Source: Phascolarctobacterium sp.
GTDB taxonomy: Bacteria; Bacillota; Negativicutes; Acidaminococcales; Acidaminococcaceae
Length of the DNA: 64,000 nt
Direction: 5' to 3'
Assembly: GCA_034117325.1 (NCBI GenBank)
Contig: JAXEPX010000009.1
Coordinates: 3,208 to 67,207, forward strand
This document shows positions 1 through 64,000 of this stretch, piece after piece; the first letter of the stretch is position 1; every line of letters begins with the position of its first letter. The notes beneath the pieces were generated by a model. That model did no database searches. It saw only the letters and a list, made by a program, of their open reading frames with translations, and was not told where the DNA came from. Both the position numbers and the translations under genes were made by a program.

Positions 1-1
1 C

Positions 2-934
2 GTTTCCGTCTTCCTGGGCACTGAGCTGACCGCAGTTCTGGAAGCAATCGCTGCTGATAAGGTTTACACCGGCAACCCGGCTGAATTCATGAAGATTAGT
101 GACGATACCATTCCGGCACTGGTTAAGGATAACACTGATAGAAACAGAACCTCCCCGTTCGCCTTTACTGGTAACAAATTCGAGTTCCGTATGCTGGGCT
201 CCATGTTCTCCATCTCCGGTCCGAACATCGTGCTGAACACTATCGTTGCTGAAGAACTGGATCAATTTGCTGATAAACTGGCAGATGCTCCGGATTTGGA
301 AGCAGCAGTATATGACCTGGTTAAAGAAACCTACCTGGCTCATAAACGTATCGTCTTCAATGGTAATGGTTATACCGATGAATGGGTTGCAGAAGCTGCT
401 AAACGTGGCCTGCTGAACCTGAAATCCACTCCGGAAGCTATTCCTTACCTGGGCGCTGAAAAGAACGTTAAGCTTTTTGCTAAGCATCATATCTTCACTG
501 AAGCTGAAGTTAAATCTCGTGTGGAAATCCTGCTGGAAAACTACAGCACTGTTATTTCCATCGAGGCTGCAACTGCTCTGGATATGTTCCACAAGGATAT
601 CCTGCCGAGCATAGCTGCTTACACTGAAGACCTGACCAAGGCTGCTTTAGCTAAGAAGGCTGCAGGCATTAGCGCAGGCTTCGAGGCTGAGCTGGCTGAT
701 AAGCTGAGCAAGCTGAGTGCAGAAATGTACGCTGCAAGCGTAAAACTGGACGCAGACCTGAAGGCTGCAGGCGAAATCGAATGCTCCAAGGAGCAAGCAA
801 TGTTCTACCATGATGCAGTTCTGGAGGATATGACCGCTCTGCGTGCTGCAGTAGATGCTGCTGAAGCTCTGACTGGTGGCAAGTACTTACCTTATCCGAC
901 GTATGGTGAGTTGCTCTTCGGTGTAAATGAGTAA
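2..934 (+). CDS. glnA: Glutamine synthetase type III, C-terminal part (begins before window)
   Basis: Frame open from position 2 (VSVFLGTELTAVLEAI...). DRNRTSPFAFTGNKFEFRM and the C-terminal PYPTYGELLF are GS III motifs. Confidence 0.93.
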   Translation, partial: VSVFLGTELTAVLEAIAADKVYTGNPAEFMKISDDTIPALVKDNTDRNRTSPFAFTGNKFEFRMLGSMFSISGPNIVLNTIVAEELDQFADKLADAPDLEAAVYDLVKETYLAHKRIVFNGNGYTDEWVAEAAKRGLLNLKSTPEAIPYLGAEKNVKLFAKHHIFTEAEVKSRVEILLENYSTVISIEAATALDMFHKDILPSIAAYTEDLTKAALAKKAAGISAGFEAELADKLSKLSAEMYAASVKLDADLKAAGEIECSKEQAMFYHDAVLEDMTALRAAVDAAEALTGGKYLPYPTYGELLFGVNE

Positions 935-939
935 TAAGT

Positions 940-1040
940 AAATCGCGTATAAGGCCGCATCTGCTTCCCTGTGACTCCTAGACGTGCTTCTAGTACGCCG
1001 TCGTCGTCACAGCTCGCATCTACAACCTTCTCCACGATTT
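940..1040 (+). repeat. Family-2 multi-stem palindromic 3' element, copy 1
   Basis: AAATCG...CGATTT outer stem with conserved TATAAG, CTTC, GTACGCC, CTCG and CTTCT motifs shared with 45119-45220 and 58139-58237. Confidence 0.8.
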
Positions 1041-1063
1041 AAAGATAATAAGAATATTATTTT

Positions 1064-1114
1064 AATACACAACGAGGTGTATTCCAGTAAAATGGGATAC
1101 ACCTCTTCTCTTTT
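1064..1114 (+). promoter_or_regulatory. Terminator overlapped by an alternative hexaloop hairpin (ANTAR-like attenuator) upstream of amtB
   Basis: Terminator stem GAGGTGTATTCC/GGGATACACCTC plus TTCTCTTTT. Competing hairpin AATACAC-AACGAG-GTGTATT at 1064-1083. Confidence 0.55.
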
Positions 1115-1224
1115 CCCAGACCATAAATACACTAAAGAGTGCCTGGAAAACAAAAACAACATGCCCTCGGGCATGAAGGATAGAGATTTAGAGATTTTCC
1201 GAAATTTTTGAGGGGTGATTTATA

Positions 1225-2895
1225 ATGGATAAATACGTATCTACAGATACTATATGGGTACTCATTGGTGCTTTCCTCGTTTTCTCCATGCAGCCCGGCT
1301 TTGCTATGGTAGAAACTGGTTTTACAAGAGCTAAGAATGCTGCGAATATCGTCATGAAAAACGTGATGGATATGAGTCTTGGCTCTATCGTGTTCTGGAT
1401 TTTAGGCTTCGGCCTGATGTTCGGTGAGGACGTAAGCGGCTTCATCGGTACTCCCGACTTTTTCGTTAAAGGTGACTACGGTGCAGCTTATCCGTCCAGC
1501 ACCTTCTTCATTTTCCAAACCATGTTCTGCGCAACTGCAGCTACCATCGTTTCCGGTGCTATGGCAGAGCGTACGAACTTCTTGGTTTACTGCATGTACA
1601 GCGTTTTAATTAGCGCTATCGTTTACCCCATCAGTGGTCACTGGATTTGGGGCGGCGGCTGGCTCGCAGAAATGGGCTTCCATGATTTTGCAGGCTCCAC
1701 TGCCGTACATATGGTAGGTGGCGTTGCTGCTCTGATTGGCGCAAAAATGATTGGCCCTCGTATTGGTAAATACAACGAGGACGGCAGCGTTAACGCAATC
1801 CCGGGCCACAGCATTCCGCTGGGTGCTCTCGGCGTCTTCCTCCTCTGGTTCGGTTGGTTCGGCTTCAACGGTGCTTCCACCGTCTGCGCAACTGGCGACG
1901 AAGCATTGATTTCCATGGGCGATATTTTCGTAACCACCAACATGGCAGCAGCTGCAGGTTCAACCGCAACCATGATTTACACCTGGGTTCGCTACGGTAA
2001 GCCTGATGTTTCCATGACCCTGAACGGCGTGCTGGCAGGTCTGGTAGCAATTACTGCAGGCTGCGATCTGGTAAGCCCGGCTGGCGCTTTAATCATTGGC
2101 CTCATCGCAGGCGTTGTCGTTGTAGTTTCCGTAGAATTCTTCGACCAAAAGATGAAGATTGATGACCCTGTAGGCGCTATCTCCGTACATGGTGTGTGCG
2201 GCGCTCTGGGTACCATTCTTACCGGCCTCTTCGCTACTAAAGATGGTCTGCTCTATGGCGCAGGCTCCGGCTTCCTGATGACTCAGATTTTGGGCGTGGT
2301 AGTTGTAGCCATCTACGTAGCAATCATGATGACCATCATCTTTGGTGTTCTCGATAAAATCTTTGGTCTGCGCGTAAGCGAAGAAGAAGAAATCAAGGGT
2401 CTGGATATGGAAGAGCATGGCCTGATGAGCAGCTATGCAGACTTCATGCCGACTGCAGAAGAAATCCCGACCGTTACCACTACCTATGTAGCTCCGGCTG
2501 CAGTAACCGCTCCGAGTGCTGAACCTACTGGCGAGCATCAGCTGAGCAAGGTTTGCATCATTACTTCTCAAAACCGTTTCGAAGCCCTCAAGGCTGCGCT
2601 GGATAAGCTGGGTATCACCGGTATGACCGTGACTAAGGTTCTGGGCTATGGCATCCAAAAGGGTCAAACCGAAATGTACCGTGGTGCTGAGGTTGCAGCT
2701 CACCTGCTGCCGAAGGTTAAGGTTGAGATGGTTGTCTCCGCTATTCCTGTAGCAGATGTTGTGAATACTGCTAAATCCGTACTGTATACTGGTAAATATG
2801 GCGATGGTAAGATCTTCGTTTACAACGTAGCTGACGTTGTGAAGATTCGTACCGGCGAAACCGGCTTCGACGCTTTGCAGGATAAACCAATGTGA
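1225..2895 (+). CDS. amtB: Ammonium transporter fused to a C-terminal P-II (GlnK/GlnB) domain
   Basis: Amt motifs (MQPGFAMVETG, DFAGSTAVH, WFGFNGAS, DDPVGAISVHG) followed by P-II motifs (GYGIQKG, EMYRGAE, GDGKIFV, RTGETG). Confidence 0.95.
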   Translation: MDKYVSTDTIWVLIGAFLVFSMQPGFAMVETGFTRAKNAANIVMKNVMDMSLGSIVFWILGFGLMFGEDVSGFIGTPDFFVKGDYGAAYPSSTFFIFQTMFCATAATIVSGAMAERTNFLVYCMYSVLISAIVYPISGHWIWGGGWLAEMGFHDFAGSTAVHMVGGVAALIGAKMIGPRIGKYNEDGSVNAIPGHSIPLGALGVFLLWFGWFGFNGASTVCATGDEALISMGDIFVTTNMAAAAGSTATMIYTWVRYGKPDVSMTLNGVLAGLVAITAGCDLVSPAGALIIGLIAGVVVVVSVEFFDQKMKIDDPVGAISVHGVCGALGTILTGLFATKDGLLYGAGSGFLMTQILGVVVVAIYVAIMMTIIFGVLDKIFGLRVSEEEEIKGLDMEEHGLMSSYADFMPTAEEIPTVTTTYVAPAAVTAPSAEPTGEHQLSKVCIITSQNRFEALKAALDKLGITGMTVTKVLGYGIQKGQTEMYRGAEVAAHLLPKVKVEMVVSAIPVADVVNTAKSVLYTGKYGDGKIFVYNVADVVKIRTGETGFDALQDKPM

Positions 2896-2989
2896 TGAGA
2901 ATATCACGAGGCTTGACGCAAGTATCGTTCGGAATAGCCAAAGTTCGCTCTTAAGATTGCTTCTCCCTAATTACTCCCTAATATAGCAG

Positions 2990-3034
2990 AAGACACTGAA
3001 ACCCTTGCTCCGTGCGGGGTTTTCAGTGTCTTTT
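2990..3034 (+). terminator. Rho-independent terminator after amtB
   Basis: AAGACACTGAAACCC...GGGGTTTTCAGTGTCTT followed by a T-run. Confidence 0.8.
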
Positions 3035-3158
3035 GCGTAAAAGCGTAAAGAAAACGTAAAGTTATTTCGGTGAAAAAATTCCGTCAAGTTTTTCGGCGTG
3101 CTCTTGTTTTGCTCTTGAAAATCAATTGAAATCTATAATGCATTATTCCGAATGAAAC

Positions 3159-3187
3159 TTGTATTATACGGAATGATATGCTATACT
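3159..3187 (+). promoter_or_regulatory. Sigma70-type promoter of the AAA-nuclease gene
   Basis: TTGTAT-17 nt-TATACT with extended -10 TG; RBS GGGAGG before ATG 3221. Confidence 0.65.
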
Positions 3188-3220
3188 GTATTTAAAGATA
3201 AAGGCTAGGGAGGTAGAGCT

Positions 3221-5179
3221 ATGAGCGCATATATGACTACTAGAGAAGCAGCTACGCTGTGGGGCATCTCCATGCGTCGCATTAATCTTTTGTGCCAGGA
3301 AGGGCGCATAGAGGGCGCCTACAAGGAGGGCAGGCAGTGGCTCTTGCCCAGTAATGCTAGTAAGCCACAGGATAAAAGGAAAAAGGTGGCTCCTGTGAGC
3401 ATTGTTTCTCCGTCCAAGCAGCCTAAAAAGGTTGTATATCCTACGGCTGATCAATATGTAGTGCCCATGAAGGTGAGCGAGGGCTTTATGCAATATTCCT
3501 GCCCTAAGCTTCCGTTGCCTATAGGTGTATCGGAGTATAGGTCTGTTTCTAGTGAGGGCTATTATGTTGATAAAACATTGTTTATTAGAGATATCCTAGA
3601 TATTCATAGAAAGGGTACTTATCTTTTCACTCGTCCGCGGCGTTTTGGTAAAACACTGAATATGGATATGCTGCGCACGTTTTTCGAAATCAGTGATGAG
3701 GATACTGCCCAGTATTTCCGCGATAAAAAAATCTGGGCTTGTGGCGAGCGCTATACCTCCGAGCAGGGTAAATATCCGGTTATTTTTCTTTCATTAAAAG
3801 ATATCAAAAACCTAACTTGGGAAGAAACATTATCGTTATTGTCTAATGTTATAAGCTCTGAGTTTGCTCGGCACAGGGAGCTAGAAACAAGCACAAAGAT
3901 TTCTCGTAGACAAATATATGATACCATCGTCAAGGGTAAGCCTACTGCAGCGGATTTAAGTACTAGCATCAAGGAGCTTTCGCGTATGCTGCACGAGCAT
4001 CATGGTGTACCGCCCATTATTTTGATTGATGAATATGATACGCCAATTATCGCTGGTTATTATAATGGATATTACGAGCAAGTGATTAATTTTATGCGTA
4101 CCTTCTACACCAGCTGTCTGAAGGACAATATACACATCAAATTTGCTGCCTTGACAGGTATCCTGCGTGTGGCGAAGGAGAGCATTTTTAGCGGACTCAA
4201 TAATTTAACCGATTTTTCAATTTTAGAAGATCGTTTTAGCGAATACTTTGGTTATACAGACGCTGAAGTGCGCACGATGGCGGAGTATTTTGAAGCTCCT
4301 CAGGAATATACGAATATCAAAAAATGGTACGATGGCTATCGCTTCGGAGAAACGGATATTTTTAATCCCTGGTCCATGAATAATTACTTTGATCGTGGCT
4401 ATAAGCCCCGTCCGTATTGGGTTAATACAAGCAGTAATGACATTATCAGTGAGCTTCTGGAATCTGTTGAGCAGAAGACTGCGGAGAAGCTAGAAGCGTT
4501 AATGCAGGGCAAAACTATTACTGCTCCTGTTGATACGGGTATTGTCTTTAGTGAGTTAAAGCAGGATCCCAACGCTATATTTAGCTTCCTGCTCTTTACC
4601 GGCTATTTAAAGGCAGTTTCTGTAACTGATGATTGGTTTGAAGGCATGCGCTGCGAGCTCGCTATTCCCAATATGGAGCTACGCTATGTCTATAATAAGG
4701 ATATTTTGACCAAGATTAGACGTAGACTGCAAGGCTTTGACTCCTATGACTTTATTAATGCAGTTGCGCAAATGGACGTGGAGAATATGCAGCGTTATCT
4801 TAATGACTACCTCATGCGCAGTGTTAGCTACTATGATGGCGCGCAGGAGAGTTTTTATCACGGACTCGTGCTGGGGCTTTGCGTGTTGTTCGGTAAATGC
4901 TATACTACTACCTCCAACCGTGAGGCGGGAACTGGGCGGTACGATATTCAGCTCATGCCGTTAGACAGTGCTTATCCTGGCATTATCCTCGAGATTAAAG
5001 CCTGCAAGGAGGCTGACGAGGAAGCCTTGGCTATGGTAGCGCAGCAGGCTCTTGAGCAGATAAACGAGCGCAATTATATCGCAGAGCTACGCGCGCGTAA
5101 TGTGAAGTCTATTTTAAAATATGGAGTTGCCTTCAGCGGTAAGCAGTCCCAGATACTGGCTGCCTGGGAGCGTTATTGA
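3221..5179 (+). CDS. N-terminal excisionase-like HTH + AAA-ATPase-like domain + C-terminal PD-(D/E)XK nuclease
   Basis: MTTREAATLWGIS...RI HTH; Walker A RPRRFGKTL; Walker B IILIDEYD; ESFYHG and SNREAGTGRYDI...ILEIK nuclease motif. Confidence 0.88.
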   Translation: MSAYMTTREAATLWGISMRRINLLCQEGRIEGAYKEGRQWLLPSNASKPQDKRKKVAPVSIVSPSKQPKKVVYPTADQYVVPMKVSEGFMQYSCPKLPLPIGVSEYRSVSSEGYYVDKTLFIRDILDIHRKGTYLFTRPRRFGKTLNMDMLRTFFEISDEDTAQYFRDKKIWACGERYTSEQGKYPVIFLSLKDIKNLTWEETLSLLSNVISSEFARHRELETSTKISRRQIYDTIVKGKPTAADLSTSIKELSRMLHEHHGVPPIILIDEYDTPIIAGYYNGYYEQVINFMRTFYTSCLKDNIHIKFAALTGILRVAKESIFSGLNNLTDFSILEDRFSEYFGYTDAEVRTMAEYFEAPQEYTNIKKWYDGYRFGETDIFNPWSMNNYFDRGYKPRPYWVNTSSNDIISELLESVEQKTAEKLEALMQGKTITAPVDTGIVFSELKQDPNAIFSFLLFTGYLKAVSVTDDWFEGMRCELAIPNMELRYVYNKDILTKIRRRLQGFDSYDFINAVAQMDVENMQRYLNDYLMRSVSYYDGAQESFYHGLVLGLCVLFGKCYTTTSNREAGTGRYDIQLMPLDSAYPGIILEIKACKEADEEALAMVAQQALEQINERNYIAELRARNVKSILKYGVAFSGKQSQILAAWERY

Positions 5180-5253
5180 TATACTCGCGCAGAGACTTTA
5201 GATACTTTGAGATTTAGCTTATTTAATGTTTGATTTGCAAATGAGGTGGAAAA

Positions 5254-5754
5254 ATGAATAAAAATATTGCATTATACAAGGCCATGGTAGAATATTTCGT
5301 AGGCGATGCACGGCGTTGCCAGCACTTTATCAAGGTGGCAAGCCTGGCAAAGGAAATCGCGCTGCTCGAGGGTGCGAGTCCCGAAATAGTGGAGCTTGTC
5401 GAGGCAGCTGGCTATGTGCATGACTGTGGTATTAAGGTGGGCGAGGCTAAATATGGCGCAGGGCACTGCACAGGCAAGATTCAAGAGGAGGAGGGGCCTA
5501 GTGTAGCGCGTGAGCTACTTACAAGCCTTGGCTATACCCCAGAAGTGATAGAGCGCATCGCTTATCTTGTAGGCCATCACCATACCTATACGCATATTGA
5601 TGGCCTCGACTACCAGATTCTCGTCGAGGCAGACTTTCTAGTTAATTTCTACGAGGATGGCGTGAGTAAGGAGGCTATCACTACCTGCGTAGCGAAGATT
5701 TTTCGCACTGCTAGCGGTATAGCGCTCGCGCAGAGCATGTTTGGGTTAAAGTAA
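5254..5754 (+). CDS. HD-domain metal-dependent phosphohydrolase
   Basis: H...HD...HH...D metal ligands (QHFIKV, YVHDCGIK, VGHHH, EADFLVN). Confidence 0.85.
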   Translation: MNKNIALYKAMVEYFVGDARRCQHFIKVASLAKEIALLEGASPEIVELVEAAGYVHDCGIKVGEAKYGAGHCTGKIQEEEGPSVARELLTSLGYTPEVIERIAYLVGHHHTYTHIDGLDYQILVEADFLVNFYEDGVSKEAITTCVAKIFRTASGIALAQSMFGLK

Positions 5755-5763
5755 AATAATGCA

Positions 5764-5810
5764 TAAAAAAGCTGACTACGTCCGTGCGAAAGACGTAGTC
5801 AGCTTTTTTG
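5764..5810. terminator. Bidirectional terminator, copy 1 of a ~46-bp direct repeat
   Basis: AAAAAAGCTGACTACGTC-CGTGCGAAA-GACGTAGTCAGCTTTTTT; two substitutions versus 11930-11975. Confidence 0.85.
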
Positions 5811-6104
5811 AGGAGAAAATGTGGTGCTTCATCCAAAGCCTGTGAAGCACTAAAATTGGTTATAGTTCCAAGGCTACCGCTCACAAATATGCTTTTGGAG
5901 GGGAAATACGGTCAAGGTCAAGGCTGCAAAATCAGGAAGGTTCGAAGGAAATGGAGCTTTATTAAGACTCCTAAAAATGGTTTCCATATACTTCGTGAGT
6001 TTTGGTTAGCGCTTGTTAACTACATGTATATTGTAGCATAGATTAACCGGGTTAGCAAGTGCTAATCTGAAAATTTTTTAGAAAAATGCTAGCAGTAGTT
6101 TAAG

Positions 6105-6133
6105 TTGAAGTTCAAATTTGAATTTGATATAAT
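6105..6133 (+). promoter_or_regulatory. Efflux operon promoter with a palindromic operator in the spacer
   Basis: TTGAAG-17-TATAAT with extended TG; perfect 12-bp palindrome TTCAAATTTGAA at 6111-6122. Confidence 0.7.
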
Positions 6134-6200
6134 GAGGCTGGAACTTTTCGCTCAATTTATTATAAATAGATAAGCTACGAAGAGGAAAGGATGGCGTAAA

Positions 6201-7178
6201 ATGGAGAAAAAGAAAATCGGGATAGCTCTTGCTGCTCTGCTAATAGCTGCTGGCGGCTGGTACTATAAGGTAAGCCACGAGGATAACGAGTTCAAGCTAT
6301 ATGGCAATATCGATATCCGTCAGGTAAGCCTCGCCTTTAATGCTAGCGAGCGCATTGCTAAGATGCATGTGGAGGAGGGCGCTAAGGTTACTAAAGGACA
6401 GGTACTGGCCGAATTAGAAACTACTCCCCTTAAACTTAATATTGCTAAGCTCGAGGCGCAGGTTGCAATGCAGCAGGCGCTCGTCGAGAAGCTGGAGAAT
6501 GGCAATCGCCCCGAGGAGATTGCGCAAGCTGACGCTGCCGTACGCGCTGCCGAAGCTGAATTCAATGATGCGCAAATTGATAAGCAGCGCCTGCAAAGCT
6601 TGTATTTAGAAAATGCCATTGCGAAAAAAAGCCTAGACAGTGCTGCTGCTCGCCTAGAGACTGCTGCTGCTAATCTGCGTTCTGCGCAGGAGGGACAGAA
6701 TTTGGCGCATATCGGCGCCCGCTCCGAGGATATTGCGGCTCAAAAGGCACAGCTCCGCGCATACGAGGAGGAGCTGAAGGTGCAAAAATATAATTTAAGC
6801 CAGACGACGCTCGTCGCACCTGTAGATGGCGTGATTCGCTCCCGCCTGCTGGAGCCTGGTGACATGGCTTCTGCGAATAAAGCAGTTTACCTGCTTTCTG
6901 CTAATGAGAAAAAATGGGCACGTGTTTATGTGCCGGAAAAACGGCTCGGATTGCTGAAGGAGGGCATGGCGGCAGAGGTATATAGTGATAGCTTCCCGGA
7001 TAAGCCGCTGCAGGGAAGCGTGGGCTATATTTCTGATACGGCTGAGTTTACGCCTAAATCCGTGCAAACGGAGGAGTTACGTACCGCCCTTCTTTACGAG
7101 GTGCGCGTCAATATCAATGATGAAAATAATGTGCTGCGTATGGGTATGCCCGTGACGGTACGTTTTCCCGACCTTTAA
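6201..7178 (+). CDS. HlyD-family efflux periplasmic adaptor (YbhG-like)
   Basis: N-terminal anchor, LYGNIDIRQV, coiled coil, APVDGVI, AEFTPKSVQTEELR. Confidence 0.9.
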   Translation: MEKKKIGIALAALLIAAGGWYYKVSHEDNEFKLYGNIDIRQVSLAFNASERIAKMHVEEGAKVTKGQVLAELETTPLKLNIAKLEAQVAMQQALVEKLENGNRPEEIAQADAAVRAAEAEFNDAQIDKQRLQSLYLENAIAKKSLDSAAARLETAAANLRSAQEGQNLAHIGARSEDIAAQKAQLRAYEEELKVQKYNLSQTTLVAPVDGVIRSRLLEPGDMASANKAVYLLSANEKKWARVYVPEKRLGLLKEGMAAEVYSDSFPDKPLQGSVGYISDTAEFTPKSVQTEELRTALLYEVRVNINDENNVLRMGMPVTVRFPDL

Positions 7179-7240
7179 GCTTACCTGCATAAAGCAAAGC
7201 TTTGACGCTAGGTTACAGTAGGTTTTAAGGATGGATACTT

Positions 7241-8998
7241 ATGAATAGAAAATTTATTATCAAGGCTACGGGTCTTTCGAAAAGCTTTGCTGCCAAGCAA
7301 GGCCGGGAAATAACCCAAGCCTTGGCTAAGGTGGATATTGAGGCATGCGAAGGCAGTATGACGGCTATTATCGGTCCTGATGGCGCTGGTAAAACTACCT
7401 TTATGCGCCTTGTCTGTGGCCTTTTGAGTCGCACCGAAGGCGAGCTGGAGGTACTGGGGCTGGACGTGCAAAAAAATAGCCAGCGCGTGCAGGAGCAGCT
7501 GGGTTACATGCCCCAACGCTTCGGCCTGTACGAGGATTTAAGCGTGCGCGAAAATATGGATCTCTATGCTGATTTACACGGTATAAGTAAGGAGCTGCGT
7601 GAGCAGCGCTTTGCTAAGCTGCTCGCTATGGCTGGGCTCACGCCCTTTCAGGAACGTCTGGCAGGTAAGCTTTCTGGTGGCATGAAGCAAAAGCTGGGCC
7701 TCGTCTGCACCCTCGTGCGCTCGCCGAAGCTCTTGTTGCTCGATGAGCCCACCGTGGGTGTCGACCCGCTATCACGTCGTGACCTGTGGCAAATTTTACA
7801 GCAGCTCGTGGCCGAGGAAAAGCTTACAGTGCTCGTGAGCACGGCCTATATGGAGGAGGCGGAGCTTTGTGAGCATGTCTATGTGCTGCATAAGGGGCGC
7901 GTACTCGCCCATGGTACGCCAGAGGAGCTACGCCAGCTAACGAGCGGGCAATGCTATAAAATGCAGCTGCCAGAGGGCAAGCCTGCACGGCTTTTGGGCG
8001 CAGCCTTATTAGAGGATCGCGAGCATGTGGTAGATGCGGTGCCCGATGGTGGTGCTGTACGCTTTGTTCTGAAGCAGGGTGCGCAGCTCGAGCAGCTTTT
8101 AGCTTATCGCTATTTAGGCCATTTGCATACGCAACGTGTACCCTCCCGCCTCGAGGATAGCTTCATGCTGCTTTTGCACGAGGCTGAGCAGGAGAATCAG
8201 GGCGTTAGCATTGCTGTTGATTATCAGCAGGGCGTTAAGCTGCACACCGAAAAGGATATTGAGGTAAAAAATCTCTTACGCAAATTCGGTGATTTCATTG
8301 CTGTTAATCGCACCAGCTTTGACGTGCATCGAGGCGAAATTTTTGGGCTATTAGGTCCTAATGGCGCCGGTAAAACCACTACCTTTCGCATGCTGTGCGG
8401 CCTTTTGCCGGCTAGTGATGGCGAGGCGCAGGTAGCAGGAATGAATATGCGCACGGCCAGAACGCAGGCGCGTGCTAATTTAGGCTATGTGGCGCAGAAG
8501 TTTTCTCTCTATAGCGACCTTAGTGTGGACGAAAATCTACGCTTTTTTGGCGGTGCCTATGGACTTTTTGGCAAAAAATTAGCAGAGCGGATGGAGAGTG
8601 TCAAAGGGCTTTTTGGCCTGACGCATTTGAGTGATGTGCAGGCGGGTAGCCTTCCTGGTGGCTATAAGCAGCGTCTCTCCATGGCCGTGGGATTGATTCA
8701 TGGGCCGCGCATTCTCTTTCTCGACGAGCCCACAAGTGGTATTGATCCCTTGGCGCGCAGAGAGTTCTGGCGCCAGATTACAGCGCTTGCCGCTAGCGGC
8801 ACGACGATTATCATTACCACGCACTTTATGGATGAGGCTGAGTATTGTGATCGCATGATGATTCAGGATGCAGGCACCTGCATTGCGATTGGCACGCCGC
8901 GAGAAATCCTGCGACAGGGAAAAGATGCCAGCACGATGAACGATGCCTTTATTGCCATTGTGGAGCAGGGTAGAAGCAAGGAGGCGCAGCATGCATGA
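7241..8998 (+). CDS. ABC transporter ATP-binding protein with two NBDs (YbhF-like)
   Basis: Walker A GPDGAGKT and GPNGAGKT; LSGGMKQK and LPGGYKQR signatures; two LDEPT. Confidence 0.93.
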   Translation: MNRKFIIKATGLSKSFAAKQGREITQALAKVDIEACEGSMTAIIGPDGAGKTTFMRLVCGLLSRTEGELEVLGLDVQKNSQRVQEQLGYMPQRFGLYEDLSVRENMDLYADLHGISKELREQRFAKLLAMAGLTPFQERLAGKLSGGMKQKLGLVCTLVRSPKLLLLDEPTVGVDPLSRRDLWQILQQLVAEEKLTVLVSTAYMEEAELCEHVYVLHKGRVLAHGTPEELRQLTSGQCYKMQLPEGKPARLLGAALLEDREHVVDAVPDGGAVRFVLKQGAQLEQLLAYRYLGHLHTQRVPSRLEDSFMLLLHEAEQENQGVSIAVDYQQGVKLHTEKDIEVKNLLRKFGDFIAVNRTSFDVHRGEIFGLLGPNGAGKTTTFRMLCGLLPASDGEAQVAGMNMRTARTQARANLGYVAQKFSLYSDLSVDENLRFFGGAYGLFGKKLAERMESVKGLFGLTHLSDVQAGSLPGGYKQRLSMAVGLIHGPRILFLDEPTSGIDPLARREFWRQITALAASGTTIIITTHFMDEAEYCDRMMIQDAGTCIAIGTPREILRQGKDASTMNDAFIAIVEQGRSKEAQHA

Positions 8999-10112
8999 TT
9001 TTCTAAGGCGTCTACGCGCGCTCGTCACTAAAGAAATGAAGCAGCTGCTCCGTGATAGAAGCAGTCTGTTAATTGGTATCGTCATTCCACTTATGCTATT
9101 ATTTTTAATCGGCTATGGCCTCTCCATGGATGTGAAGCATTTGCCCACGGCTGTGGTGCTGGAGGATAATTCTCCTACGGCGCAGCAGCTGACAAGCAGC
9201 CTGCGCGGCTCGGAATATATTTCTCCCACCTATGTGACCAATATGCAGGAGGCGGAGCAGCTGATGCTACAGCGCAGGGTGGATGCCATTTTAGTCGTAC
9301 CGCCTAATTTTACGGAAAGCGTTTACCAAGGGCGGGGTGAGGTGCAGGTAATTATCTATGGCATTGAGACCAGTGCTACCTCCGCTAAGAGCTACGTGCA
9401 GGCGGCTGTAGGGCAATGGTATGCGCAAAACGCTAGCAAGCTTGCGCTTAATGGCTCCGGTAAGGGGCAAATCAGCGTGGAGCAGCGCATTTGGTTCAAT
9501 GATGCCAATACTAGCACCTGGTACTTTGTGCCCGGTATTATCGTCATCGTTTTATCCCTGGTCGGCGTTTTTCTTACTTCCCTAGTTATGGCGAAGGAAT
9601 GGGAGCGGGGCACGCTGGAGGCCTTGTTTATTACGCCGGTCAAGGTTCTGGAAATCATCTTAGCAAAAATGATTCCTTATTTTCTTGTAGCCATGGTGGG
9701 CTGGACATTGAGCCTTTTGGCTTCTCGCTACGTTTTCGAGGTGCCTCTCTATGGCTCGCTGCCCATGTTGCTTCTAGCTTCCGTGGTTTATCTTTTTGTC
9801 ATGCTAGGCATGGGCTTGACAATATCCTCGGTTGTGCGCAGCCAATTTATAGCTTGCCAGCTGTCGATGATGGTCAGCATGCTGCCGACGATGCTGCTCT
9901 CGGGCTTTATTTATGATTTGCGCAATGTACCCAAGGTTATCAATATGATTGGCCATGTGCTGCCCGCGACGTATTATCTGGAGATTGTGAAAAATATTTT
10001 CCTGGCGGGGAATAATTGGCCCCTGATGCTGAAAAATACGGCTATTTTAGTTGGCTATGCGATTTTTTTCGTCGGGATGTCCTTTCATGTGACGCGCAAG
10101 AAGGTGGAATAA
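8991..10112 (+). CDS. ABC-2 permease (YbhS-like); start taken at ATG 8991
   Basis: KEMKQLLRDRSS, WFNDA...PG, AKEWERGTLEAL; overlaps the upstream stop. Confidence 0.9.
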   Translation: MHDFLRRLRALVTKEMKQLLRDRSSLLIGIVIPLMLLFLIGYGLSMDVKHLPTAVVLEDNSPTAQQLTSSLRGSEYISPTYVTNMQEAEQLMLQRRVDAILVVPPNFTESVYQGRGEVQVIIYGIETSATSAKSYVQAAVGQWYAQNASKLALNGSGKGQISVEQRIWFNDANTSTWYFVPGIIVIVLSLVGVFLTSLVMAKEWERGTLEALFITPVKVLEIILAKMIPYFLVAMVGWTLSLLASRYVFEVPLYGSLPMLLLASVVYLFVMLGMGLTISSVVRSQFIACQLSMMVSMLPTMLLSGFIYDLRNVPKVINMIGHVLPATYYLEIVKNIFLAGNNWPLMLKNTAILVGYAIFFVGMSFHVTRKKVE

Positions 10113-10113
10113 T

Positions 10114-11229
10114 ATGGAAGCATTAAAAATATATTTACGCAAGGTGTTCTATATTTTCCAAAAGGAGCTCCTGGCGACGATTAAGGATCCTAAAAGTGCA
10201 GCGGTGCTTGTAGTGCCGGTTATTCTGCAGTGCTTTGTCTTCGGCTATGTGGCCAATTATAATCTGGAGAATGTGCCCTATGTAGTGGTGGATCATAGCA
10301 AAAGTGCTGTTTCGCGCGATGTGCTAGCACGCTTGGAGGGCTCAGGTATTTTTCATAAGCTGGCCGAATTAGACAATGAGAACCAAATTGCCGAATTCAT
10401 CGATAAGGGTGATGCGCTCGTAGCGCTGAGCTTTGAGCATGAATTTGCTCGCAAAATCGAGCATGGGGAGACTGCTAAGCTGCAGGTGATTGCGGACGGA
10501 CGCAATTCTACGACGGCTGGTAGCGCCATCGGCTACATCTCAAGCATTGTTTCCGCCTATAATGCAAAGCTTAACAGCGCAAGCAGTGCCGTGACTATCA
10601 AGACGCGCGTCTGGTATAACGAGAATGAGCTTAGTCAGTGGACCTTCCTCGCGAGCCTGATGCCCATTCTCTGTCTGACGCAGATTCTAGTGCTGGCAGG
10701 GCTTTGCGTAGCGCGCGAAAGGGAGAATGGTACCTTTGATCAACTGCTGGTAACGCCTCTGACGAGTATGCAAATCATGCTGGGCAAGGCACTTTCACCC
10801 ATGCTGATAGGCCTCGTGCAGGGCTTAGTAGCACTGGGAATTTGCCGCCTATGGTTCAAGCTACCTTTGCAAGGGAGCTTCTGGCTTCTAATTTTTACGC
10901 TACTGCTCTTTATGCTCAGTATTGTAGGTATTGGACTCTGCGTTTCGGCAGTCTCTTCCACTATGCAGCAGGTTATGGTGTATGTTATGGTCATCATGCT
11001 GCCGATGAACCTGCTCTCGGGCCTTTCGACACCGGTCAGCAATATGCCTGAGCTATTACAATATTTCACATATATTAATCCGTTGCGCTTTGCGATTGAC
11101 GCCGTGCGCAGGATTTACCTCGCAGGAGCTACCTTTAGCGAGCTAAGCATGGATTTTATTCCCATGCTCTGTGTAGCGGTACTGACGCTGCCCGTAGCCA
11201 CCTGGCTATTTCGTAATAAATTAAGTTAG
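10114..11229 (+). CDS. ABC-2 permease (YbhR-like)
   Basis: VARERENGTFDQLLVTP and LLSGLSTPVSNMP motifs; multiple TM segments. Confidence 0.9.
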   Translation: MEALKIYLRKVFYIFQKELLATIKDPKSAAVLVVPVILQCFVFGYVANYNLENVPYVVVDHSKSAVSRDVLARLEGSGIFHKLAELDNENQIAEFIDKGDALVALSFEHEFARKIEHGETAKLQVIADGRNSTTAGSAIGYISSIVSAYNAKLNSASSAVTIKTRVWYNENELSQWTFLASLMPILCLTQILVLAGLCVARERENGTFDQLLVTPLTSMQIMLGKALSPMLIGLVQGLVALGICRLWFKLPLQGSFWLLIFTLLLFMLSIVGIGLCVSAVSSTMQQVMVYVMVIMLPMNLLSGLSTPVSNMPELLQYFTYINPLRFAIDAVRRIYLAGATFSELSMDFIPMLCVAVLTLPVATWLFRNKLS

Positions 11230-11241
11230 GAGGTAGCTTTG

Positions 11242-11904
11242 ATGGAAAGTAAAGCAAATAGATGCAAGCGAGTTCCCCGAACTGATGGTACGGAGACACG
11301 CAAGCAGATAATTGAGTGTGCGGGCAAGCTGATTGCCCAAAAGGGCTTTGTGGCTACTACAAGCAAGGAAATCTGCCAAGAGCTGGGCATTAACTTAGCG
11401 GCGATAAATTATCATTTTGGCAGTCGTGATGGACTTTATGTCGAGATTTTAAGCAATGTGCATGATCATCTGCTGAGCTTGGATTTTTTAGAAGAGCTCG
11501 CAAGTGAGCAGCTGACACTCCAGCAACGGGTGGAGCAGCTGATTGGCTTTATTATTCATAAAGCCTGTATCGAGGAGGATTGGCAGCTACAGCTGTGGCT
11601 TAGGGAAATCGTTAGTGGTAATCCTCTGCTAGATAAGGTTATTGAAAAGACAGTCCTGCCTAAGCTCAAGCTAGTGCTCACGATTTTTGGCGCGTATTTT
11701 GAGCTTGCTCTCGATGATATGCGTCTGCATAGCCTGATTCAATGTCTGCTGGCCCCTGTTTTTTCCTTCATCATCGCTAGACAGCATAATGTACAGCGCT
11801 TATTGCCTGCGACGTATGATTTGCAGCATTTTGTAGAGCTGATGCAAGCAAATATACTTATCAATCTGCAGGCGCAAAGGGCTGCGCTAGCGGCTAAGCA
11901 CTAA
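11242..11904 (+). CDS. TetR-family regulator (CecR/YbiH-like)
   Basis: DGTETRKQII...KGF...INYHFGSRDGLY HTH; last gene of the efflux operon. Confidence 0.88.
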   Translation: MESKANRCKRVPRTDGTETRKQIIECAGKLIAQKGFVATTSKEICQELGINLAAINYHFGSRDGLYVEILSNVHDHLLSLDFLEELASEQLTLQQRVEQLIGFIIHKACIEEDWQLQLWLREIVSGNPLLDKVIEKTVLPKLKLVLTIFGAYFELALDDMRLHSLIQCLLAPVFSFIIARQHNVQRLLPATYDLQHFVELMQANILINLQAQRAALAAKH

Positions 11905-11929
11905 TAATGCGCAAGAATTTAAAACACTA

Positions 11930-11975
11930 TAAAAAAGCTGACTGCGTCCGTGTGAAAGACGTAGTCAGCTTTTTG
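11930..11975. terminator. Bidirectional terminator shared by tetR and ftsH, copy 2 of the direct repeat
   Basis: AAAAAAGCTGACTGCGTC-CGTGTGAAA-GACGTAGTCAGCTTTTT. Confidence 0.85.
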
Positions 11976-12004
11976 CTTTAGTATTTACTTAGCTTAACGC
12001 TTGC

Positions 12005-13861
12005 TTATGCTTCTTCTGCTTGCGCTTCAATTACTTCGCCCTGCTCTTCTTTTTTCAGCAGTGCCATGAATTGTTCGCCGGTAATAGTTTCCTTCTCCAG
12101 CAGGAAGTTCGCCAGCACGTCGAGCTTATCGCGGTTCTCGCTGAGAATTGCGCGTGCAGTCTCGTGTGCTTCCTTAATAATGGCGAGCACCTTTGCATCA
12201 ATGCGTCCAGCGGTCTCCTGACTGCAGGCGAGGGAGGTATCTCCGCCGAGGTATTGGTTCGTAACTACCTCGGTAGCCATCATGTCAAATTCCTCCGTCA
12301 TGCCGAGGCGGGTGACCATGCTGCGGGCAATCTTCGTCGCTTGCTCAATATCGTTCGCTGCGCCGCTGGTAATGCTGCCGAAGACAAGCTCCTCGGCCGT
12401 ACGGCCACCGGTAATGGTGACAATCTTATTGAAGAGCTCCTCCTTCTTCATCAGGACGGAGTCGTTATCATTGATCTGCATCGTATAGCCCAGTGCGCCA
12501 TTGGTGCGGGGGATAATGGTAATCTTATGTACGGGAGCGCTATTCTTCTGCATTGCAGCGACGAGGGCATGGCCAATCTCGTGGTAGGCGATAACGCGTT
12601 TTTCCTCGGGGCTGATGACTGCGCCCTTGCGTTGGTAGCCGGCGATAACAACCTCAATGGATTCTTCGAGGTCTGCCTGCTCAACAGTCTGACGCTGCAG
12701 CTTGACAGCACGCAGAGCACCTTCGTTAATAATATTCGCCAGCTCAGCGCCACTAGCACCAGCGGTAGCGCGGGCGAGAGCTTTATAATCAATATCGTCC
12801 GCCATTTTTACATCGCGGGCGTGTACCTTGAGAATGGCTTCACGACCTTGCAGGTCGGGCAGCTCCACGGGGATGCGACGGTCGAAACGACCGGGACGCA
12901 AGAGGGCTTTATCGAGGGATTCGGGCCTATTGGTAGCGGCGAGGATGACTACACCCTTACTGCCGTCAAAGCCGTCCATTTCGCTGAGCAGCTGGTTTAG
13001 CGTCTGTTCGCGCTCGTCATTGCCACCGAATTGGCCGCTGTCGCGACGCTTGCCGATGGCATCAATCTCGTCGATGAAGACGATGCAGGGGGCTTTTTCC
13101 TGTGCTTGCTTAAAGAGGTCGCGCACGCGGGCTGCGCCCATGCCGACGAACATTTCTACGAATTCACTGCCGCTGATGGAGAAGAAGGGAACCTTCGCCT
13201 CGCCGGCAACGGCCTTCGCTAGCAGAGTTTTACCAGTACCTGGAGGGCCTACGAGCAATGCGCCCTTGGGCATATTAGCGCCGATGGCCTTGTACTTGCC
13301 AGGGTTATGCAGAAAGTCTACAAGCTCCATCAGGGCTTCCTTCGCCTCGTCCTGACCGGCTACGTCGGCGAAGCTTTTACCAGTCTGCGCTTCGACGTAA
13401 ACCTTAGCATTACTCTTGCCAAAGGTCATGGCATTGCCACCGCCCATGCGCTTACTCATGAAGTACATGAAAAGCTGGCCCAGACCGAAGAAAATGAGGA
13501 TGGGTAGAATCCAGTTTTTAAAGATGCTGACGATGGCAGAGTCTTCCTTGGGGACTACTTGGGAGAAGGTAACCTTGCTCTTTAAGAGGCGGTCAGCCAT
13601 AAGGGGGTCTTCAACACGTCCGGTGACGTAGATTTCCTTTTCCTCACTGTCCTTGCCAAAGGCAGCAATACGCTTGTCGGTGATTTCAACCTTGGAAAGC
13701 TTGTTTTCGTCAATCATTTGCATGAAGGTGTTGTAGGGGACCTCATGCACCTTCGGGCTGAAGAAGGTGGGCATGATGACGGTGTTGATGAGCATGATAA
13801 TCAGCAGCGCCATGACGTAGTAGTAGAGCAGGGGCCGCTTTTTATTATTGTCGCTATGCAT
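12005..13861 (-). CDS. ftsH: ATP-dependent zinc metalloprotease FtsH
   Basis: Two TM segments, [26 protein letters not shown] and HEIGH zinc motif. Confidence 0.95.
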
Positions 13862-14047
13862 ACGTTCATCTCCTTATATTTTATTATGCTACTATTTTAC
13901 TATTATTAAGGGAAATACACAAATGAAAGTTTTGTAAACAAGTAAAACTGTACACCGCAAGAATACTTGTATACATTCCTCTCAGACCTTGCCAATCCGC
14001 GCGCTTTTATATACAATTATGCTTGTAACTGTAAAGGAGGTTCGACT

Positions 14048-17000
14048 ATGCCTAAAATTAACACAGTCCTAGTTGCTAACCGCGGCGAAATCGCCATTCG
14101 CGTCTTCCGCGCCTGCAATGAACTCGGTATTCGTACCGTCGCTATATATTCGAAAGAAGATACTCTCTCCCTGCACCGCAACAAAGCCGACGAGGCTTAC
14201 CAGGTAGGCGAGGGCAAGAGTCCTACCGATGCTTATCTTGACATTGAGGACATCATGCGCATTGCGCGTGAGCACGAGGTAGATGCTATCCACCCGGGCT
14301 ACGGCTTCCTCTCTGAAAATAGCAATCTGGCTCGCCGTTGCCAAGAAGAGGGCATCACCTTCATCGGTCCTCGTCTTGAGCATCTCATCATGTTCGGCGA
14401 CAAGATTAACGCTCGCAAACAGGCTGAGCTCGCCGGCATCCCCATGATTCCCGGCAGCAATGGCACCATAAATTCCATGCAAGAGGTGCTGGATTTTGGT
14501 GAAGCCTATGGCTATCCCATCATCATCAAGGCCGTTAATGGCGGCGGTGGTCGTGGCATGCGCGTGGTACACTCCGCTGAGGAGGCAATCACCGCCTACG
14601 ACATGGCTAAAAGCGAAGCGAAGAAGGCTTTTGGCAATGATGAAATTTATTTAGAAAAATATCTGCAAAATCCGAAGCATATCGAGGTCCAGATTATCGG
14701 CGACGAGCATGGCAATCTGATGCACCTCTTCGAGCGTGACTGCTCCGTACAGCGCCGTCACCAAAAGCTCGTTGAGATTGCGCCCGCCTTCTCCCTGCCC
14801 TTGGAGCAACGCAAGGCAATTTGTGAGGCTGCTGTGAAGCTGATGAAAAACGTTAATTACATCAGCGCCGGCACTGTTGAGTTCCTCGCTACCCCCGATG
14901 GCAAATTCTACTTTATCGAGGTTAACCCCCGCATTCAGGTAGAGCATACCGTTACCGAGCAAATCACTGGTATCGATATTGTGCAAGCGCAAATCAAGGT
15001 TGCCGAGGGCTACAGCCTGCACGGCCCTGAAATCGCTCTGCCCGAGCAGGACGAGCTGCACACCATTGGCCACGCTATTCAGTGCCGTATTACCACCGAG
15101 GATCCGTCCAATAACTTCATGCCCGACACTGGCAAGCTCATTACCTACCGCAGTGGTGGCGGTATGGGTATTCGTCTCGACGGCGGCAACGCTTTCACGG
15201 GCTCTGTTATTACTCCGTACTACGATTCCCTCCTGGTTAAGGCTACTACCTGGGGCCTGACCCATCAAATCGCAATTACCAAGATGCTGCGCTGCCTGAA
15301 GGAATTCCGTATCCGCGGCGTTAAGACTAATATTCAATTCCTGGAAAATGTGCTGCAAAACGAGCACTTTGTGAAGGGTGACTATACCACTGACTTCGTA
15401 GATACTACGCCCGAGCTTTTCGTCTTCCCGAAAACTCTGGACCGTGGCAATAAGCTCCTGCATTACATTGCCGATATCACCGTTAATGGTTATTCCAATG
15501 TGGGCGTACAGCCGAAGCCTGACTTCGCGCCGCTGAATATGCCGAAGCATTATAATGGCTTCCTGGCGCTGGGCGCTAAGCACATCCTCGATACCCAGGG
15601 CCCTGACGGCCTGGCTGAGTGGGTAATGGCTCAACAGGAGGTACTGGTAACCGATACCACCTTCCGTGATGCGCATCAATCCCTGTTCGCTACTCGTCTG
15701 CGTACTGCCGACATGCTGCGCGTAATGCGCGACACTGCTGGCAAGCTGCCCGGCTTCTTCTCCTTCGAATGCTGGGGCGGTGCGACCTTCGACGTAGCTT
15801 ATCGCTTCCTAGACGAAAGTCCTTGGCAGCGTTTGGCTCAATTCCGCGAGGCTGCACCCAATATCCTGCTGCAAATGCTGCTGCGCGGTGCGAACGCCGT
15901 GGGCTACACCAGCTATCCGGATAATGTTGTTAAGGAATTTATCAAATTGGCTGCGAAAAACGGCATCGACGTGTTCCGTATTTTCGATAGCCTGAATGGT
16001 CTCGATAATATGCGTCTGTCCATCGATACTGTCCGCGAAAGCGGCAAGGTGGCAGAGGCTGCTCTTTGCTACACGGGCGATATTCTTGATCCGCGTCGCG
16101 ATAAATACGATTTACAATACTATATTAATATGGCGAGGGAGCTGGAAAAAGCCGGCGCCAATATTATCGCCATTAAGGACATGGCAGGCCTCTTGAAGCC
16201 CGAGGCAGCATATCGCCTCGTAAGCAGCCTGAAGTCCTATGTGGGCGTGCCCATTCATCTGCATACGCACGAGGGCAGCGGTAACGCTATCTATACCTAC
16301 GCGCGTGCAATTGACGCAGGTGTCGACATTGTCGATACTGCGATGAGCTCCATGAGCTGTGGCACGAGCCAACCCTCCACCTCCAGCCTGTACTATGCGC
16401 TGAGCGGTCATCCGCGTCAACCGCGTCTGGATGTGGACTCTCTGAACGAAATGTCCCGCTATTGGGAGACTGTCCGCCCCTACTACAAGGCTGCGGATAG
16501 AACTGAGAATTTCCCGAATCCCGAGGTTTACTGCCATGAGATGCCGGGCGGCCAATATACCAATCTGAAGCAACAGGCACAGGCTCTGGGCCTCATGCAG
16601 CGTTGGGAAGAGGTCAAGGATATGTATCATCGCGTATCCATGATGTTTGGCGACCTGATTAAGGTTACTCCGTCCTCCAAGATTGTCGGCGATATGGCGC
16701 TCTTCATGGTGCAGAATGAGCTCTCCGAGGAGGATGTTTATGCTAAGGGCGATGTGCTGGACTTCCCGGCCTCCGTCGTAGAATTCTTTGAGGGACGTAT
16801 TGGTGTGCCCTACCAGGGCTTCCCTGAAAAGCTGCAGCAAATCGTGCTCAAGGGTCGCAAGCCCATTACCGAGCGTCCGGGTGCAGTGCTGCCGCCGGTT
16901 GATTTTGAAGCAGTACGCGAGAAGCTGAAGGAGATGAATGCTCCGACTACGGACGAGGCTGTAAGCTCCTATTGCCTGTATCCGAAGGTATTTACCGATT

Positions 17001-17494
17001 GGGTAACGCGTTATAATGAGTTTGGCGATGTTTCTGTGCTGGATTCTCCCACCTTCTTCTTCGGCATGACGCCGGGCGAGAAGATTAAGGTTGAGATTGA
17101 GCAGGGCAAGGTGCTGGTAATTAAGCTAGTACACGTTTCCGAGGCTAATGCTGCTGGCATGCGCACGGTAACCTTCGAGTTCAATGGTCTGCCGCGTGAG
17201 ATTCAGGTGAAGGATCGCAATGCGAAGGCTACGGAGGTAACCCGCAAGAAGGCGGATAAGTCTAATCTGGGCGAGATTGCTGCTTCCCTCTCTGGCTCCG
17301 TGGTGAAGGTGCTGGTGGAGAAGGGCCAGGCTGTGACGAAGGGCACGCCGCTCATCGTTACTGAGGCGATGAAGATGGAGACGACGCTGTCTGCGCCGCT
17401 CAGCGGTATCGTGAGCATTATTCACGTGGCTCCGGGCGAGCGCGTGGAGAGCGGGGACTGCCTGATGGAGATTAAGACGCAGGTGGACAAATAA
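14048..17494 (+). CDS. pyc: Pyruvate carboxylase (start ATG 14048 after AAGGAGG)
   Basis: ANRGEIA biotin carboxylase, RDAHQS carboxyltransferase, HEMPGGQYTNL, EAMKME biotin site. Confidence 0.97.
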   Translation: MPKINTVLVANRGEIAIRVFRACNELGIRTVAIYSKEDTLSLHRNKADEAYQVGEGKSPTDAYLDIEDIMRIAREHEVDAIHPGYGFLSENSNLARRCQEEGITFIGPRLEHLIMFGDKINARKQAELAGIPMIPGSNGTINSMQEVLDFGEAYGYPIIIKAVNGGGGRGMRVVHSAEEAITAYDMAKSEAKKAFGNDEIYLEKYLQNPKHIEVQIIGDEHGNLMHLFERDCSVQRRHQKLVEIAPAFSLPLEQRKAICEAAVKLMKNVNYISAGTVEFLATPDGKFYFIEVNPRIQVEHTVTEQITGIDIVQAQIKVAEGYSLHGPEIALPEQDELHTIGHAIQCRITTEDPSNNFMPDTGKLITYRSGGGMGIRLDGGNAFTGSVITPYYDSLLVKATTWGLTHQIAITKMLRCLKEFRIRGVKTNIQFLENVLQNEHFVKGDYTTDFVDTTPELFVFPKTLDRGNKLLHYIADITVNGYSNVGVQPKPDFAPLNMPKHYNGFLALGAKHILDTQGPDGLAEWVMAQQEVLVTDTTFRDAHQSLFATRLRTADMLRVMRDTAGKLPGFFSFECWGGATFDVAYRFLDESPWQRLAQFREAAPNILLQMLLRGANAVGYTSYPDNVVKEFIKLAAKNGIDVFRIFDSLNGLDNMRLSIDTVRESGKVAEAALCYTGDILDPRRDKYDLQYYINMARELEKAGANIIAIKDMAGLLKPEAAYRLVSSLKSYVGVPIHLHTHEGSGNAIYTYARAIDAGVDIVDTAMSSMSCGTSQPSTSSLYYALSGHPRQPRLDVDSLNEMSRYWETVRPYYKAADRTENFPNPEVYCHEMPGGQYTNLKQQAQALGLMQRWEEVKDMYHRVSMMFGDLIKVTPSSKIVGDMALFMVQNELSEEDVYAKGDVLDFPASVVEFFEGRIGVPYQGFPEKLQQIVLKGRKPITERPGAVLPPVDFEAVREKLKEMNAPTTDEAVSSYCLYPKVFTDWVTRYNEFGDVSVLDSPTFFFGMTPGEKIKVEIEQGKVLVIKLVHVSEANAAGMRTVTFEFNGLPREIQVKDRNAKATEVTRKKADKSNLGEIAASLSGSVVKVLVEKGQAVTKGTPLIVTEAMKMETTLSAPLSGIVSIIHVAPGERVESGDCLMEIKTQVDK

Positions 17495-17514
17495 GTGTCA
17501 TTTCTGCAAACAGC

Positions 17515-17592
17515 TTGCGCTAACCTTATGCAAGTGTTATACTAATTTCATATCCGAATCTACGAAAAGCAGCGGACTTACCGCTGCTTTTT
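17515..17592 (+). promoter_or_regulatory. Promoter followed within ~45 nt by an intrinsic terminator (candidate short RNA or attenuated leader)
   Basis: TTGCGC-17-TATACT with extended TG; AAAAGCAGCGG-ACTTA-CCGCTGCTTTTT at 17565-17592. Confidence 0.55.
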
Positions 17593-17626
17593 CAATATGA
17601 AAATTATTATCATTGCTATTAATGAA

Positions 17627-17801
17627 ATTCGCAATTAGTTATCAAACGCTCAGTGCGGCTTTTTTTACGCTCATTTCGTGGTGTTCAATAACGAAATCTC
17701 GCCAAACTCGCTAACGCTCAAACATGTCTCGATTTCTATTGAACAATCCACTCATTCGCTAAAAGCCGCAATCATTCGCTTATTGATTAACTAATTGCTC
17801 A
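17627..17801 (+). repeat. Family-1 ~175-bp palindromic element, copy A
   Basis: Ends ATTCGCAATTA...TAATTGCTCA; core ACGAAATCTCGCCAAACTCGCTAACGCTCAAACATGTCTCGATTTC shared with 34604-34777 and 43721-43890. Confidence 0.88.
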
Positions 17802-17837
17802 TTCTTCTTACTAACTGTTGCAAAAATTGTAAAGCTA

Positions 17838-17985
17838 TTCGGCAGCGAAGCGGTGATAATGGCAAAGCCCTTTTTTTGCGGAGCTTTTTTGGGCGAGCAA
17901 AAAAAGCGACGTTTCCCGCGCTTTCTAAAAGCGCGCACTTTCTTGCTTCTTCTTTGGTGACAAAGAAGAAGGATGAGAAGTAGAT
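17838..17985. repeat. REP-like double T-tract/A-tract hairpin stack
   Basis: CTTTTTT-GGGCGAGC-AAAAAAAG and CTTCTTCTTTG-GTGA-CAAAGAAGAAG hairpins; GCAGCGAAGCGG motif. Confidence 0.5.
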
Positions 17986-18029
17986 AAACAAAAAGATAAA
18001 CTCAGATTAAATTTCCTTTAAGGAGTCCC

Positions 18030-19586
18030 ATGCGAGAATCATTATATAATTATATCAAAAATCATATATATGACGACGGTGTGTTTACCGAGCCCGCGCT
18101 CCCTGATTTAGACGAGGCGTACAGCGTCATTCAGCTGGGGCAGAGTGACGCCTTTTTCTACACAGCCGACATGCCCAGTGATGTGGAGGATGCGAGCGCC
18201 ATTGTGACAGCCTTGCGCGAGTATCTCGCGGAGCCTGTGCAGGAAAAAAGGCAGAGCCTCTACCGCCTGTTGAAAAATAAGACGCTAGCCGAATACTGCG
18301 ATCCCTTTATCTCCACCTTCGATAGTGACGATATGAACGAGGTGGCCTTGGATTTGGCACGGCGCTTTTTATACAATGCCCGCCACCGCGAGCCCTTGAA
18401 GTTTGCGCTGCTCCTCTTTGGACTGTACGGTATGGAGCGCATCGAGCGCGAGGAGCCGGAGCTGTGGCAGGATTTGCTGCTGGTGGCGCACTGTGAGGAG
18501 TTTACCTTTGCCTTCCTCTATGCCTGCCGTAGCGGTAATTATATTTGCCAAAAGGCTGTCTGGGAGCTCCTAGGCTGCACGAAAGGCTGGGGCAAGGTCT
18601 TTTGCATTATCGATTGTCAATGTCCCGATGATGAGCACCGGCTGTGGCTCTTGAAAAATGGCCCCGATATCGAGGTTGAGTATCCGCCGCTAGCAGTGAA
18701 GCTCATTACTGCTACGCATTTGGGAGCTTTTCTAGAGCGTCCTGTGCTAGATTACGAGTGCTACAAGAATACCATTGCCATTGTGGGCAATTATATGCAG
18801 CTTCTTCTGCATTATCAGCCTGCGGCAGTGCGCGAAAATTATAATTTAGCAGATATTGATTTATATAAGCTGCTCAAGGCTATCCTGCACCATGCCCTGT
18901 ACTTATGCGTGGAGCCCGAGGATATGCTGGATATGCTGACGCTTGCTACGCTGCTGCGCCAGCTGCAGGAGGAGGGAGCATATTATTCCCTGTCCCCCAA
19001 TCAAATTCATGAGCTCATTGCGAGCTGCGATAGGCTGGTCTATAGCACTAATTGGGAGCCGCTGATCAAGGAGCGGGTAATTGACGAGGGTCAGATTAAT
19101 TATCGCCTGGCGGATTTTGCCTATGAGCTGGAGCTTGATATTTGGCCCATGCTGTACGATTTCTGGCTGGAGCACCCCGAGGAGTATACGCTGCTGCCGT
19201 ATTTATTGGCCTATGAGGGGGAGCGACGCTCCGTACTAGTGCTAGAGCAGCTGACGCTGAGGCTGAATTTATATCGTGCGGATATGCACTCCTTAATTGT
19301 ACCCCTGCATTATTTACGTAATAATCCAGGTAAGGGTGAGGCTATTGTGTGCGCGGCGCTGGAGTCGATTTTTGAGCTGGTGCGCAGCTGCGCCTGTGAT
19401 GTGCTGGAGGCCTGGGATAGGGAGTATTTTAGTCCGGCGATTATGGAGAGTATTGTCAAGGGCATGCATATGTGTACGGACGAGCTCTTGACTTTGCGCT
19501 TGAGGGCTTTGTATGTGAACGAGCGCTTTGATATGGAGGGCTTTATCCAGAAGCTGAAAAAGCAGCAGCGCGAGGATAGTAAATAA
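18030..19586 (+). CDS. Hypothetical, probably alpha-helical protein (518 aa)
   Basis: Long ORF with RBS AAGGAG; motifs HCEEFTFAF, TKGWGKV, WLLKNG; no function recognised. Confidence 0.75.
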   Translation: MRESLYNYIKNHIYDDGVFTEPALPDLDEAYSVIQLGQSDAFFYTADMPSDVEDASAIVTALREYLAEPVQEKRQSLYRLLKNKTLAEYCDPFISTFDSDDMNEVALDLARRFLYNARHREPLKFALLLFGLYGMERIEREEPELWQDLLLVAHCEEFTFAFLYACRSGNYICQKAVWELLGCTKGWGKVFCIIDCQCPDDEHRLWLLKNGPDIEVEYPPLAVKLITATHLGAFLERPVLDYECYKNTIAIVGNYMQLLLHYQPAAVRENYNLADIDLYKLLKAILHHALYLCVEPEDMLDMLTLATLLRQLQEEGAYYSLSPNQIHELIASCDRLVYSTNWEPLIKERVIDEGQINYRLADFAYELELDIWPMLYDFWLEHPEEYTLLPYLLAYEGERRSVLVLEQLTLRLNLYRADMHSLIVPLHYLRNNPGKGEAIVCAALESIFELVRSCACDVLEAWDREYFSPAIMESIVKGMHMCTDELLTLRLRALYVNERFDMEGFIQKLKKQQREDSK

Positions 19587-19674
19587 AGCGTTAGTAGAGC
19601 TAATTAGTATAAATAGAGATTTGAGCGTAAGCCCAAAATAGACGTATTTATATGGATAATTTGGGAGGATAAGA

Positions 19675-20928
19675 ATGAAAAATTGGAAAATAGTGCTGGG
19701 TATTCTCACAGCGAATGTGGTAATGATGGCAGCGGGCTACACGATGCTCATTCCCTTTTTGCCCATGTATCTGATAAAAGAGCTGGGTGTGAGCATGGAA
19801 GCGGTCAAGCTGTGGAATGGAGCCATTTTTTCCATTACCTTTTTAATCGGCGGCATTATGGCGCCCATCTGGGGCAAGCTGGCCGATACGAAGGGCAAGA
19901 AGATGATGGCCATGCGTGCGGGCGCAGGCTTAGCGCTATCCTATTACTTGGGTGGCGTGGTTACGTCTCCGGAGCAGATGTTCTGCGTGCGGGTGCTGCA
20001 GGGCTTTGCAGCGGGTCTATGGAGTGTGTGCCTGGCCATTGCGACGAGCCTGGTACCTCTGGAGAAGCTGGGCGTGAGCCTGGGCGTTTTGCAGGCGGGT
20101 TTGACCTGTGGTAATGTTATCGGGCCCTTGCTGGGTGGCTCGCTGGCGACGCTATTTGGCATGCGCATGAGCTTTTTTGTGGCAGGTAGTCTGCTTACGC
20201 TGATTACGATTATCTTTTACTTCTATATCCCTGAGCCTAATCAGCTGCAGCAGGGCGAGGAGCAAAATGAGCAAAATGAGCAAAATGAGCAGGCTGGAGC
20301 TCGCAGGCAGTCGCTCTTGACTGAGGCTGCGCCTGAGACGGAGGGGCCGCTGTGGAAGCAGCCCTTGATTCGCGAGGCGTTACTGTATGTGGCGATTGCG
20401 CAGATGGTAATTCTCTTGATTCAGCCGATTTTGACGCTGTATGTGGGTGAATTGACCCAGGGCGAGGGCAATTTGCTGTTTTTGTCAGGCATGGTGTTTA
20501 GCCTGGTGGGTATCGCCAGCGCACTGACAGCACCGAGCTGGGGGCGATTTGGCCAGAAGCATGGCTTTTATAGCAGTCTTTGCTTTGCTAGCCTGAGTGC
20601 GGGCCTGATGAACTTTTTTGTAGCGCTGCCGAATACCCTGTTATATTTTGGCGTGGCTAATTTTGTCTATGGCTTGTGTACGGCGGGTATTCAGCCATCG
20701 TTGAGTGCGATTTTGGCTAGTAATACTAATGCTAATCAGCGAGGACGCGTTTTTGGCTTCATGTTTAGTGCGCAGCAGTTTGGCTCCATGGTGGGGCCGC
20801 TGGTAGGCGGTGCGATTGCTACCTTTTTCCCTTTGCGTGCGCTATTTATTGTGGCTGCGTTTATCCTTTTGGGTATCAGCGTGGCGGTGTGGAGAAAGCA
20901 TTTGGGAGCGAAAAGTAGGCTGGCATGA
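19675..20928 (+). CDS. MFS transporter, DHA1/MdtG-like
   Basis: About 12 TM segments; WGKLADTKGKK motif A; RVLQGFAAG; GNVIGPLLGG motif C. Confidence 0.9.
   Translation: MKNWKIVLGILTANVVMMAAGYTMLIPFLPMYLIKELGVSMEAVKLWNGAIFSITFLIGGIMAPIWGKLADTKGKKMMAMRAGAGLALSYYLGGVVTSPEQMFCVRVLQGFAAGLWSVCLAIATSLVPLEKLGVSLGVLQAGLTCGNVIGPLLGGSLATLFGMRMSFFVAGSLLTLITIIFYFYIPEPNQLQQGEEQNEQNEQNEQAGARRQSLLTEAAPETEGPLWKQPLIREALLYVAIAQMVILLIQPILTLYVGELTQGEGNLLFLSGMVFSLVGIASALTAPSWGRFGQKHGFYSSLCFASLSAGLMNFFVALPNTLLYFGVANFVYGLCTAGIQPSLSAILASNTNANQRGRVFGFMFSAQQFGSMVGPLVGGAIATFFPLRALFIVAAFILLGISVAVWRKHLGAKSRLA
20260..20291 (+). repeat. In-frame 9-bp tandem repeat (GAGCAAAAT x3.5) encoding EQN
   Basis: Read directly in the central loop of the MFS gene. 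Confidence 0.9.
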
Positions 20929-20973
20929 AGGAATTTTTTAGCTAAGACAAAGAAAATTAAACAATTTAGACGA

Positions 20974-21016
20974 GTCTCGTAGGGTGCTTGAGAGAGTGCC
21001 CTGCGAGACCTTTTTT
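20974..21016 (+). terminator. Terminator after the MFS gene
   Basis: GTCTCGTAGGGTGC...GTGCCCTGCGAGAC plus T6. Confidence 0.75.
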
Positions 21017-21123
21017 ATTATCAAGACACAAATATGTCACAAAAAACTCACACGGAAGTTTCAATTGTGACAAAAATTTTTAATGATGGTAACGAGCGCA
21101 GCTTTTATGATTAGGAGCAGGAG

Positions 21124-22167
21124 GTGATAAAAATTCTGCACAGAGTTAAGGCTACGACTAAGGACAGAATTGTCTTTTTGCGTCAATTGGCACTCATTTT
21201 GCGGAGCGGCCTGCCAATCCTAGAAGCAATGGAGCTGCTGCGCATGCAGCTGAGGGGACGCATGGCTCTTTCCTGCTACCATGTACAAAGGCTGCTGCAG
21301 CACGGAAGCTCCCTGGCTGAAGCGATGAGCAAGGAGACTATGCTCTTTACGCCCTTGATGGTACAGTTAGTTAGTGCCGGTGAACTGAGTGGTCAGCTTA
21401 GCCCCGTGCTGGAGGAATTGGCGAAGTATTATGAGCAACAAGATAAGCTGCGTGATTATCTGCTGAAGTCCGCTTTATACCCACTTTTTTTATTAGCTGC
21501 GGCGCTAGCTGTGCTTATCTTTTTCTTTCTCTATATTTTGCCCATTCTAGCAGGGGTGTATGCCAATATGCATCTGCGCCCCTCCGGCATCATGCTGACA
21601 CTGCTTAATTTTCAGGCCTGGCTGAGTACGCATGTGGCGTTAGTAGGTGCTTTGCTAGCAGGCTTAGTATTAGCAGCTCGTTTTTATGGACGCAGATTCT
21701 GCCTTTGGTTGCTTAACAAGCATTGGTGTGGAAATTTTTATAGCTCAATTTATGAAATTCGCTTCTGTAAGCTACTAGCTTTGCTTTTGGATAGCGGATT
21801 AAGTATTACTTCGGCAATGCAAAGCATAGCTGCCAGTATGACTGGTAGCAGCTATGAGCGACAGCTATTGCTTCTCAAAAGCAGGCTGGAACGGGGCGTG
21901 GATATAGCAACTGCTTTGTCAGGTGTAAAGGGCTTGCTTTCGCCCTTAAGCTTAAGCCTCGTAGGTGTTGGCGTAGCGACAGGGTGTTTGCCGGAAATGC
22001 TGCGTGAGGCCGCCAGGCTGGGCGAGGATAATTTAGCAAGCAAGCTGATGCGCTTTAAGGAGCTCTTTACACCTCTTCTGCTACTAATGGTAGCAGGCAT
22101 TATCGCAGTTGTAGTCTGCAGCGTTTTGGGGCCGCTTATGGAAATGATAGCATTATTGCCGGAGTAA
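21124..22167 (+). CDS. Type II secretion/type IV pilus platform protein (ComGB/PilC, GspF family)
   Basis: FLRQLALILRSGLPILEA, AGELSGQL, LYPLFLL; two T2SSF repeats. Confidence 0.88.
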   Translation: MIKILHRVKATTKDRIVFLRQLALILRSGLPILEAMELLRMQLRGRMALSCYHVQRLLQHGSSLAEAMSKETMLFTPLMVQLVSAGELSGQLSPVLEELAKYYEQQDKLRDYLLKSALYPLFLLAAALAVLIFFFLYILPILAGVYANMHLRPSGIMLTLLNFQAWLSTHVALVGALLAGLVLAARFYGRRFCLWLLNKHWCGNFYSSIYEIRFCKLLALLLDSGLSITSAMQSIAASMTGSSYERQLLLLKSRLERGVDIATALSGVKGLLSPLSLSLVGVGVATGCLPEMLREAARLGEDNLASKLMRFKELFTPLLLLMVAGIIAVVVCSVLGPLMEMIALLPE

Positions 22168-22195
22168 AGGCTTCACTTAAAAAGGAGGAAAAATT

Positions 22196-22591
22196 ATGGT
22201 AGGTAAAATTAAGAGTCAAAAGGGTTTCACCTTAATTGAGGTAGTAGCTGCAGCGGCTTTGATAGGTATCTTAGCAACCATGCTCATGCCCTCGCTTTCA
22301 GGTGCTAATGACAGAGTTAAGAATGCCAAATTGAGCAATGATTTGGCGACGATTGATCAGGCAATTCAGCTCTACCGCATGGATACCGGCAAGGTGCCCA
22401 GCGATTTAACGAGCCTGGATAGCAGCTATCTGGGCGGCAAGCTGGAGTTTAAGGATGCTGCAGGGGACGAGCTTGTTTATACGGCTGATGGCAATGGCAG
22501 CGATTATAGCTTGACCGGTAAAAATTCCAGTGGTAGTGTTGTGAAGTCTCCTGCTAGCAAGGACAGTGTTCAAGCACCTTCTGAATCCTAA
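22196..22591 (+). CDS. Major pilin/pseudopilin (ComGC/GspG-like)
   Basis: Class III signal KGFTLIEVV; DLATIDQAIQLYRMDTGKVP. Confidence 0.88.
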   Translation: MVGKIKSQKGFTLIEVVAAAALIGILATMLMPSLSGANDRVKNAKLSNDLATIDQAIQLYRMDTGKVPSDLTSLDSSYLGGKLEFKDAAGDELVYTADGNGSDYSLTGKNSSGSVVKSPASKDSVQAPSES

Positions 22592-23069
22592 AGCTGCTCT
22601 TCGCTTACAGAGAGGAAGCATTTTAATTGAATTCCTCACTGTGATGGCGCTAGCGGCAATTTTTAGTGAATTTCTGCTGGTGCAAAGTAGTGCTTTTTGG
22701 CAGTATTATTATAAAAATCAAGTGCGGCTGGTAGCGCAGCTCCTAGCTGCTGATTTAAGAAGCCTACAGCAGGAAACGCTCTTTGAAGTAGGCACACCTC
22801 GGGATATAAAAACTAGCAGTCAAAATAAATCGGTTTATGGCATTTATTTAACTAGAACCGTCAAAAAGCGCGTTGCTTTTGATGACTATGGTTGTGGTGA
22901 TGTTTATTTCAAATATGGCGTTGACACCCTGCGCTTCAGCTATAATGGTGCACCTTCGCAGACAGTGAATAGCTCTTATTCATTAGGGCATGCGAAGCTG
23001 GCTAATTTTAGCTGTCGTGTTGAGGTGCAGCCTGTAACCGGGAGGGTGTTAGTCTATGAGGAAGAGTAG
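22566..23069 (+). CDS. Minor pilin-like protein (ComGD-like); start uncertain
   Basis: RGSILIEFL followed by a hydrophobic helix; C-terminal VQPVTGRV. Confidence 0.65.
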   Translation: MFKHLLNPKAALRLQRGSILIEFLTVMALAAIFSEFLLVQSSAFWQYYYKNQVRLVAQLLAADLRSLQQETLFEVGTPRDIKTSSQNKSVYGIYLTRTVKKRVAFDDYGCGDVYFKYGVDTLRFSYNGAPSQTVNSSYSLGHAKLANFSCRVEVQPVTGRVLVYEEE

Positions 23070-23358
23070 TGGCTTTATCCTCTTGAGTGAGCTGCTGTGC
23101 TTCGCGTTAAGTGCGTTGTTATTAGCGAGTACGCTGCAAAGCCTGACAGCCTGCTTCGAGGTGCAAAAGAAAATCCTCCTGCTTAGTGAGGCTCTGGATA
23201 GTGCTATGCAGGCTGCAAGTGGGCTGGAGGTGAAGCAGTATCTAGTTCAGCAAAGGCTGGAGGAGCAAAATGGTTACCTATTTAAGGAGGTTGCAGTCTA
23301 TGCGAGTGAAAATAGCAAGCTTATCTGCACCTTGCTTGAGGCACAGCCGACGGAATAG
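23056..23358 (+). CDS. Minor pilin-like protein (ComGE-like)
   Basis: SGFILLSELL plus hydrophobic helix; overlapping gene junctions. Confidence 0.55.
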   Translation: MRKSSGFILLSELLCFALSALLLASTLQSLTACFEVQKKILLLSEALDSAMQAASGLEVKQYLVQQRLEEQNGYLFKEVAVYASENSKLICTLLEAQPTE

Positions 23359-23827
23359 GGGCTATTTTTTAATAGAATTGCTGTTTGCAGTGGTATTTGC
23401 TGCAAGCCTGGCCGCTGTGCTCTGTACGGGCGTGGGCAGCTTCACAAGTAGCTATCAGTATCTGAATGAGCAGCTGCGTATGCAGCAGGCGGGGCAATAT
23501 ATGCAGGTACTGCTAGCGAAGCATTTAGCCTATAATGCGACGGAAATCACAATTACGAGCCAGCAAGAGGTGAACTTTAAGACTATTTGGGGAAATAAAA
23601 GCTCTAAAATATATGCCAATAAGCAGGGTCTGTATATTAGTACGAAAACAGGCACAGGAACAGGGAGTAATCCGCTTTTTATACCCAGCTGGGCAGTGGA
23701 AAATTGGCAGGTGTCCAAGGTAGCTGCGAATAGACTATACATCAGCTTTGAGCTTACCGGAGTGCGTAGCAGGAGACATTTTGCACAATTACTGCTTTGT
23801 CAAAATGGAGAGATTAGGGATGAATAG
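23270..23827 (+). CDS. Minor pilin-like protein (ComGF-like); true start probably ~23330
   Basis: RGYFLIELLF class III-like signal. Confidence 0.6.
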   Translation: MVTYLRRLQSMRVKIASLSAPCLRHSRRNRGYFLIELLFAVVFAASLAAVLCTGVGSFTSSYQYLNEQLRMQQAGQYMQVLLAKHLAYNATEITITSQQEVNFKTIWGNKSSKIYANKQGLYISTKTGTGTGSNPLFIPSWAVENWQVSKVAANRLYISFELTGVRSRRHFAQLLLCQNGEIRDE

Positions 23828-24755
23828 CATGCAGAAATTTCTTACCTGGAGGCAGGGAAGCAGAGGCAGCGTGAGCATATTTTTGTTAATAGCTGCGCTG
23901 ATTATGGCCCTGGTAGGGCAGCTGATGCTGCTCTGGTGCAGGGAGGAGCTAGTGCGAACTCGTGCTTATCTTTTCCAGCAACAGCTGCGTTATCTAAACG
24001 GCTCCTGTTATAGCATGCTTAAAGACATGGATGTGGAGGATGGCAGTAAAACAATCTATAGGGGTGTTCTGCAGCCTGGCAATGCAGAGGTAGAGGTGGT
24101 AGTAAAAAAGACAACTAGCAGTGATGGACTGCTGCATTTTCTAGAGGTAACTAGTACAAGCGCCAATCAGGATGGCGCATTACAGCGCTTGTGCAGGTTA
24201 AAGCTGGATTTTGCAGCTGCTCAAAAAAATCTGGGCGGAAGTATGGCCTTAGCTAGCAAAAAGGTAACGGGCTTGGAAAATATTTCCCAGGAGGCAGTAT
24301 ATACACAAGCAAGCGATGAAGAAGTAAAGCTTCCTGAACTACAGTTTTTTTACCTGAAGGCAGTTAATAGCATTACTACGACCGATGCTGTTAGTGAGGG
24401 CTTATCGCGCAGGTTTATTTATTTAGATGCAAATAATACCTTTCAGTTTAAAGCCAATAGTGTCATTGGTGGGGCTAGTGCTTTTGCCAATAAGGGCAGT
24501 ATTGAAATCGGTAATGGTGCCCACTTTCCGGATCGCCTGGCTTTATATAGCAGAAATGGCAATATTACAATTGGCGATAATGTAAAGCTGGATAAAGCAC
24601 TGGTGCATGCCTATGGCACAGTAACTATTGGTACGGGGTGTAAAATAAATGGACTTGTGCTGGCAAACAATATTGTCTTGAAAGGGGATTCTCGCTTTAT
24701 GGCAGATGCGGATGTGGTAGCGCCGTTTGCTTCTGTCGCATATATTAATCAATAA
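23820..24755 (+). CDS. ComGG/PilX-like protein with repetitive beta-rich C-terminus
   Basis: RGSVSIFLL signal lacking E5; C-terminal I-x-I-G repeats. Confidence 0.6.
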   Translation: MNSMQKFLTWRQGSRGSVSIFLLIAALIMALVGQLMLLWCREELVRTRAYLFQQQLRYLNGSCYSMLKDMDVEDGSKTIYRGVLQPGNAEVEVVVKKTTSSDGLLHFLEVTSTSANQDGALQRLCRLKLDFAAAQKNLGGSMALASKKVTGLENISQEAVYTQASDEEVKLPELQFFYLKAVNSITTTDAVSEGLSRRFIYLDANNTFQFKANSVIGGASAFANKGSIEIGNGAHFPDRLALYSRNGNITIGDNVKLDKALVHAYGTVTIGTGCKINGLVLANNIVLKGDSRFMADADVVAPFASVAYINQ

Positions 24756-24880
24756 TTGCATAACCTACAAAAGCAAGACAAACAACAAAAAAAGCATGCT
24801 GGAGACTGGCAGAGGTCAGCCTTGAGCATGCTTTTTATATATTCTTGTTGCGAGCCTTGTCTAGTAGTCCGGATGGGAAT

Positions 24881-25573
24881 TTATCCCTCCAGCTCCTTCA
24901 CATATACCCAGGTCTCCTGCTCTCCGAGCGCAGGCAGCACTCGGTTGACAAAATGCCCCGCCGCGCGGTAGCCACGGCGCAGGTAATAGTCATAATCACA
25001 GGTTGCATCCGCCCAGAGGTAGAGCTGTGTGAGGCCGTGCGCCCGCGCCACCTCCTCAATATTGCGCAGGAGGGTACTCCCCACCCCGGCCTTGCGGCTC
25101 AGGAAAAGGTAGAGTACGAGAGCTAGGGCACCATGGCACTCCGCTAGCTTACGCACCTGCTGACCATTGTAGGACAGGTAGCGCAGATAGTTATAGACAA
25201 GGTCCTGTTCCTCGGAAGCAAAAGGCTTTAAGGCTGCCTTTAGCCAGGACTGCGAGCTGTCGCGTGCTGCAAGCGGTGCTGCGAGGAGAAAGCCCTGCAT
25301 AGTAGCTGCTTCAGAAAGGCTCTCACTCGTGTGAGCGTTAGTTGCTTCTTCTTGTTTATTCGTCGGTAAAGCTCCCTCGCTTAGCTTGAAGGAGAAGCTC
25401 GAGCTGCGCAAATAATAGCGTACTAGAGCCTCGTAGAGCACGTGCTTCAGTGCCTCATGCGTCAGCGCCATCTCGTCGCCCCAGGTGAGCTCCGTGAGGT
25501 AGGCTGCTTCGGAAATATCGTCAGCAGTAAAATTGGAGATAAAGGTAGTTTTGGTGTTCGTTGCGTTAGTCAT
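24881..25573 (-). CDS. GNAT-family N-acetyltransferase
   Basis: RKAGVGSTLL acetyl-CoA motif; YYLRRGY. Confidence 0.75.
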   Translation of the reverse strand: MTNATNTKTTFISNFTADDISEAAYLTELTWGDEMALTHEALKHVLYEALVRYYLRSSSFSFKLSEGALPTNKQEEATNAHTSESLSEAATMQGFLLAAPLAARDSSQSWLKAALKPFASEEQDLVYNYLRYLSYNGQQVRKLAECHGALALVLYLFLSRKAGVGSTLLRNIEEVARAHGLTQLYLWADATCDYDYYLRRGYRAAGHFVNRVLPALGEQETWVYVKELEG

Positions 25574-25631
25574 GGGGTATCCTTTGATAAATGGGTTGTT
25601 TATAAGTTTACGTACGTGGAGGGTGATTGCT

Positions 25632-26513
25632 TCAAGCGCTTTGCTGCTTGTATGGCAAATTTAAAATTACGATGGAGCCGAAAATCAGCAGCATGCCTAA
25701 TGCCTTCGTCAGCGTCATGGGCTCGGCGAAAAAGAGCATGCCCACACCCGCTGCTACGAAGGGCTCAATCGTCGCGAGGATGGAGGCCTGCCCTGGCTCC
25801 ACCTGCTCCAGCCCCAGGGTATAGAGCAGATAAGGAATAACGGCGCAGATGAGGCCCAGACCGAGCGCACCGCCGATGGTAGCGAGGTTAAGCTGCGCTA
25901 GGCTAGCAGCGTCAAAGCCTGCCATGGGCACAGCTGCCAGCAAGGCAATATAAAAGGTATAGGCGGTAATCGTGAGCGAGCTGTATTTTTGCACTGCATA
26001 TTTACCAAAAATGCTGTACAAAGCGTAGCCCAGACCACTACCGAGACCGTAGAGCAGACCACTAAAGGTGAGGCTCAGACCGCCGTCGAGAGCGCCCGTG
26101 ACGCAGGCACAGCCACCGAAGGTACACACGAGGGCGATGCCTTTCTTCACTGTGAAGTGCTCGCCGAAGAGCACGAGGCTCATCAGCATGACGAAAATGG
26201 GCGCCGTGTAAAGCAGAAGCGCCGCTACGGCGAGGCTGGAAGCCTGAATGCAATTGAAATAGCAAAAATTAAAAAAGACGAGACTGCAAATGCCCGTGCC
26301 GACAAACATCCAGAGGTCGCGCAGGGCAATTTTTAATTTTTCGATGCCTTGCCAGAGCAGTACGAGGGTAATGCAGCTGGCAGAGGCAATGGCCCTGAGG
26401 GCCACAATCTGCATGGAGCTGAAGCCCTGGGCTGCAATGCTTTTGACGAAAATGCCGATCAGGCCCCAGAGGACAGCGGCAGCGATAATGTAAAGGTAGG
26501 AGCGTGTTTTCAT
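25632..26513 (-). CDS. EamA/DMT-family transporter
   Basis: Ten TM segments in two EamA repeats; LLYTAPIFV, ASILATIEP. Confidence 0.9.
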   Translation of the reverse strand: MKTRSYLYIIAAAVLWGLIGIFVKSIAAQGFSSMQIVALRAIASASCITLVLLWQGIEKLKIALRDLWMFVGTGICSLVFFNFCYFNCIQASSLAVAALLLYTAPIFVMLMSLVLFGEHFTVKKGIALVCTFGGCACVTGALDGGLSLTFSGLLYGLGSGLGYALYSIFGKYAVQKYSSLTITAYTFYIALLAAVPMAGFDAASLAQLNLATIGGALGLGLICAVIPYLLYTLGLEQVEPGQASILATIEPFVAAGVGMLFFAEPMTLTKALGMLLIFGSIVILNLPYKQQSA

Positions 26514-27388
26514 GACTGTGCCTCGCTGTTGCTTTCGTTAGTGTGCTCCTGCGTCGGGGCTGCGGGTTGAGCATCAGTCTGAGTGTGGCGCTCTTTTTTG
26601 CGTCCCCAGAAGGCGCGGAACTTCGCAACCATGGTCTTGTCATTGTCCTTGAGCTTCGCGGGCCACAGCTCCTGCGTCTCGCTGCAGCGCATGGCTGCGG
26701 CGAGATGGTCGTAGACCTCGGGATAACGCTCGTTAAGCTCCGCAATATGCTCCTTGATATCCTGGCGCATGGTGTGACCATCGTAGGGGCAGGGGTTTTT
26801 AATTGGCTTAAGATCAAGCTTCGCTACCAGCTCGCGGATTTCGGACTCGCGGTAGTAGAGCAGGGGGCGTAGTACGGTGATGCCGCTACGGGAAAGCGGT
26901 GTTACGGGGAGAAAGGTGCGCAGCTGGCCGCTGGTCATGAGGTTCATGAAGAAGGTTTCCACGGCGTCGTCATTGTGGTGGGCGAGGGCCACCTTGTTAA
27001 AGCCCAGCTCCACGGCACGACGGTTCATGGCTGCGCGGCGAAAATAGGCGCAGGTAAAGCAGGGGCTGCCGCCCTTTTTGGCATGGGCCGCCATTACGTC
27101 CACATCATCGCTGTAATGTGTTAGTCCGTAGTGGGCGCAGAAGGCCTCGAGCTGCTGCTTGGGGAAATTGTTGGCGAACATGCCGTTCATGGTGTAGCAG
27201 GCGAGGTCGAAGGGGATGGGGGAGAATTTTTTGATTTCGGCTAGCATGGCAGTCAAGAGCATGCTGTCTTTGCCGCCGCTGAGGCCGATGAGAATGCGGT
27301 CCCCGGGGGCGAGCATATCGAATTCAATTAGTGCGCGCCACAGCTTACTGAGGTCGTCGGCGGGCACAAAGGGGATATTTTTAGGCAT
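26510..27388 (-). CDS. ttcA: tRNA 2-thiocytidine synthetase TtcA-family protein
   Basis: PP-loop SGGKDS, PCFTC, ALAHHNDD, LRPL, NPCPYDG. Confidence 0.85.
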   Translation of the reverse strand: MPKNIPFVPADDLSKLWRALIEFDMLAPGDRILIGLSGGKDSMLLTAMLAEIKKFSPIPFDLACYTMNGMFANNFPKQQLEAFCAHYGLTHYSDDVDVMAAHAKKGGSPCFTCAYFRRAAMNRRAVELGFNKVALAHHNDDAVETFFMNLMTSGQLRTFLPVTPLSRSGITVLRPLLYYRESEIRELVAKLDLKPIKNPCPYDGHTMRQDIKEHIAELNERYPEVYDHLAAAMRCSETQELWPAKLKDNDKTMVAKFRAFWGRKKERHTQTDAQPAAPTQEHTNESNSEAQS

Positions 27389-27533
27389 GGTGGGGCTCCT
27401 TGTAGATGGTAAAAATATGTTTCTTTTTTCGATTAACTATGCTATAATATTCGTGGTGCTACTGTAACGGTAGGTGGTTGCCCTCTGATAAGGAGGGCTG
27501 AGCAGCCCTCTAAAACGAAGGAGGGTGGTAGCT

Positions 27534-27623
27534 ATGAGCTTTTCTGAAGTAATAGATTTATTGAGACTATTAGTCGAAGTATCTTCTTTAGTAGTTTTGT
27601 TAGCGATAAATGCAAAAAAATAA
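27534..27623 (+). CDS. Type I toxin-like hydrophobic peptide, 29 aa MSFSEVIDLLRLLVEVSSLVVLLAINAKK (absent from ORF track)
   Basis: RBS AAGGAGGG; single TM helix with C-terminal KK; extended -10 TGCTATAAT at 27440-27448; 5'/3' UTR long-range pairing. Confidence 0.8.
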   Translation: MSFSEVIDLLRLLVEVSSLVVLLAINAKK

Positions 27624-27704
27624 CCGCCCAGCCTCAGAAACTAGCGGTTATTTTTTGTAACTTGTAAGTCATGAGGGCAACCGTCTATCGGTAGCACCTT
27701 TGCT
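27614..27704 (-). ncRNA. Cis-encoded antisense antitoxin RNA (~90 nt)
   Basis: Minus-strand promoter TTGCAG(27739-34)-17-TATAAT(27716-11); terminator AAAAAATAACCGC...GCGGTTATTTTTT at 27614-27656. Confidence 0.72.
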
Positions 27705-27716
27705 ATAATCATTATA

Positions 27717-27749
27717 CAGCTTGCAGAATAAATCTGCAAGCTGTTTTTT
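27717..27749 (+). terminator. Terminator of the toxin mRNA, overlapping the antitoxin promoter
   Basis: CAGCTTGCAG-AATAAAT-CTGCAAGCTG plus T6. Confidence 0.7.
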
Positions 27750-27755
27750 ATATAA

Positions 27756-29923
27756 TTAGAATGCCCATTGAGCGTCGATGGCACCGCCGATACCGCGTTG
27801 CTTGCCGAGCCAACCGGTTACGTTGAAGTCCAGGCTCATGTTCTTGCCGGACTGCAGCTTGTAGCCAGCCTCGATAATTGCGCTGTGGCCCTGCAGGGAC
27901 GGAGTGGGAGACTCAATGCCGTTGATTGCAGCCTCTGCGTCGCCGCCGAATTCATACTGCCATGCCAGACCTGCGTACGCTGCACTCTTCTCGTTAATAT
28001 CGGAGGTGTAGCGGCCGCCCAGACGGATGCGGTGGGAGTTCAGAGAGTCGAAGTCCACTGCTTCGCCCGTAGCGAGAGTAGCGTCGGAGTCAGCGATATG
28101 GGTGAAGTAGTAACGGCCATAGAGGTCGAGGGAAGCCTTCTCCGTGTAGCTGATTTCCTTGCCTGCGCCGAGGGTGAGGCCGTAGTAGGTAGCACTGTCG
28201 TCGTAGCTGGTAGCTGCGGATTTGTAATCGCTCTTTACTCTGCCAGCACGCAGGCTTGCGTCATAGTGTACGCCGTTTGCGTTTTTAATCTGGCCAAAGA
28301 GTACGCCGCCGGTGGACTTAATATCGCCCTCGCCATGAACAGCGCCGACATAGGAGTCGTAGTCGCCCCTGCCATGCTCTACAGCTACGCCGTAGGTAGC
28401 ATTGCCAGCAGTCTTCGCAAAGCCCACTGCTGCGTTCCAGCCGTCCACATCCACATGGGAACCGGTCTCATAGCGGGAATTGCTGCCGCCCACTGCTACG
28501 AAAGGAGCGAACGCTGCGTCCTTATCCTCGCCTGCAGCTGCCTTAGCCTGCATCATACCGGAGCTCAGCATGAAGTCGGTCATATTGTTCACTACATAAC
28601 CTGCAACTGCGCGGGTCTCGACTACGGATTTACCGTTGTCGTTAACAGTCCCTTCGTGGATTTCTAGGTTGATAGACTTTTTATCTTCGGAGAGAGTAAG
28701 TTCAGCTTCGTAGGAAATGGTAGCGCCTTGATTGAGAGTGCGGGTTTTATTCTCTACGCTGTCAAAGCCATCAAATACACCGTCGGTATACTCATCATTA
28801 TCCAAAACATCCTCTAGATTTTCTTTGGCAATCAAAGCAATGGTCTTATTGGCTGCATTACCGCTAGTGCCTGCGAGAGTGATGTCGAATTTATTGGGAA
28901 TTTTTTCAGAAATAGATGTAGTATTATCATCTGAAATCTTTAGCATGGAGTCGCCATCAGTAAAGGGATTGGTGATAACAAAGTTTAAAGATTTTTCTGC
29001 CTCGATATCTCTAGCTTGATTGTTAAAGTTGGCAATATATAAATCGTCGCAACCATAAACGTGGTTTTTGATTATAGAGCCATTAGCGATAGCAATTTTG
29101 TTACCTGTAGCAGCACCGTTTTCAGAATAACCGCCGACAAGATTGTACCCTATCTTGGAATTTGATACGATAACTATGTTGTTATTGGCTGTTTTATCTG
29201 TTTCTTTAGAATAACCACCAAAAACTGAATCATCTGTTTTGGAGTCAATTATTTTAACAATGTTGCCGTTAGCGTTGCCCTTGTAAGAGATGCCGCATTT
29301 AATGTTGTATACAGTAGCGTTAGTAATGGTAACGGAGTTGCCATTAGCATCGCCCGTCCCCGCGGCATAGCCGCCATAAACCGTTTTTTCAACCTTAGCG
29401 CCATTAGTGATAGTAACAGAGTTGTCATTAGCATCGCCAGAGCCTTCAGCATAGCCGCCATAGACCGAATTAGTTACCTTTGAATTATTTATTTCCACAC
29501 TGTTACTGATAACATTACCAGCATCCACAGAACGTGCTCCCGAAACATAGTTGATTTCACTGCCGTTAGAAATAACAACATGGTTATTGGTAGCATCTCC
29601 TTTTATAACAAAGATACCATTAGTATAAGCAAGCTTAGAATTATTAATGATAACTTTGTAATTAGAGAGTTTGTCATTAGGGTCAGATGGTTTCCAGTAA
29701 GCAACCATGCCATAATCTTCATTTCCATCAATAGTGATGGTGTCTGCACTAATTGTTTTATTTGCATCAGGAATACCAGATGTTTCAGCTACGCCAGCCG
29801 CTTGCACCACGCCCGGTAGCACCACTGCAGATGAAAAAATACCAGCGAAAAATAGTTTAGTTATTTGCCCCCCCCCAATTTTCTTTGTGCTTGTTTTGCT
29901 TTTAATTTGCTTAAGAATGTCAT
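27756..29923 (-). pseudogene. Autotransporter (type Va) adhesin, frameshifted at a poly-G tract in the signal-peptide region (phase OFF)
   Basis: RBS AAGGAGG plus ATG 29923 runs into TAA after G9. G10 gives MTFLSKLKAKQAQRKLGGGQITKLFFAGIFSSAVVLPGVVQAA in frame with the 689-aa ORF. Beta-barrel ends ...IDAQWAF. Confidence 0.85.
29868..29876 (-). repeat. G9 homopolymer (candidate slipped-strand switch)
   Basis: Nine consecutive C on the + strand. Confidence 0.9.
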
Positions 29924-30146
29924 AAATATAACCTCCTTGAAGTAATTTCGACCTAGCAGCGCAGCGTTTGCCCTAGCCTCGTAGCGCGCCACTAGACTCA
30001 GGATATACCTTCGTTGCTTATAATATAGCATAAAGCGCACTTCTACACCCCACCCCAACGGCTGATTTTGGGTAGGAAGGAGGAAATTTTTTAGGAAAAA
30101 GCACTGCGTTAGAGTGAAAATTAAAATTTTGCTACGAAAGCTCTTG

Positions 30147-30172
30147 AAAGGCTCCCCTTGCAAGGGGAGGCT
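30147..30172. repeat. Truncated family-3 REP-like hairpin
   Basis: AAAGGCTCCCCTTGCAAGGGGAGG, nearly identical to 49178-49200. Confidence 0.7.
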
Positions 30173-30237
30173 AACTTTCTAGCTGATTTTGTGGTATAAT
30201 AAAATAGCGCAAAAATAGATGGAGGTTACTTAACAAG

Positions 30238-34597
<4,360 letters not shown>

Positions 34598-34603
34598 ATG
34601 ATG

Positions 34604-34777
34604 ATTCGCAAATTATATATCTCTTCAGTCAACTGAGATTTCTTAACGCGAATTTCGTTGGGAACAATTACGAAATCTCGACAAACTCGCTAACGCTCAA
34701 ACATGTCTCGATTTCTATTGTTCCATCAACTTATTCGCTAAAATCTCAATTCCTTCCGAGATATTATAATTTGCTCA
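34604..34777 (+). repeat. Family-1 palindromic element, copy B
   Basis: ATTCGCAAATTA...TAATTTGCTCA ends with the same core as copy A; arms differ but remain complementary. Confidence 0.88.
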
Positions 34778-34816
34778 ATTTAGTTTAGGAAGATTTTCCG
34801 AAAATAAATTGTTAGG

Positions 34817-34870
34817 AAAGGCGCCCCTTTAGGGGAGCTGGCTGCGAGCGTAGCGAGCAGACTGAGGGGT
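34817..34870 (+). repeat. Family-3 REP-like element
   Basis: AGGGGAGCTGGCTGCGAGCGTAGCGAGCAGACTGAGGGGT. Confidence 0.8.
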
Positions 34871-34899
34871 CATTTGAGCGTTATTTAAGGAGAAAAAAC

Positions 34900-35586
34900 A
34901 TGAGAAAAACTATAAATTTACTAATAATGCTGTTGTGTCTCATTACTTCCGTGAGTGCCCTCGCCGCTCCGAAGGAGGAAATCAGTTCCATTGACGCGCT
35001 GGATAAGGGCGTGGCGGATACGGGCGAGACGCATTTTACGAAGGGCGAGAAGCAGCTGGTGGAGTGCACGCTGCCCTATACGGTGGCAGTGCTGCCGATT
35101 GTAGATACGTCCGGCCTGGAGGGGCGCAGTCGTGAGATGGCGGTGGGCGCAGTGAAGGATGCCTTGAAGAAGAAGTATCCCGGTAAGGCTACGAGTGTTA
35201 CGCACATTGTGAATAATAATCTGCTACAGCAGGCTCTGGTGGCACATCCGATGGAGAATCCCGAGGTGCCGACCTTAAATGAGCTGGTGGCTATTGGCGA
35301 GGCCTGTGGTGCGGACAGGGTAATTTTCGTGAGCATTCTGCCGGCGCGTGAGAAGGAAACGGGCTTTATGGTGATTGCAGGCACGCAGACCTATAGTGCG
35401 ACGGTGCTGATGAAGCTGAAGTGCGTGGATGTGAATGAGGAGAAGTTCCTCTTTAATCAGAATGTGGAGGGCATTGGCTCCTCTACCTCCATTAATTTCT
35501 GGAAGATTGGCGAGCCGAGCAAAGCGAAGGCTGTGAAGCGCGGCGTGAATGATTGCATGGAGTTTTTCCTGACGAGCTTCGAGTAA
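34900..35586 (+). CDS. Exported hypothetical protein (possible TolB-N/CsgG-like fold)
   Basis: Signal peptide ending ...SALA; TVAVLPIVD and GEACGADRVIFV pattern. The fold call is inference. Confidence 0.7.
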   Translation: MRKTINLLIMLLCLITSVSALAAPKEEISSIDALDKGVADTGETHFTKGEKQLVECTLPYTVAVLPIVDTSGLEGRSREMAVGAVKDALKKKYPGKATSVTHIVNNNLLQQALVAHPMENPEVPTLNELVAIGEACGADRVIFVSILPAREKETGFMVIAGTQTYSATVLMKLKCVDVNEEKFLFNQNVEGIGSSTSINFWKIGEPSKAKAVKRGVNDCMEFFLTSFE

Positions 35587-35626
35587 TGCGAATAATTTGA
35601 GAAACCTTTTAATAGGAGGTGTGATT

Positions 35627-36502
35627 ATGGAAATTCAGGAATGGAAAGAGTATGTGCAGAAGGTTACGACCTGGGATATTCCCCTGCCGATGGGCATGGT
35701 AAGCAATATGGATGACTGGAAGTGCCGCAGTATTGTGGGACGATCCCTCCTGATGATGAAGGATGTGGAGGGCGCGATGAATGTACTGGCTACGGTGCGC
35801 GAGATTGAGCCGAATATGGACGATGCGCCGGAGTTTGGCTTTAGTGAGGCGGAGCATATGGTGCTGTGCCTGCGCGATTTGGCGGAAATTATCTGGATGC
35901 TGACGGGCACGGGTGATGCGCCTGCGTTCTACCTGAAGCGTGCGGATAAGCTGTGTCGTGCTTATAAGCATGTCTTCCGTGCTGCGGACAGGGGCAAGAT
36001 CTGGGTGCGTCGCCTGGAGCTGATGCGTTCCTGCGGCATGGAGGCGGAGGCCTTGGGCGAGGCGAGTGCAGCTATTGAGGCGGAGAAGGCGAAGCTGGCG
36101 CAGACTGGCGAGGCTTCCGATTGGACTGTGAACCTGGAGCCGGGCGCGAATCCGTATATCTTCCGCGCGCTGATTTTTATGGCGGAGAGTATGGCGGCTA
36201 AGGAGGAGTATAGCAAGGCAGCGCTCTTAATTGAGGACGCGTATGCGTACTATCCTTGCACGGAGGCTACCCGTAAGGACTTGGCAGAGGCGAAGGCGGC
36301 AGCGGAGCCGGCGGAGCGCTATGCTAAGCTGCTGCACTGCACGACGATTCCCTATCAGCCGTGGGAGCGGGATAATATCCCCACGCTGGAGGATGTGCAT
36401 CGTCTGCAGGAGGAGAATTTCCTGAAACGCGAGGCAGCGAAGGCTGGCGGTGGCGTCGAGGGGACGATGGACCTGATGCAGAAGTTCCAACAGGGAGAAT
36501 AA
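35627..36502 (+). CDS. Hypothetical helical (TPR-like) protein
   Basis: RBS AGGAGG; Ala/Glu-rich helical sequence; no catalytic motif recognised. Confidence 0.7.
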   Translation: MEIQEWKEYVQKVTTWDIPLPMGMVSNMDDWKCRSIVGRSLLMMKDVEGAMNVLATVREIEPNMDDAPEFGFSEAEHMVLCLRDLAEIIWMLTGTGDAPAFYLKRADKLCRAYKHVFRAADRGKIWVRRLELMRSCGMEAEALGEASAAIEAEKAKLAQTGEASDWTVNLEPGANPYIFRALIFMAESMAAKEEYSKAALLIEDAYAYYPCTEATRKDLAEAKAAAEPAERYAKLLHCTTIPYQPWERDNIPTLEDVHRLQEENFLKREAAKAGGGVEGTMDLMQKFQQGE

Positions 36503-36511
36503 TTCAACTTT

Positions 36512-36571
36512 AAGAGCAATTAGTTATCGGCTATGCAATGTTCGCCTTACCGATAAGCTAATTGCTCTTTT
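36512..36571. terminator. Long hairpin sharing end sequences with family-1 copy A
   Basis: AAGAGCAATTAGTTATCGG...CCGATAAGCTAATTGCTCTT plus T-rich tail. Confidence 0.65.
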
Positions 36572-36699
36572 CTTCACTGATCGTTAATCAAACGTTTAAA
36601 TCATTTGATTAACGATTTTTGTGCATCCTATTCTGAAAACTGATACAATGATATTTAGCTGTATTATAGAAAAATTTATGAGAAGGGATGTATAAGGAT

Positions 36700-37977
36700 A
36701 TGAAAAAGAAGTTATTAGCTTTTGCTGTGGCTGCGGCTTTGTTAGCTCCGCAGGCTGTTGGCGCTGAAGGCTTTGCAATTTATGAATGGTCCGCTGAAGG
36801 TCTGGCAATGGGTGGTGCGCGTATGTTCGCAGAGAACGATGCTGCGAATATGGCTTACAACCCCGCTTCTATTACGAAGGTTAAGGGTGAGGCTGCGAAG
36901 ATTTCTGCAACCTATCTCAGCCCGCATGGCAAGTATGATGCATATCAAGGCGAAAACATTGTAGAATCCGGTCATAACCGTGTTCACCCTGCATGGGCGC
37001 CTGGTATGTACTATGTAAAGCAAATGAACGATAAAGAATGGATCGGTATGGGTACCTATAGCCGTTTTGGCATGGTTTCCCAGTTCGAGCGTAATTCTTT
37101 GGCTGGTACTAACGCTTTTAGCTCTAAGCTGAATGGTATTTCCTTAGGCATTAACTATGCACGTAAGCTGGACAAGAAGTTTACTGCTTCTTTAGGTGCT
37201 GAAGTAAACTATGTTGGCCTGCAATTAGATAAGAACCAAGGTATTCAGACTGAAACTCCGTTAGGTGTTGTTGGTGGCCGTGGTGGTATGCATATTGAGG
37301 GCGATAGCTATGCACTGGGCTGGAATGCTGCAGCTAATTATGAGTTTGATGATAAGAACGAAATCGGTGTAGTATATCGCAGCAAGATTACTCATTCCAT
37401 GGAGGCAGATTATGACTTCCATCCCAGCATGGCTTTGTATAGCGCTAATGGTGTAGTACCTGTTGGTGTTACCCATATGAAGGGTGGCGCTTATGGCGTT
37501 GTTACTCTGCCTGAAAGCATCGATGTTGGTTATTCTCATAAATTCAATGATAAGACTCGTATCGAGGCTAGATATACCTGGACTCGTTGGGAACGTTATG
37601 ATGCTCTGAATATGAACTTTGATACTTTGGGATATGTAGAGCAACCGAAGAATTGGTCCAATGGCCAACGCTTTGCTCTTGGCTTGGAGCATAAATTCAG
37701 TGATAAATATTCTGGCTTAATGGGTATTGCATATGATAAGTCTTCCATTCCTTACGATGGTGGCGACTTCATGATTCCGACTGGTACTCGTACTACTTAT
37801 GGTTTAGGTGCGCAATATCATGATAAGAAGCAAACCTTAGGCTTTGCTTTGGCATGGATGAATGTTGGTTGCCTTGATTTTGCTGGCCACCCTGCAAAAG
37901 GTGATGCTTTCACTTCTGCTCACACTCGCGACAGCTACACGAAGATTGCTTCCATTTCTTACCAACGTAATTTCTAA
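36700..37977 (+). CDS. OmpP1/FadL/TodX-family outer-membrane transporter
   Basis: EGFAIYEWSAEGLAMGGA N-terminus, AYNPASI, WTRWERY, C-terminal Phe. Confidence 0.85.
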   Translation: MKKKLLAFAVAAALLAPQAVGAEGFAIYEWSAEGLAMGGARMFAENDAANMAYNPASITKVKGEAAKISATYLSPHGKYDAYQGENIVESGHNRVHPAWAPGMYYVKQMNDKEWIGMGTYSRFGMVSQFERNSLAGTNAFSSKLNGISLGINYARKLDKKFTASLGAEVNYVGLQLDKNQGIQTETPLGVVGGRGGMHIEGDSYALGWNAAANYEFDDKNEIGVVYRSKITHSMEADYDFHPSMALYSANGVVPVGVTHMKGGAYGVVTLPESIDVGYSHKFNDKTRIEARYTWTRWERYDALNMNFDTLGYVEQPKNWSNGQRFALGLEHKFSDKYSGLMGIAYDKSSIPYDGGDFMIPTGTRTTYGLGAQYHDKKQTLGFALAWMNVGCLDFAGHPAKGDAFTSAHTRDSYTKIASISYQRNF

Positions 37978-37988
37978 TCTAAAAATTT

Positions 37989-38022
37989 AAGGCCTTCCCC
38001 GTGCGTGGGGAGGGCCTTTTTT
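37989..38022 (+). terminator. Terminator after the fadL-like gene
   Basis: AAGGCCTTCCCC...GGGGAGGGCCTT plus T-run. Confidence 0.8.
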
Positions 38023-38103
38023 AGTTCTTGCCAAGGGATGGATTGTGGAGTAGAATTTAAAGTGTAGATGCTAAATAAGTAATAATTTCAGAAAGGTTGT
38101 GTC

Positions 38104-38457
38104 ATGATGTTATTTGTATGCTATGCGAAATGCGGGACCTGCAAGAAGGCCGAGAAATATTTATTAGACAAGGGCTTCACGCTGGAAAAACGCGATATTA
38201 AGGAGGAGAAGCCCACCTTAGAGGAGCTCAAGGCGTGGTATAAGGCGAGCGGCCTGCCCCTGAAGCGCTTTTATAACACCAGTGGCAAGCTGTATAAGGA
38301 ATTGAATTTGAAAGAAAAAATCCCCACCATGACTGAGGAGGAGCAGCTGGAGCTGCTCGCTAGCGACGGGATGCTAGTGAAGCGCCCCATCGTAGTCAAT
38401 GGTGAGGATGTGCTTATTGGCTTCAAGGAAGCGGAGTATGCAGAGAAGGGGTTATAA
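38104..38457 (+). CDS. ArsC/Spx-family thioredoxin-fold protein
   Basis: KCGTCKKA CxxC; FYNTSG; DGMLVKRPI. Confidence 0.88.
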   Translation: MMLFVCYAKCGTCKKAEKYLLDKGFTLEKRDIKEEKPTLEELKAWYKASGLPLKRFYNTSGKLYKELNLKEKIPTMTEEEQLELLASDGMLVKRPIVVNGEDVLIGFKEAEYAEKGL

Positions 38458-38510
38458 GGATCAGTGCTCTCTCCGTCAGCTCGGGTTTAGTGAATGCGTG
38501 TATTTACTAA

Positions 38511-38629
38511 ACCCCTCAGTCAGCTTCGCTGACAGCTCCCCTTTGCCCCTAAAGGGATTAGTACGACCAGCACGTTCTCACTGCGCTACGCTTGTGACAA
38601 CGTGGGTCTTAGCGTCAAGGGGAGCCTTT
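38511..38629 (-). repeat. Family-3 REP-like element with a ~70-bp nested insert
   Basis: ACCCCTCAGTCAGCTTCGCTGACAGCTCCCC...AAGGGGAGCC, with an internal hairpin ACGTTCTCAC-TGCGCTACGCTT-GTGACAACGT. Confidence 0.75.
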
Positions 38630-38668
38630 CTTAAGTCTTTACAATGACGGTGCTGTGCAGAGCAGCCT

Positions 38669-39292
38669 TTAGTTAGCTCTAGGTAGCTCTACGTAGGTGG
38701 TGCCGGCGGCGTAGCAGTCGAGGTAGTAGGGATAGTACATCAGGTAGACCTTGCCGTTTTGCAAAATATAGAACTGGCTAACCTCCATCTGCTCAGGCTT
38801 AATATATTCGAGGAAGGGAGCATCGCTGCGGGTTTTCAGGTCGGCCATATATACGGGAAAGCTGCCATTGGCGATGCCGTTATACAGTTCAACGCTGGTA
38901 ACAGGATTAGTAAAGGTGAAATAGGGCACTCGTTCGCCTGTATGCTTGTCGTAGACGATACCATTGTCATAGTACATACCGTGCGCGCCGCCGAGGTAAT
39001 CCCAGGGAGTTATCACAAGGTTTACATAGGTGTCAGTTTCTTCAATGATTTTATACTGGAGTCCAACCTCCACCACCTCAGGATCCTTGCCCTTGGCTAG
39101 CTTTTTCACGTTGTTAACAAAACCGAGAATATCATTATTAATCAAATCAGCAGCTTCCTGGCTTTCCAAAGTGAAGACAGGGTAGCTGCATTTATATTTT
39201 TTGCCCGTTTCCACCTGTTCTGTAATGGCAGCAAAGGCGGTAGCGCAGAGGGTGAATGAGAGTCCGAGAGCGAGAAGCGTCTTTTTGAGCAT
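38669..39292 (-). CDS. Exported protein, DUF3298/RsiV-PdaC-like
   Basis: Signal peptide ending ...TAFA; YPVF...INNDI, DYLGGAHG, YPYYLDCYAAG. Confidence 0.65.
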   Translation of the reverse strand: MLKKTLLALGLSFTLCATAFAAITEQVETGKKYKCSYPVFTLESQEAADLINNDILGFVNNVKKLAKGKDPEVVEVGLQYKIIEETDTYVNLVITPWDYLGGAHGMYYDNGIVYDKHTGERVPYFTFTNPVTSVELYNGIANGSFPVYMADLKTRSDAPFLEYIKPEQMEVSQFYILQNGKVYLMYYPYYLDCYAAGTTYVELPRAN

Positions 39293-39409
39293 GATGGTGC
39301 CTCCTTTTTGTTTGCGTTTTCTAACATTATAGTATAAAATATCATAGTAGTTGTAAAGGGATAAGTTGAGAAATTTTTGCAAATTAAATACAAGCTTTGG
39401 GGGAGTACT

Positions 39410-40093
39410 ATGTTAGGAACAATTGTCAATGTGAGCTGCATTCTGATGGGCTCGGTAATCGGTAGCTTTGTCAGTCGTGGCATTAATGAAAAATATAAAA
39501 CTGCGTTGTTCGATGGTCTGGGCCTCGCGACTGTGGGCCTGGGAGCAAACGCCTTCGTCAGCAATATGCCGAAGGTTAGCTATCCCGTGCTCTTTATCGC
39601 GAGCATTGCGATTGGCACCATTATCGGCACACGTCTCGATTTAGATGGGCGCTTTCACGGCCTTTTGGAAAAGGCTAAGGGTGGCTCCAAGCTGGCAGAG
39701 GGCCTGTCCACGGCCATCCTACTCTTCTGCATCGGCACTCTGTCTATTTTGGGACCTATCGAGAGTCGTTTAAATGGCAATAATACCTACCTGTTTACGA
39801 ATGCGACGCTGGACTTTGTGTCCTCGATTATCCTGTCCTCCGCCTATGGCATCGGCATTGCGCTGGCGGCGCTGGTGCTCTTTTGCTGGCAGGGCAGCAT
39901 TTATCTTTTTGCGGGCGTCATTGCGCCCTACATGACCCCGGCGCTGATGGGCGAGATCAGCGTGCTGGGAGGCATTTTTCTGATGAGCTCGGGCCTGGGC
40001 ATTTTGCAGATTCGCGATTGCAAGACGTTGAACATGCTGCCAGCCTTGATTGTGCCGCCACTTTTTTATGCGGTAATGAGCTTTTTCCATTAA
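39410..40093 (+). CDS. DUF554 (YdfK-like) membrane protein
   Basis: MLGTIVNV...GS; FCIGTLSILGPIES; LNMLPAL. Confidence 0.88.
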   Translation: MLGTIVNVSCILMGSVIGSFVSRGINEKYKTALFDGLGLATVGLGANAFVSNMPKVSYPVLFIASIAIGTIIGTRLDLDGRFHGLLEKAKGGSKLAEGLSTAILLFCIGTLSILGPIESRLNGNNTYLFTNATLDFVSSIILSSAYGIGIALAALVLFCWQGSIYLFAGVIAPYMTPALMGEISVLGGIFLMSSGLGILQIRDCKTLNMLPALIVPPLFYAVMSFFH

Positions 40094-40297
40094 GCAAGCA
40101 GTAAATTAATAAGTTAGTAGAGTCCTACGCGTGAGGCTGGGGACTCTACTTTTTCTTTTGCGAAGGCTTTTCGAGCAGAAATTTAGGAATATGAGGACTG
40201 CAGGCTGAATAAGTGTTGACAAGTGCATTTATATGAAATATGCTATTACTGGAACATTGTAAGGTTCACTTTTTTAAGAAAGAGTAAGAGGATAAAT

Positions 40298-41173
40298 ATG
40301 AAAAAAATATTAGTATTATTAATAATAGCAGTAAATATTTTGGCGGGCTGCGGTGGCAGCGGTAGTGCTGATAAAAATAAGCTGCAGGTAGCTGCAAGCT
40401 TCTACCCCATGGCTGAATTTGCTCAGGCTGTGGGCGGGCAATACGTTGAGGTGACTACGCTGGTGCCCGATGGAGCTGAGCCCCACGATTGGGAGCCGAG
40501 TCCTAAGGACATCTCTCGCTTAGGTAAAGCGCAGGTTTTCGTGTACAACGGCATCGTGGAGCCCTGGGCTGAGCAGGCCGTGAAGGCGCTGGGCGAGCGA
40601 AAGCTGGTGGCTGTGGAGGCTGGCAAGGGACTCTATGAGCGGCAGGGCAAGCAGGACCCCCATGTTTGGGTAAGCCCGAAGAAGGCGATGCACGAGGTGG
40701 AGCAGATTGCAGCGGCCTTGGCTCAGGCGGATGCACAGCATGCGGAGGCTTATAAGGCTAATGCGAAGGAATATATTGGCAAGCTCGCTGCGCTTGATAA
40801 AAAATTAACTGAGGTGGCTAATAAGGCGCCGAAGAAGGTTTTCGTAACTGCGCATGCAGCCTTTGGGCATTTGGCTAATGATTATGGTCTGCAGCAGCTG
40901 AGCGTGAAGGGGATCAGCGCTGAGGCAGAGCCAACTCCGGGTGATTTGCAGCGCTTAATCGCTACTGTAAAGCAGGAAAAGGTGCGCTATGTGTTCTTTG
41001 AAACGCTGACGGACCCGAAAATTGCGAAATTAGTAGCGCAGGAGACAGGAGCGCAAACTGCAGTGCTCGACCCGCTCGAGGGCCTTGATGAGCCTGGTCG
41101 CAAGGCAGGCCTTGATTATCTGAAAATCACGGAGCAAAATATTGCTAATTTAGCAAAGGCGCTCAACGAATAA
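40298..41173 (+). CDS. Zn/Mn ABC transporter substrate-binding lipoprotein (ZnuA/AdcA-like)
   Basis: Lipobox LAGC; EPHDWEP, DPHVW, TAHAAF, DPLE. Confidence 0.9.
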   Translation: MKKILVLLIIAVNILAGCGGSGSADKNKLQVAASFYPMAEFAQAVGGQYVEVTTLVPDGAEPHDWEPSPKDISRLGKAQVFVYNGIVEPWAEQAVKALGERKLVAVEAGKGLYERQGKQDPHVWVSPKKAMHEVEQIAAALAQADAQHAEAYKANAKEYIGKLAALDKKLTEVANKAPKKVFVTAHAAFGHLANDYGLQQLSVKGISAEAEPTPGDLQRLIATVKQEKVRYVFFETLTDPKIAKLVAQETGAQTAVLDPLEGLDEPGRKAGLDYLKITEQNIANLAKALNE

Positions 41174-41253
41174 TTTAAGCTAATTTTACTTAATTCAGCT
41201 GCTGGGGCATAACGCTATTAAGCCTCAGTTCAGCAGGCATAGGAATAATAGAT

Positions 41254-41976
41254 ATGGAAAATAATGTAATTACCGTGCGGGGTCTGGGCTTCGACTATGG
41301 CGAGGGCTGGGTCTTTCATAAGCTGGATTTGGACATTGCCGAGGGCGATTTTGTCGCTGTTATCGGTGCAAATGGTGCGGGAAAAAGCACGCTTTTGAAA
41401 ATGCTGGCCCACGCTATGCCGCCTACGACGGGCGAAATTTATTACTACGGCAAGCCCATTACGGAATTTAAGGAATGGCATAAAATCGGCTATGTGGCGC
41501 AAAACCCCATGAAAATGCAGCGCGCCTTCCCCATTAGTGTGGAGGAGGTCGTGAAGCTGGGCCTGCTTAAGCCGGGTAGCCTGCTGCATCGCTTCGGACA
41601 CGAGGAGAAGGAGGCAGTGGAGAAGGCTCTGCTGGACTTCAAGCTGACAAGCCTGCGGCACCGCAAAATCGGCGAGCTGAGCGGGGGGCAGCAGCAGCGC
41701 GTATTTTTGGCGCGTGCCATGGTGCATAATCCACGCATTTTGCTACTGGACGAGCCTGCCACGGGCATTGATACTGCGTCGAAAATTGCGCTCTATGCCA
41801 TGCTGAAAAAGATTAATCGCGAGCAAAATGTGACCATTGTGATGATTTCCCATGATCTGGAGCTGGCAGCAGATGCAGCTAAATCTGCACTCTGCATTAA
41901 CCATGGTATCTGCTTCAGGGGTGAGGTGCACGCCGCACTGCAGCATCATCATAAGCATGGTTATTTTTATAGATAA
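41254..41976 (+). CDS. Metal ABC transporter ATPase (ZnuC-like)
   Basis: GANGAGKS, LSGGQQQR, LDEP; His-rich C-terminus. Confidence 0.9.
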   Translation: MENNVITVRGLGFDYGEGWVFHKLDLDIAEGDFVAVIGANGAGKSTLLKMLAHAMPPTTGEIYYYGKPITEFKEWHKIGYVAQNPMKMQRAFPISVEEVVKLGLLKPGSLLHRFGHEEKEAVEKALLDFKLTSLRHRKIGELSGGQQQRVFLARAMVHNPRILLLDEPATGIDTASKIALYAMLKKINREQNVTIVMISHDLELAADAAKSALCINHGICFRGEVHAALQHHHKHGYFYR

Positions 41977-41995
41977 TAGATAGAAGGATATTGCT

Positions 41996-42883
41996 ATGCT
42001 GGAAATGTTTGAAATGGAATTTATGCAGCGGGCTTGGCTGGCTGGCTTAATTATGGCCTTGATCTGCCCGCTCATTGGTAGCTTTCTCGTGCTGCGTCGT
42101 CAGTCCCTCATCGGTGACGGACTGGGGCATATCGCCTTTGCCGGTGTGGCCGGGGGCGCGCTGTGGGGCTATAGCCCTGTGCTAAGCGCGGCAGCGGCTA
42201 CCATTCTTGGTGCGCTGGCCATTGAAAGAGTGCGTGTGCGCTTAAGCGAGGCCGCAGATATGGTGCTGGCTATTTTTTTCTATAGTGGCATGGGCTTGGC
42301 AGTTGTTTTTACCGGACTTAATAAGGATGGTGGCTTTAATCTGGGCAGCATTCTTTTCGGCAGCTTGATGACGGTTAGCAGCAAGGACTTGGTAATTGTA
42401 GCCCTGCTAGCCTTATTTACCGTGCTTTTTGTGGTGCTTTTCTATCGTCCACTGCAATATTTGACCTTTGACGAGACCTCAGCGAAGGTAGCAGGCCTGC
42501 CAGTGGAGCGACTGAACCTGCTGCTGGCACTGCTGACAGCACTTACTGTGGCCCTTTCCATGCGCATCGTGGGCCTCTTACTCGTATCCGCCATGATGGT
42601 TATCCCCGTGGCCTGCGCTCTGCAGACGGCACGGAGCTTCGGCGGCACGATTATGCAAAGCATGCTCTATGGCCTGCTCACCGTGAGCCTGGGCCTAAGC
42701 ATTTCCTATTACATGAACCTCGCACCCGGTGGCACCATTGTGCTGATGGGAACGCTGCTCTTTTTGCTGAGCTGCCTAGTGGGCACGCGCGTAAGAACAG
42801 CTCAGCCCGTACCGGGACAATGCCAGTGCAAGGTCTGCGAGGAGGAGGCCGCAGAGGCTGGGAAAGAGGGGCTGGCTAAATGA
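41996..42883 (+). CDS. Metal ABC transporter permease (ZnuB-like)
   Basis: GDGLGHIAFAG, LFGS, VGLLLVSAMMVIP. Confidence 0.9.
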   Translation: MLEMFEMEFMQRAWLAGLIMALICPLIGSFLVLRRQSLIGDGLGHIAFAGVAGGALWGYSPVLSAAAATILGALAIERVRVRLSEAADMVLAIFFYSGMGLAVVFTGLNKDGGFNLGSILFGSLMTVSSKDLVIVALLALFTVLFVVLFYRPLQYLTFDETSAKVAGLPVERLNLLLALLTALTVALSMRIVGLLLVSAMMVIPVACALQTARSFGGTIMQSMLYGLLTVSLGLSISYYMNLAPGGTIVLMGTLLFLLSCLVGTRVRTAQPVPGQCQCKVCEEEAAEAGKEGLAK

Positions 42884-43701
42884 GTGTTCGAGCTGATTTA
42901 CACATCCACACCACTGCCTCCGACGGTACCTGGACACCGCGTGAGCTCATTGAGCAGGCGCAAGCAGTGGAGCTAGGTCTACTCGCCGTGACGGACCACG
43001 ATAGCGTGGTCAATGTAGCAGAGACGCAGCGCCTCGCTAAGGCTGCAGGACTCAAGTTTCTACCAGCGTCTGAAATATGCTCCACGAAGGAAGATATCTC
43101 CTTTCACATCCTGGGCTATGGCATCGACATCACGAATAAACACTTACTTGAGCTCATAAACCATAACGAAGACCTACTTGCACAAAAGGATGTCGATAGC
43201 ATTCGTCTGCTTGAACGTGACGGCTGGCCTGTAGATAGCCTGGAATTCACTCGTTATGATTACGACAGACGACGCGGGGGCTGGCGAGCACTCGCCTACC
43301 TAATAGACAAGGGCCTCTGCACAGACGTCAACGACTTCTTCAAGCGCATCTTCACGCCTGAGCACGACCTAGGCTTTCCTGAATTTCCGCCCATTTCGCA
43401 GGTCGTAGACGCTATCCACGGCGCTGGTGGGGTAGCCATTTGCGCTCATGCAGCCAGTGGCTTCCATGGACCTGGACTAGAGCGCGTCATGGACATCCTG
43501 CGCGTCGAAAGCTTCGACGGCTTCGAATGCTACCACAGTGGTCACAACGAAGCAGGCACCCAACGCCTGCTCGCACACTGCCGCAAGCACGACCTCATGA
43601 TCACAGGCGGTAGCGACTGCCACGGCACCTTCGTGCCAGGACGCCGCCTCGGCGAGCCTTATGTAGATACCAGCATGCTTAGATTAGACGGATTGCTTTA
43701 A
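42880..43701 (+). CDS. PHP-domain phosphoesterase (YciV/TrpH-like)
   Basis: DLHIHTTASDG, TDHD, AHA, TGGSDCHG. Confidence 0.9.
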   Translation: MSVRADLHIHTTASDGTWTPRELIEQAQAVELGLLAVTDHDSVVNVAETQRLAKAAGLKFLPASEICSTKEDISFHILGYGIDITNKHLLELINHNEDLLAQKDVDSIRLLERDGWPVDSLEFTRYDYDRRRGGWRALAYLIDKGLCTDVNDFFKRIFTPEHDLGFPEFPPISQVVDAIHGAGGVAICAHAASGFHGPGLERVMDILRVESFDGFECYHSGHNEAGTQRLLAHCRKHDLMITGGSDCHGTFVPGRRLGEPYVDTSMLRLDGLL

Positions 43702-43720
43702 AAAGAACTCTATAGTAGCT

Positions 43721-43890
43721 TGAGCAATTATAAAAATACGGAGCGAATAGGAATTTTAGCACATAAGTGCATGGTTCAATAGAAATTGAGCCATGTTTGA
43801 GCGAAGCGAGTTTGGCGAAATTTCGTAATTGAACCGCACGAAATGGGCGTCAGAAATTCCTGTTGAGCGCAGTATTTTATAATTGCGAAT
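43721..43890 (-). repeat. Family-1 palindromic element, copy C (inverted)
   Basis: Reverse complement reads ATTCGCAATTA...TACGAAATTTCGCCAAACTCGCTTCGCTCAAACATGGCTCAATTTC...TAATTGCTCA. Confidence 0.88.
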
Positions 43891-43991
43891 ATAATATGTA
43901 TAGCAAACAACAGTAAAACGAAGCATGTTTATAATGACGAATCTAGAAATTACATACATACATACTTATTTACTCTCGGAGGTAGAACACA

Positions 43992-45119
43992 ATGGAAAAA
44001 TCTAAAGTATACTTCACCGACTTCCGCACCAAACCCGGTGGCGCAAGCATGCCACAAAAACTCCAAAAACTCGCCCAAAAAGCAGGCATCGCCAACATCG
44101 ACTTCGAAAACAAATTCGTAGCCATCAAAATCCACTTCGGCGAACTCGGTAACATCTCCTACCTGCGTCCCAACTACGCCAAAGCCGTAGTCGACCTCGT
44201 CAAAAAACTTGGCGGCCGTCCCTTCCTCACCGACTGCAACACCCTCTACGTAGGCAGCCGCAAACACGCACTAGAACACATGGACACCGCCTACGAAAAC
44301 GGCTTCAGCCCCTTCTCAACCGGCTGCCACGTTATCATCGCTGACGGCCTCAAGGGCACCGACGAAGCCTACGTACCTGTTAAAAACGGCGAACTCGTTC
44401 AAGAAGCAAAAATCGGCCGTGCCATCATGGACGCCGACATCGTCATCAGCCTCAACCACTTCAAGGGCCACGAAATGGCTGGCTTCGGCGGCGCGTTGAA
44501 AAACCTTGGCATGGGCAGCGGCTCCCGCGCCGGAAAAATGGAAATGCATAACGATGGCAAACCCAAAGTAAACCAAAAGAAATGCATCGGCTGCGGCCGT
44601 TGCGTCAATATCTGCGCCCATGGTGCGCCCAGCATCACCGAGCGCAAGGCTACTATCGACATCAATAAATGCGTGGGCTGTGGTCGCTGCCTTGGCCTGT
44701 GTCCTGTTGACGCCATCCATACCCTCTACGACGCAAGCATGGACAACCTTAACAAAAAAATGGCCGAATATGCGCAAGCAGTCTGCCAGGACCGTCCTAG
44801 CTTCCACATCAGCCTCATCGTCGACGTATCTCCCTACTGCGACTGCCATGCTGAAAATGATGCACCCATCGTGCCCAATATCGGCATGCTGGCCTCCTTC
44901 GACCCCGTGGCACTTGACCAAGCCTGCGCTGATCTCGTTAACGCTGCACCTGCTGTAGCTAACTCCGTACTGGGCGAGCATCTGACTGCAGACCCCGAAG
45001 GCTGCCAGGGTCATGACCATTTCCATAATACTACGCCTGAATCCGAATGGAAGATGTGCCTTGAGCATGCAGAAAAGATTGGCGTAGGTATGCGCGAGTA
45101 CGAACTTATTAAGATGTGA
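43992..45119 (+). CDS. DUF362-domain protein with a 2x[4Fe-4S] ferredoxin insert
   Basis: KIHFGE, HFKGH...GGALKNLGMG, CIGCGRC...C and CVGCGRC...C, DPVALD. Confidence 0.88.
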   Translation: MEKSKVYFTDFRTKPGGASMPQKLQKLAQKAGIANIDFENKFVAIKIHFGELGNISYLRPNYAKAVVDLVKKLGGRPFLTDCNTLYVGSRKHALEHMDTAYENGFSPFSTGCHVIIADGLKGTDEAYVPVKNGELVQEAKIGRAIMDADIVISLNHFKGHEMAGFGGALKNLGMGSGSRAGKMEMHNDGKPKVNQKKCIGCGRCVNICAHGAPSITERKATIDINKCVGCGRCLGLCPVDAIHTLYDASMDNLNKKMAEYAQAVCQDRPSFHISLIVDVSPYCDCHAENDAPIVPNIGMLASFDPVALDQACADLVNAAPAVANSVLGEHLTADPEGCQGHDHFHNTTPESEWKMCLEHAEKIGVGMREYELIKM

Positions 45120-45220
45120 AATCGTTTATAAGGCATCATCTACTTCGTCATCGCTCCTAAGAGTACTAATCTGTACGCCGTCGTCGCGATTTCTCGTATC
45201 TGATGCCTTCTGAACGATTT
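45119..45220 (+). repeat. Family-2 palindromic 3' element, copy 2
   Basis: Aligns with 940-1040 with compensated stems. Confidence 0.82.
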
Positions 45221-45371
45221 CTAAGATATGTTTTCCGAAAATTTTCTAGAAATTCACGAAAAATGTTCGACTTTTTTGTCAGCCTGTGATATTATATTAC
45301 AGTAATATTGCAAAGCTTACACTTTTGGAGAAATTTTAGTTTGCGAAAGAAAAATTAGGAGGCTTATTTCA

Positions 45372-46247
45372 ATGCAAGAATACAAACCCTTTAAATCCGG
45401 TAAGGTTCGTGAAATGTATGATATTGGTGATAGCATCGTTATGGTTGCTACCGACCGCATCTCTGCTTTCGACGTTATTTTAAAAAATGATATCAAGAAA
45501 AAAGGCACCGTGCTGACCCAAATCTCCAAATTCTGGTTCGATTTTACCAGCGACATCGTGCCCAACCATATGCTCTCCGTAGACGTAAAGGATATGCCTG
45601 AATTCTTCCAAAAAGAGGAGTTCACCGGTAACAGCATGAAATGCAAAAAGCTGGAAATGCTGCCCGTAGAATGCATCGTACGCGGCTACATCACCGGTAG
45701 CGGCTGGTCCAGCTACAAAAAAAGTGGCGAAATCTGCGGTATTAAGCTGCCCGAAGGCCTCGAAGAATGCCAAAAGCTGCCGGAGGTACTCTTCACTCCT
45801 AGCACCAAGGCTGAAATCGGCGACCATGACGAAAATATCAGCGTAGAGCAAAGCATTGAAATCCTCGAGAAGCTCTATCCCGGTCGTGGCAAGGAATACG
45901 CTCTGAAGCTTAGAGATTATACCATTGCTATTTACAAAAAATGTGCTGACTATGCTCTGTCCCGTGGCATCATCATCGCTGACACCAAATTCGAATTTGG
46001 TCTGGATGAGAACGGCGAGGTTGTACTGGGCGACGAAATGATCACCCCCGACTGCTCCCGCTTCTGGCCGCTGGAGGGCTATGAAGTTGGTCATGACCAA
46101 CCCTCCTACGATAAGCAATTCGTACGTAATTGGCTGAAGGAAAACCCGGATTCCGATTACAAGCTGCCGCAAGAGGTTATTGATAAGACCATCGGCAAAT
46201 ATATCGAGGCTTATGAAAAGCTGACCGGCAAAGAATTCAACTTCTAA
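45372..46247 (+). CDS. purC: SAICAR synthetase
   Basis: SGKVRE, ATDRISAFD, ECIVRGY, ADTKFEFG, SRFW, DKQFVR. Confidence 0.96.
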   Translation: MQEYKPFKSGKVREMYDIGDSIVMVATDRISAFDVILKNDIKKKGTVLTQISKFWFDFTSDIVPNHMLSVDVKDMPEFFQKEEFTGNSMKCKKLEMLPVECIVRGYITGSGWSSYKKSGEICGIKLPEGLEECQKLPEVLFTPSTKAEIGDHDENISVEQSIEILEKLYPGRGKEYALKLRDYTIAIYKKCADYALSRGIIIADTKFEFGLDENGEVVLGDEMITPDCSRFWPLEGYEVGHDQPSYDKQFVRNWLKENPDSDYKLPQEVIDKTIGKYIEAYEKLTGKEFNF

Positions 46248-46323
46248 TTTTGTGAAGAAAGTGTAAACTTTGACGCAAAAAGCGAACGTTTAAAAGTTTT
46301 TCACCAAAAATATACAAAAACTA

Positions 46324-46410
46324 TTTACAAGCGATAGTTTCGTGTTGTATAATTTCACCATAAACAACAACGGCGTTGTGGCAATAGCCTTACTGCCGTT
46401 GTTGTTTTTT
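46324..46410 (+). promoter_or_regulatory. Promoter followed by a long terminator-like hairpin
   Basis: TTTACA-18-TATAAT; AAACAACAACGGC...GCCGTTGTTGTTT plus T-run. Confidence 0.6.
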
Positions 46411-46419
46411 ATTTTCTCC

Positions 46420-46670
46420 TTGTAGAGCACAGATGCCGTGAGGAGGAATGGACACTGCCTGCTAGAGAAAAAGCGGCAGGAGCCCGCTAATAATGCAAAA
46501 TAGTGCTCCTATCGTGTGACGCAATTTCCACCGTAGAGAAAAAAGAGGTGGTTCGTTGAAGCGGCCAATTGAGGGGACTTTTAGGTTGCTGAAAGTAAGA
46601 GCACTGCCGGCTGGGGGGCCGGGCGGAAGTCATACGAAGTAAAAATGCCCGCTGGGAGGCGGGTTTTTTT
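46420..46670 (+). ncRNA. Unidentified structured RNA with attenuator-like 3' end (T-box-like)
   Basis: GC-rich non-coding stretch with several hairpins, ending in GCCCGC-TGGGAG-GCGGG-T7; alternative helix CGGG/CCCG + CAU/AUG around a 7-nt bulge. Confidence 0.55.
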
Positions 46671-46705
46671 ATGCGTAAAATACGGCTTAAGACTTATATT
46701 TATGC

Positions 46706-46745
46706 AAAAAAGAGAAGCAGCTGGTGGTAAGCTGCTTCTCTTTTT
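46706..46745. terminator. Bidirectional terminator at the cysK 3' end
   Basis: A5-AGAGAAGCAGC...GCTGCTTCTC-T5. Confidence 0.85.
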
Positions 46746-46810
46746 GAAATGGGATGTGTATTATCTTATAGATAGGGAAGACCTATAATGCAAATTAAAT
46801 TGCTGGCTGC

Positions 46811-47743
46811 TTAGTCCGTGAAGAGCGGAGTGGACAGGTAGCGGTCGCCCGTGTCTGGCAGGAGGACAACTATGGTCTTGCCTTTGTTTTCAGGGCGTTT
46901 AGCAATTACGGTAGCTGCATAGAGGGCTGCGCCGCTGGAGATACCTACGAGTACGCCTTCCTTGTGGGCAATAGCGCGACCGGTAGCAAAGGCGTCCTCT
47001 GCTTCTACAGGAATGATTTCATCGTAAATTTTCGTATTCAGGGTGTCAGGCACGAAGCCTGCGCCAATGCCCTGAATTTTATGCGGACCGGCGATACCCT
47101 TAGACAGCACAGGGCTGGTGGAGGGCTCTACGGCTACAACCTTCACATTCGGATTCTGGGCTTTCAGATATTCGCCAGTGCCGGAAAGCGTGCCGCCGGT
47201 GCCAACGCCGGCTACGAAGAAGTCTACTTGGCCATCGGTATCAGCCCAGATTTCCGGACCGGTAGTAGCTCTGTGGACAGCGGGGTTAGCAGGGTTGGTG
47301 AATTGACCGGGGATGAAGCTGCCCGGTGTAGCTGCTGCCAGCTCCTCGGCCTTAGCGATAGCGCCCTTCATGCCTTTAGCTCCGTCGGTGAGTACGAGCT
47401 CGGCACCGTAGGCCTTTAGCAGATTGCGACGCTCCACGCTCATGGTTTCGGGCATGGTGAGGATGATTTTGTAGCCGCGAGCTGCAGCTACGCTAGCGAG
47501 ACCAATGCCGGTGTTGCCGCTGGTGGGCTCAATAATAGTAGCCCCCGGCTTTAAGAGATCCTTAGCCTCTGCGTCGTCCAGCATGGCCTTGGCGATTCTA
47601 TCCTTAACACTGCCTGCAGGATTGAAATATTCCAGCTTAGCGAGAATTTTTGCTTCCAGCTTGTTTTCCTTTTCATAATTAACGAGTTCTACCAGCGGGG
47701 TACCGCCGATCAGTTGAGTAATGCTAGTATATACCTTTGCCAT
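46811..47743 (-). CDS. cysK: Cysteine synthase A
   Basis: [12 protein letters not shown] lysine, [33 protein letters not shown]. Confidence 0.96.
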
Positions 47744-47902
47744 AATTTATCGCTCCTTATAAAGTAATTTTTACCTATTTTCTTAAGCTCTTTTTTATAA
47801 TTGTTAATTGTGATTGACGTAGCAACATCGTGTACCAGGTTTCAGCATTGTAAGAACCTCACTTTGATTAATATCTAGTATTCATAGCTGATTGATAGGT
47901 TT

Positions 47903-47984
47903 ATTATACATCGCTGTGAGCAGATGTCAATAGTTTTTTGCAAAAATATCTGAACTTGACAAGGGAAGAGTTTTAATGTAATAT
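47903..47984. promoter_or_regulatory. Back-to-back sigma70 promoters for cysK (-) and the hydE-like gene (+)
   Basis: Minus strand TTGACA(47930-25)-16-TATAAT(47908-03); plus strand TTGACA(47956-61)-17-TAATAT. Confidence 0.7.
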
Positions 47985-48025
47985 ATGAAACATATTAAAG
48001 CACTAGGAATTATGGAGGTGAGTTC

Positions 48026-49081
48026 ATGAGTGGAGTGGCAGCTTTAATAGCTAAATTGGCGCAGAAGCATGATTTGACTGATGCGGAGCTACTTGAAGTG
48101 ATTACAAGTGAGGAAGCGGGAACGAATGCGCTCCTTGCTACGGAGGCGGATAAGCTACGCCGCAAGTATTATGGAAATAAGGTCTATATCCGCGGGCTCA
48201 TTGAATTCACTAATTACTGTAAAAATAATTGCTACTACTGCGGCATTCGCGCGGGTAATAAATGCGCGCAGCGCTATCGCCTGACTCAGGAGCAGATTCT
48301 TGCCTGCTGTAGGGAGGGCTATAGGTTGGGCTTTAGGACCTTCGTGCTGCAGGGGGGTGAGGACCCCTATTTTACAGATGAGCGCGTGTGCGAGCTTGTG
48401 GCGGCGATTCGCAAGCAGCATCCTGATTGCGCGATTACGCTTTCTATAGGCGAGAAGGAGCGTGCTAGCTATGCGGCCTATTTTGCGGCGGGAGCTAATC
48501 GTTATCTTTTGCGCCACGAGACGGCGACGGACGAGCATTATAAAATGCTGCACCCGGAGAGCATGAGCCTTGCAAACCGCAAGCGCTGCCTTTTTGATTT
48601 GAAGGATATCGGCTACCAGGTGGGCAGTGGCTTTATGGTGGGCTCGCCGTATCAGAGGCCGGAGCATTTGCTCGCGGATCTTCGCTTTTTGCAGGAGCTC
48701 GAGCCTGATATGATTGGCATCGGACCCTATATTACCCATGCGGAGACGCCCTTTGCGAAGCAGAAGAGTGGTACGGCGGAGCAGACGCTGCGCTTGCTCT
48801 CGATGCTGCGCTTATTATTTCCCTATGCGCTTTTGCCTGCGACGACGGCGCTAGGAACGATTACGCCCGATGGGCGCGAGCGCGGACTGCAGGCGGGGGG
48901 CAATGTGGTAATGCCTAATCTGTCGCCTGTGGACGTGCGCAAGCTGTACGACCTGTATGAGAACAAGCTTTGCACAGATGAGGAGGCGGCGCAGTGCCGC
49001 AGCTGTCTGGAGGCCCGCGTGCGGAGTGTGGGCTACGAAATCGTCACTGATAGGGGCGATGTGGCACGGAATGTGGTATAA
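48026..49081 (+). CDS. hydE: HydE-like radical SAM protein (biotin synthase/HydE/PylB family)
   Basis: TNYCKNNCYYC, QGGED, LLRHET, PATTALG, GNVVMPN, YDLYENK. Confidence 0.85.
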   Translation: MSGVAALIAKLAQKHDLTDAELLEVITSEEAGTNALLATEADKLRRKYYGNKVYIRGLIEFTNYCKNNCYYCGIRAGNKCAQRYRLTQEQILACCREGYRLGFRTFVLQGGEDPYFTDERVCELVAAIRKQHPDCAITLSIGEKERASYAAYFAAGANRYLLRHETATDEHYKMLHPESMSLANRKRCLFDLKDIGYQVGSGFMVGSPYQRPEHLLADLRFLQELEPDMIGIGPYITHAETPFAKQKSGTAEQTLRLLSMLRLLFPYALLPATTALGTITPDGRERGLQAGGNVVMPNLSPVDVRKLYDLYENKLCTDEEAAQCRSCLEARVRSVGYEIVTDRGDVARNVV

Positions 49082-49106
49082 TTAAGAGAGAAGAATAATT
49101 TACGAG

Positions 49107-49236
49107 AACCTCTCCGCCTCGCTACGCTCGGCACCTCCACTTTAAAGGGGAGGCTCTCTAGATGCTAAATTTAGGAGAAAGGCTCCCCATGCAAGGGGAG
49201 CTGGCTGCGAGCGAAGCGAAGCAGACTGAGAGGTTT
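49107..49236. repeat. Two family-3 REP-like units in inverted arrangement (BIME-like)
   Basis: AACCTCTCCGCCTCGCTACGCTCGGCACCTCC...GGGGAGG, then GGCTCCCC...GGGGAGCTGGCTGCGAGCGAAGCGAAGCAGACTGAGAGGTT. Confidence 0.8.
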
Positions 49237-49288
49237 AAGCGAGCTATTGAGTGACTTTTAAAATAGCACTATTTAGGAGACAAGAACT

Positions 49289-50374
49289 ATGGAACAAAAC
49301 AAAAAAGCACTTATTGCGATGAGTGGTGGCGTGGATTCCAGTGTAGCAGCACTCCTGATGCAGGAGCAGGGCTGCGCGTGTACGGGCGTTACCATGAAGC
49401 TTTTTAATAATGAGGATATTGGCCTGCCCATCATGGACAGCAAATGCTGCAGCCTTGATGATATTGAGGATGCGAAGGCAGTCTGTGCGAAAATGGGCAT
49501 GGAGCATTTCACATTTAACTATGGCGACCGTTTCCGCAAGGAGGTTATCGACCGCTTTATCGATGCGTATATGCATGGCATGACGCCGAACCCATGCATT
49601 GACTGCAATCGCTATCTGAAGTTTGGCGAGCTTTTTGAGAAAGCGCAGGAAATGGGCTGCGATTACGTGGTAACGGGTCATTATGCTCGCATTAGTTATG
49701 ATGAGGAAAAGGGTCGTTACTTGCTGCTGAAGGCAGTGAGCTCCGAGAAGGACCAGAGCTATGTGCTCTACAGCCTGACGCAGGAACAGCTGGCGCATGT
49801 GCAGTTCCCGCTCGGAGGCCTTGCTAAGCCTGAGGTGCGTGCCATCGCGGAGGAGCATGGCTTCGTCACGGCGCATAAGCATGATAGCCAGGATATTTGC
49901 TTCATCCAAAACGGCATGAGCTATGCCGACTTTATTGAAATGCGCACGGGTCGCAAATTCAAGCCCGGTAATTTTGTGGATACTACGGGCAAGGTGCTTG
50001 GCCGTCACAAGGGCATTATCCACTACACCATTGGCCAGCGCAAGGGCCTTGGTCTCGCTTTGCCCGCACCCATGTATGTGCAAAATATTGATGTCAAAAA
50101 TAATACGGTCATCCTCAGCGATAACGCTGGCCTCTTCACGAAGGAGGTCACTGCTACCGATATTAATCTTATCGATTGCGAGCGTATTACTGAGCCGCGC
50201 CGCGTGAAGGCGCGCATTCGCTACCACCATGTGGAGCAGTGGGCGACGGTAACGCAGCCCGATGACAATACACTGCAGCTCGTGTTCGACGAGCCACAGC
50301 GCGCGATTACGAAGGGGCAAGCTCTTGTAATGTACGATGGTGATGTTGTAGTAGGTGGCGGCCGTATCATCTAA
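49289..50374 (+). CDS. mnmA: tRNA-specific 2-thiouridylase
   Basis: AMSGGVDSS, TPNPCIDCN, TGHYAR, KDQSY, DSQDICF, YTIGQRKG, GQALV. Confidence 0.96.
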   Translation: MEQNKKALIAMSGGVDSSVAALLMQEQGCACTGVTMKLFNNEDIGLPIMDSKCCSLDDIEDAKAVCAKMGMEHFTFNYGDRFRKEVIDRFIDAYMHGMTPNPCIDCNRYLKFGELFEKAQEMGCDYVVTGHYARISYDEEKGRYLLLKAVSSEKDQSYVLYSLTQEQLAHVQFPLGGLAKPEVRAIAEEHGFVTAHKHDSQDICFIQNGMSYADFIEMRTGRKFKPGNFVDTTGKVLGRHKGIIHYTIGQRKGLGLALPAPMYVQNIDVKNNTVILSDNAGLFTKEVTATDINLIDCERITEPRRVKARIRYHHVEQWATVTQPDDNTLQLVFDEPQRAITKGQALVMYDGDVVVGGGRII

Positions 50375-50378
50375 AAAT

Positions 50379-50432
50379 AAAAAAGCTTATGGTTTTTCCT
50401 AATCTTGTAAGATAGGTAAGCCATAAGCTTTT
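50379..50432. terminator. Bidirectional terminator between mnmA and tetR
   Basis: AAAAGCTTATGG...CCATAAGCTTTT. Confidence 0.75.
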
Positions 50433-50452
50433 ACTTTTTGTTTATGAAAATT

Positions 50453-51145
50453 TTATAGTAGGTCGCGCTTCGAAGGCTCACCCTCGCCGAAAAGATAGCG
50501 GTCTACGATAATATCCGCCGCTCTTTCGGGGGTGAACTCCTGCTTAAGCGATTGCGTAGGGTTGAAAATGCTCATCGCTACGCCGAAGAAGACATATTTC
50601 ACCGAGGTTTCCAGGTCGCTACATTCCTTGATCAGCCCTTTATCATAGCCCTCGCGGATAATATCCTCTAGAATAAAATACTCAGCCTGTAGCAGCTCGT
50701 GGTAGCGCAGAATGCGCTCCTCCAGCTCGGAAGAAATCTCTACCTGGCTATAGCGCGGCAGTACGCGATAGACTCCGTCCACACGCTGCACACGGCAGGC
50801 ACTGCTGGCCCCCAGCATTTCGAAGCAAATGATTTGCCAAAGAGCGCTATTTTCATAATAAAAAGCAACAAATTCCTGGAAATAGGCATGCATTTTTTCC
50901 GCTAGGGTTGTGCCGCTGGCGGTTGCCTTTTTTAAACGCTCTACAAAAGGTTTATTTTTATCAGAAACGAGCTTATAAAAAAGCTGCTCTTTATTACCGA
51001 AATATTTATAAACAGTGCCCTTACCAACGTCGGCAAGCTTGATGATTTCATCCAATGTGGCCTTTTCGTAGCCGTACATGGAGAAGATTTCCTCTGCCGC
51101 CTGCAATATCCGCTCATCCTTGGGCATTAGTTTACTTAGCTCCAC
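50453..51145 (-). CDS. TetR/AcrR-family regulator, divergent from the kor operon
   Basis: ILQAAEEIF...ATLDEI...VGKGTVYKYF HTH. Confidence 0.9.
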   Translation of the reverse strand: MELSKLMPKDERILQAAEEIFSMYGYEKATLDEIIKLADVGKGTVYKYFGNKEQLFYKLVSDKNKPFVERLKKATASGTTLAEKMHAYFQEFVAFYYENSALWQIICFEMLGASSACRVQRVDGVYRVLPRYSQVEISSELEERILRYHELLQAEYFILEDIIREGYDKGLIKECSDLETSVKYVFFGVAMSIFNPTQSLKQEFTPERAADIIVDRYLFGEGEPSKRDLL

Positions 51146-51396
51146 CTTGCAACCTCCTCACATAAGTAATTTTCGTTCAGCTTTACTTCATCTGTATCTT
51201 ATATTATAACTTGTTTGGCAAGTAAATGCCAGTCATGGAAGCGAATTTTGCCAATAAATATTATGTAAAAAATCTCAATATTCAAGCAGCCTTTTAAAGA
51301 AAAAATACAAAAAAAGTATATGGAGAAGTGATTTTTCTGTTATAATATAGCTAGGCTACTCTATGCTTTTTTAAGGTATCTGAAGGAGGTTACCGT

Positions 51397-51576
51397 ATGT
51401 TAAAAATTATTACTAACCGTTGCAAGGGCTGCGGTATCTGCGCAGCATTCTGCCCGAAAAAGGTTCTGGCAGTCAACGAAGTAGGCAAGGTCGAGGCTGT
51501 TGCTGAAGAAAATTGCATTAAATGCGGTCAATGTGAAATGCGTTGCCCGGACTATGCTATCTTGCTAGATAAATAA
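51397..51576 (+). CDS. korD: 2x[4Fe-4S] ferredoxin, delta subunit of 2-oxoacid:ferredoxin oxidoreductase (59 aa, absent from ORF track)
   Basis: RBS AAGGAGG; CKGCGICAAFCP and CIKCGQCEMRCPDYAI. Confidence 0.92.
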   Translation: MLKIITNRCKGCGICAAFCPKKVLAVNEVGKVEAVAEENCIKCGQCEMRCPDYAILLDK

Positions 51577-51594
51577 CAAAGGAGTGAATTACCC

Positions 51595-52734
51595 ATGTCA
51601 AGAGTTCTGCTGTTACAAGGTAACCAAGCAGTTGTTGAGGGTGCGATTGCTGCCGGTGTAAAATTCTACGGCGGTTATCCGATCACCCCTTCCACCGAAA
51701 TTGCTGAACAATTAGCACTGCGTCTGCCCCAGGTTGGCGGTAAATTTATGCAGACCGAGGACGAAATTGCCGGTCTGGGTACTGTTATCGGCGCTTCTAT
51801 GGCAGGCAAAAAGGCTATGACCGCTACCAGCGGCCCTGGCTTCTCTCTGAAACAAGAAATGCTGGGCTTGGCTTGCATCGCCGAGATTCCCTGCGTAATC
51901 GTGAACGTACAACGTGTGGGCCCGGCTACCGGCCAACCGACCTCCCCTGCTCAAGGCGAGGTTATGCAAACTCGTTGGGGCACCCACGGCGACCACTGGC
52001 TGATTACCGTTTCTCCCTCCAGCGTTCCTGAATGCTTTGATTTGACTCTGCGCGCAGTTGCACTGTCCGAAAAATATCGTTGCCCGGTTATTCTCTTGAT
52101 GGACGAAGTTATCGGCCACATGCGTGAAAAAATCGAGCTGCCCGACAATTATGATGGAATTCCGCAGGCTGAGCGCAAACAACCGACCTGCGCTCCCGAG
52201 GACTACCTGGCTTATGGCTGCGAGGAAGGCTCCAAGGTGCCTGCAATGGCTCCGTTCGGCAGCGGCTATCGTTGGCATGTAACCGGCCTGGTACATGATG
52301 AGACCGGCTTCCCCAAAGGCACCGGTGCGGCTACTAAAGAATCCCAGGACCGTCTGCGCACTAAGCTGATGGATAATCTGGATGATATCGTACAAGTAGA
52401 AAACTATCGTATGGAAGACGCTGAATTTGCAGTTGTAGCTTTCGGTGGCGCTGCCCGCACCGCTTATGAAGCTATCGATATGGCTCGCGCTGAAGGTCTG
52501 AAGGTTGGCTTCGTGCGCCCGATTACCATCTGGCCCTTCGCTGAAAAGCAAATTCAAGAGCTTGCTTCCAGGGTTAAAGGCATCCTCGTACACGAGCTCA
52601 ACGCCGGCCAATATGTGCTGGAGGTTGAACGCGCTGTAGCAGGCAAGGTTCCTGTAACCCTGTACGGCAAATACGATAATGAATCTGCTACTCCGGCCGA
52701 GCTTTTAGCTGAAATTAAAAAGGCTATGGCCTAA
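51595..52734 (+). CDS. korA: 2-oxoacid:ferredoxin oxidoreductase alpha subunit
   Basis: GYPITPSTE, EDEIA, ATSGPGFSL, VQRVGPATG. Confidence 0.92.
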   Translation: MSRVLLLQGNQAVVEGAIAAGVKFYGGYPITPSTEIAEQLALRLPQVGGKFMQTEDEIAGLGTVIGASMAGKKAMTATSGPGFSLKQEMLGLACIAEIPCVIVNVQRVGPATGQPTSPAQGEVMQTRWGTHGDHWLITVSPSSVPECFDLTLRAVALSEKYRCPVILLMDEVIGHMREKIELPDNYDGIPQAERKQPTCAPEDYLAYGCEEGSKVPAMAPFGSGYRWHVTGLVHDETGFPKGTGAATKESQDRLRTKLMDNLDDIVQVENYRMEDAEFAVVAFGGAARTAYEAIDMARAEGLKVGFVRPITIWPFAEKQIQELASRVKGILVHELNAGQYVLEVERAVAGKVPVTLYGKYDNESATPAELLAEIKKAMA

Positions 52735-52757
52735 TCGGATGAGAGGAGAATAATACA

Positions 52758-53606
52758 ATGAGTAGTGTAATGGAAGATTTAATTACTAAATATTTCCGTC
52801 CGGGTCGTTTGCCTCACATCTGGTGTCCCGGCTGTGGCAACGGCGTTATTACCGGCGCTATTGTAAAGGCTATTGATAAACAAGGCCTGGCTAAAGACGA
52901 TGTTGCTGTTATCAGCGGTATCGGCTGCTCCAGCCGTAGCTCCGGCTATTTGGATTTCAATACTGCAAACACTCTGCATGGTCGTGCTCTGCCCATCGCT
53001 ACCGGCGTTAAAATGGGTAACCCCAAGCTGAATGTTATCGTTTGCAGCGGCGACGGTGACTGCACTGCTATCGGCGGCAACCACCTGATTCATGCTGCAC
53101 GTCGTAATATCGATTTGACCCTCGTTGTTTATAACAACAGCATTTATGGTATGACCGGCGGTCAATATTCCCCGATGACCCCGAAAGGCTCCAAGGCTAC
53201 CACCGCTCCCTACGCAACCATCGAGCCCAGCTTCAACCTGCTGCAGCTCGCTCAGGCTGCTGGCGCAACCTATGTAGCACGCGGTACCACCTATCATGTA
53301 CCGCAGCTGGTTGACGTTATCGCTAAGGGTATCGCTCACAAGGGCTTCTCCATTATCGAGGTAGTAAGCGCTTGCCCGATTTCCTTCGGTCGTCAGAATA
53401 AGATGGGTGGCCCTGCGCAAATGATGATGTGGCAGCGTGACCATGGTGTACTGAAGGCTGTTTGGGACCGCATGGACGAGGAAAAGAAGGCAGAAGCAAT
53501 TGCTGCTGGCAAATTCCCCATCGGCGTGCTCTATGAAAACAACGATGTACAAGAATACACCGCTGCTTATGACGAACTGATTAAACGTGCACAGGAGGGT
53601 AAATAA
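52758..53606 (+). CDS. korB: 2-oxoacid:ferredoxin oxidoreductase beta subunit
   Basis: WCPGCG, SGIGCSSR, HGRALP, GDGD...NN TPP motif. Confidence 0.92.
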   Translation: MSSVMEDLITKYFRPGRLPHIWCPGCGNGVITGAIVKAIDKQGLAKDDVAVISGIGCSSRSSGYLDFNTANTLHGRALPIATGVKMGNPKLNVIVCSGDGDCTAIGGNHLIHAARRNIDLTLVVYNNSIYGMTGGQYSPMTPKGSKATTAPYATIEPSFNLLQLAQAAGATYVARGTTYHVPQLVDVIAKGIAHKGFSIIEVVSACPISFGRQNKMGGPAQMMMWQRDHGVLKAVWDRMDEEKKAEAIAAGKFPIGVLYENNDVQEYTAAYDELIKRAQEGK

Positions 53607-53608
53607 TC

Positions 53609-54142
53609 ATGAGAACTAGCTTTCGTTTTTCCGGTACCGGTGGCCAAGGCTTGATTACTGCCGGTATTATTTTGGCCGAAGCTGCCCTCTTAGATGACAA
53701 GCTGGCTGTACAATCCCAATCCTATGGCCCGGAAGCCCGTGGTGGCTCCTCCAAGGCCGAAGCAATCATCAGTGATGAGCCCATTTATTTCAGCCGCGTT
53801 ATTGATCCCGATATCCTGCTGGTAATGAGCCAGGAGGCTGCTAATAAATTTACTGCTGATACTGATGAGCACACCACCGTTATTACCGATACCCTCTTCG
53901 TGGACCAGGTTCCCGGTAAGTATGGCAAGCGTGTAGACGTGCCCATCACCCATACTGCAAATAGTGTTTGCGGCAAAGCTCTCTTTGCTAATATCGTAGC
54001 ACTGGGCGTAGTAGTAGGTCTGACTAAATGCGTTTCCAAGGAAGCCATCCTCAAGGCTGTATTAAATCGCGTACCGAAAGGCACCGAAGATGCTAATACC
54101 AAGGCTTTGGAAGCAGGTATGGCTCTTGTAGAGAATCTGTAA
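53609..54142 (+). CDS. korC: 2-oxoacid:ferredoxin oxidoreductase gamma subunit
   Basis: SGTGGQG, QSYGPEARGG, NIVALG. Confidence 0.92.
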   Translation: MRTSFRFSGTGGQGLITAGIILAEAALLDDKLAVQSQSYGPEARGGSSKAEAIISDEPIYFSRVIDPDILLVMSQEAANKFTADTDEHTTVITDTLFVDQVPGKYGKRVDVPITHTANSVCGKALFANIVALGVVVGLTKCVSKEAILKAVLNRVPKGTEDANTKALEAGMALVENL

Positions 54143-54174
54143 GACTCTTTAGCAAAAGCACATAGCACAAATAC

Positions 54175-54226
54175 ACTCCTAGAGTGGAGCGGACTTTGAA
54201 GTCTCGCTCCGCTGTAGGAGTTTTTT
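54175..54226 (+). terminator. Terminator after the kor operon
   Basis: ACTCCTAGAGTGGAGCG...CGCTCCGCTGTAGGAGT plus T-run. Confidence 0.7.
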
Positions 54227-54228
54227 GT

Positions 54229-54257
54229 TTGACTTATTTACGGTAATAGCATATAAT
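54229..54257 (+). promoter_or_regulatory. Promoter of the Rrf2 regulator
   Basis: TTGACT-17-TATAAT. Confidence 0.7.
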
Positions 54258-54315
54258 TTAACTAGGCTTACGCTAATTACTACTTTACTATTTGCTCGAA
54301 AAAGGTGGTCTGACT

Positions 54316-54753
54316 ATGAAGATTTCTACTAAAGGACGTTATGCACTGCGCATGCTTTTAGATTTAGCTATGCACCAACAGGATGGCTTTATTGCCTTAA
54401 AGGATATTGCCGCCCGCCAAAATATTTCTAAAAAATATTTAGAGCAAATTGTGCCGATTTTAAATAAGTCAAATATTCTTCAAGCAAGCCGCGGCTTTCA
54501 AGGTGGTTATCGCCTAGTGAATCAGCCTAGTGAGTATAGCGTGGGCAGCATTTTGCGCCTCACTGAGGGGAGTCTTACTCCCATTGCCTGTTTAGATTGG
54601 GAACCCCAGGGCTGCGAGCGCCGTTGTGATTGTATTACATTACCCATGTGGCAGGGCTTGTCCAAGGTTATTGCCGATTATTTGGACAACATTACGCTGC
54701 AGGATATCATCGATGATTATCAAGCTCGTGGCGTCGATAATTATAGCATTTAA
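54316..54753 (+). CDS. Rrf2-family regulator (IscR/CymR-like) with Cys cluster
   Basis: MKISTKGRYALR, ISKKYLEQI, SRGFQGGY, ACL...C..RCDC. Confidence 0.92.
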   Translation: MKISTKGRYALRMLLDLAMHQQDGFIALKDIAARQNISKKYLEQIVPILNKSNILQASRGFQGGYRLVNQPSEYSVGSILRLTEGSLTPIACLDWEPQGCERRCDCITLPMWQGLSKVIADYLDNITLQDIIDDYQARGVDNYSI

Positions 54754-54919
54754 ATATTTGCCTTTTTCAAGCACTGAGGCTTCGCTCATTTAGAGTGAGT
54801 TTACTCAGTGCTTTCGTTTATGTGTGTAGAAATTTTAGTCGCATTCAAGCGCTAGATGTGATATAATAAAACAGGTTATTTCTTAAAATCAATTTAAATA
54901 GAATTAGGATGGTGAAAAA

Positions 54920-55207
54920 ATGAAAGTATCTGCTGAAGACGTTAAACACATTGCACAGCTTTCCCGTCTGACCGTTCCCGAATCTGAAATGGAAGTGTTC
55001 ACTGAACAATTCAACCAGATTCTGAACTATGCCGATATTCTTGAAAAAATCGATACCACCGGTATCGAGCCTACCCCCTACGTGCTGCCCGTCAGCAACG
55101 TACTGCGTGAGGACGTTGTTAAAGAAGGCGTATCCCATGAGGATGCTCTGAAGAACGCTCCTGCTGTTCACAACGACGGCTTCAAAGTACCGCGCGTAAT
55201 CGATTAA
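54920..55207 (+). CDS. gatC: Asp/Glu-tRNA amidotransferase subunit C
   Basis: HIAQLSRL, NVLRED, NAP...FKVPRV. Confidence 0.95.
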   Translation: MKVSAEDVKHIAQLSRLTVPESEMEVFTEQFNQILNYADILEKIDTTGIEPTPYVLPVSNVLREDVVKEGVSHEDALKNAPAVHNDGFKVPRVID

Positions 55208-55222
55208 TAAGGAGGCACTACT

Positions 55223-56692
55223 GTGGAACTGTATAAACTTACGGCACACGAGCTGCACGACAAGCTCGTTAATAAAGAAGTCAGCTCCGTCGAGCTCACG
55301 AATGCTCTGTATGAGCGTATCGACGCAGTTGAAGATAAGGTTAATGCCTATGTAACTCTGGATAAAGAAAATGCTCTGGCACAGGCTGCTAAGGTTGATG
55401 CAAAAATCGCTGCAGGCGAAGCTATCGCTCCGTTGGCAGGTGTTCCGGGCGCTATTAAAGATAATATCTGCACTAAGGGCCTCTTGACTACCTGCTCCTC
55501 TAAAATGCTGAGCAATGTAGTGCCCATTTATGATGCGCATGTTATTAAAAATCTGCGTGCTGATGAAACTGTTTTCCTCGGCAAGACCAATATGGACGAA
55601 TTTGCTATGGGCTCCACCACGAAGACCTCCTTCTATGGCCCGACCCATAACCCCTGGAACCTGGACCGTGTACCCGGTGGCTCCTCCGGTGGTAGTGCTG
55701 CTGCTATCGCTGCAGGCGAAGCTATCTGGACTCTGGGCTCCGATACCGGCGGCTCCATCCGTCAACCGGCTTCCTTCAATGGCTGTGTAGGTATTAAACC
55801 GACCTATGGCCGTGTATCCCGTTATGGCTGCGTAGCCTTCGCATCCTCCCTGGATCAAATTGGACCTATCACCCGCGACGTAACCGACGCTGCGCTGGTG
55901 CTGAACACTATCTGCGGCAAGGATGAGATGGACTCCACCTCTCTGGATGTAGAGGTGCCCGACTTCACTAAAGCTCTGCGCCAGGACGTAAAAGGTCTGC
56001 GCATCGGCCTGCCGAAGGAATATTTCGGCGAAGGCATTGACCCGGAAGTAAAGGCTGAAATTATGAAGGCTGTGAAGAAGTATGAAGAGCTGGGTGCTGA
56101 AATCGTAGAGGTATCCCTGCCCCATACTGAATATGCAGTAATCACCTATTATATCATTGCTCCGGCAGAAGCATCTGCAAACCTGGCTCGCTATGACGGC
56201 GTACGCTATGGCTATCGCAATCTGAATGCTACCTCCGCTCCGGAGATGACCACCACGAGCCGTACTGAGGGCTTCGGTCTCGAGGTACGCCGCCGTATCA
56301 TGCTGGGTACCTATGTACTGTCTAGCGGCTACTATGATGCATACTACAACAAGGCTATGCAAGTACGTACCTTGATTCGCCGCGACTTCGAGGCTGCCTT
56401 CGAAAAATGCGACGTGCTGCTGACCCCGACCTCTCCTGTACCCGCTTATGGTATTGGCGACCAAATGGATCCGCTGACCGTGTACATGCTGGACGTAACT
56501 ACCATCCCTGTAAACATGGCTGGTCTGCCCGGTATCTCCATCCCCTGCGGCTTCGCAAAGGACGGTATGCCCATTGGTATGCAATTAATCGGCAAGGTAC
56601 TGGACGAAGAAACCATTCTGCGTGCTGCTTATACCTTTGAACAAGCAACTGAATATCATAAAGTATTCGCACCGCTGGGAGGTAACAAATAA
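55223..56692 (+). CDS. gatA: Asp/Glu-tRNA amidotransferase subunit A
   Basis: [22 protein letters not shown] amidase signature. Confidence 0.97.
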
Positions 56693-58134
56693 TGACTAGA
56701 TATATTACCGTTATCGGCCTGGAGGTCCATGCCGAGCTGAAAACTAAAACTAAAGCATTCTGCAGCTGCTCCACTGAGTTCGGCAGCACTCCGAATACCC
56801 ATGTTTGCCCCGTTTGCCTGGGCATGCCCGGTGCTTTGCCCGTGCTGAATAAGCAGGTTGTTGACTTCGCTATTAAAGCAGGTCTGGCACTGAACTGCGA
56901 TATTCAAAAATACAATAAATTTGACCGTAAAAACTATTTCTATCCTGACCTGTCCAAAAACTATCAGATTTCCCAATTTGATAAACCCATTTGCCTGGGC
57001 GGTCATATCGACATCGTGGTAGATGGCGAGCACAAACGCATCGGCATCACCCGTATCCACATGGAAGAGGATGCTGGCAAGCTGAACCATAGCGGCGCTA
57101 CCATTTCCACCTCCGACTCCTCCGCAGTTGACTACAACCGCGCTGGCGTACCCCTGATTGAAATCGTTTCTGAGCCTGATATGCGTAGTGCTGCTGAAGC
57201 ACGCGCTTACATGGAAAATCTGAAGGCTATTCTGGAATATACCGATGTTTGCGACTGCAAGATGCAGGAAGGTAGCCTGCGTTGCGATGCGAATATCTCC
57301 ATTATGCCCGAGGGTGCTAAGGAATTTGGTACTCGTGCCGAGATTAAAAACCTGAACTCCTTCCGTGCTCTGGAACGTGCTATTAACTACGAAGTAGAGC
57401 GTCAAAAAGAGATTCTCGAGGATGGCGGTCACGTTGTCCAAGAAACTCGTACCTGGGACGAGGGCAATGGCGTAACCCTGTCCATGCGCTCTAAAGAGGA
57501 AGCTCATGACTATCGTTATTTCCCCGAACCCGACTTGGTTCCGGTTCAGCTGGATGATGCTTGGATTGAGCGCATTCGCGAGACTCTGCCCGAACTGCCG
57601 GCACAACGCCAGGCACGCCTGATGAGCGAGCACGGTCTGCCCGAATACGATGCTTCTCAAATCGTTTCTACTAAGGCTATGGCTGAATACTTTGATGAAG
57701 CTGTGAAGACTGCTAAAGACAGCAAGGGCGTTTCCAACTGGCTGCTGGGCGATGTTTCTGCATATATGAATAATGAGGGCATCACCATTAGCGAGTTCAA
57801 GGTAACCCCTGCACATCTGGCAGAGCTTGTTAACCTGATTAAAGACGGCGTGCTCTCCAGCAAGCTGGCTAAGAAGGTATTCTCTGAGATGGTAAAGGCT
57901 GACGAGGCTCCGAAGGCTCTGGTTAAGAAGCTGGGCCTGGAGCAGGTAAGTGACGAGGGCGCTATCCTGAAGCTGGTTGAAGAGACTCTTGCTGAAAATC
58001 CGCAATCCGTAGCTGACTATAAGGCTGGCAAGGATAAGGCTATTGGCTTCTTGGTTGGCCAAATCATGAAGAAGTCCAAAGGCAAGGCTAACCCGGGGAT
58101 GGTTACTAAGATGCTCAAAGAAAAAATGGCTTAA
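56692..58134 (+). CDS. gatB: Asp/Glu-tRNA amidotransferase subunit B
   Basis: IGLEVHAEL, RKNYFYPDL, NRAGVPLIEIV, YRYFPEPDL. Confidence 0.97.
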   Translation: MTRYITVIGLEVHAELKTKTKAFCSCSTEFGSTPNTHVCPVCLGMPGALPVLNKQVVDFAIKAGLALNCDIQKYNKFDRKNYFYPDLSKNYQISQFDKPICLGGHIDIVVDGEHKRIGITRIHMEEDAGKLNHSGATISTSDSSAVDYNRAGVPLIEIVSEPDMRSAAEARAYMENLKAILEYTDVCDCKMQEGSLRCDANISIMPEGAKEFGTRAEIKNLNSFRALERAINYEVERQKEILEDGGHVVQETRTWDEGNGVTLSMRSKEEAHDYRYFPEPDLVPVQLDDAWIERIRETLPELPAQRQARLMSEHGLPEYDASQIVSTKAMAEYFDEAVKTAKDSKGVSNWLLGDVSAYMNNEGITISEFKVTPAHLAELVNLIKDGVLSSKLAKKVFSEMVKADEAPKALVKKLGLEQVSDEGAILKLVEETLAENPQSVADYKAGKDKAIGFLVGQIMKKSKGKANPGMVTKMLKEKMA

Positions 58135-58138
58135 CGAG

Positions 58139-58237
58139 AAAGCGCTATAAGCACCGTTATGCTTCACAATTTTTCGTCGACGTATTTCTAATACGCCTTC
58201 CTCAAAATTGCTCGCCTTCCGGTACTTCTACCGCTTT
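58139..58237 (+). repeat. Family-2 palindromic 3' element, copy 3 (more diverged)
   Basis: AAAGCG...CGCTTT outer stem; GACGTATTTCTAATACGCC centre; CAATTTT/AAAATTG stem. Confidence 0.7.
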
Positions 58238-58329
58238 CTTAGAAGAAATTTTTCTGAACAGCCGCTAGAAAGCAAGGCGCTTCTAACGCTTTCTTGAAAG
58301 TATAGTAAAAGTATAGTATTAGAAACAAT

Positions 58330-58361
58330 GCTCCCCCGAGGATAAGCTTGGGGGAGCTTTT
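58330..58361 (+). terminator. Terminator after gatCAB
   Basis: GCTCCCCC...GGGGGAGC plus T4. Confidence 0.75.
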
Positions 58362-58420
58362 GTTCTAAAATTTTTCATAAATAATATACATAATACAAGA
58401 GCTTTGAGTGGTGTGTATCA

Positions 58421-58449
58421 TTGCGAAATAAGCTCAGCTGTGCTATTAT
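58421..58449 (+). promoter_or_regulatory. Promoter upstream of the small Cys-rich gene and alr
   Basis: TTGCGA-17-TATTAT with extended TG. Confidence 0.6.
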
Positions 58450-58513
58450 ATTATGAGTAAAAGAAGCATGTTAATTTTATGGTGAAGCTGGTAGCTGAAA
58501 GCGAGGCGAGCAG

Positions 58514-58657
58514 ATGGCTGATTATGTTGTTGGTGGCGTGTTGGTGCTGCTCTTCGTGCTGGCGGCACGCAGCTATTTTGGTAGAAAGTTTCGCGGGAAC
58601 GGTTGCGGCTGTGGCTGCAGTACCTGTCCTCACGCTACTAAATGTGGTAAAAAATAA
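58514..58657 (+). CDS. FeoB-associated-type Cys-rich small membrane protein, 47 aa (absent from ORF track)
   Basis: MADYVVGGVLVLLFVLAARSYFGRKFRGNGCGCGCSTCPHATKCGKK: one TM helix, basic patch, GCGCGCxxC...C tail. Confidence 0.8.
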   Translation: MADYVVGGVLVLLFVLAARSYFGRKFRGNGCGCGCSTCPHATKCGKK

Positions 58658-58765
58658 AGTGAGCATGCTTTGTGCAATGCAAATGCTGGGCTTTAGCTTG
58701 GCTGCTTGCGTAAGCGTAGCTTTTTAGCTTACCGAGGTTCAGGTAGAAGTTGGGAGGTCTCTAGG

Positions 58766-59884
58766 GTGCATATTCAACGTGGTGCGTGGGCGGAAATCAA
58801 TCTTGATGCTATAGCTCACAATGTACAAATGGCGAAGGCCAATTTGAAGCCGACGACGAAGCTGTGCGCCGTAGTTAAAGCTGATGCCTATGGGCATGGT
58901 GCGGTGCGTGTGGCTCAGGAGGCTGCGCGCAACGGGGCGGACTTCTTTGCAGTAGCGCTTTTGCAGGAGGGTGTGAAGCTGCGGGATGCGGGCATTGATC
59001 AGCCCATTCTGGTGCTGGGATCCCTGCTTCCTGAGGTTGCCGATATCTGCGTGCGCTATAATATAAGCCATGCAGTTTTCGACGAGGAGAGGCTTTATGC
59101 TTTGAACGAAGCGGCACTGCGTCAGCATACGAAGGCCAAGATCCATATTAAGGTGGATACTGGTATGCATCGCATTGGTGTGCATGTACGCGATGCGGGT
59201 AAATTTGCTAAGCTGGCAGCATCATTGCCAGGTATTGAAATCGAGGGTGTTTTCTCGCATTTTGCTACCGCGGATGCTGATGATAAGCAGTATGCGGCCT
59301 ACCAATTCGGACGATTTCAGGAAGCGTTGCGCCTTATTGAGGCGGAGGGAGTGCATATTCCTTTGCGTCATATTGCCAATAGTGCAGCGTTGACGGAGCT
59401 AGAGGAGTATCAGCTGGACATGGTGCGTCAAGGTATTACCCTCTATGGACTTCATCCTGCGCACATGATAGATTGCTATAAGGGCTTTGAGCCTGTGATG
59501 ACAGTGAAGACGCAGGTTTCTTTTGTGAAAACACTGCCTGCCGGTGAGACCATCGGCTATGGCAGAACCTTTACTACTGAGCGCAGTAGTGTGATAGCTA
59601 CAGTTCCCATTGGCTATGCGGATGGCGTGAGCCGGCGTCTGTCCAATCGGGGCTATATGATAGTCAATGGTCAGCACGCTCCCATTGTGGGCAAGGTGTG
59701 TATGGACCAGGTTATGCTGGACGTGACCGATATTCCCGATGTTCATGTGGGTAGTGAGGTCATTGTTTTCGGCGGTCATGAGCTTCCTATGGAGCTGGTG
59801 GCTGAATGGGCGGACACAATTTGCTATGAAATTATTTGCAATGTGAGCCCCCGCGTGCCGCGTGAATATGTGCGTGGCAATTAA
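58766..59884 (+). CDS. alr: Alanine racemase (start GTG 58766 after GGGAGG)
   Basis: AVVKADAYGHG PLP lysine, HIKVDTGMHRIG, SHFA, IGYG, CMDQ. Confidence 0.95.
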   Translation: MHIQRGAWAEINLDAIAHNVQMAKANLKPTTKLCAVVKADAYGHGAVRVAQEAARNGADFFAVALLQEGVKLRDAGIDQPILVLGSLLPEVADICVRYNISHAVFDEERLYALNEAALRQHTKAKIHIKVDTGMHRIGVHVRDAGKFAKLAASLPGIEIEGVFSHFATADADDKQYAAYQFGRFQEALRLIEAEGVHIPLRHIANSAALTELEEYQLDMVRQGITLYGLHPAHMIDCYKGFEPVMTVKTQVSFVKTLPAGETIGYGRTFTTERSSVIATVPIGYADGVSRRLSNRGYMIVNGQHAPIVGKVCMDQVMLDVTDIPDVHVGSEVIVFGGHELPMELVAEWADTICYEIICNVSPRVPREYVRGN

Positions 59885-59957
59885 ATTATTACGCTTTCCC
59901 TTATTTTATGGCTGCCGGAGGACAAGTCCAAAGGCAGTCCTTTTTTCTTATTTGAGT

Positions 59958-60015
59958 AAAAATAAAACGCACTCGCGTTCCGCTAGCTTAGCGTAACAGG
60001 AGTGCGTTATTTTTT
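59958..60015. terminator. Bidirectional terminator between alr and the ABC permease
   Basis: AAAAATAAAACGCACTC...GAGTGCGTTATTTTT. Confidence 0.7.
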
Positions 60016-60811
60016 AGTTCTTCCAGGGTACGGCTTTGCGCTCGCACCATTGTAGGAGCAGGTTGAAGATGAGACCTAGGAGTGAAAGCACGATGACGCC
60101 GGCCATGAGGCGGTCCGTGATCATTAAATCACCATAGTGCAGGATTAGTGCGCCAATGCCCTCTTGGGCTGCAATCATTTCGGCAGCGACGAGCAGCAGG
60201 AGCGAGGTGCCAGCAGCAAGACGCAGACCTGCGAAAATCATGGGCATAGCGTTGGGGAGCACGACACTTTTCATCGTCTGCCACCAGTTCGCATTGAAGC
60301 TTACGGCTACCTTGATGAGCAGGGGGTCGACATTTTTGACACCGCTATAGGTATTCATAGCCACGGGGAAGAAGACGCCCATGGCAATAATCGTTACTTT
60401 AGAGAGCTCGCCTATGCCCAGCCAAAGGATGAAGAGGGGCAGCAGAGCGATTTTCGGAATGGGATAGAGAGCGTTGACAATGGGGTTACCGATTTTGTCC
60501 GCGAGGGCGGAGGTGCCCGTCACGAGGCCCACAGCAAGGCCAATCAGGCTGCCTACAGCAAAGCCTAAGAGAATACGATAGAGGCTGGCTGCAAGGCTGA
60601 CACCAATTTCGCCATCGCCAATCATCGTGAAGAGGGAGGCGACAATTTGGCTTGGTGCCGGGAGGAAGAGGGAGGAGACGAAGCCTGCACGGCAGATGCC
60701 CTCCCACACAATTAAAACGCAGATGATAGAGACGACACTGACCCAATGCGGATAGCTTTTTTGCCAGTGAGTCATGCGATTACGTACGAGATATTCAGTG
60801 TTTTTCGCCAT
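60014..60811 (-). CDS. NitT/TauT/SsuC-family ABC permease
   Basis: FLPAPSQI, PIPKIALLPLFILWLG, LVAAEM. Confidence 0.9.
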   Translation of the reverse strand: MAKNTEYLVRNRMTHWQKSYPHWVSVVSIICVLIVWEGICRAGFVSSLFLPAPSQIVASLFTMIGDGEIGVSLAASLYRILLGFAVGSLIGLAVGLVTGTSALADKIGNPIVNALYPIPKIALLPLFILWLGIGELSKVTIIAMGVFFPVAMNTYSGVKNVDPLLIKVAVSFNANWWQTMKSVVLPNAMPMIFAGLRLAAGTSLLLLVAAEMIAAQEGIGALILHYGDLMITDRLMAGVIVLSLLGLIFNLLLQWCERKAVPWKN

Positions 60812-61593
60812 TAGCCTTCCACCTCCATTAATGCTGCACGCGCATCCTTAGAGATGTGCTCCCAAATAATACGGATAAATTCAGCAATTTCCTCCGCATG
60901 CTCGGGCTTATCGCGGTCAGCACGAGGGATGTTGATGCTTAAAATTTTATTAACCTTACCGGGGCGACGGCTGAGCAGGACTACTCTGTCGGCTAGCATC
61001 ACGGCCTCTTGAATGTTATGAGTTACGTAAAGCGTGGTGAGACGCGTCTTTTCCCAGAGCGTAACGAGCTCCTCCTGCATAATGGTGCGAGTTTGCGCGT
61101 CGAGAGCGCTGAAGGGCTCGTCCATCAGGAGCAGGTCGGGCTCAATCGCGAGGGCGCGGGCGATGCCTACGCGCTGGCGCATGCCGCCGCTGAGCTGATG
61201 GGGGAAGGAGGTCTCGAAGCCCTTGAGGCCTACGAGCTCGATATAGTGCTTAATACGCTCTTCACGTTCGGCTGTGGGCATGCCAGCGGTCTCGAGACCA
61301 AAGGCAATATTATCATGCACATTGCGCCAGGGGAAAAGCCCCGTCTCCTGAAAGACGATGCTCATGCGGGGATCGTAGCCCGCCTCCATCTCGGTGAATT
61401 TGACAGTGCCGCTCGTGGGCTCGAGAAGCCCCGACGCGATGTTTAACAGTGTGGATTTGCCACAGCCAGAGGGCCCTACCAATGCTACAAATTCTTCCTC
61501 ATTAATGCTCAGATTAATATCCTGCAAAACGGGAAGCACTTTGCCATGGCTGGTGGTAAAATCCTTGCAGATTTTATCAATGACTAATTTCAT
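60811..61593 (-). CDS. NitT/TauT/SsuB-family ABC ATPase
   Basis: GPSGCGKST, LSGGMRQR, MDEPFSALD. Confidence 0.92.
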   Translation of the reverse strand: MKLVIDKICKDFTTSHGKVLPVLQDINLSINEEEFVALVGPSGCGKSTLLNIASGLLEPTSGTVKFTEMEAGYDPRMSIVFQETGLFPWRNVHDNIAFGLETAGMPTAEREERIKHYIELVGLKGFETSFPHQLSGGMRQRVGIARALAIEPDLLLMDEPFSALDAQTRTIMQEELVTLWEKTRLTTLYVTHNIQEAVMLADRVVLLSRRPGKVNKILSINIPRADRDKPEHAEEIAEFIRIIWEHISKDARAALMEVEG

Positions 61594-61720
61594 AAATCTT
61601 TATACCTCCATACTACCTTTATGCTAAGAGTATTTGCTTATATTTAGGCCAAAATGTCCAATTTTCTCAGCAGCTACTGCTTTATTAATAATAAAATAAG
61701 GAGCTTGTTTTACTATTAAT

Positions 61721-61752
61721 AAAGCAGGGAGGATTGCTCCACCCCTGCTTTT
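61721..61752 (-). terminator. Hairpin between the binding-protein gene and the ATPase gene
   Basis: AAAGCAGGG...CCCTGCTTT. Confidence 0.6.
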
Positions 61753-61765
61753 GTGAAAGACGAAA

Positions 61766-62782
61766 TTATTTTACAGCTGCTTCCTGGAAGGAGGTAATAG
61801 CTACGTCCTTCGCCTCCAGCTTGCCGGAGATCATTTTGTTAGCAGTGTACCATTTAATTTGGGTTTCGATATCGGAAGCGAGCAGCTGACCGTTTTTGTC
61901 AATGTAGGGCAGACCTGCTTTAATATCAGCAGCGGGAGCCTTAACATATTTGGAAACGATATTGACAACCTCTTCCAGCTTTTTCGCATCCTTTTTCTCG
62001 ACAGCTGCTTCATAATAGTAGTTGCATGCCTTCACATATGCCTTCATAAAGCGGGTAGCTGCGTCCTTGTTTTTCATGAACTCAGGAGAGTAGAAAATAG
62101 CGGAGGTTTGATAAGGAATCAAATCGCCAACTTGGACAACCAGCTTGCCGTAGCCAGCTTTTTGTACCTTGGTGATGTTGGGCTCGTTGAGAATGCAACC
62201 GTCGATTTGCTTGCTTTCCAGAGCTGCCATAACAGCGCTCAGCTTGCCCAGCGGTACTACTTCAACATCAGCGAGGCTCATGCCCTGGGTTTCCAGCATA
62301 CGACCGAGCATATATTGGAAGGTGGAGCCTTTTTGGGTAATACCAATGCGTTTGCCTTTGATATCTTTCAGGGATTTTACGCCTTTGTTGTAGTTATCGG
62401 TAGTAACGAGGAGTGCGGAGGAGGAATAGCCCTTCTGCTCACGACCCTTATCAGCTACGATGCCCAGCTTTTGGCCATTAGCAGCCATGTTGTAGAGGCT
62501 GGCAGTAATGCCGGTAGCACCTACATTGATCTTAGAGGAAGCAGTGGAAACTGCAATTGGATGGGCTGCGTCGAACCATTGGGGTTCGATTTCGATGGCT
62601 TCATCTGCGAAGAAGCCCTTATCCATGGCAATAAAGAGCGGTGCGCTACTGGTCAGACGGAGCATGCCCAGGCTTACCTTAACCTTTTCCTTCGGAGCTG
62701 CTTTTTTGGCGTCGTTGCCACCGCAACCAGCCATGACAAGCATCATGCACATGGCCATTAATAATGCTATAATTTTTCTCAT
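61766..62782 (-). CDS. SsuA/NMT1-like ABC substrate-binding lipoprotein
   Basis: Lipobox MAGC; SAPLFIAMDKGFF, KGKRIG, EPNIT. Confidence 0.88.
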   Translation of the reverse strand: MRKIIALLMAMCMMLVMAGCGGNDAKKAAPKEKVKVSLGMLRLTSSAPLFIAMDKGFFADEAIEIEPQWFDAAHPIAVSTASSKINVGATGITASLYNMAANGQKLGIVADKGREQKGYSSSALLVTTDNYNKGVKSLKDIKGKRIGITQKGSTFQYMLGRMLETQGMSLADVEVVPLGKLSAVMAALESKQIDGCILNEPNITKVQKAGYGKLVVQVGDLIPYQTSAIFYSPEFMKNKDAATRFMKAYVKACNYYYEAAVEKKDAKKLEEVVNIVSKYVKAPAADIKAGLPYIDKNGQLLASDIETQIKWYTANKMISGKLEAKDVAITSFQEAAVK

Positions 62783-62917
62783 ATAAATACTTCCCTTCTC
62801 CCATGCTACTGAGATAGAATATACGTAATTATTGTACACTATTTACTGTAAAAAAGCATTAGCATCAAGAAAAATTTTGCTTAAATATGAGCATTTTGTA
62901 AAAAAATGTCTGCTTTG

Positions 62918-62946
62918 TTACATTATTGGCTCAATAATGATATAAT
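62918..62946 (+). promoter_or_regulatory. Promoter with an 8-bp inverted repeat operator
   Basis: TTACAT-17-TATAAT with extended TG; CATTATTG-GCT-CAATAATG at 62921-62939. Confidence 0.65.
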
Positions 62947-63002
62947 GTAGTAAACAGTTTATGCTTATGCATAGCTTTAGCTTGCAGAAAGGATGTGTCC
63001 TA

Positions 63003-64000
63003 GTGAAAAGCTCACAAGGCTTATGGAAGATAAAATTAGTAACAGCTAGTTGCGCCTGCGCTTTTGGGATGCTTATGCCGCTGGCAGTAGAGGCGTCTGA
63101 CTTGTTGCTGGCAAGTACTAGCATAAAGCAGGAAGCGGGGCAAATGACGGTTGAGCTCTGGGGTGATAGGCTGCCAAGCGGGTATTTGGAGGACCTTTTA
63201 GTGGTACTGAAAAATGAGCAGGGAAAGCTGGTGACTGCCTATGCGCCCAGTATTAAGGGTGGGTATAATCCTACACTGCGTGCGGTAAAGCTTAAGCCTA
63301 GGTTCGCGGACAAGGAACAGAAGAATGAACAGCTTATGCTGAGTGTAGCTCAGGGTGATTGGCGGGCAGCAAGCGAGTTTCGTGTGTTAGATTTTAGCGA
63401 TGGCAAAAAGATCGAGGAAATTTTTAGCTCTGCAGATAATATGGGGCTCGTAACTAAAGCCCAAATAAAGGATGCTAAGCTTGAGGTTACACTAAAAGAT
63501 GGACAAAATAGTGCAACGAACTTGCCTGAAGAATTTGTCAAGGAGAAGCCCTTGGGGCGGCTTTATTATGGTGGTCTGTATGCTTTGACGCCGCATGATG
63601 TGGATGGCGATGGTCAGGAGGAGCTGTTTGGTACCCAGCAGCTAGTGATGGGCAAGCAGAATGTGGCTGATGTGGGCGCAGTTTGGCGCTTACAGGAGGA
63701 TGGTAGCTGGAAAAACAGTGCCTTTACTATTATGACGGTAACGCCCACGCCCGCAAGTAATACTGTGAATGATGGCTGTAGTATCGTCGGCGCTGCGGGT
63801 AAGCTAGGCGAAATTCTGCCTCGCCGCATAGTTGTGCCTGGCGGAGAAGCCACCTATCCGATTTTCGTTAGTGAAAGGGTGGAGCTGCAGAACGATGTCA
63901 ATAAGCTTTTGGCGGAGGAATGTAGCGAATACTTGGAGCGCTTTTATAAGGGGCAAGCAGATATGGCCTTTAAGGTCATGAATAAGGATGAACGAATTTT
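63003..64000 (+). CDS. Exported hypothetical protein, partial (runs off window; absent from ORF track)
   Basis: RBS GAAAGGA, GTG start, signal-like N-terminus, frame open to the end; DVDGDGQEEL Ca-binding-like motif. Confidence 0.8.
   Translation, partial: MKSSQGLWKIKLVTASCACAFGMLMPLAVEASDLLLASTSIKQEAGQMTVELWGDRLPSGYLEDLLVVLKNEQGKLVTAYAPSIKGGYNPTLRAVKLKPRFADKEQKNEQLMLSVAQGDWRAASEFRVLDFSDGKKIEEIFSSADNMGLVTKAQIKDAKLEVTLKDGQNSATNLPEEFVKEKPLGRLYYGGLYALTPHDVDGDGQEELFGTQQLVMGKQNVADVGAVWRLQEDGSWKNSAFTIMTVTPTPASNTVNDGCSIVGAAGKLGEILPRRIVVPGGEATYPIFVSERVELQNDVNKLLAEECSEYLERFYKGQADMAFKVMNKDERI

Follow-up and report, generated by a model that had tools for sequence, protein, structure and literature searches.

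A likely free-standing structured RNA gene downstream of purC in Phascolarctobacterium

Phascolarctobacterium is a common succinate consumer of human and pig gut communities, and we know of essentially nothing on RNA regulation in its family, the Acidaminococcaceae. In Enterococcus and Listeria, EutX/Rli55 are free-standing small RNAs (sRNAs) that exist in a short and a long form and act in trans, their functional part being made only upon read-through of an upstream terminator; an AdoCbl riboswitch lies before this terminator and the functional part carries ANTAR-binding hairpins. ANTAR targets consist of two tandem hairpins whose hexaloops have A as their first and G as their fourth nucleotide. 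The pur operon of Bacillus subtilis is controlled by a PurR/PurBox operator and by a leader terminator that is under a guanine riboswitch. The PurBoxes recognized by B. subtilis PurR are two 14-bp A/T-rich boxes with CGAA/TTCG cores and a 16–17 bp spacer, located just upstream of the -35 (PMC8789054). In the HMP-PP (thiS) riboswitch, the aptamer is reported to be embedded in the terminator (PMC6478431).

By analogy, the RNA that we describe here is in its likely mode of action closest to attenuator-gated sRNAs such as EutX/Rli55. It resembles them in being a free-standing sRNA with a conditional terminator, putative in our case, between the promoter and the functional domain. It differs from them in that a riboswitch precedes their terminator whereas ours starts about 4 nt after the transcription start, which makes a EutX-type upstream sensor impossible, and in that the payload is a pseudoknotted multi-helix core and not a set of ANTAR-binding hairpins. 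With the HMP-PP riboswitch it shares the presence of conserved nucleotides within and beside the terminator stem with almost no extra sequence, and the 5′ arm of our leader can also form a small alternative hairpin (CAAC-AAYGGN-GUUG), but our leader has no Rfam match and no thiamin genes nearby, and it precedes a non-coding RNA; ligand binding by the leader is pure conjecture drawn from this likeness. We consider the RNA a member of neither group, because no model or sequence similarity to EutX/Rli55 or HMP-PP was found. The resemblance to the B. subtilis pur operon lies in the paired PurBoxes before the -35 in two lineages (L126 and L136, see below) and in the leader terminator as a second control layer, whereas our product is an RNA instead of a set of enzymes, no purine-riboswitch fold is seen in the leader (no Rfam match), and a single PurBox is left in the sequence analysed.

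The raiA motif (PMC10861870) and OLE are likewise free-standing, highly structured RNAs that have invariant joining regions, carry a promoter and a terminator of their own, occur in a limited range of taxa, and lack a known biochemical function. Our RNA, however, does not resemble their models, is far more narrowly distributed and smaller than OLE, and has a leader-terminator module that is absent from both. A T-box leader (RF00230) was the comparison drawn by the initial annotation, which was made from the sequence alone and saw T-box geometry and possibly a decayed T-box. The likeness is that of a structured Firmicute RNA of about 250 nt with an intrinsic terminator at its end; it differs in having no model match, no specifier loop (none was recognisable to the initial annotation either), no Stem I, and no aminoacyl-tRNA-related downstream gene, and its 7-nt bulge is CGGAAGU instead of the UGGN type, within an unconserved helix. 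Judging by these comparisons, the RNA family is new while its general kind is already known, the leader arrangement is unusual, and the distribution is narrow as sampled.

Setting, homologues and transcription of the locus

The window, i.e., the whole 64-kb stretch of DNA that was analysed, comes from a Phascolarctobacterium species (Negativicutes, Acidaminococcaceae), and its exact sequence is present in pig-gut metagenomes. The RNA locus lies between purC (45372–46247, + strand), the SAICAR synthetase gene (Pfam PF01259), whose closest relatives (88–95% identity) are in Phascolarctobacterium genomes, and a convergent PALP/cysK-like gene on the minus strand (46811–47743). A second hairpin terminator (46706–46745) precedes the cysK-like gene, so that with terminator and convergent gene there is no sense gene downstream of the RNA, as the initial annotation had stated. 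Our best explanation as a whole, to which we give a probability of roughly 0.6, is that positions 46324–46671 are a free-standing gene for a structured small RNA from a family outside Rfam 15. Taken separately, a new free-standing structured sRNA family is highly probable, and the details of leader gating and trans action are tentative.

The RNA would be about 310 nt long in the window and about 230–250 nt in relatives. The + strand of the region folds better than shuffled sequences (z = −4.6). With Rfam 15 no match was found anywhere in the 64-kb window at the gathering score, the region 46200–46810 gave terminator-driven noise alone at E ≤ 10, with no T-box and nothing credible, and there was no credible match in four divergent homologues (L126, L164, L088, and L094). 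An ARAGORN scan for tRNA and tmRNA found nothing. Housekeeping RNAs (6S, SRP, RNase P, and tmRNA) were rejected for want of a match to Rfam models or in ARAGORN, and word-level resemblances to SRP helix 8, the 23S GTPase-associated region, and the ZTP, THF, and guanine riboswitches were dropped because they came with no model match. The fold quality and the missing strong match to any known Rfam family agree with the structured, independently transcribed orphan RNA seen by the initial annotation, and every string that it quoted is present where it had been placed. In the literature, no paper was found that connects Phascolarctobacterium with such an RNA, and the accessible part of the PMC8040213 supplement holds neither the core string nor a candidate like this RNA, its single Phascolarctobacterium entry there being tied to hisS/tyrS/trpS-type genes.

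Homologues were sampled exclusively from purC-linked genome loci and exact-pattern metagenome matches. The scan of purC relatives gave six Phascolarctobacterium species loci (L001–L006), each with the element just downstream of purC, and the metagenome scan with the exact pattern GAAGCGGCCAANTGAGGGG gave 117 stretches, about 100 of them true homologues and about 11 G+C-rich chance matches. Removal of near-duplicates left 15 sequence variants, which as sampled range over Phascolarctobacterium and related Acidaminococcaceae. Four of these are distant lineages (L126/L158, L136/L164, L088/L141, and L174), whose purC and mnmA proteins are 68–76% identical to those of the window and whose gene neighbourhood is the same. 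Common to all variants are the promoter, the leader hairpin with its U-run, a variable spacer, the core, and an intrinsic terminator. Searches with the model R1 found a single copy at each locus; 74 purC loci from other Firmicutes had none, and no further credible copy turned up in the 64-kb window. Among IMG/VR viral contigs the core pattern gave one chance match and no true copy and the leader pattern gave none, and a mobile or phage origin was rejected on that account. The substitution pattern indicates that the element is under strong purifying selection across genera, with compensatory changes.

In 8 of 14 variants the gene that follows downstream is convergent (a cysK-like gene, mnmA, or a gene for a phosphoesterase or a 201-aa protein), and in five it is co-oriented, with unrelated products (FtsH-like, BadF-type ATPase, TetR regulator, and a 553-aa protein); in L174 the contig ends before any downstream gene. 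As these genes differ in identity and direction, the locus appears to be a free-standing RNA gene, and one that acts in trans is the simplest reading of the comparison. The same variety across the 14 variants speaks against the antisense control of cysK that had been suggested. RNA-seq contigs (X28, X32, and X33), together with X30, typed as "RNA?", cover the L006 locus at depths similar to purC, and the 1 kb after the RNA locus is uncovered by metatranscriptome contigs. Specifically, the X28 contig in L006 extends from the leader loop through the spacer and core (7014–7252), and in the window an X26 contig begins at 46361, a single base away from the predicted start, and contains the insert described below. 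These contigs, which support transcription of the locus, are unstranded and of low depth (3–8), with DNA carry-over possible and the run type of X26 and X27 not on record, so that they show the presence of RNA but not its ends.

Fold of the core and 3′ terminator

All elements of the core lie on the + strand. Helix P1 pairs UCGUGUGAC (46512–46520) with GUCAUACGA (46629–46637), with five of its nine pairs changed on both sides and 98.2% of cells paired. The P2 hairpin (46527–46552, UCCACC at 46527–46532 with GGUGGU at 46547–46552) has five of six pairs changed on both sides, 98.9% of cells paired, and a 14-nt A-rich loop; among variants this loop is 12–22 nt long, still A-rich, and variable in sequence. 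The P2a mini-hairpin (UCGY-NGAA-GCGG, 46553–46564) is 100% paired and shows a one-sided change from U·G to C-G in five sequences. It is followed by the single strand CCAAUUGAGGGG (46565–46576), the centre of a 23-nt invariant block (46558–46580), which is the same in all variants except for one U/A position and is kept in the minimal variant L174. P3 (ACUUUUAG-GUUG-CUGAAAGU, 46577–46596, i.e., 46577–46584 with 46589–46596) is 92.4% paired, and its three variable pairs all change on one side only with pairing kept, a G-to-A change in the window giving A-U. In P4 (CCGGC-UGGGGG-GCCGG, 46607–46622, i.e., 46607–46611 with 46618–46622) all five pairs are changed on both sides, and loop and stem differ in L004, L125, L126, and L136. 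The core likely displays the invariant single strand GAAGCGGCCAAUUGAGGGGACUU, a candidate binding surface. At the 3′ end of the RNA there is an A-tract, an intrinsic terminator (stem 46647–46664), and a U-run (46640–46671 in all), so that the terminator claimed by the initial annotation is indeed there; it is conserved, with compensatory stem changes, and the 3′ strand of P1 ends before the A-tract and terminator, with no overlap with the terminator stem.

Covariation supports this fold. When 11 sequences were aligned with MAFFT, 95.7% of cells were paired, vs. 33–43% with slid partners, and nine pairs were changed on both sides vs. 3.3 ± 1.2 in shuffles, none of 500 being as high. The model-based alignment of 31 distinct sequences gave 95.5% paired cells and 16 pairs changed on both sides vs. 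5.2 ± 1.4 in shuffles (0/500); this alignment leans towards the model, and the MAFFT result agrees with it. The changes on both sides sit in P1, P2, and P4, and those in P2a and P3 are one-sided only and still pairing. The structured RNA of the initial annotation is in this way borne out by conservation in relatives (about 100 loci) and by a fold that covaries.

One further pairing connects GUGCUC (46503–46508) with GAGCAC (46599–46604) and crosses P1, which makes it likely a pseudoknot. Its helix is mostly invariant, so that the support comes from two compensatory cases, C-G in the window vs. U-A in others and A-U in L136 vs. U-A in others, and from the joint loss in L174, which lacks both pseudoknot strands along with P3 and P4. 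P3 has a competitor in the hairpin CCAA-UUGAGGGGACUU-UUGG, the sole option in L174; its letters are all invariant, and covariation therefore cannot choose between this hairpin and P3. The G·U pairs (U·G in 31 of 31 sequences at columns 64–75, UA/UG in 18/13 at columns 20–163, and others) would become A·C on the minus strand, which identifies the + strand as the functional one. The stretch between P4 and the 3′ strand of P1 varies from 5 to 9 nt and indels of 1–4 nt occur in the P3 loop and joining strands, so that there is no conserved ORF; a small protein-coding gene was rejected, as its frame is broken by indels and the helix changes are compensatory.

Several pairings drawn by the initial annotation fared differently once homologues were aligned. 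Its antiterminator of CGGG/CCCG plus CAU/AUG has 56.5% of cells paired in 16 homologues, a value equalled by 435 of 500 shuffles, and its parts belong elsewhere, CAU in the covarying 3′ strand of P1 and CGGG in P4. The K-turn was likewise not sustained, its 5′ half GCCGUGA (46436–46442) lying inside a non-conserved 79-nt insert, and GCUGAAAGUAAG proved to be a real element in another role, namely the 3′ strand of P3. From the two hairpins with the shared loop UAGAGAAAAA, the second (46528–46551) is the conserved P2 and the first (46455–46479) is part of the insert, the loop sequence itself being one that homologues do not keep. The pairing of GUGCUC (46503) with GAGCAC at 46599 survives as the pseudoknot, and the other partner offered, at 46425, is again in the insert.

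Leader, promoter and a possible purine link

The initial annotation had overlooked a strong terminator-like hairpin and U-run directly after the promoter (46362–46415). On the + strand, this leader consists of a hairpin at 46362–46407 (−25.5 kcal/mol) and a U-run at 46405–46415, and it begins about 4 nt past the predicted start. The invariant AACAACAAYGGNGUUG lies in its 5′ arm, the apical part being variable, and 14 of 14 variants have a hairpin of −16 to −29 kcal/mol and U6–8. By its sequence the element has the form of an intrinsic (Rho-independent) terminator, a stable G+C-containing hairpin and immediately thereafter a U-run; alternatively, the hairpin could be a stable 5′ domain and not a terminator. 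Most stem pairs never vary, the sequence itself being conserved beyond pairing. The motif is found once per locus and always with the core, never apart (105 loci), and the 64-kb window has no further exact copy; for these loci and the window, extra copies or a regulon of the leader motif were rejected. No conserved internal promoter was found between leader and core across variants, so that the core would be made only by read-through.

The spacer that follows varies in length and sequence, and the leader U-run lies 66–147 nt upstream of the invariant block of the core. The window has a lineage-specific insert of 79 nt here (46415–46493, + strand), between leader and core, which is absent from L001–L004 and present in contigs of runs X26 and X27; L005 and L006 carry an unrelated stretch of about 40 nt in its place. 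Different readings of the 5′ region were tried and rejected. An SD-like GAGGGG with an AUG/UUG ORF (19 aa in L005, 18 aa in the window) is interrupted by frame-shifting indels in L001 and others, and a leader peptide AUG-AAC-AAC-AAC would have AUA, AUC, or GUA as start codon in many variants. Reiterative transcription of the pyrG type was dropped because the variants do not keep the A-run at +3 to +5. As to an ANTAR two-hairpin target, a single 4-bp hairpin (CAAC-AAYGGN-GUUG) can be drawn with no upstream room for a second one, and the tetraloops of the apical stem are variable. A pairing of the leader with the P2 stem (ACGGUG/CACCGU) is inconsistent between variants.

The promoter that the initial annotation had recognized is sigma-70-like, TTTACA-18-TATAAT (46324–46353, + strand), matches 11 of 12 positions, and predicts a transcription start at about A46360. 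In the variants it reads TTTACAA-17-(G)TATAAT and is near-invariant, with TTTACAA and GTATAATT invariant or nearly so in all of them. About 100 nt before the start there is a conserved box, AAAGTGTAAA (46258–46267, + strand), found in nearly all variants including L126, L136, and L088, which is possibly a regulator site.

A connection to purine control comes from boxes near these promoters. In the purC promoters (45230–45298 in the window, and those of L001–L006) the -35 is directly preceded by an A/T-rich box whose core is TTCG, and most of them, including that of the window, have a CGAA box 30 nt upstream of the TTCG box. In L126 and L136 the RNA promoter, too, has a CGAA and a TTCG box directly before the -35, their centres 30 nt apart, and together with the purC promoters these two agree with the published PurBox geometry (PMC8789054). 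Since L126 has no purC upstream of the RNA unit, the paired boxes would there serve the RNA promoter. The RNA promoters of the window, L001, and L002 keep box 1, which in the window is a PurBox-like sequence at 46279–46292 with a CGAAC core at 46283–46287, and their box 2 reads TACA or CACA; in the window it is expected 30 nt downstream (46313–46316) and is degenerate, with TACA for TTCG. In the remaining variants both boxes are missing from this promoter. When a loose single-box PurBox consensus was run over the whole window, it showed no enrichment, and the purine argument therefore depends on paired boxes at fixed spacing. We regard the link of the RNA promoter to the purine regulon as moderate. 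The distribution of the boxes suggests an ancestral PurR control of the RNA, possibly weakened in the lineage of the window; purine control may also be lost altogether, or may have been confined to some lineages from the start, given the degenerate box 2 in the window and the several variants with no box.

Proposed mechanism, rival explanations and significance

In the mechanism that we propose, transcription would start at about A46360 and the first 50 nt would fold into the terminator, so that most transcripts, including read-through from purC, should end at 46405–46415. With about 4 nt before the hairpin no upstream antiterminator can form, and read-through would thus need a factor that captures the invariant 5′ arm. 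This factor (a protein, an RNA, or a small ligand) would hold AACAACAAYGGNGUUG and permit read-through, either by stabilising the small alternative hairpin of 4–5 bp, CAAC-AAYGGN-GUUG, or by binding to the AAC repeats. The finished core would then act in trans, its compact pseudoknotted fold presenting the invariant G-rich strand GAAGCGGCCAAUUGAGGGGACUU as a likely surface for contact with a protein, another RNA, or a small ligand. When the 64-kb window was searched for complements of this strand, no match stood out from chance. The 3′ intrinsic terminator would be an ordinary one that does not compete with the core fold, cysK would not be a regulatory target of the RNA, and expression would be, or ancestrally would have been, tied to the purine regulon via a PurR-type operator. 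A more ambitious version, which we consider doubtful, is a two-layer sensory RNA of the purine regulon with a terminator-embedded 5′ sensor and a trans-acting core that works as an aptamer or sequesters a protein via GAAGCGGCCAAUUGAGGGGACUU; the sensor AACAACAAYGGNGUUG would answer to a metabolite or protein and decide on core synthesis.

The initial annotation had kept a trans-acting RNA or a new riboswitch as fallback options, and the RNA may be either. As a cis riboswitch or attenuator, the ligand state of a core aptamer would set the 3′ terminator (46647–46670) and control the downstream gene, in the window perhaps through an antisense transcript into cysK by analogy with ubiG-mccBA. The core is aptamer-like, a multi-helix junction with invariant joining strands that has the terminator directly after it, five of the 14 variants have a co-oriented gene next, the X30 and X32 contigs extend past the terminator in the L006-type strain, and the P4-P1 stretch is partly complementary to the terminator 5′ arm in the window, L001, and L002. 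We nevertheless find cis control unlikely, as the downstream genes are functionally unrelated and in 8 of 14 variants convergent, the 3′ strand of P1 does not overlap the terminator stem, the sole proposed antiterminator is no better than shuffled controls, and in the window the second terminator (46706–46745) stands before cysK. It is also conceivable, though questionable, that the promoter mainly gives an sRNA hairpin some 50 nt long (from 46360 to about 46412), with AACAACAAYGGNGUUG or CCGUUGUUGUU as its active part, and that the core is a second RNA derived from unregulated leak-through or processing. In every variant the leader has the make-up of a canonical intrinsic terminator, and its stem sequence is conserved more than a plain terminator needs, which fits two such products, but leader and core are never apart at the 105 loci, there is no promoter between them, and the X28 contig joins the leader loop to the core. 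This explanation overlaps with a free-standing, leader-gated sRNA and differs from it only on whether read-through is regulated.

The hairpins could instead be 3′-end elements of the purC mRNA, given that purC is directly upstream in most Phascolarctobacterium variants, that no canonical terminator lies between its stop and the leader hairpin in the window lineage, and that contigs run from purC into the leader. Against this 3′ UTR stand the intervening promoter, which is among the best-conserved stretches, the position of the unit after a different gene (DUF362 or PHP) in L126 and L141/L088, and the own terminator that purC has ahead of the unit in L136 and L174, all of which make it quite improbable. 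Hardly credible at all is a decayed or non-canonical T-box, a tRNA-sensing leader that has lost its downstream gene, for which the Firmicute host, the terminator at the end, and the bulged, terminator-exclusive helix that can be drawn in the window could be cited. T-box matches were missing even at E ≤ 10, and the homologues gave none either, the bulged helix is unconserved and has its 5′ half in the covarying P1 and P4, the K-turn partner falls in the lineage-specific insert, and strong purifying selection across genera, accompanied by compensatory changes, shows that the element is not decaying.

Overall, the locus provides a new structured RNA family with good support, which has a pseudoknot and an invariant strand of 23 nt. 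What is unusual in it is a sequence-conserved terminator at the extreme 5′ end of a non-coding RNA, with no space for a classical antiterminator, and it also gives a testable connection to purine control. If the core binds neither a metabolite nor a protein, it would still be a clean new entry for RNA-family databases that corrects a tempting T-box misannotation; if it does bind one of them, it would join the short list of structured bacterial RNAs working outside 5′ UTRs. Should the two-layer sensory RNA prove true, this family would represent a new class of ligand-binding RNA outside the usual 5′-UTR setting.

Sites upstream of purC and of the RNA

The purC gene (45372-46247, forward strand), which lies upstream of the structured RNA (46324-46671), is preceded by a promoter, TTGTCA-17-TATTAT, and by an inverted pair of sequences resembling the PurBox, the PurR-type operator with CGAA/TTCG cores, the whole arrangement falling within 45226-45298. 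In the window the two boxes, CCGAAA and GTTCGA, stand upstream of the promoter with a centre-to-centre distance of 30 nt, and the purC-proximal one, AA(A/C)GTTCGACTTTTT, is kept upstream of purC in the six Phascolarctobacterium genome loci (L001-L006) as well as in another homologous locus, L136. A different conserved box, AAAGTGTAAA, is found at 46258-46267 and at equivalent positions in the homologues, about 100 nt 5' of the RNA start. It forms a palindrome, AGTGTA-N8-TACACT / TACAAT, in L126 and L136, and in the window group an ATACAC matching this box adjoins the -35 element. A second regulator may use this box as its operator.

Atypical loci, contig ends and similar sequences

Two of the homologous loci are unusual. 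The copy at L186:1295-1485 joins a 5' half of L081 type to a 3' half of L082 type, so that one covarying P1 pair is disrupted (A·C). Probably two strains living together were fused into a chimera during metagenome assembly, or else recombination joined the halves in nature. At L158:401-662 the RNA variant is the one also present in L126, but its flanks differ: a P-type ATPase-like ORF begins on the upstream side, and the downstream genes are not those of L126, reflecting either a rearrangement or a mis-assembly. At the L006 locus the contigs of four runs stop just inside the TetR-family gene that follows the RNA, within its first codons (X30, X38 and X40 at 7437-7439, X32 at 7412). The likely cause is a breakpoint between strains of that population, not a transcript end.

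The model of the RNA core, R1, also gave a weak match at window positions 34766-34932 (15.8 bits, E ~0.1) and a comparable one at L002 7829-7989, both probably due to chance. The intergenic element CCCCTCAGTCAGCTTCGCTGACAGCTCCCC (38505-38545), a GUCAG-CUUCG-CUGAC hairpin between C-runs, reached a word depth of ~1800-fold in run X25, where numerous contigs diverge on either side of it; an Rfam search of 38200-39400 returned no match at E<=0.1. It is probably a short repeat common to many gut genomes.

An insert between leader and core

The junction of leader and core is occupied by a 79-nt insert (46415-46493) restricted to the lineage of the window; runs X26 and X27 also yielded contigs that include it. 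The insert contains a hairpin whose UAGAGAAAAA loop is identical to that of P2, together with a second GAGCAC, and may have arisen when part of the core was duplicated and rearranged. It could act as a competitor for GUGCUC (46503-08), the pseudoknot strand that pairs with GAGCAC at 46599-04.
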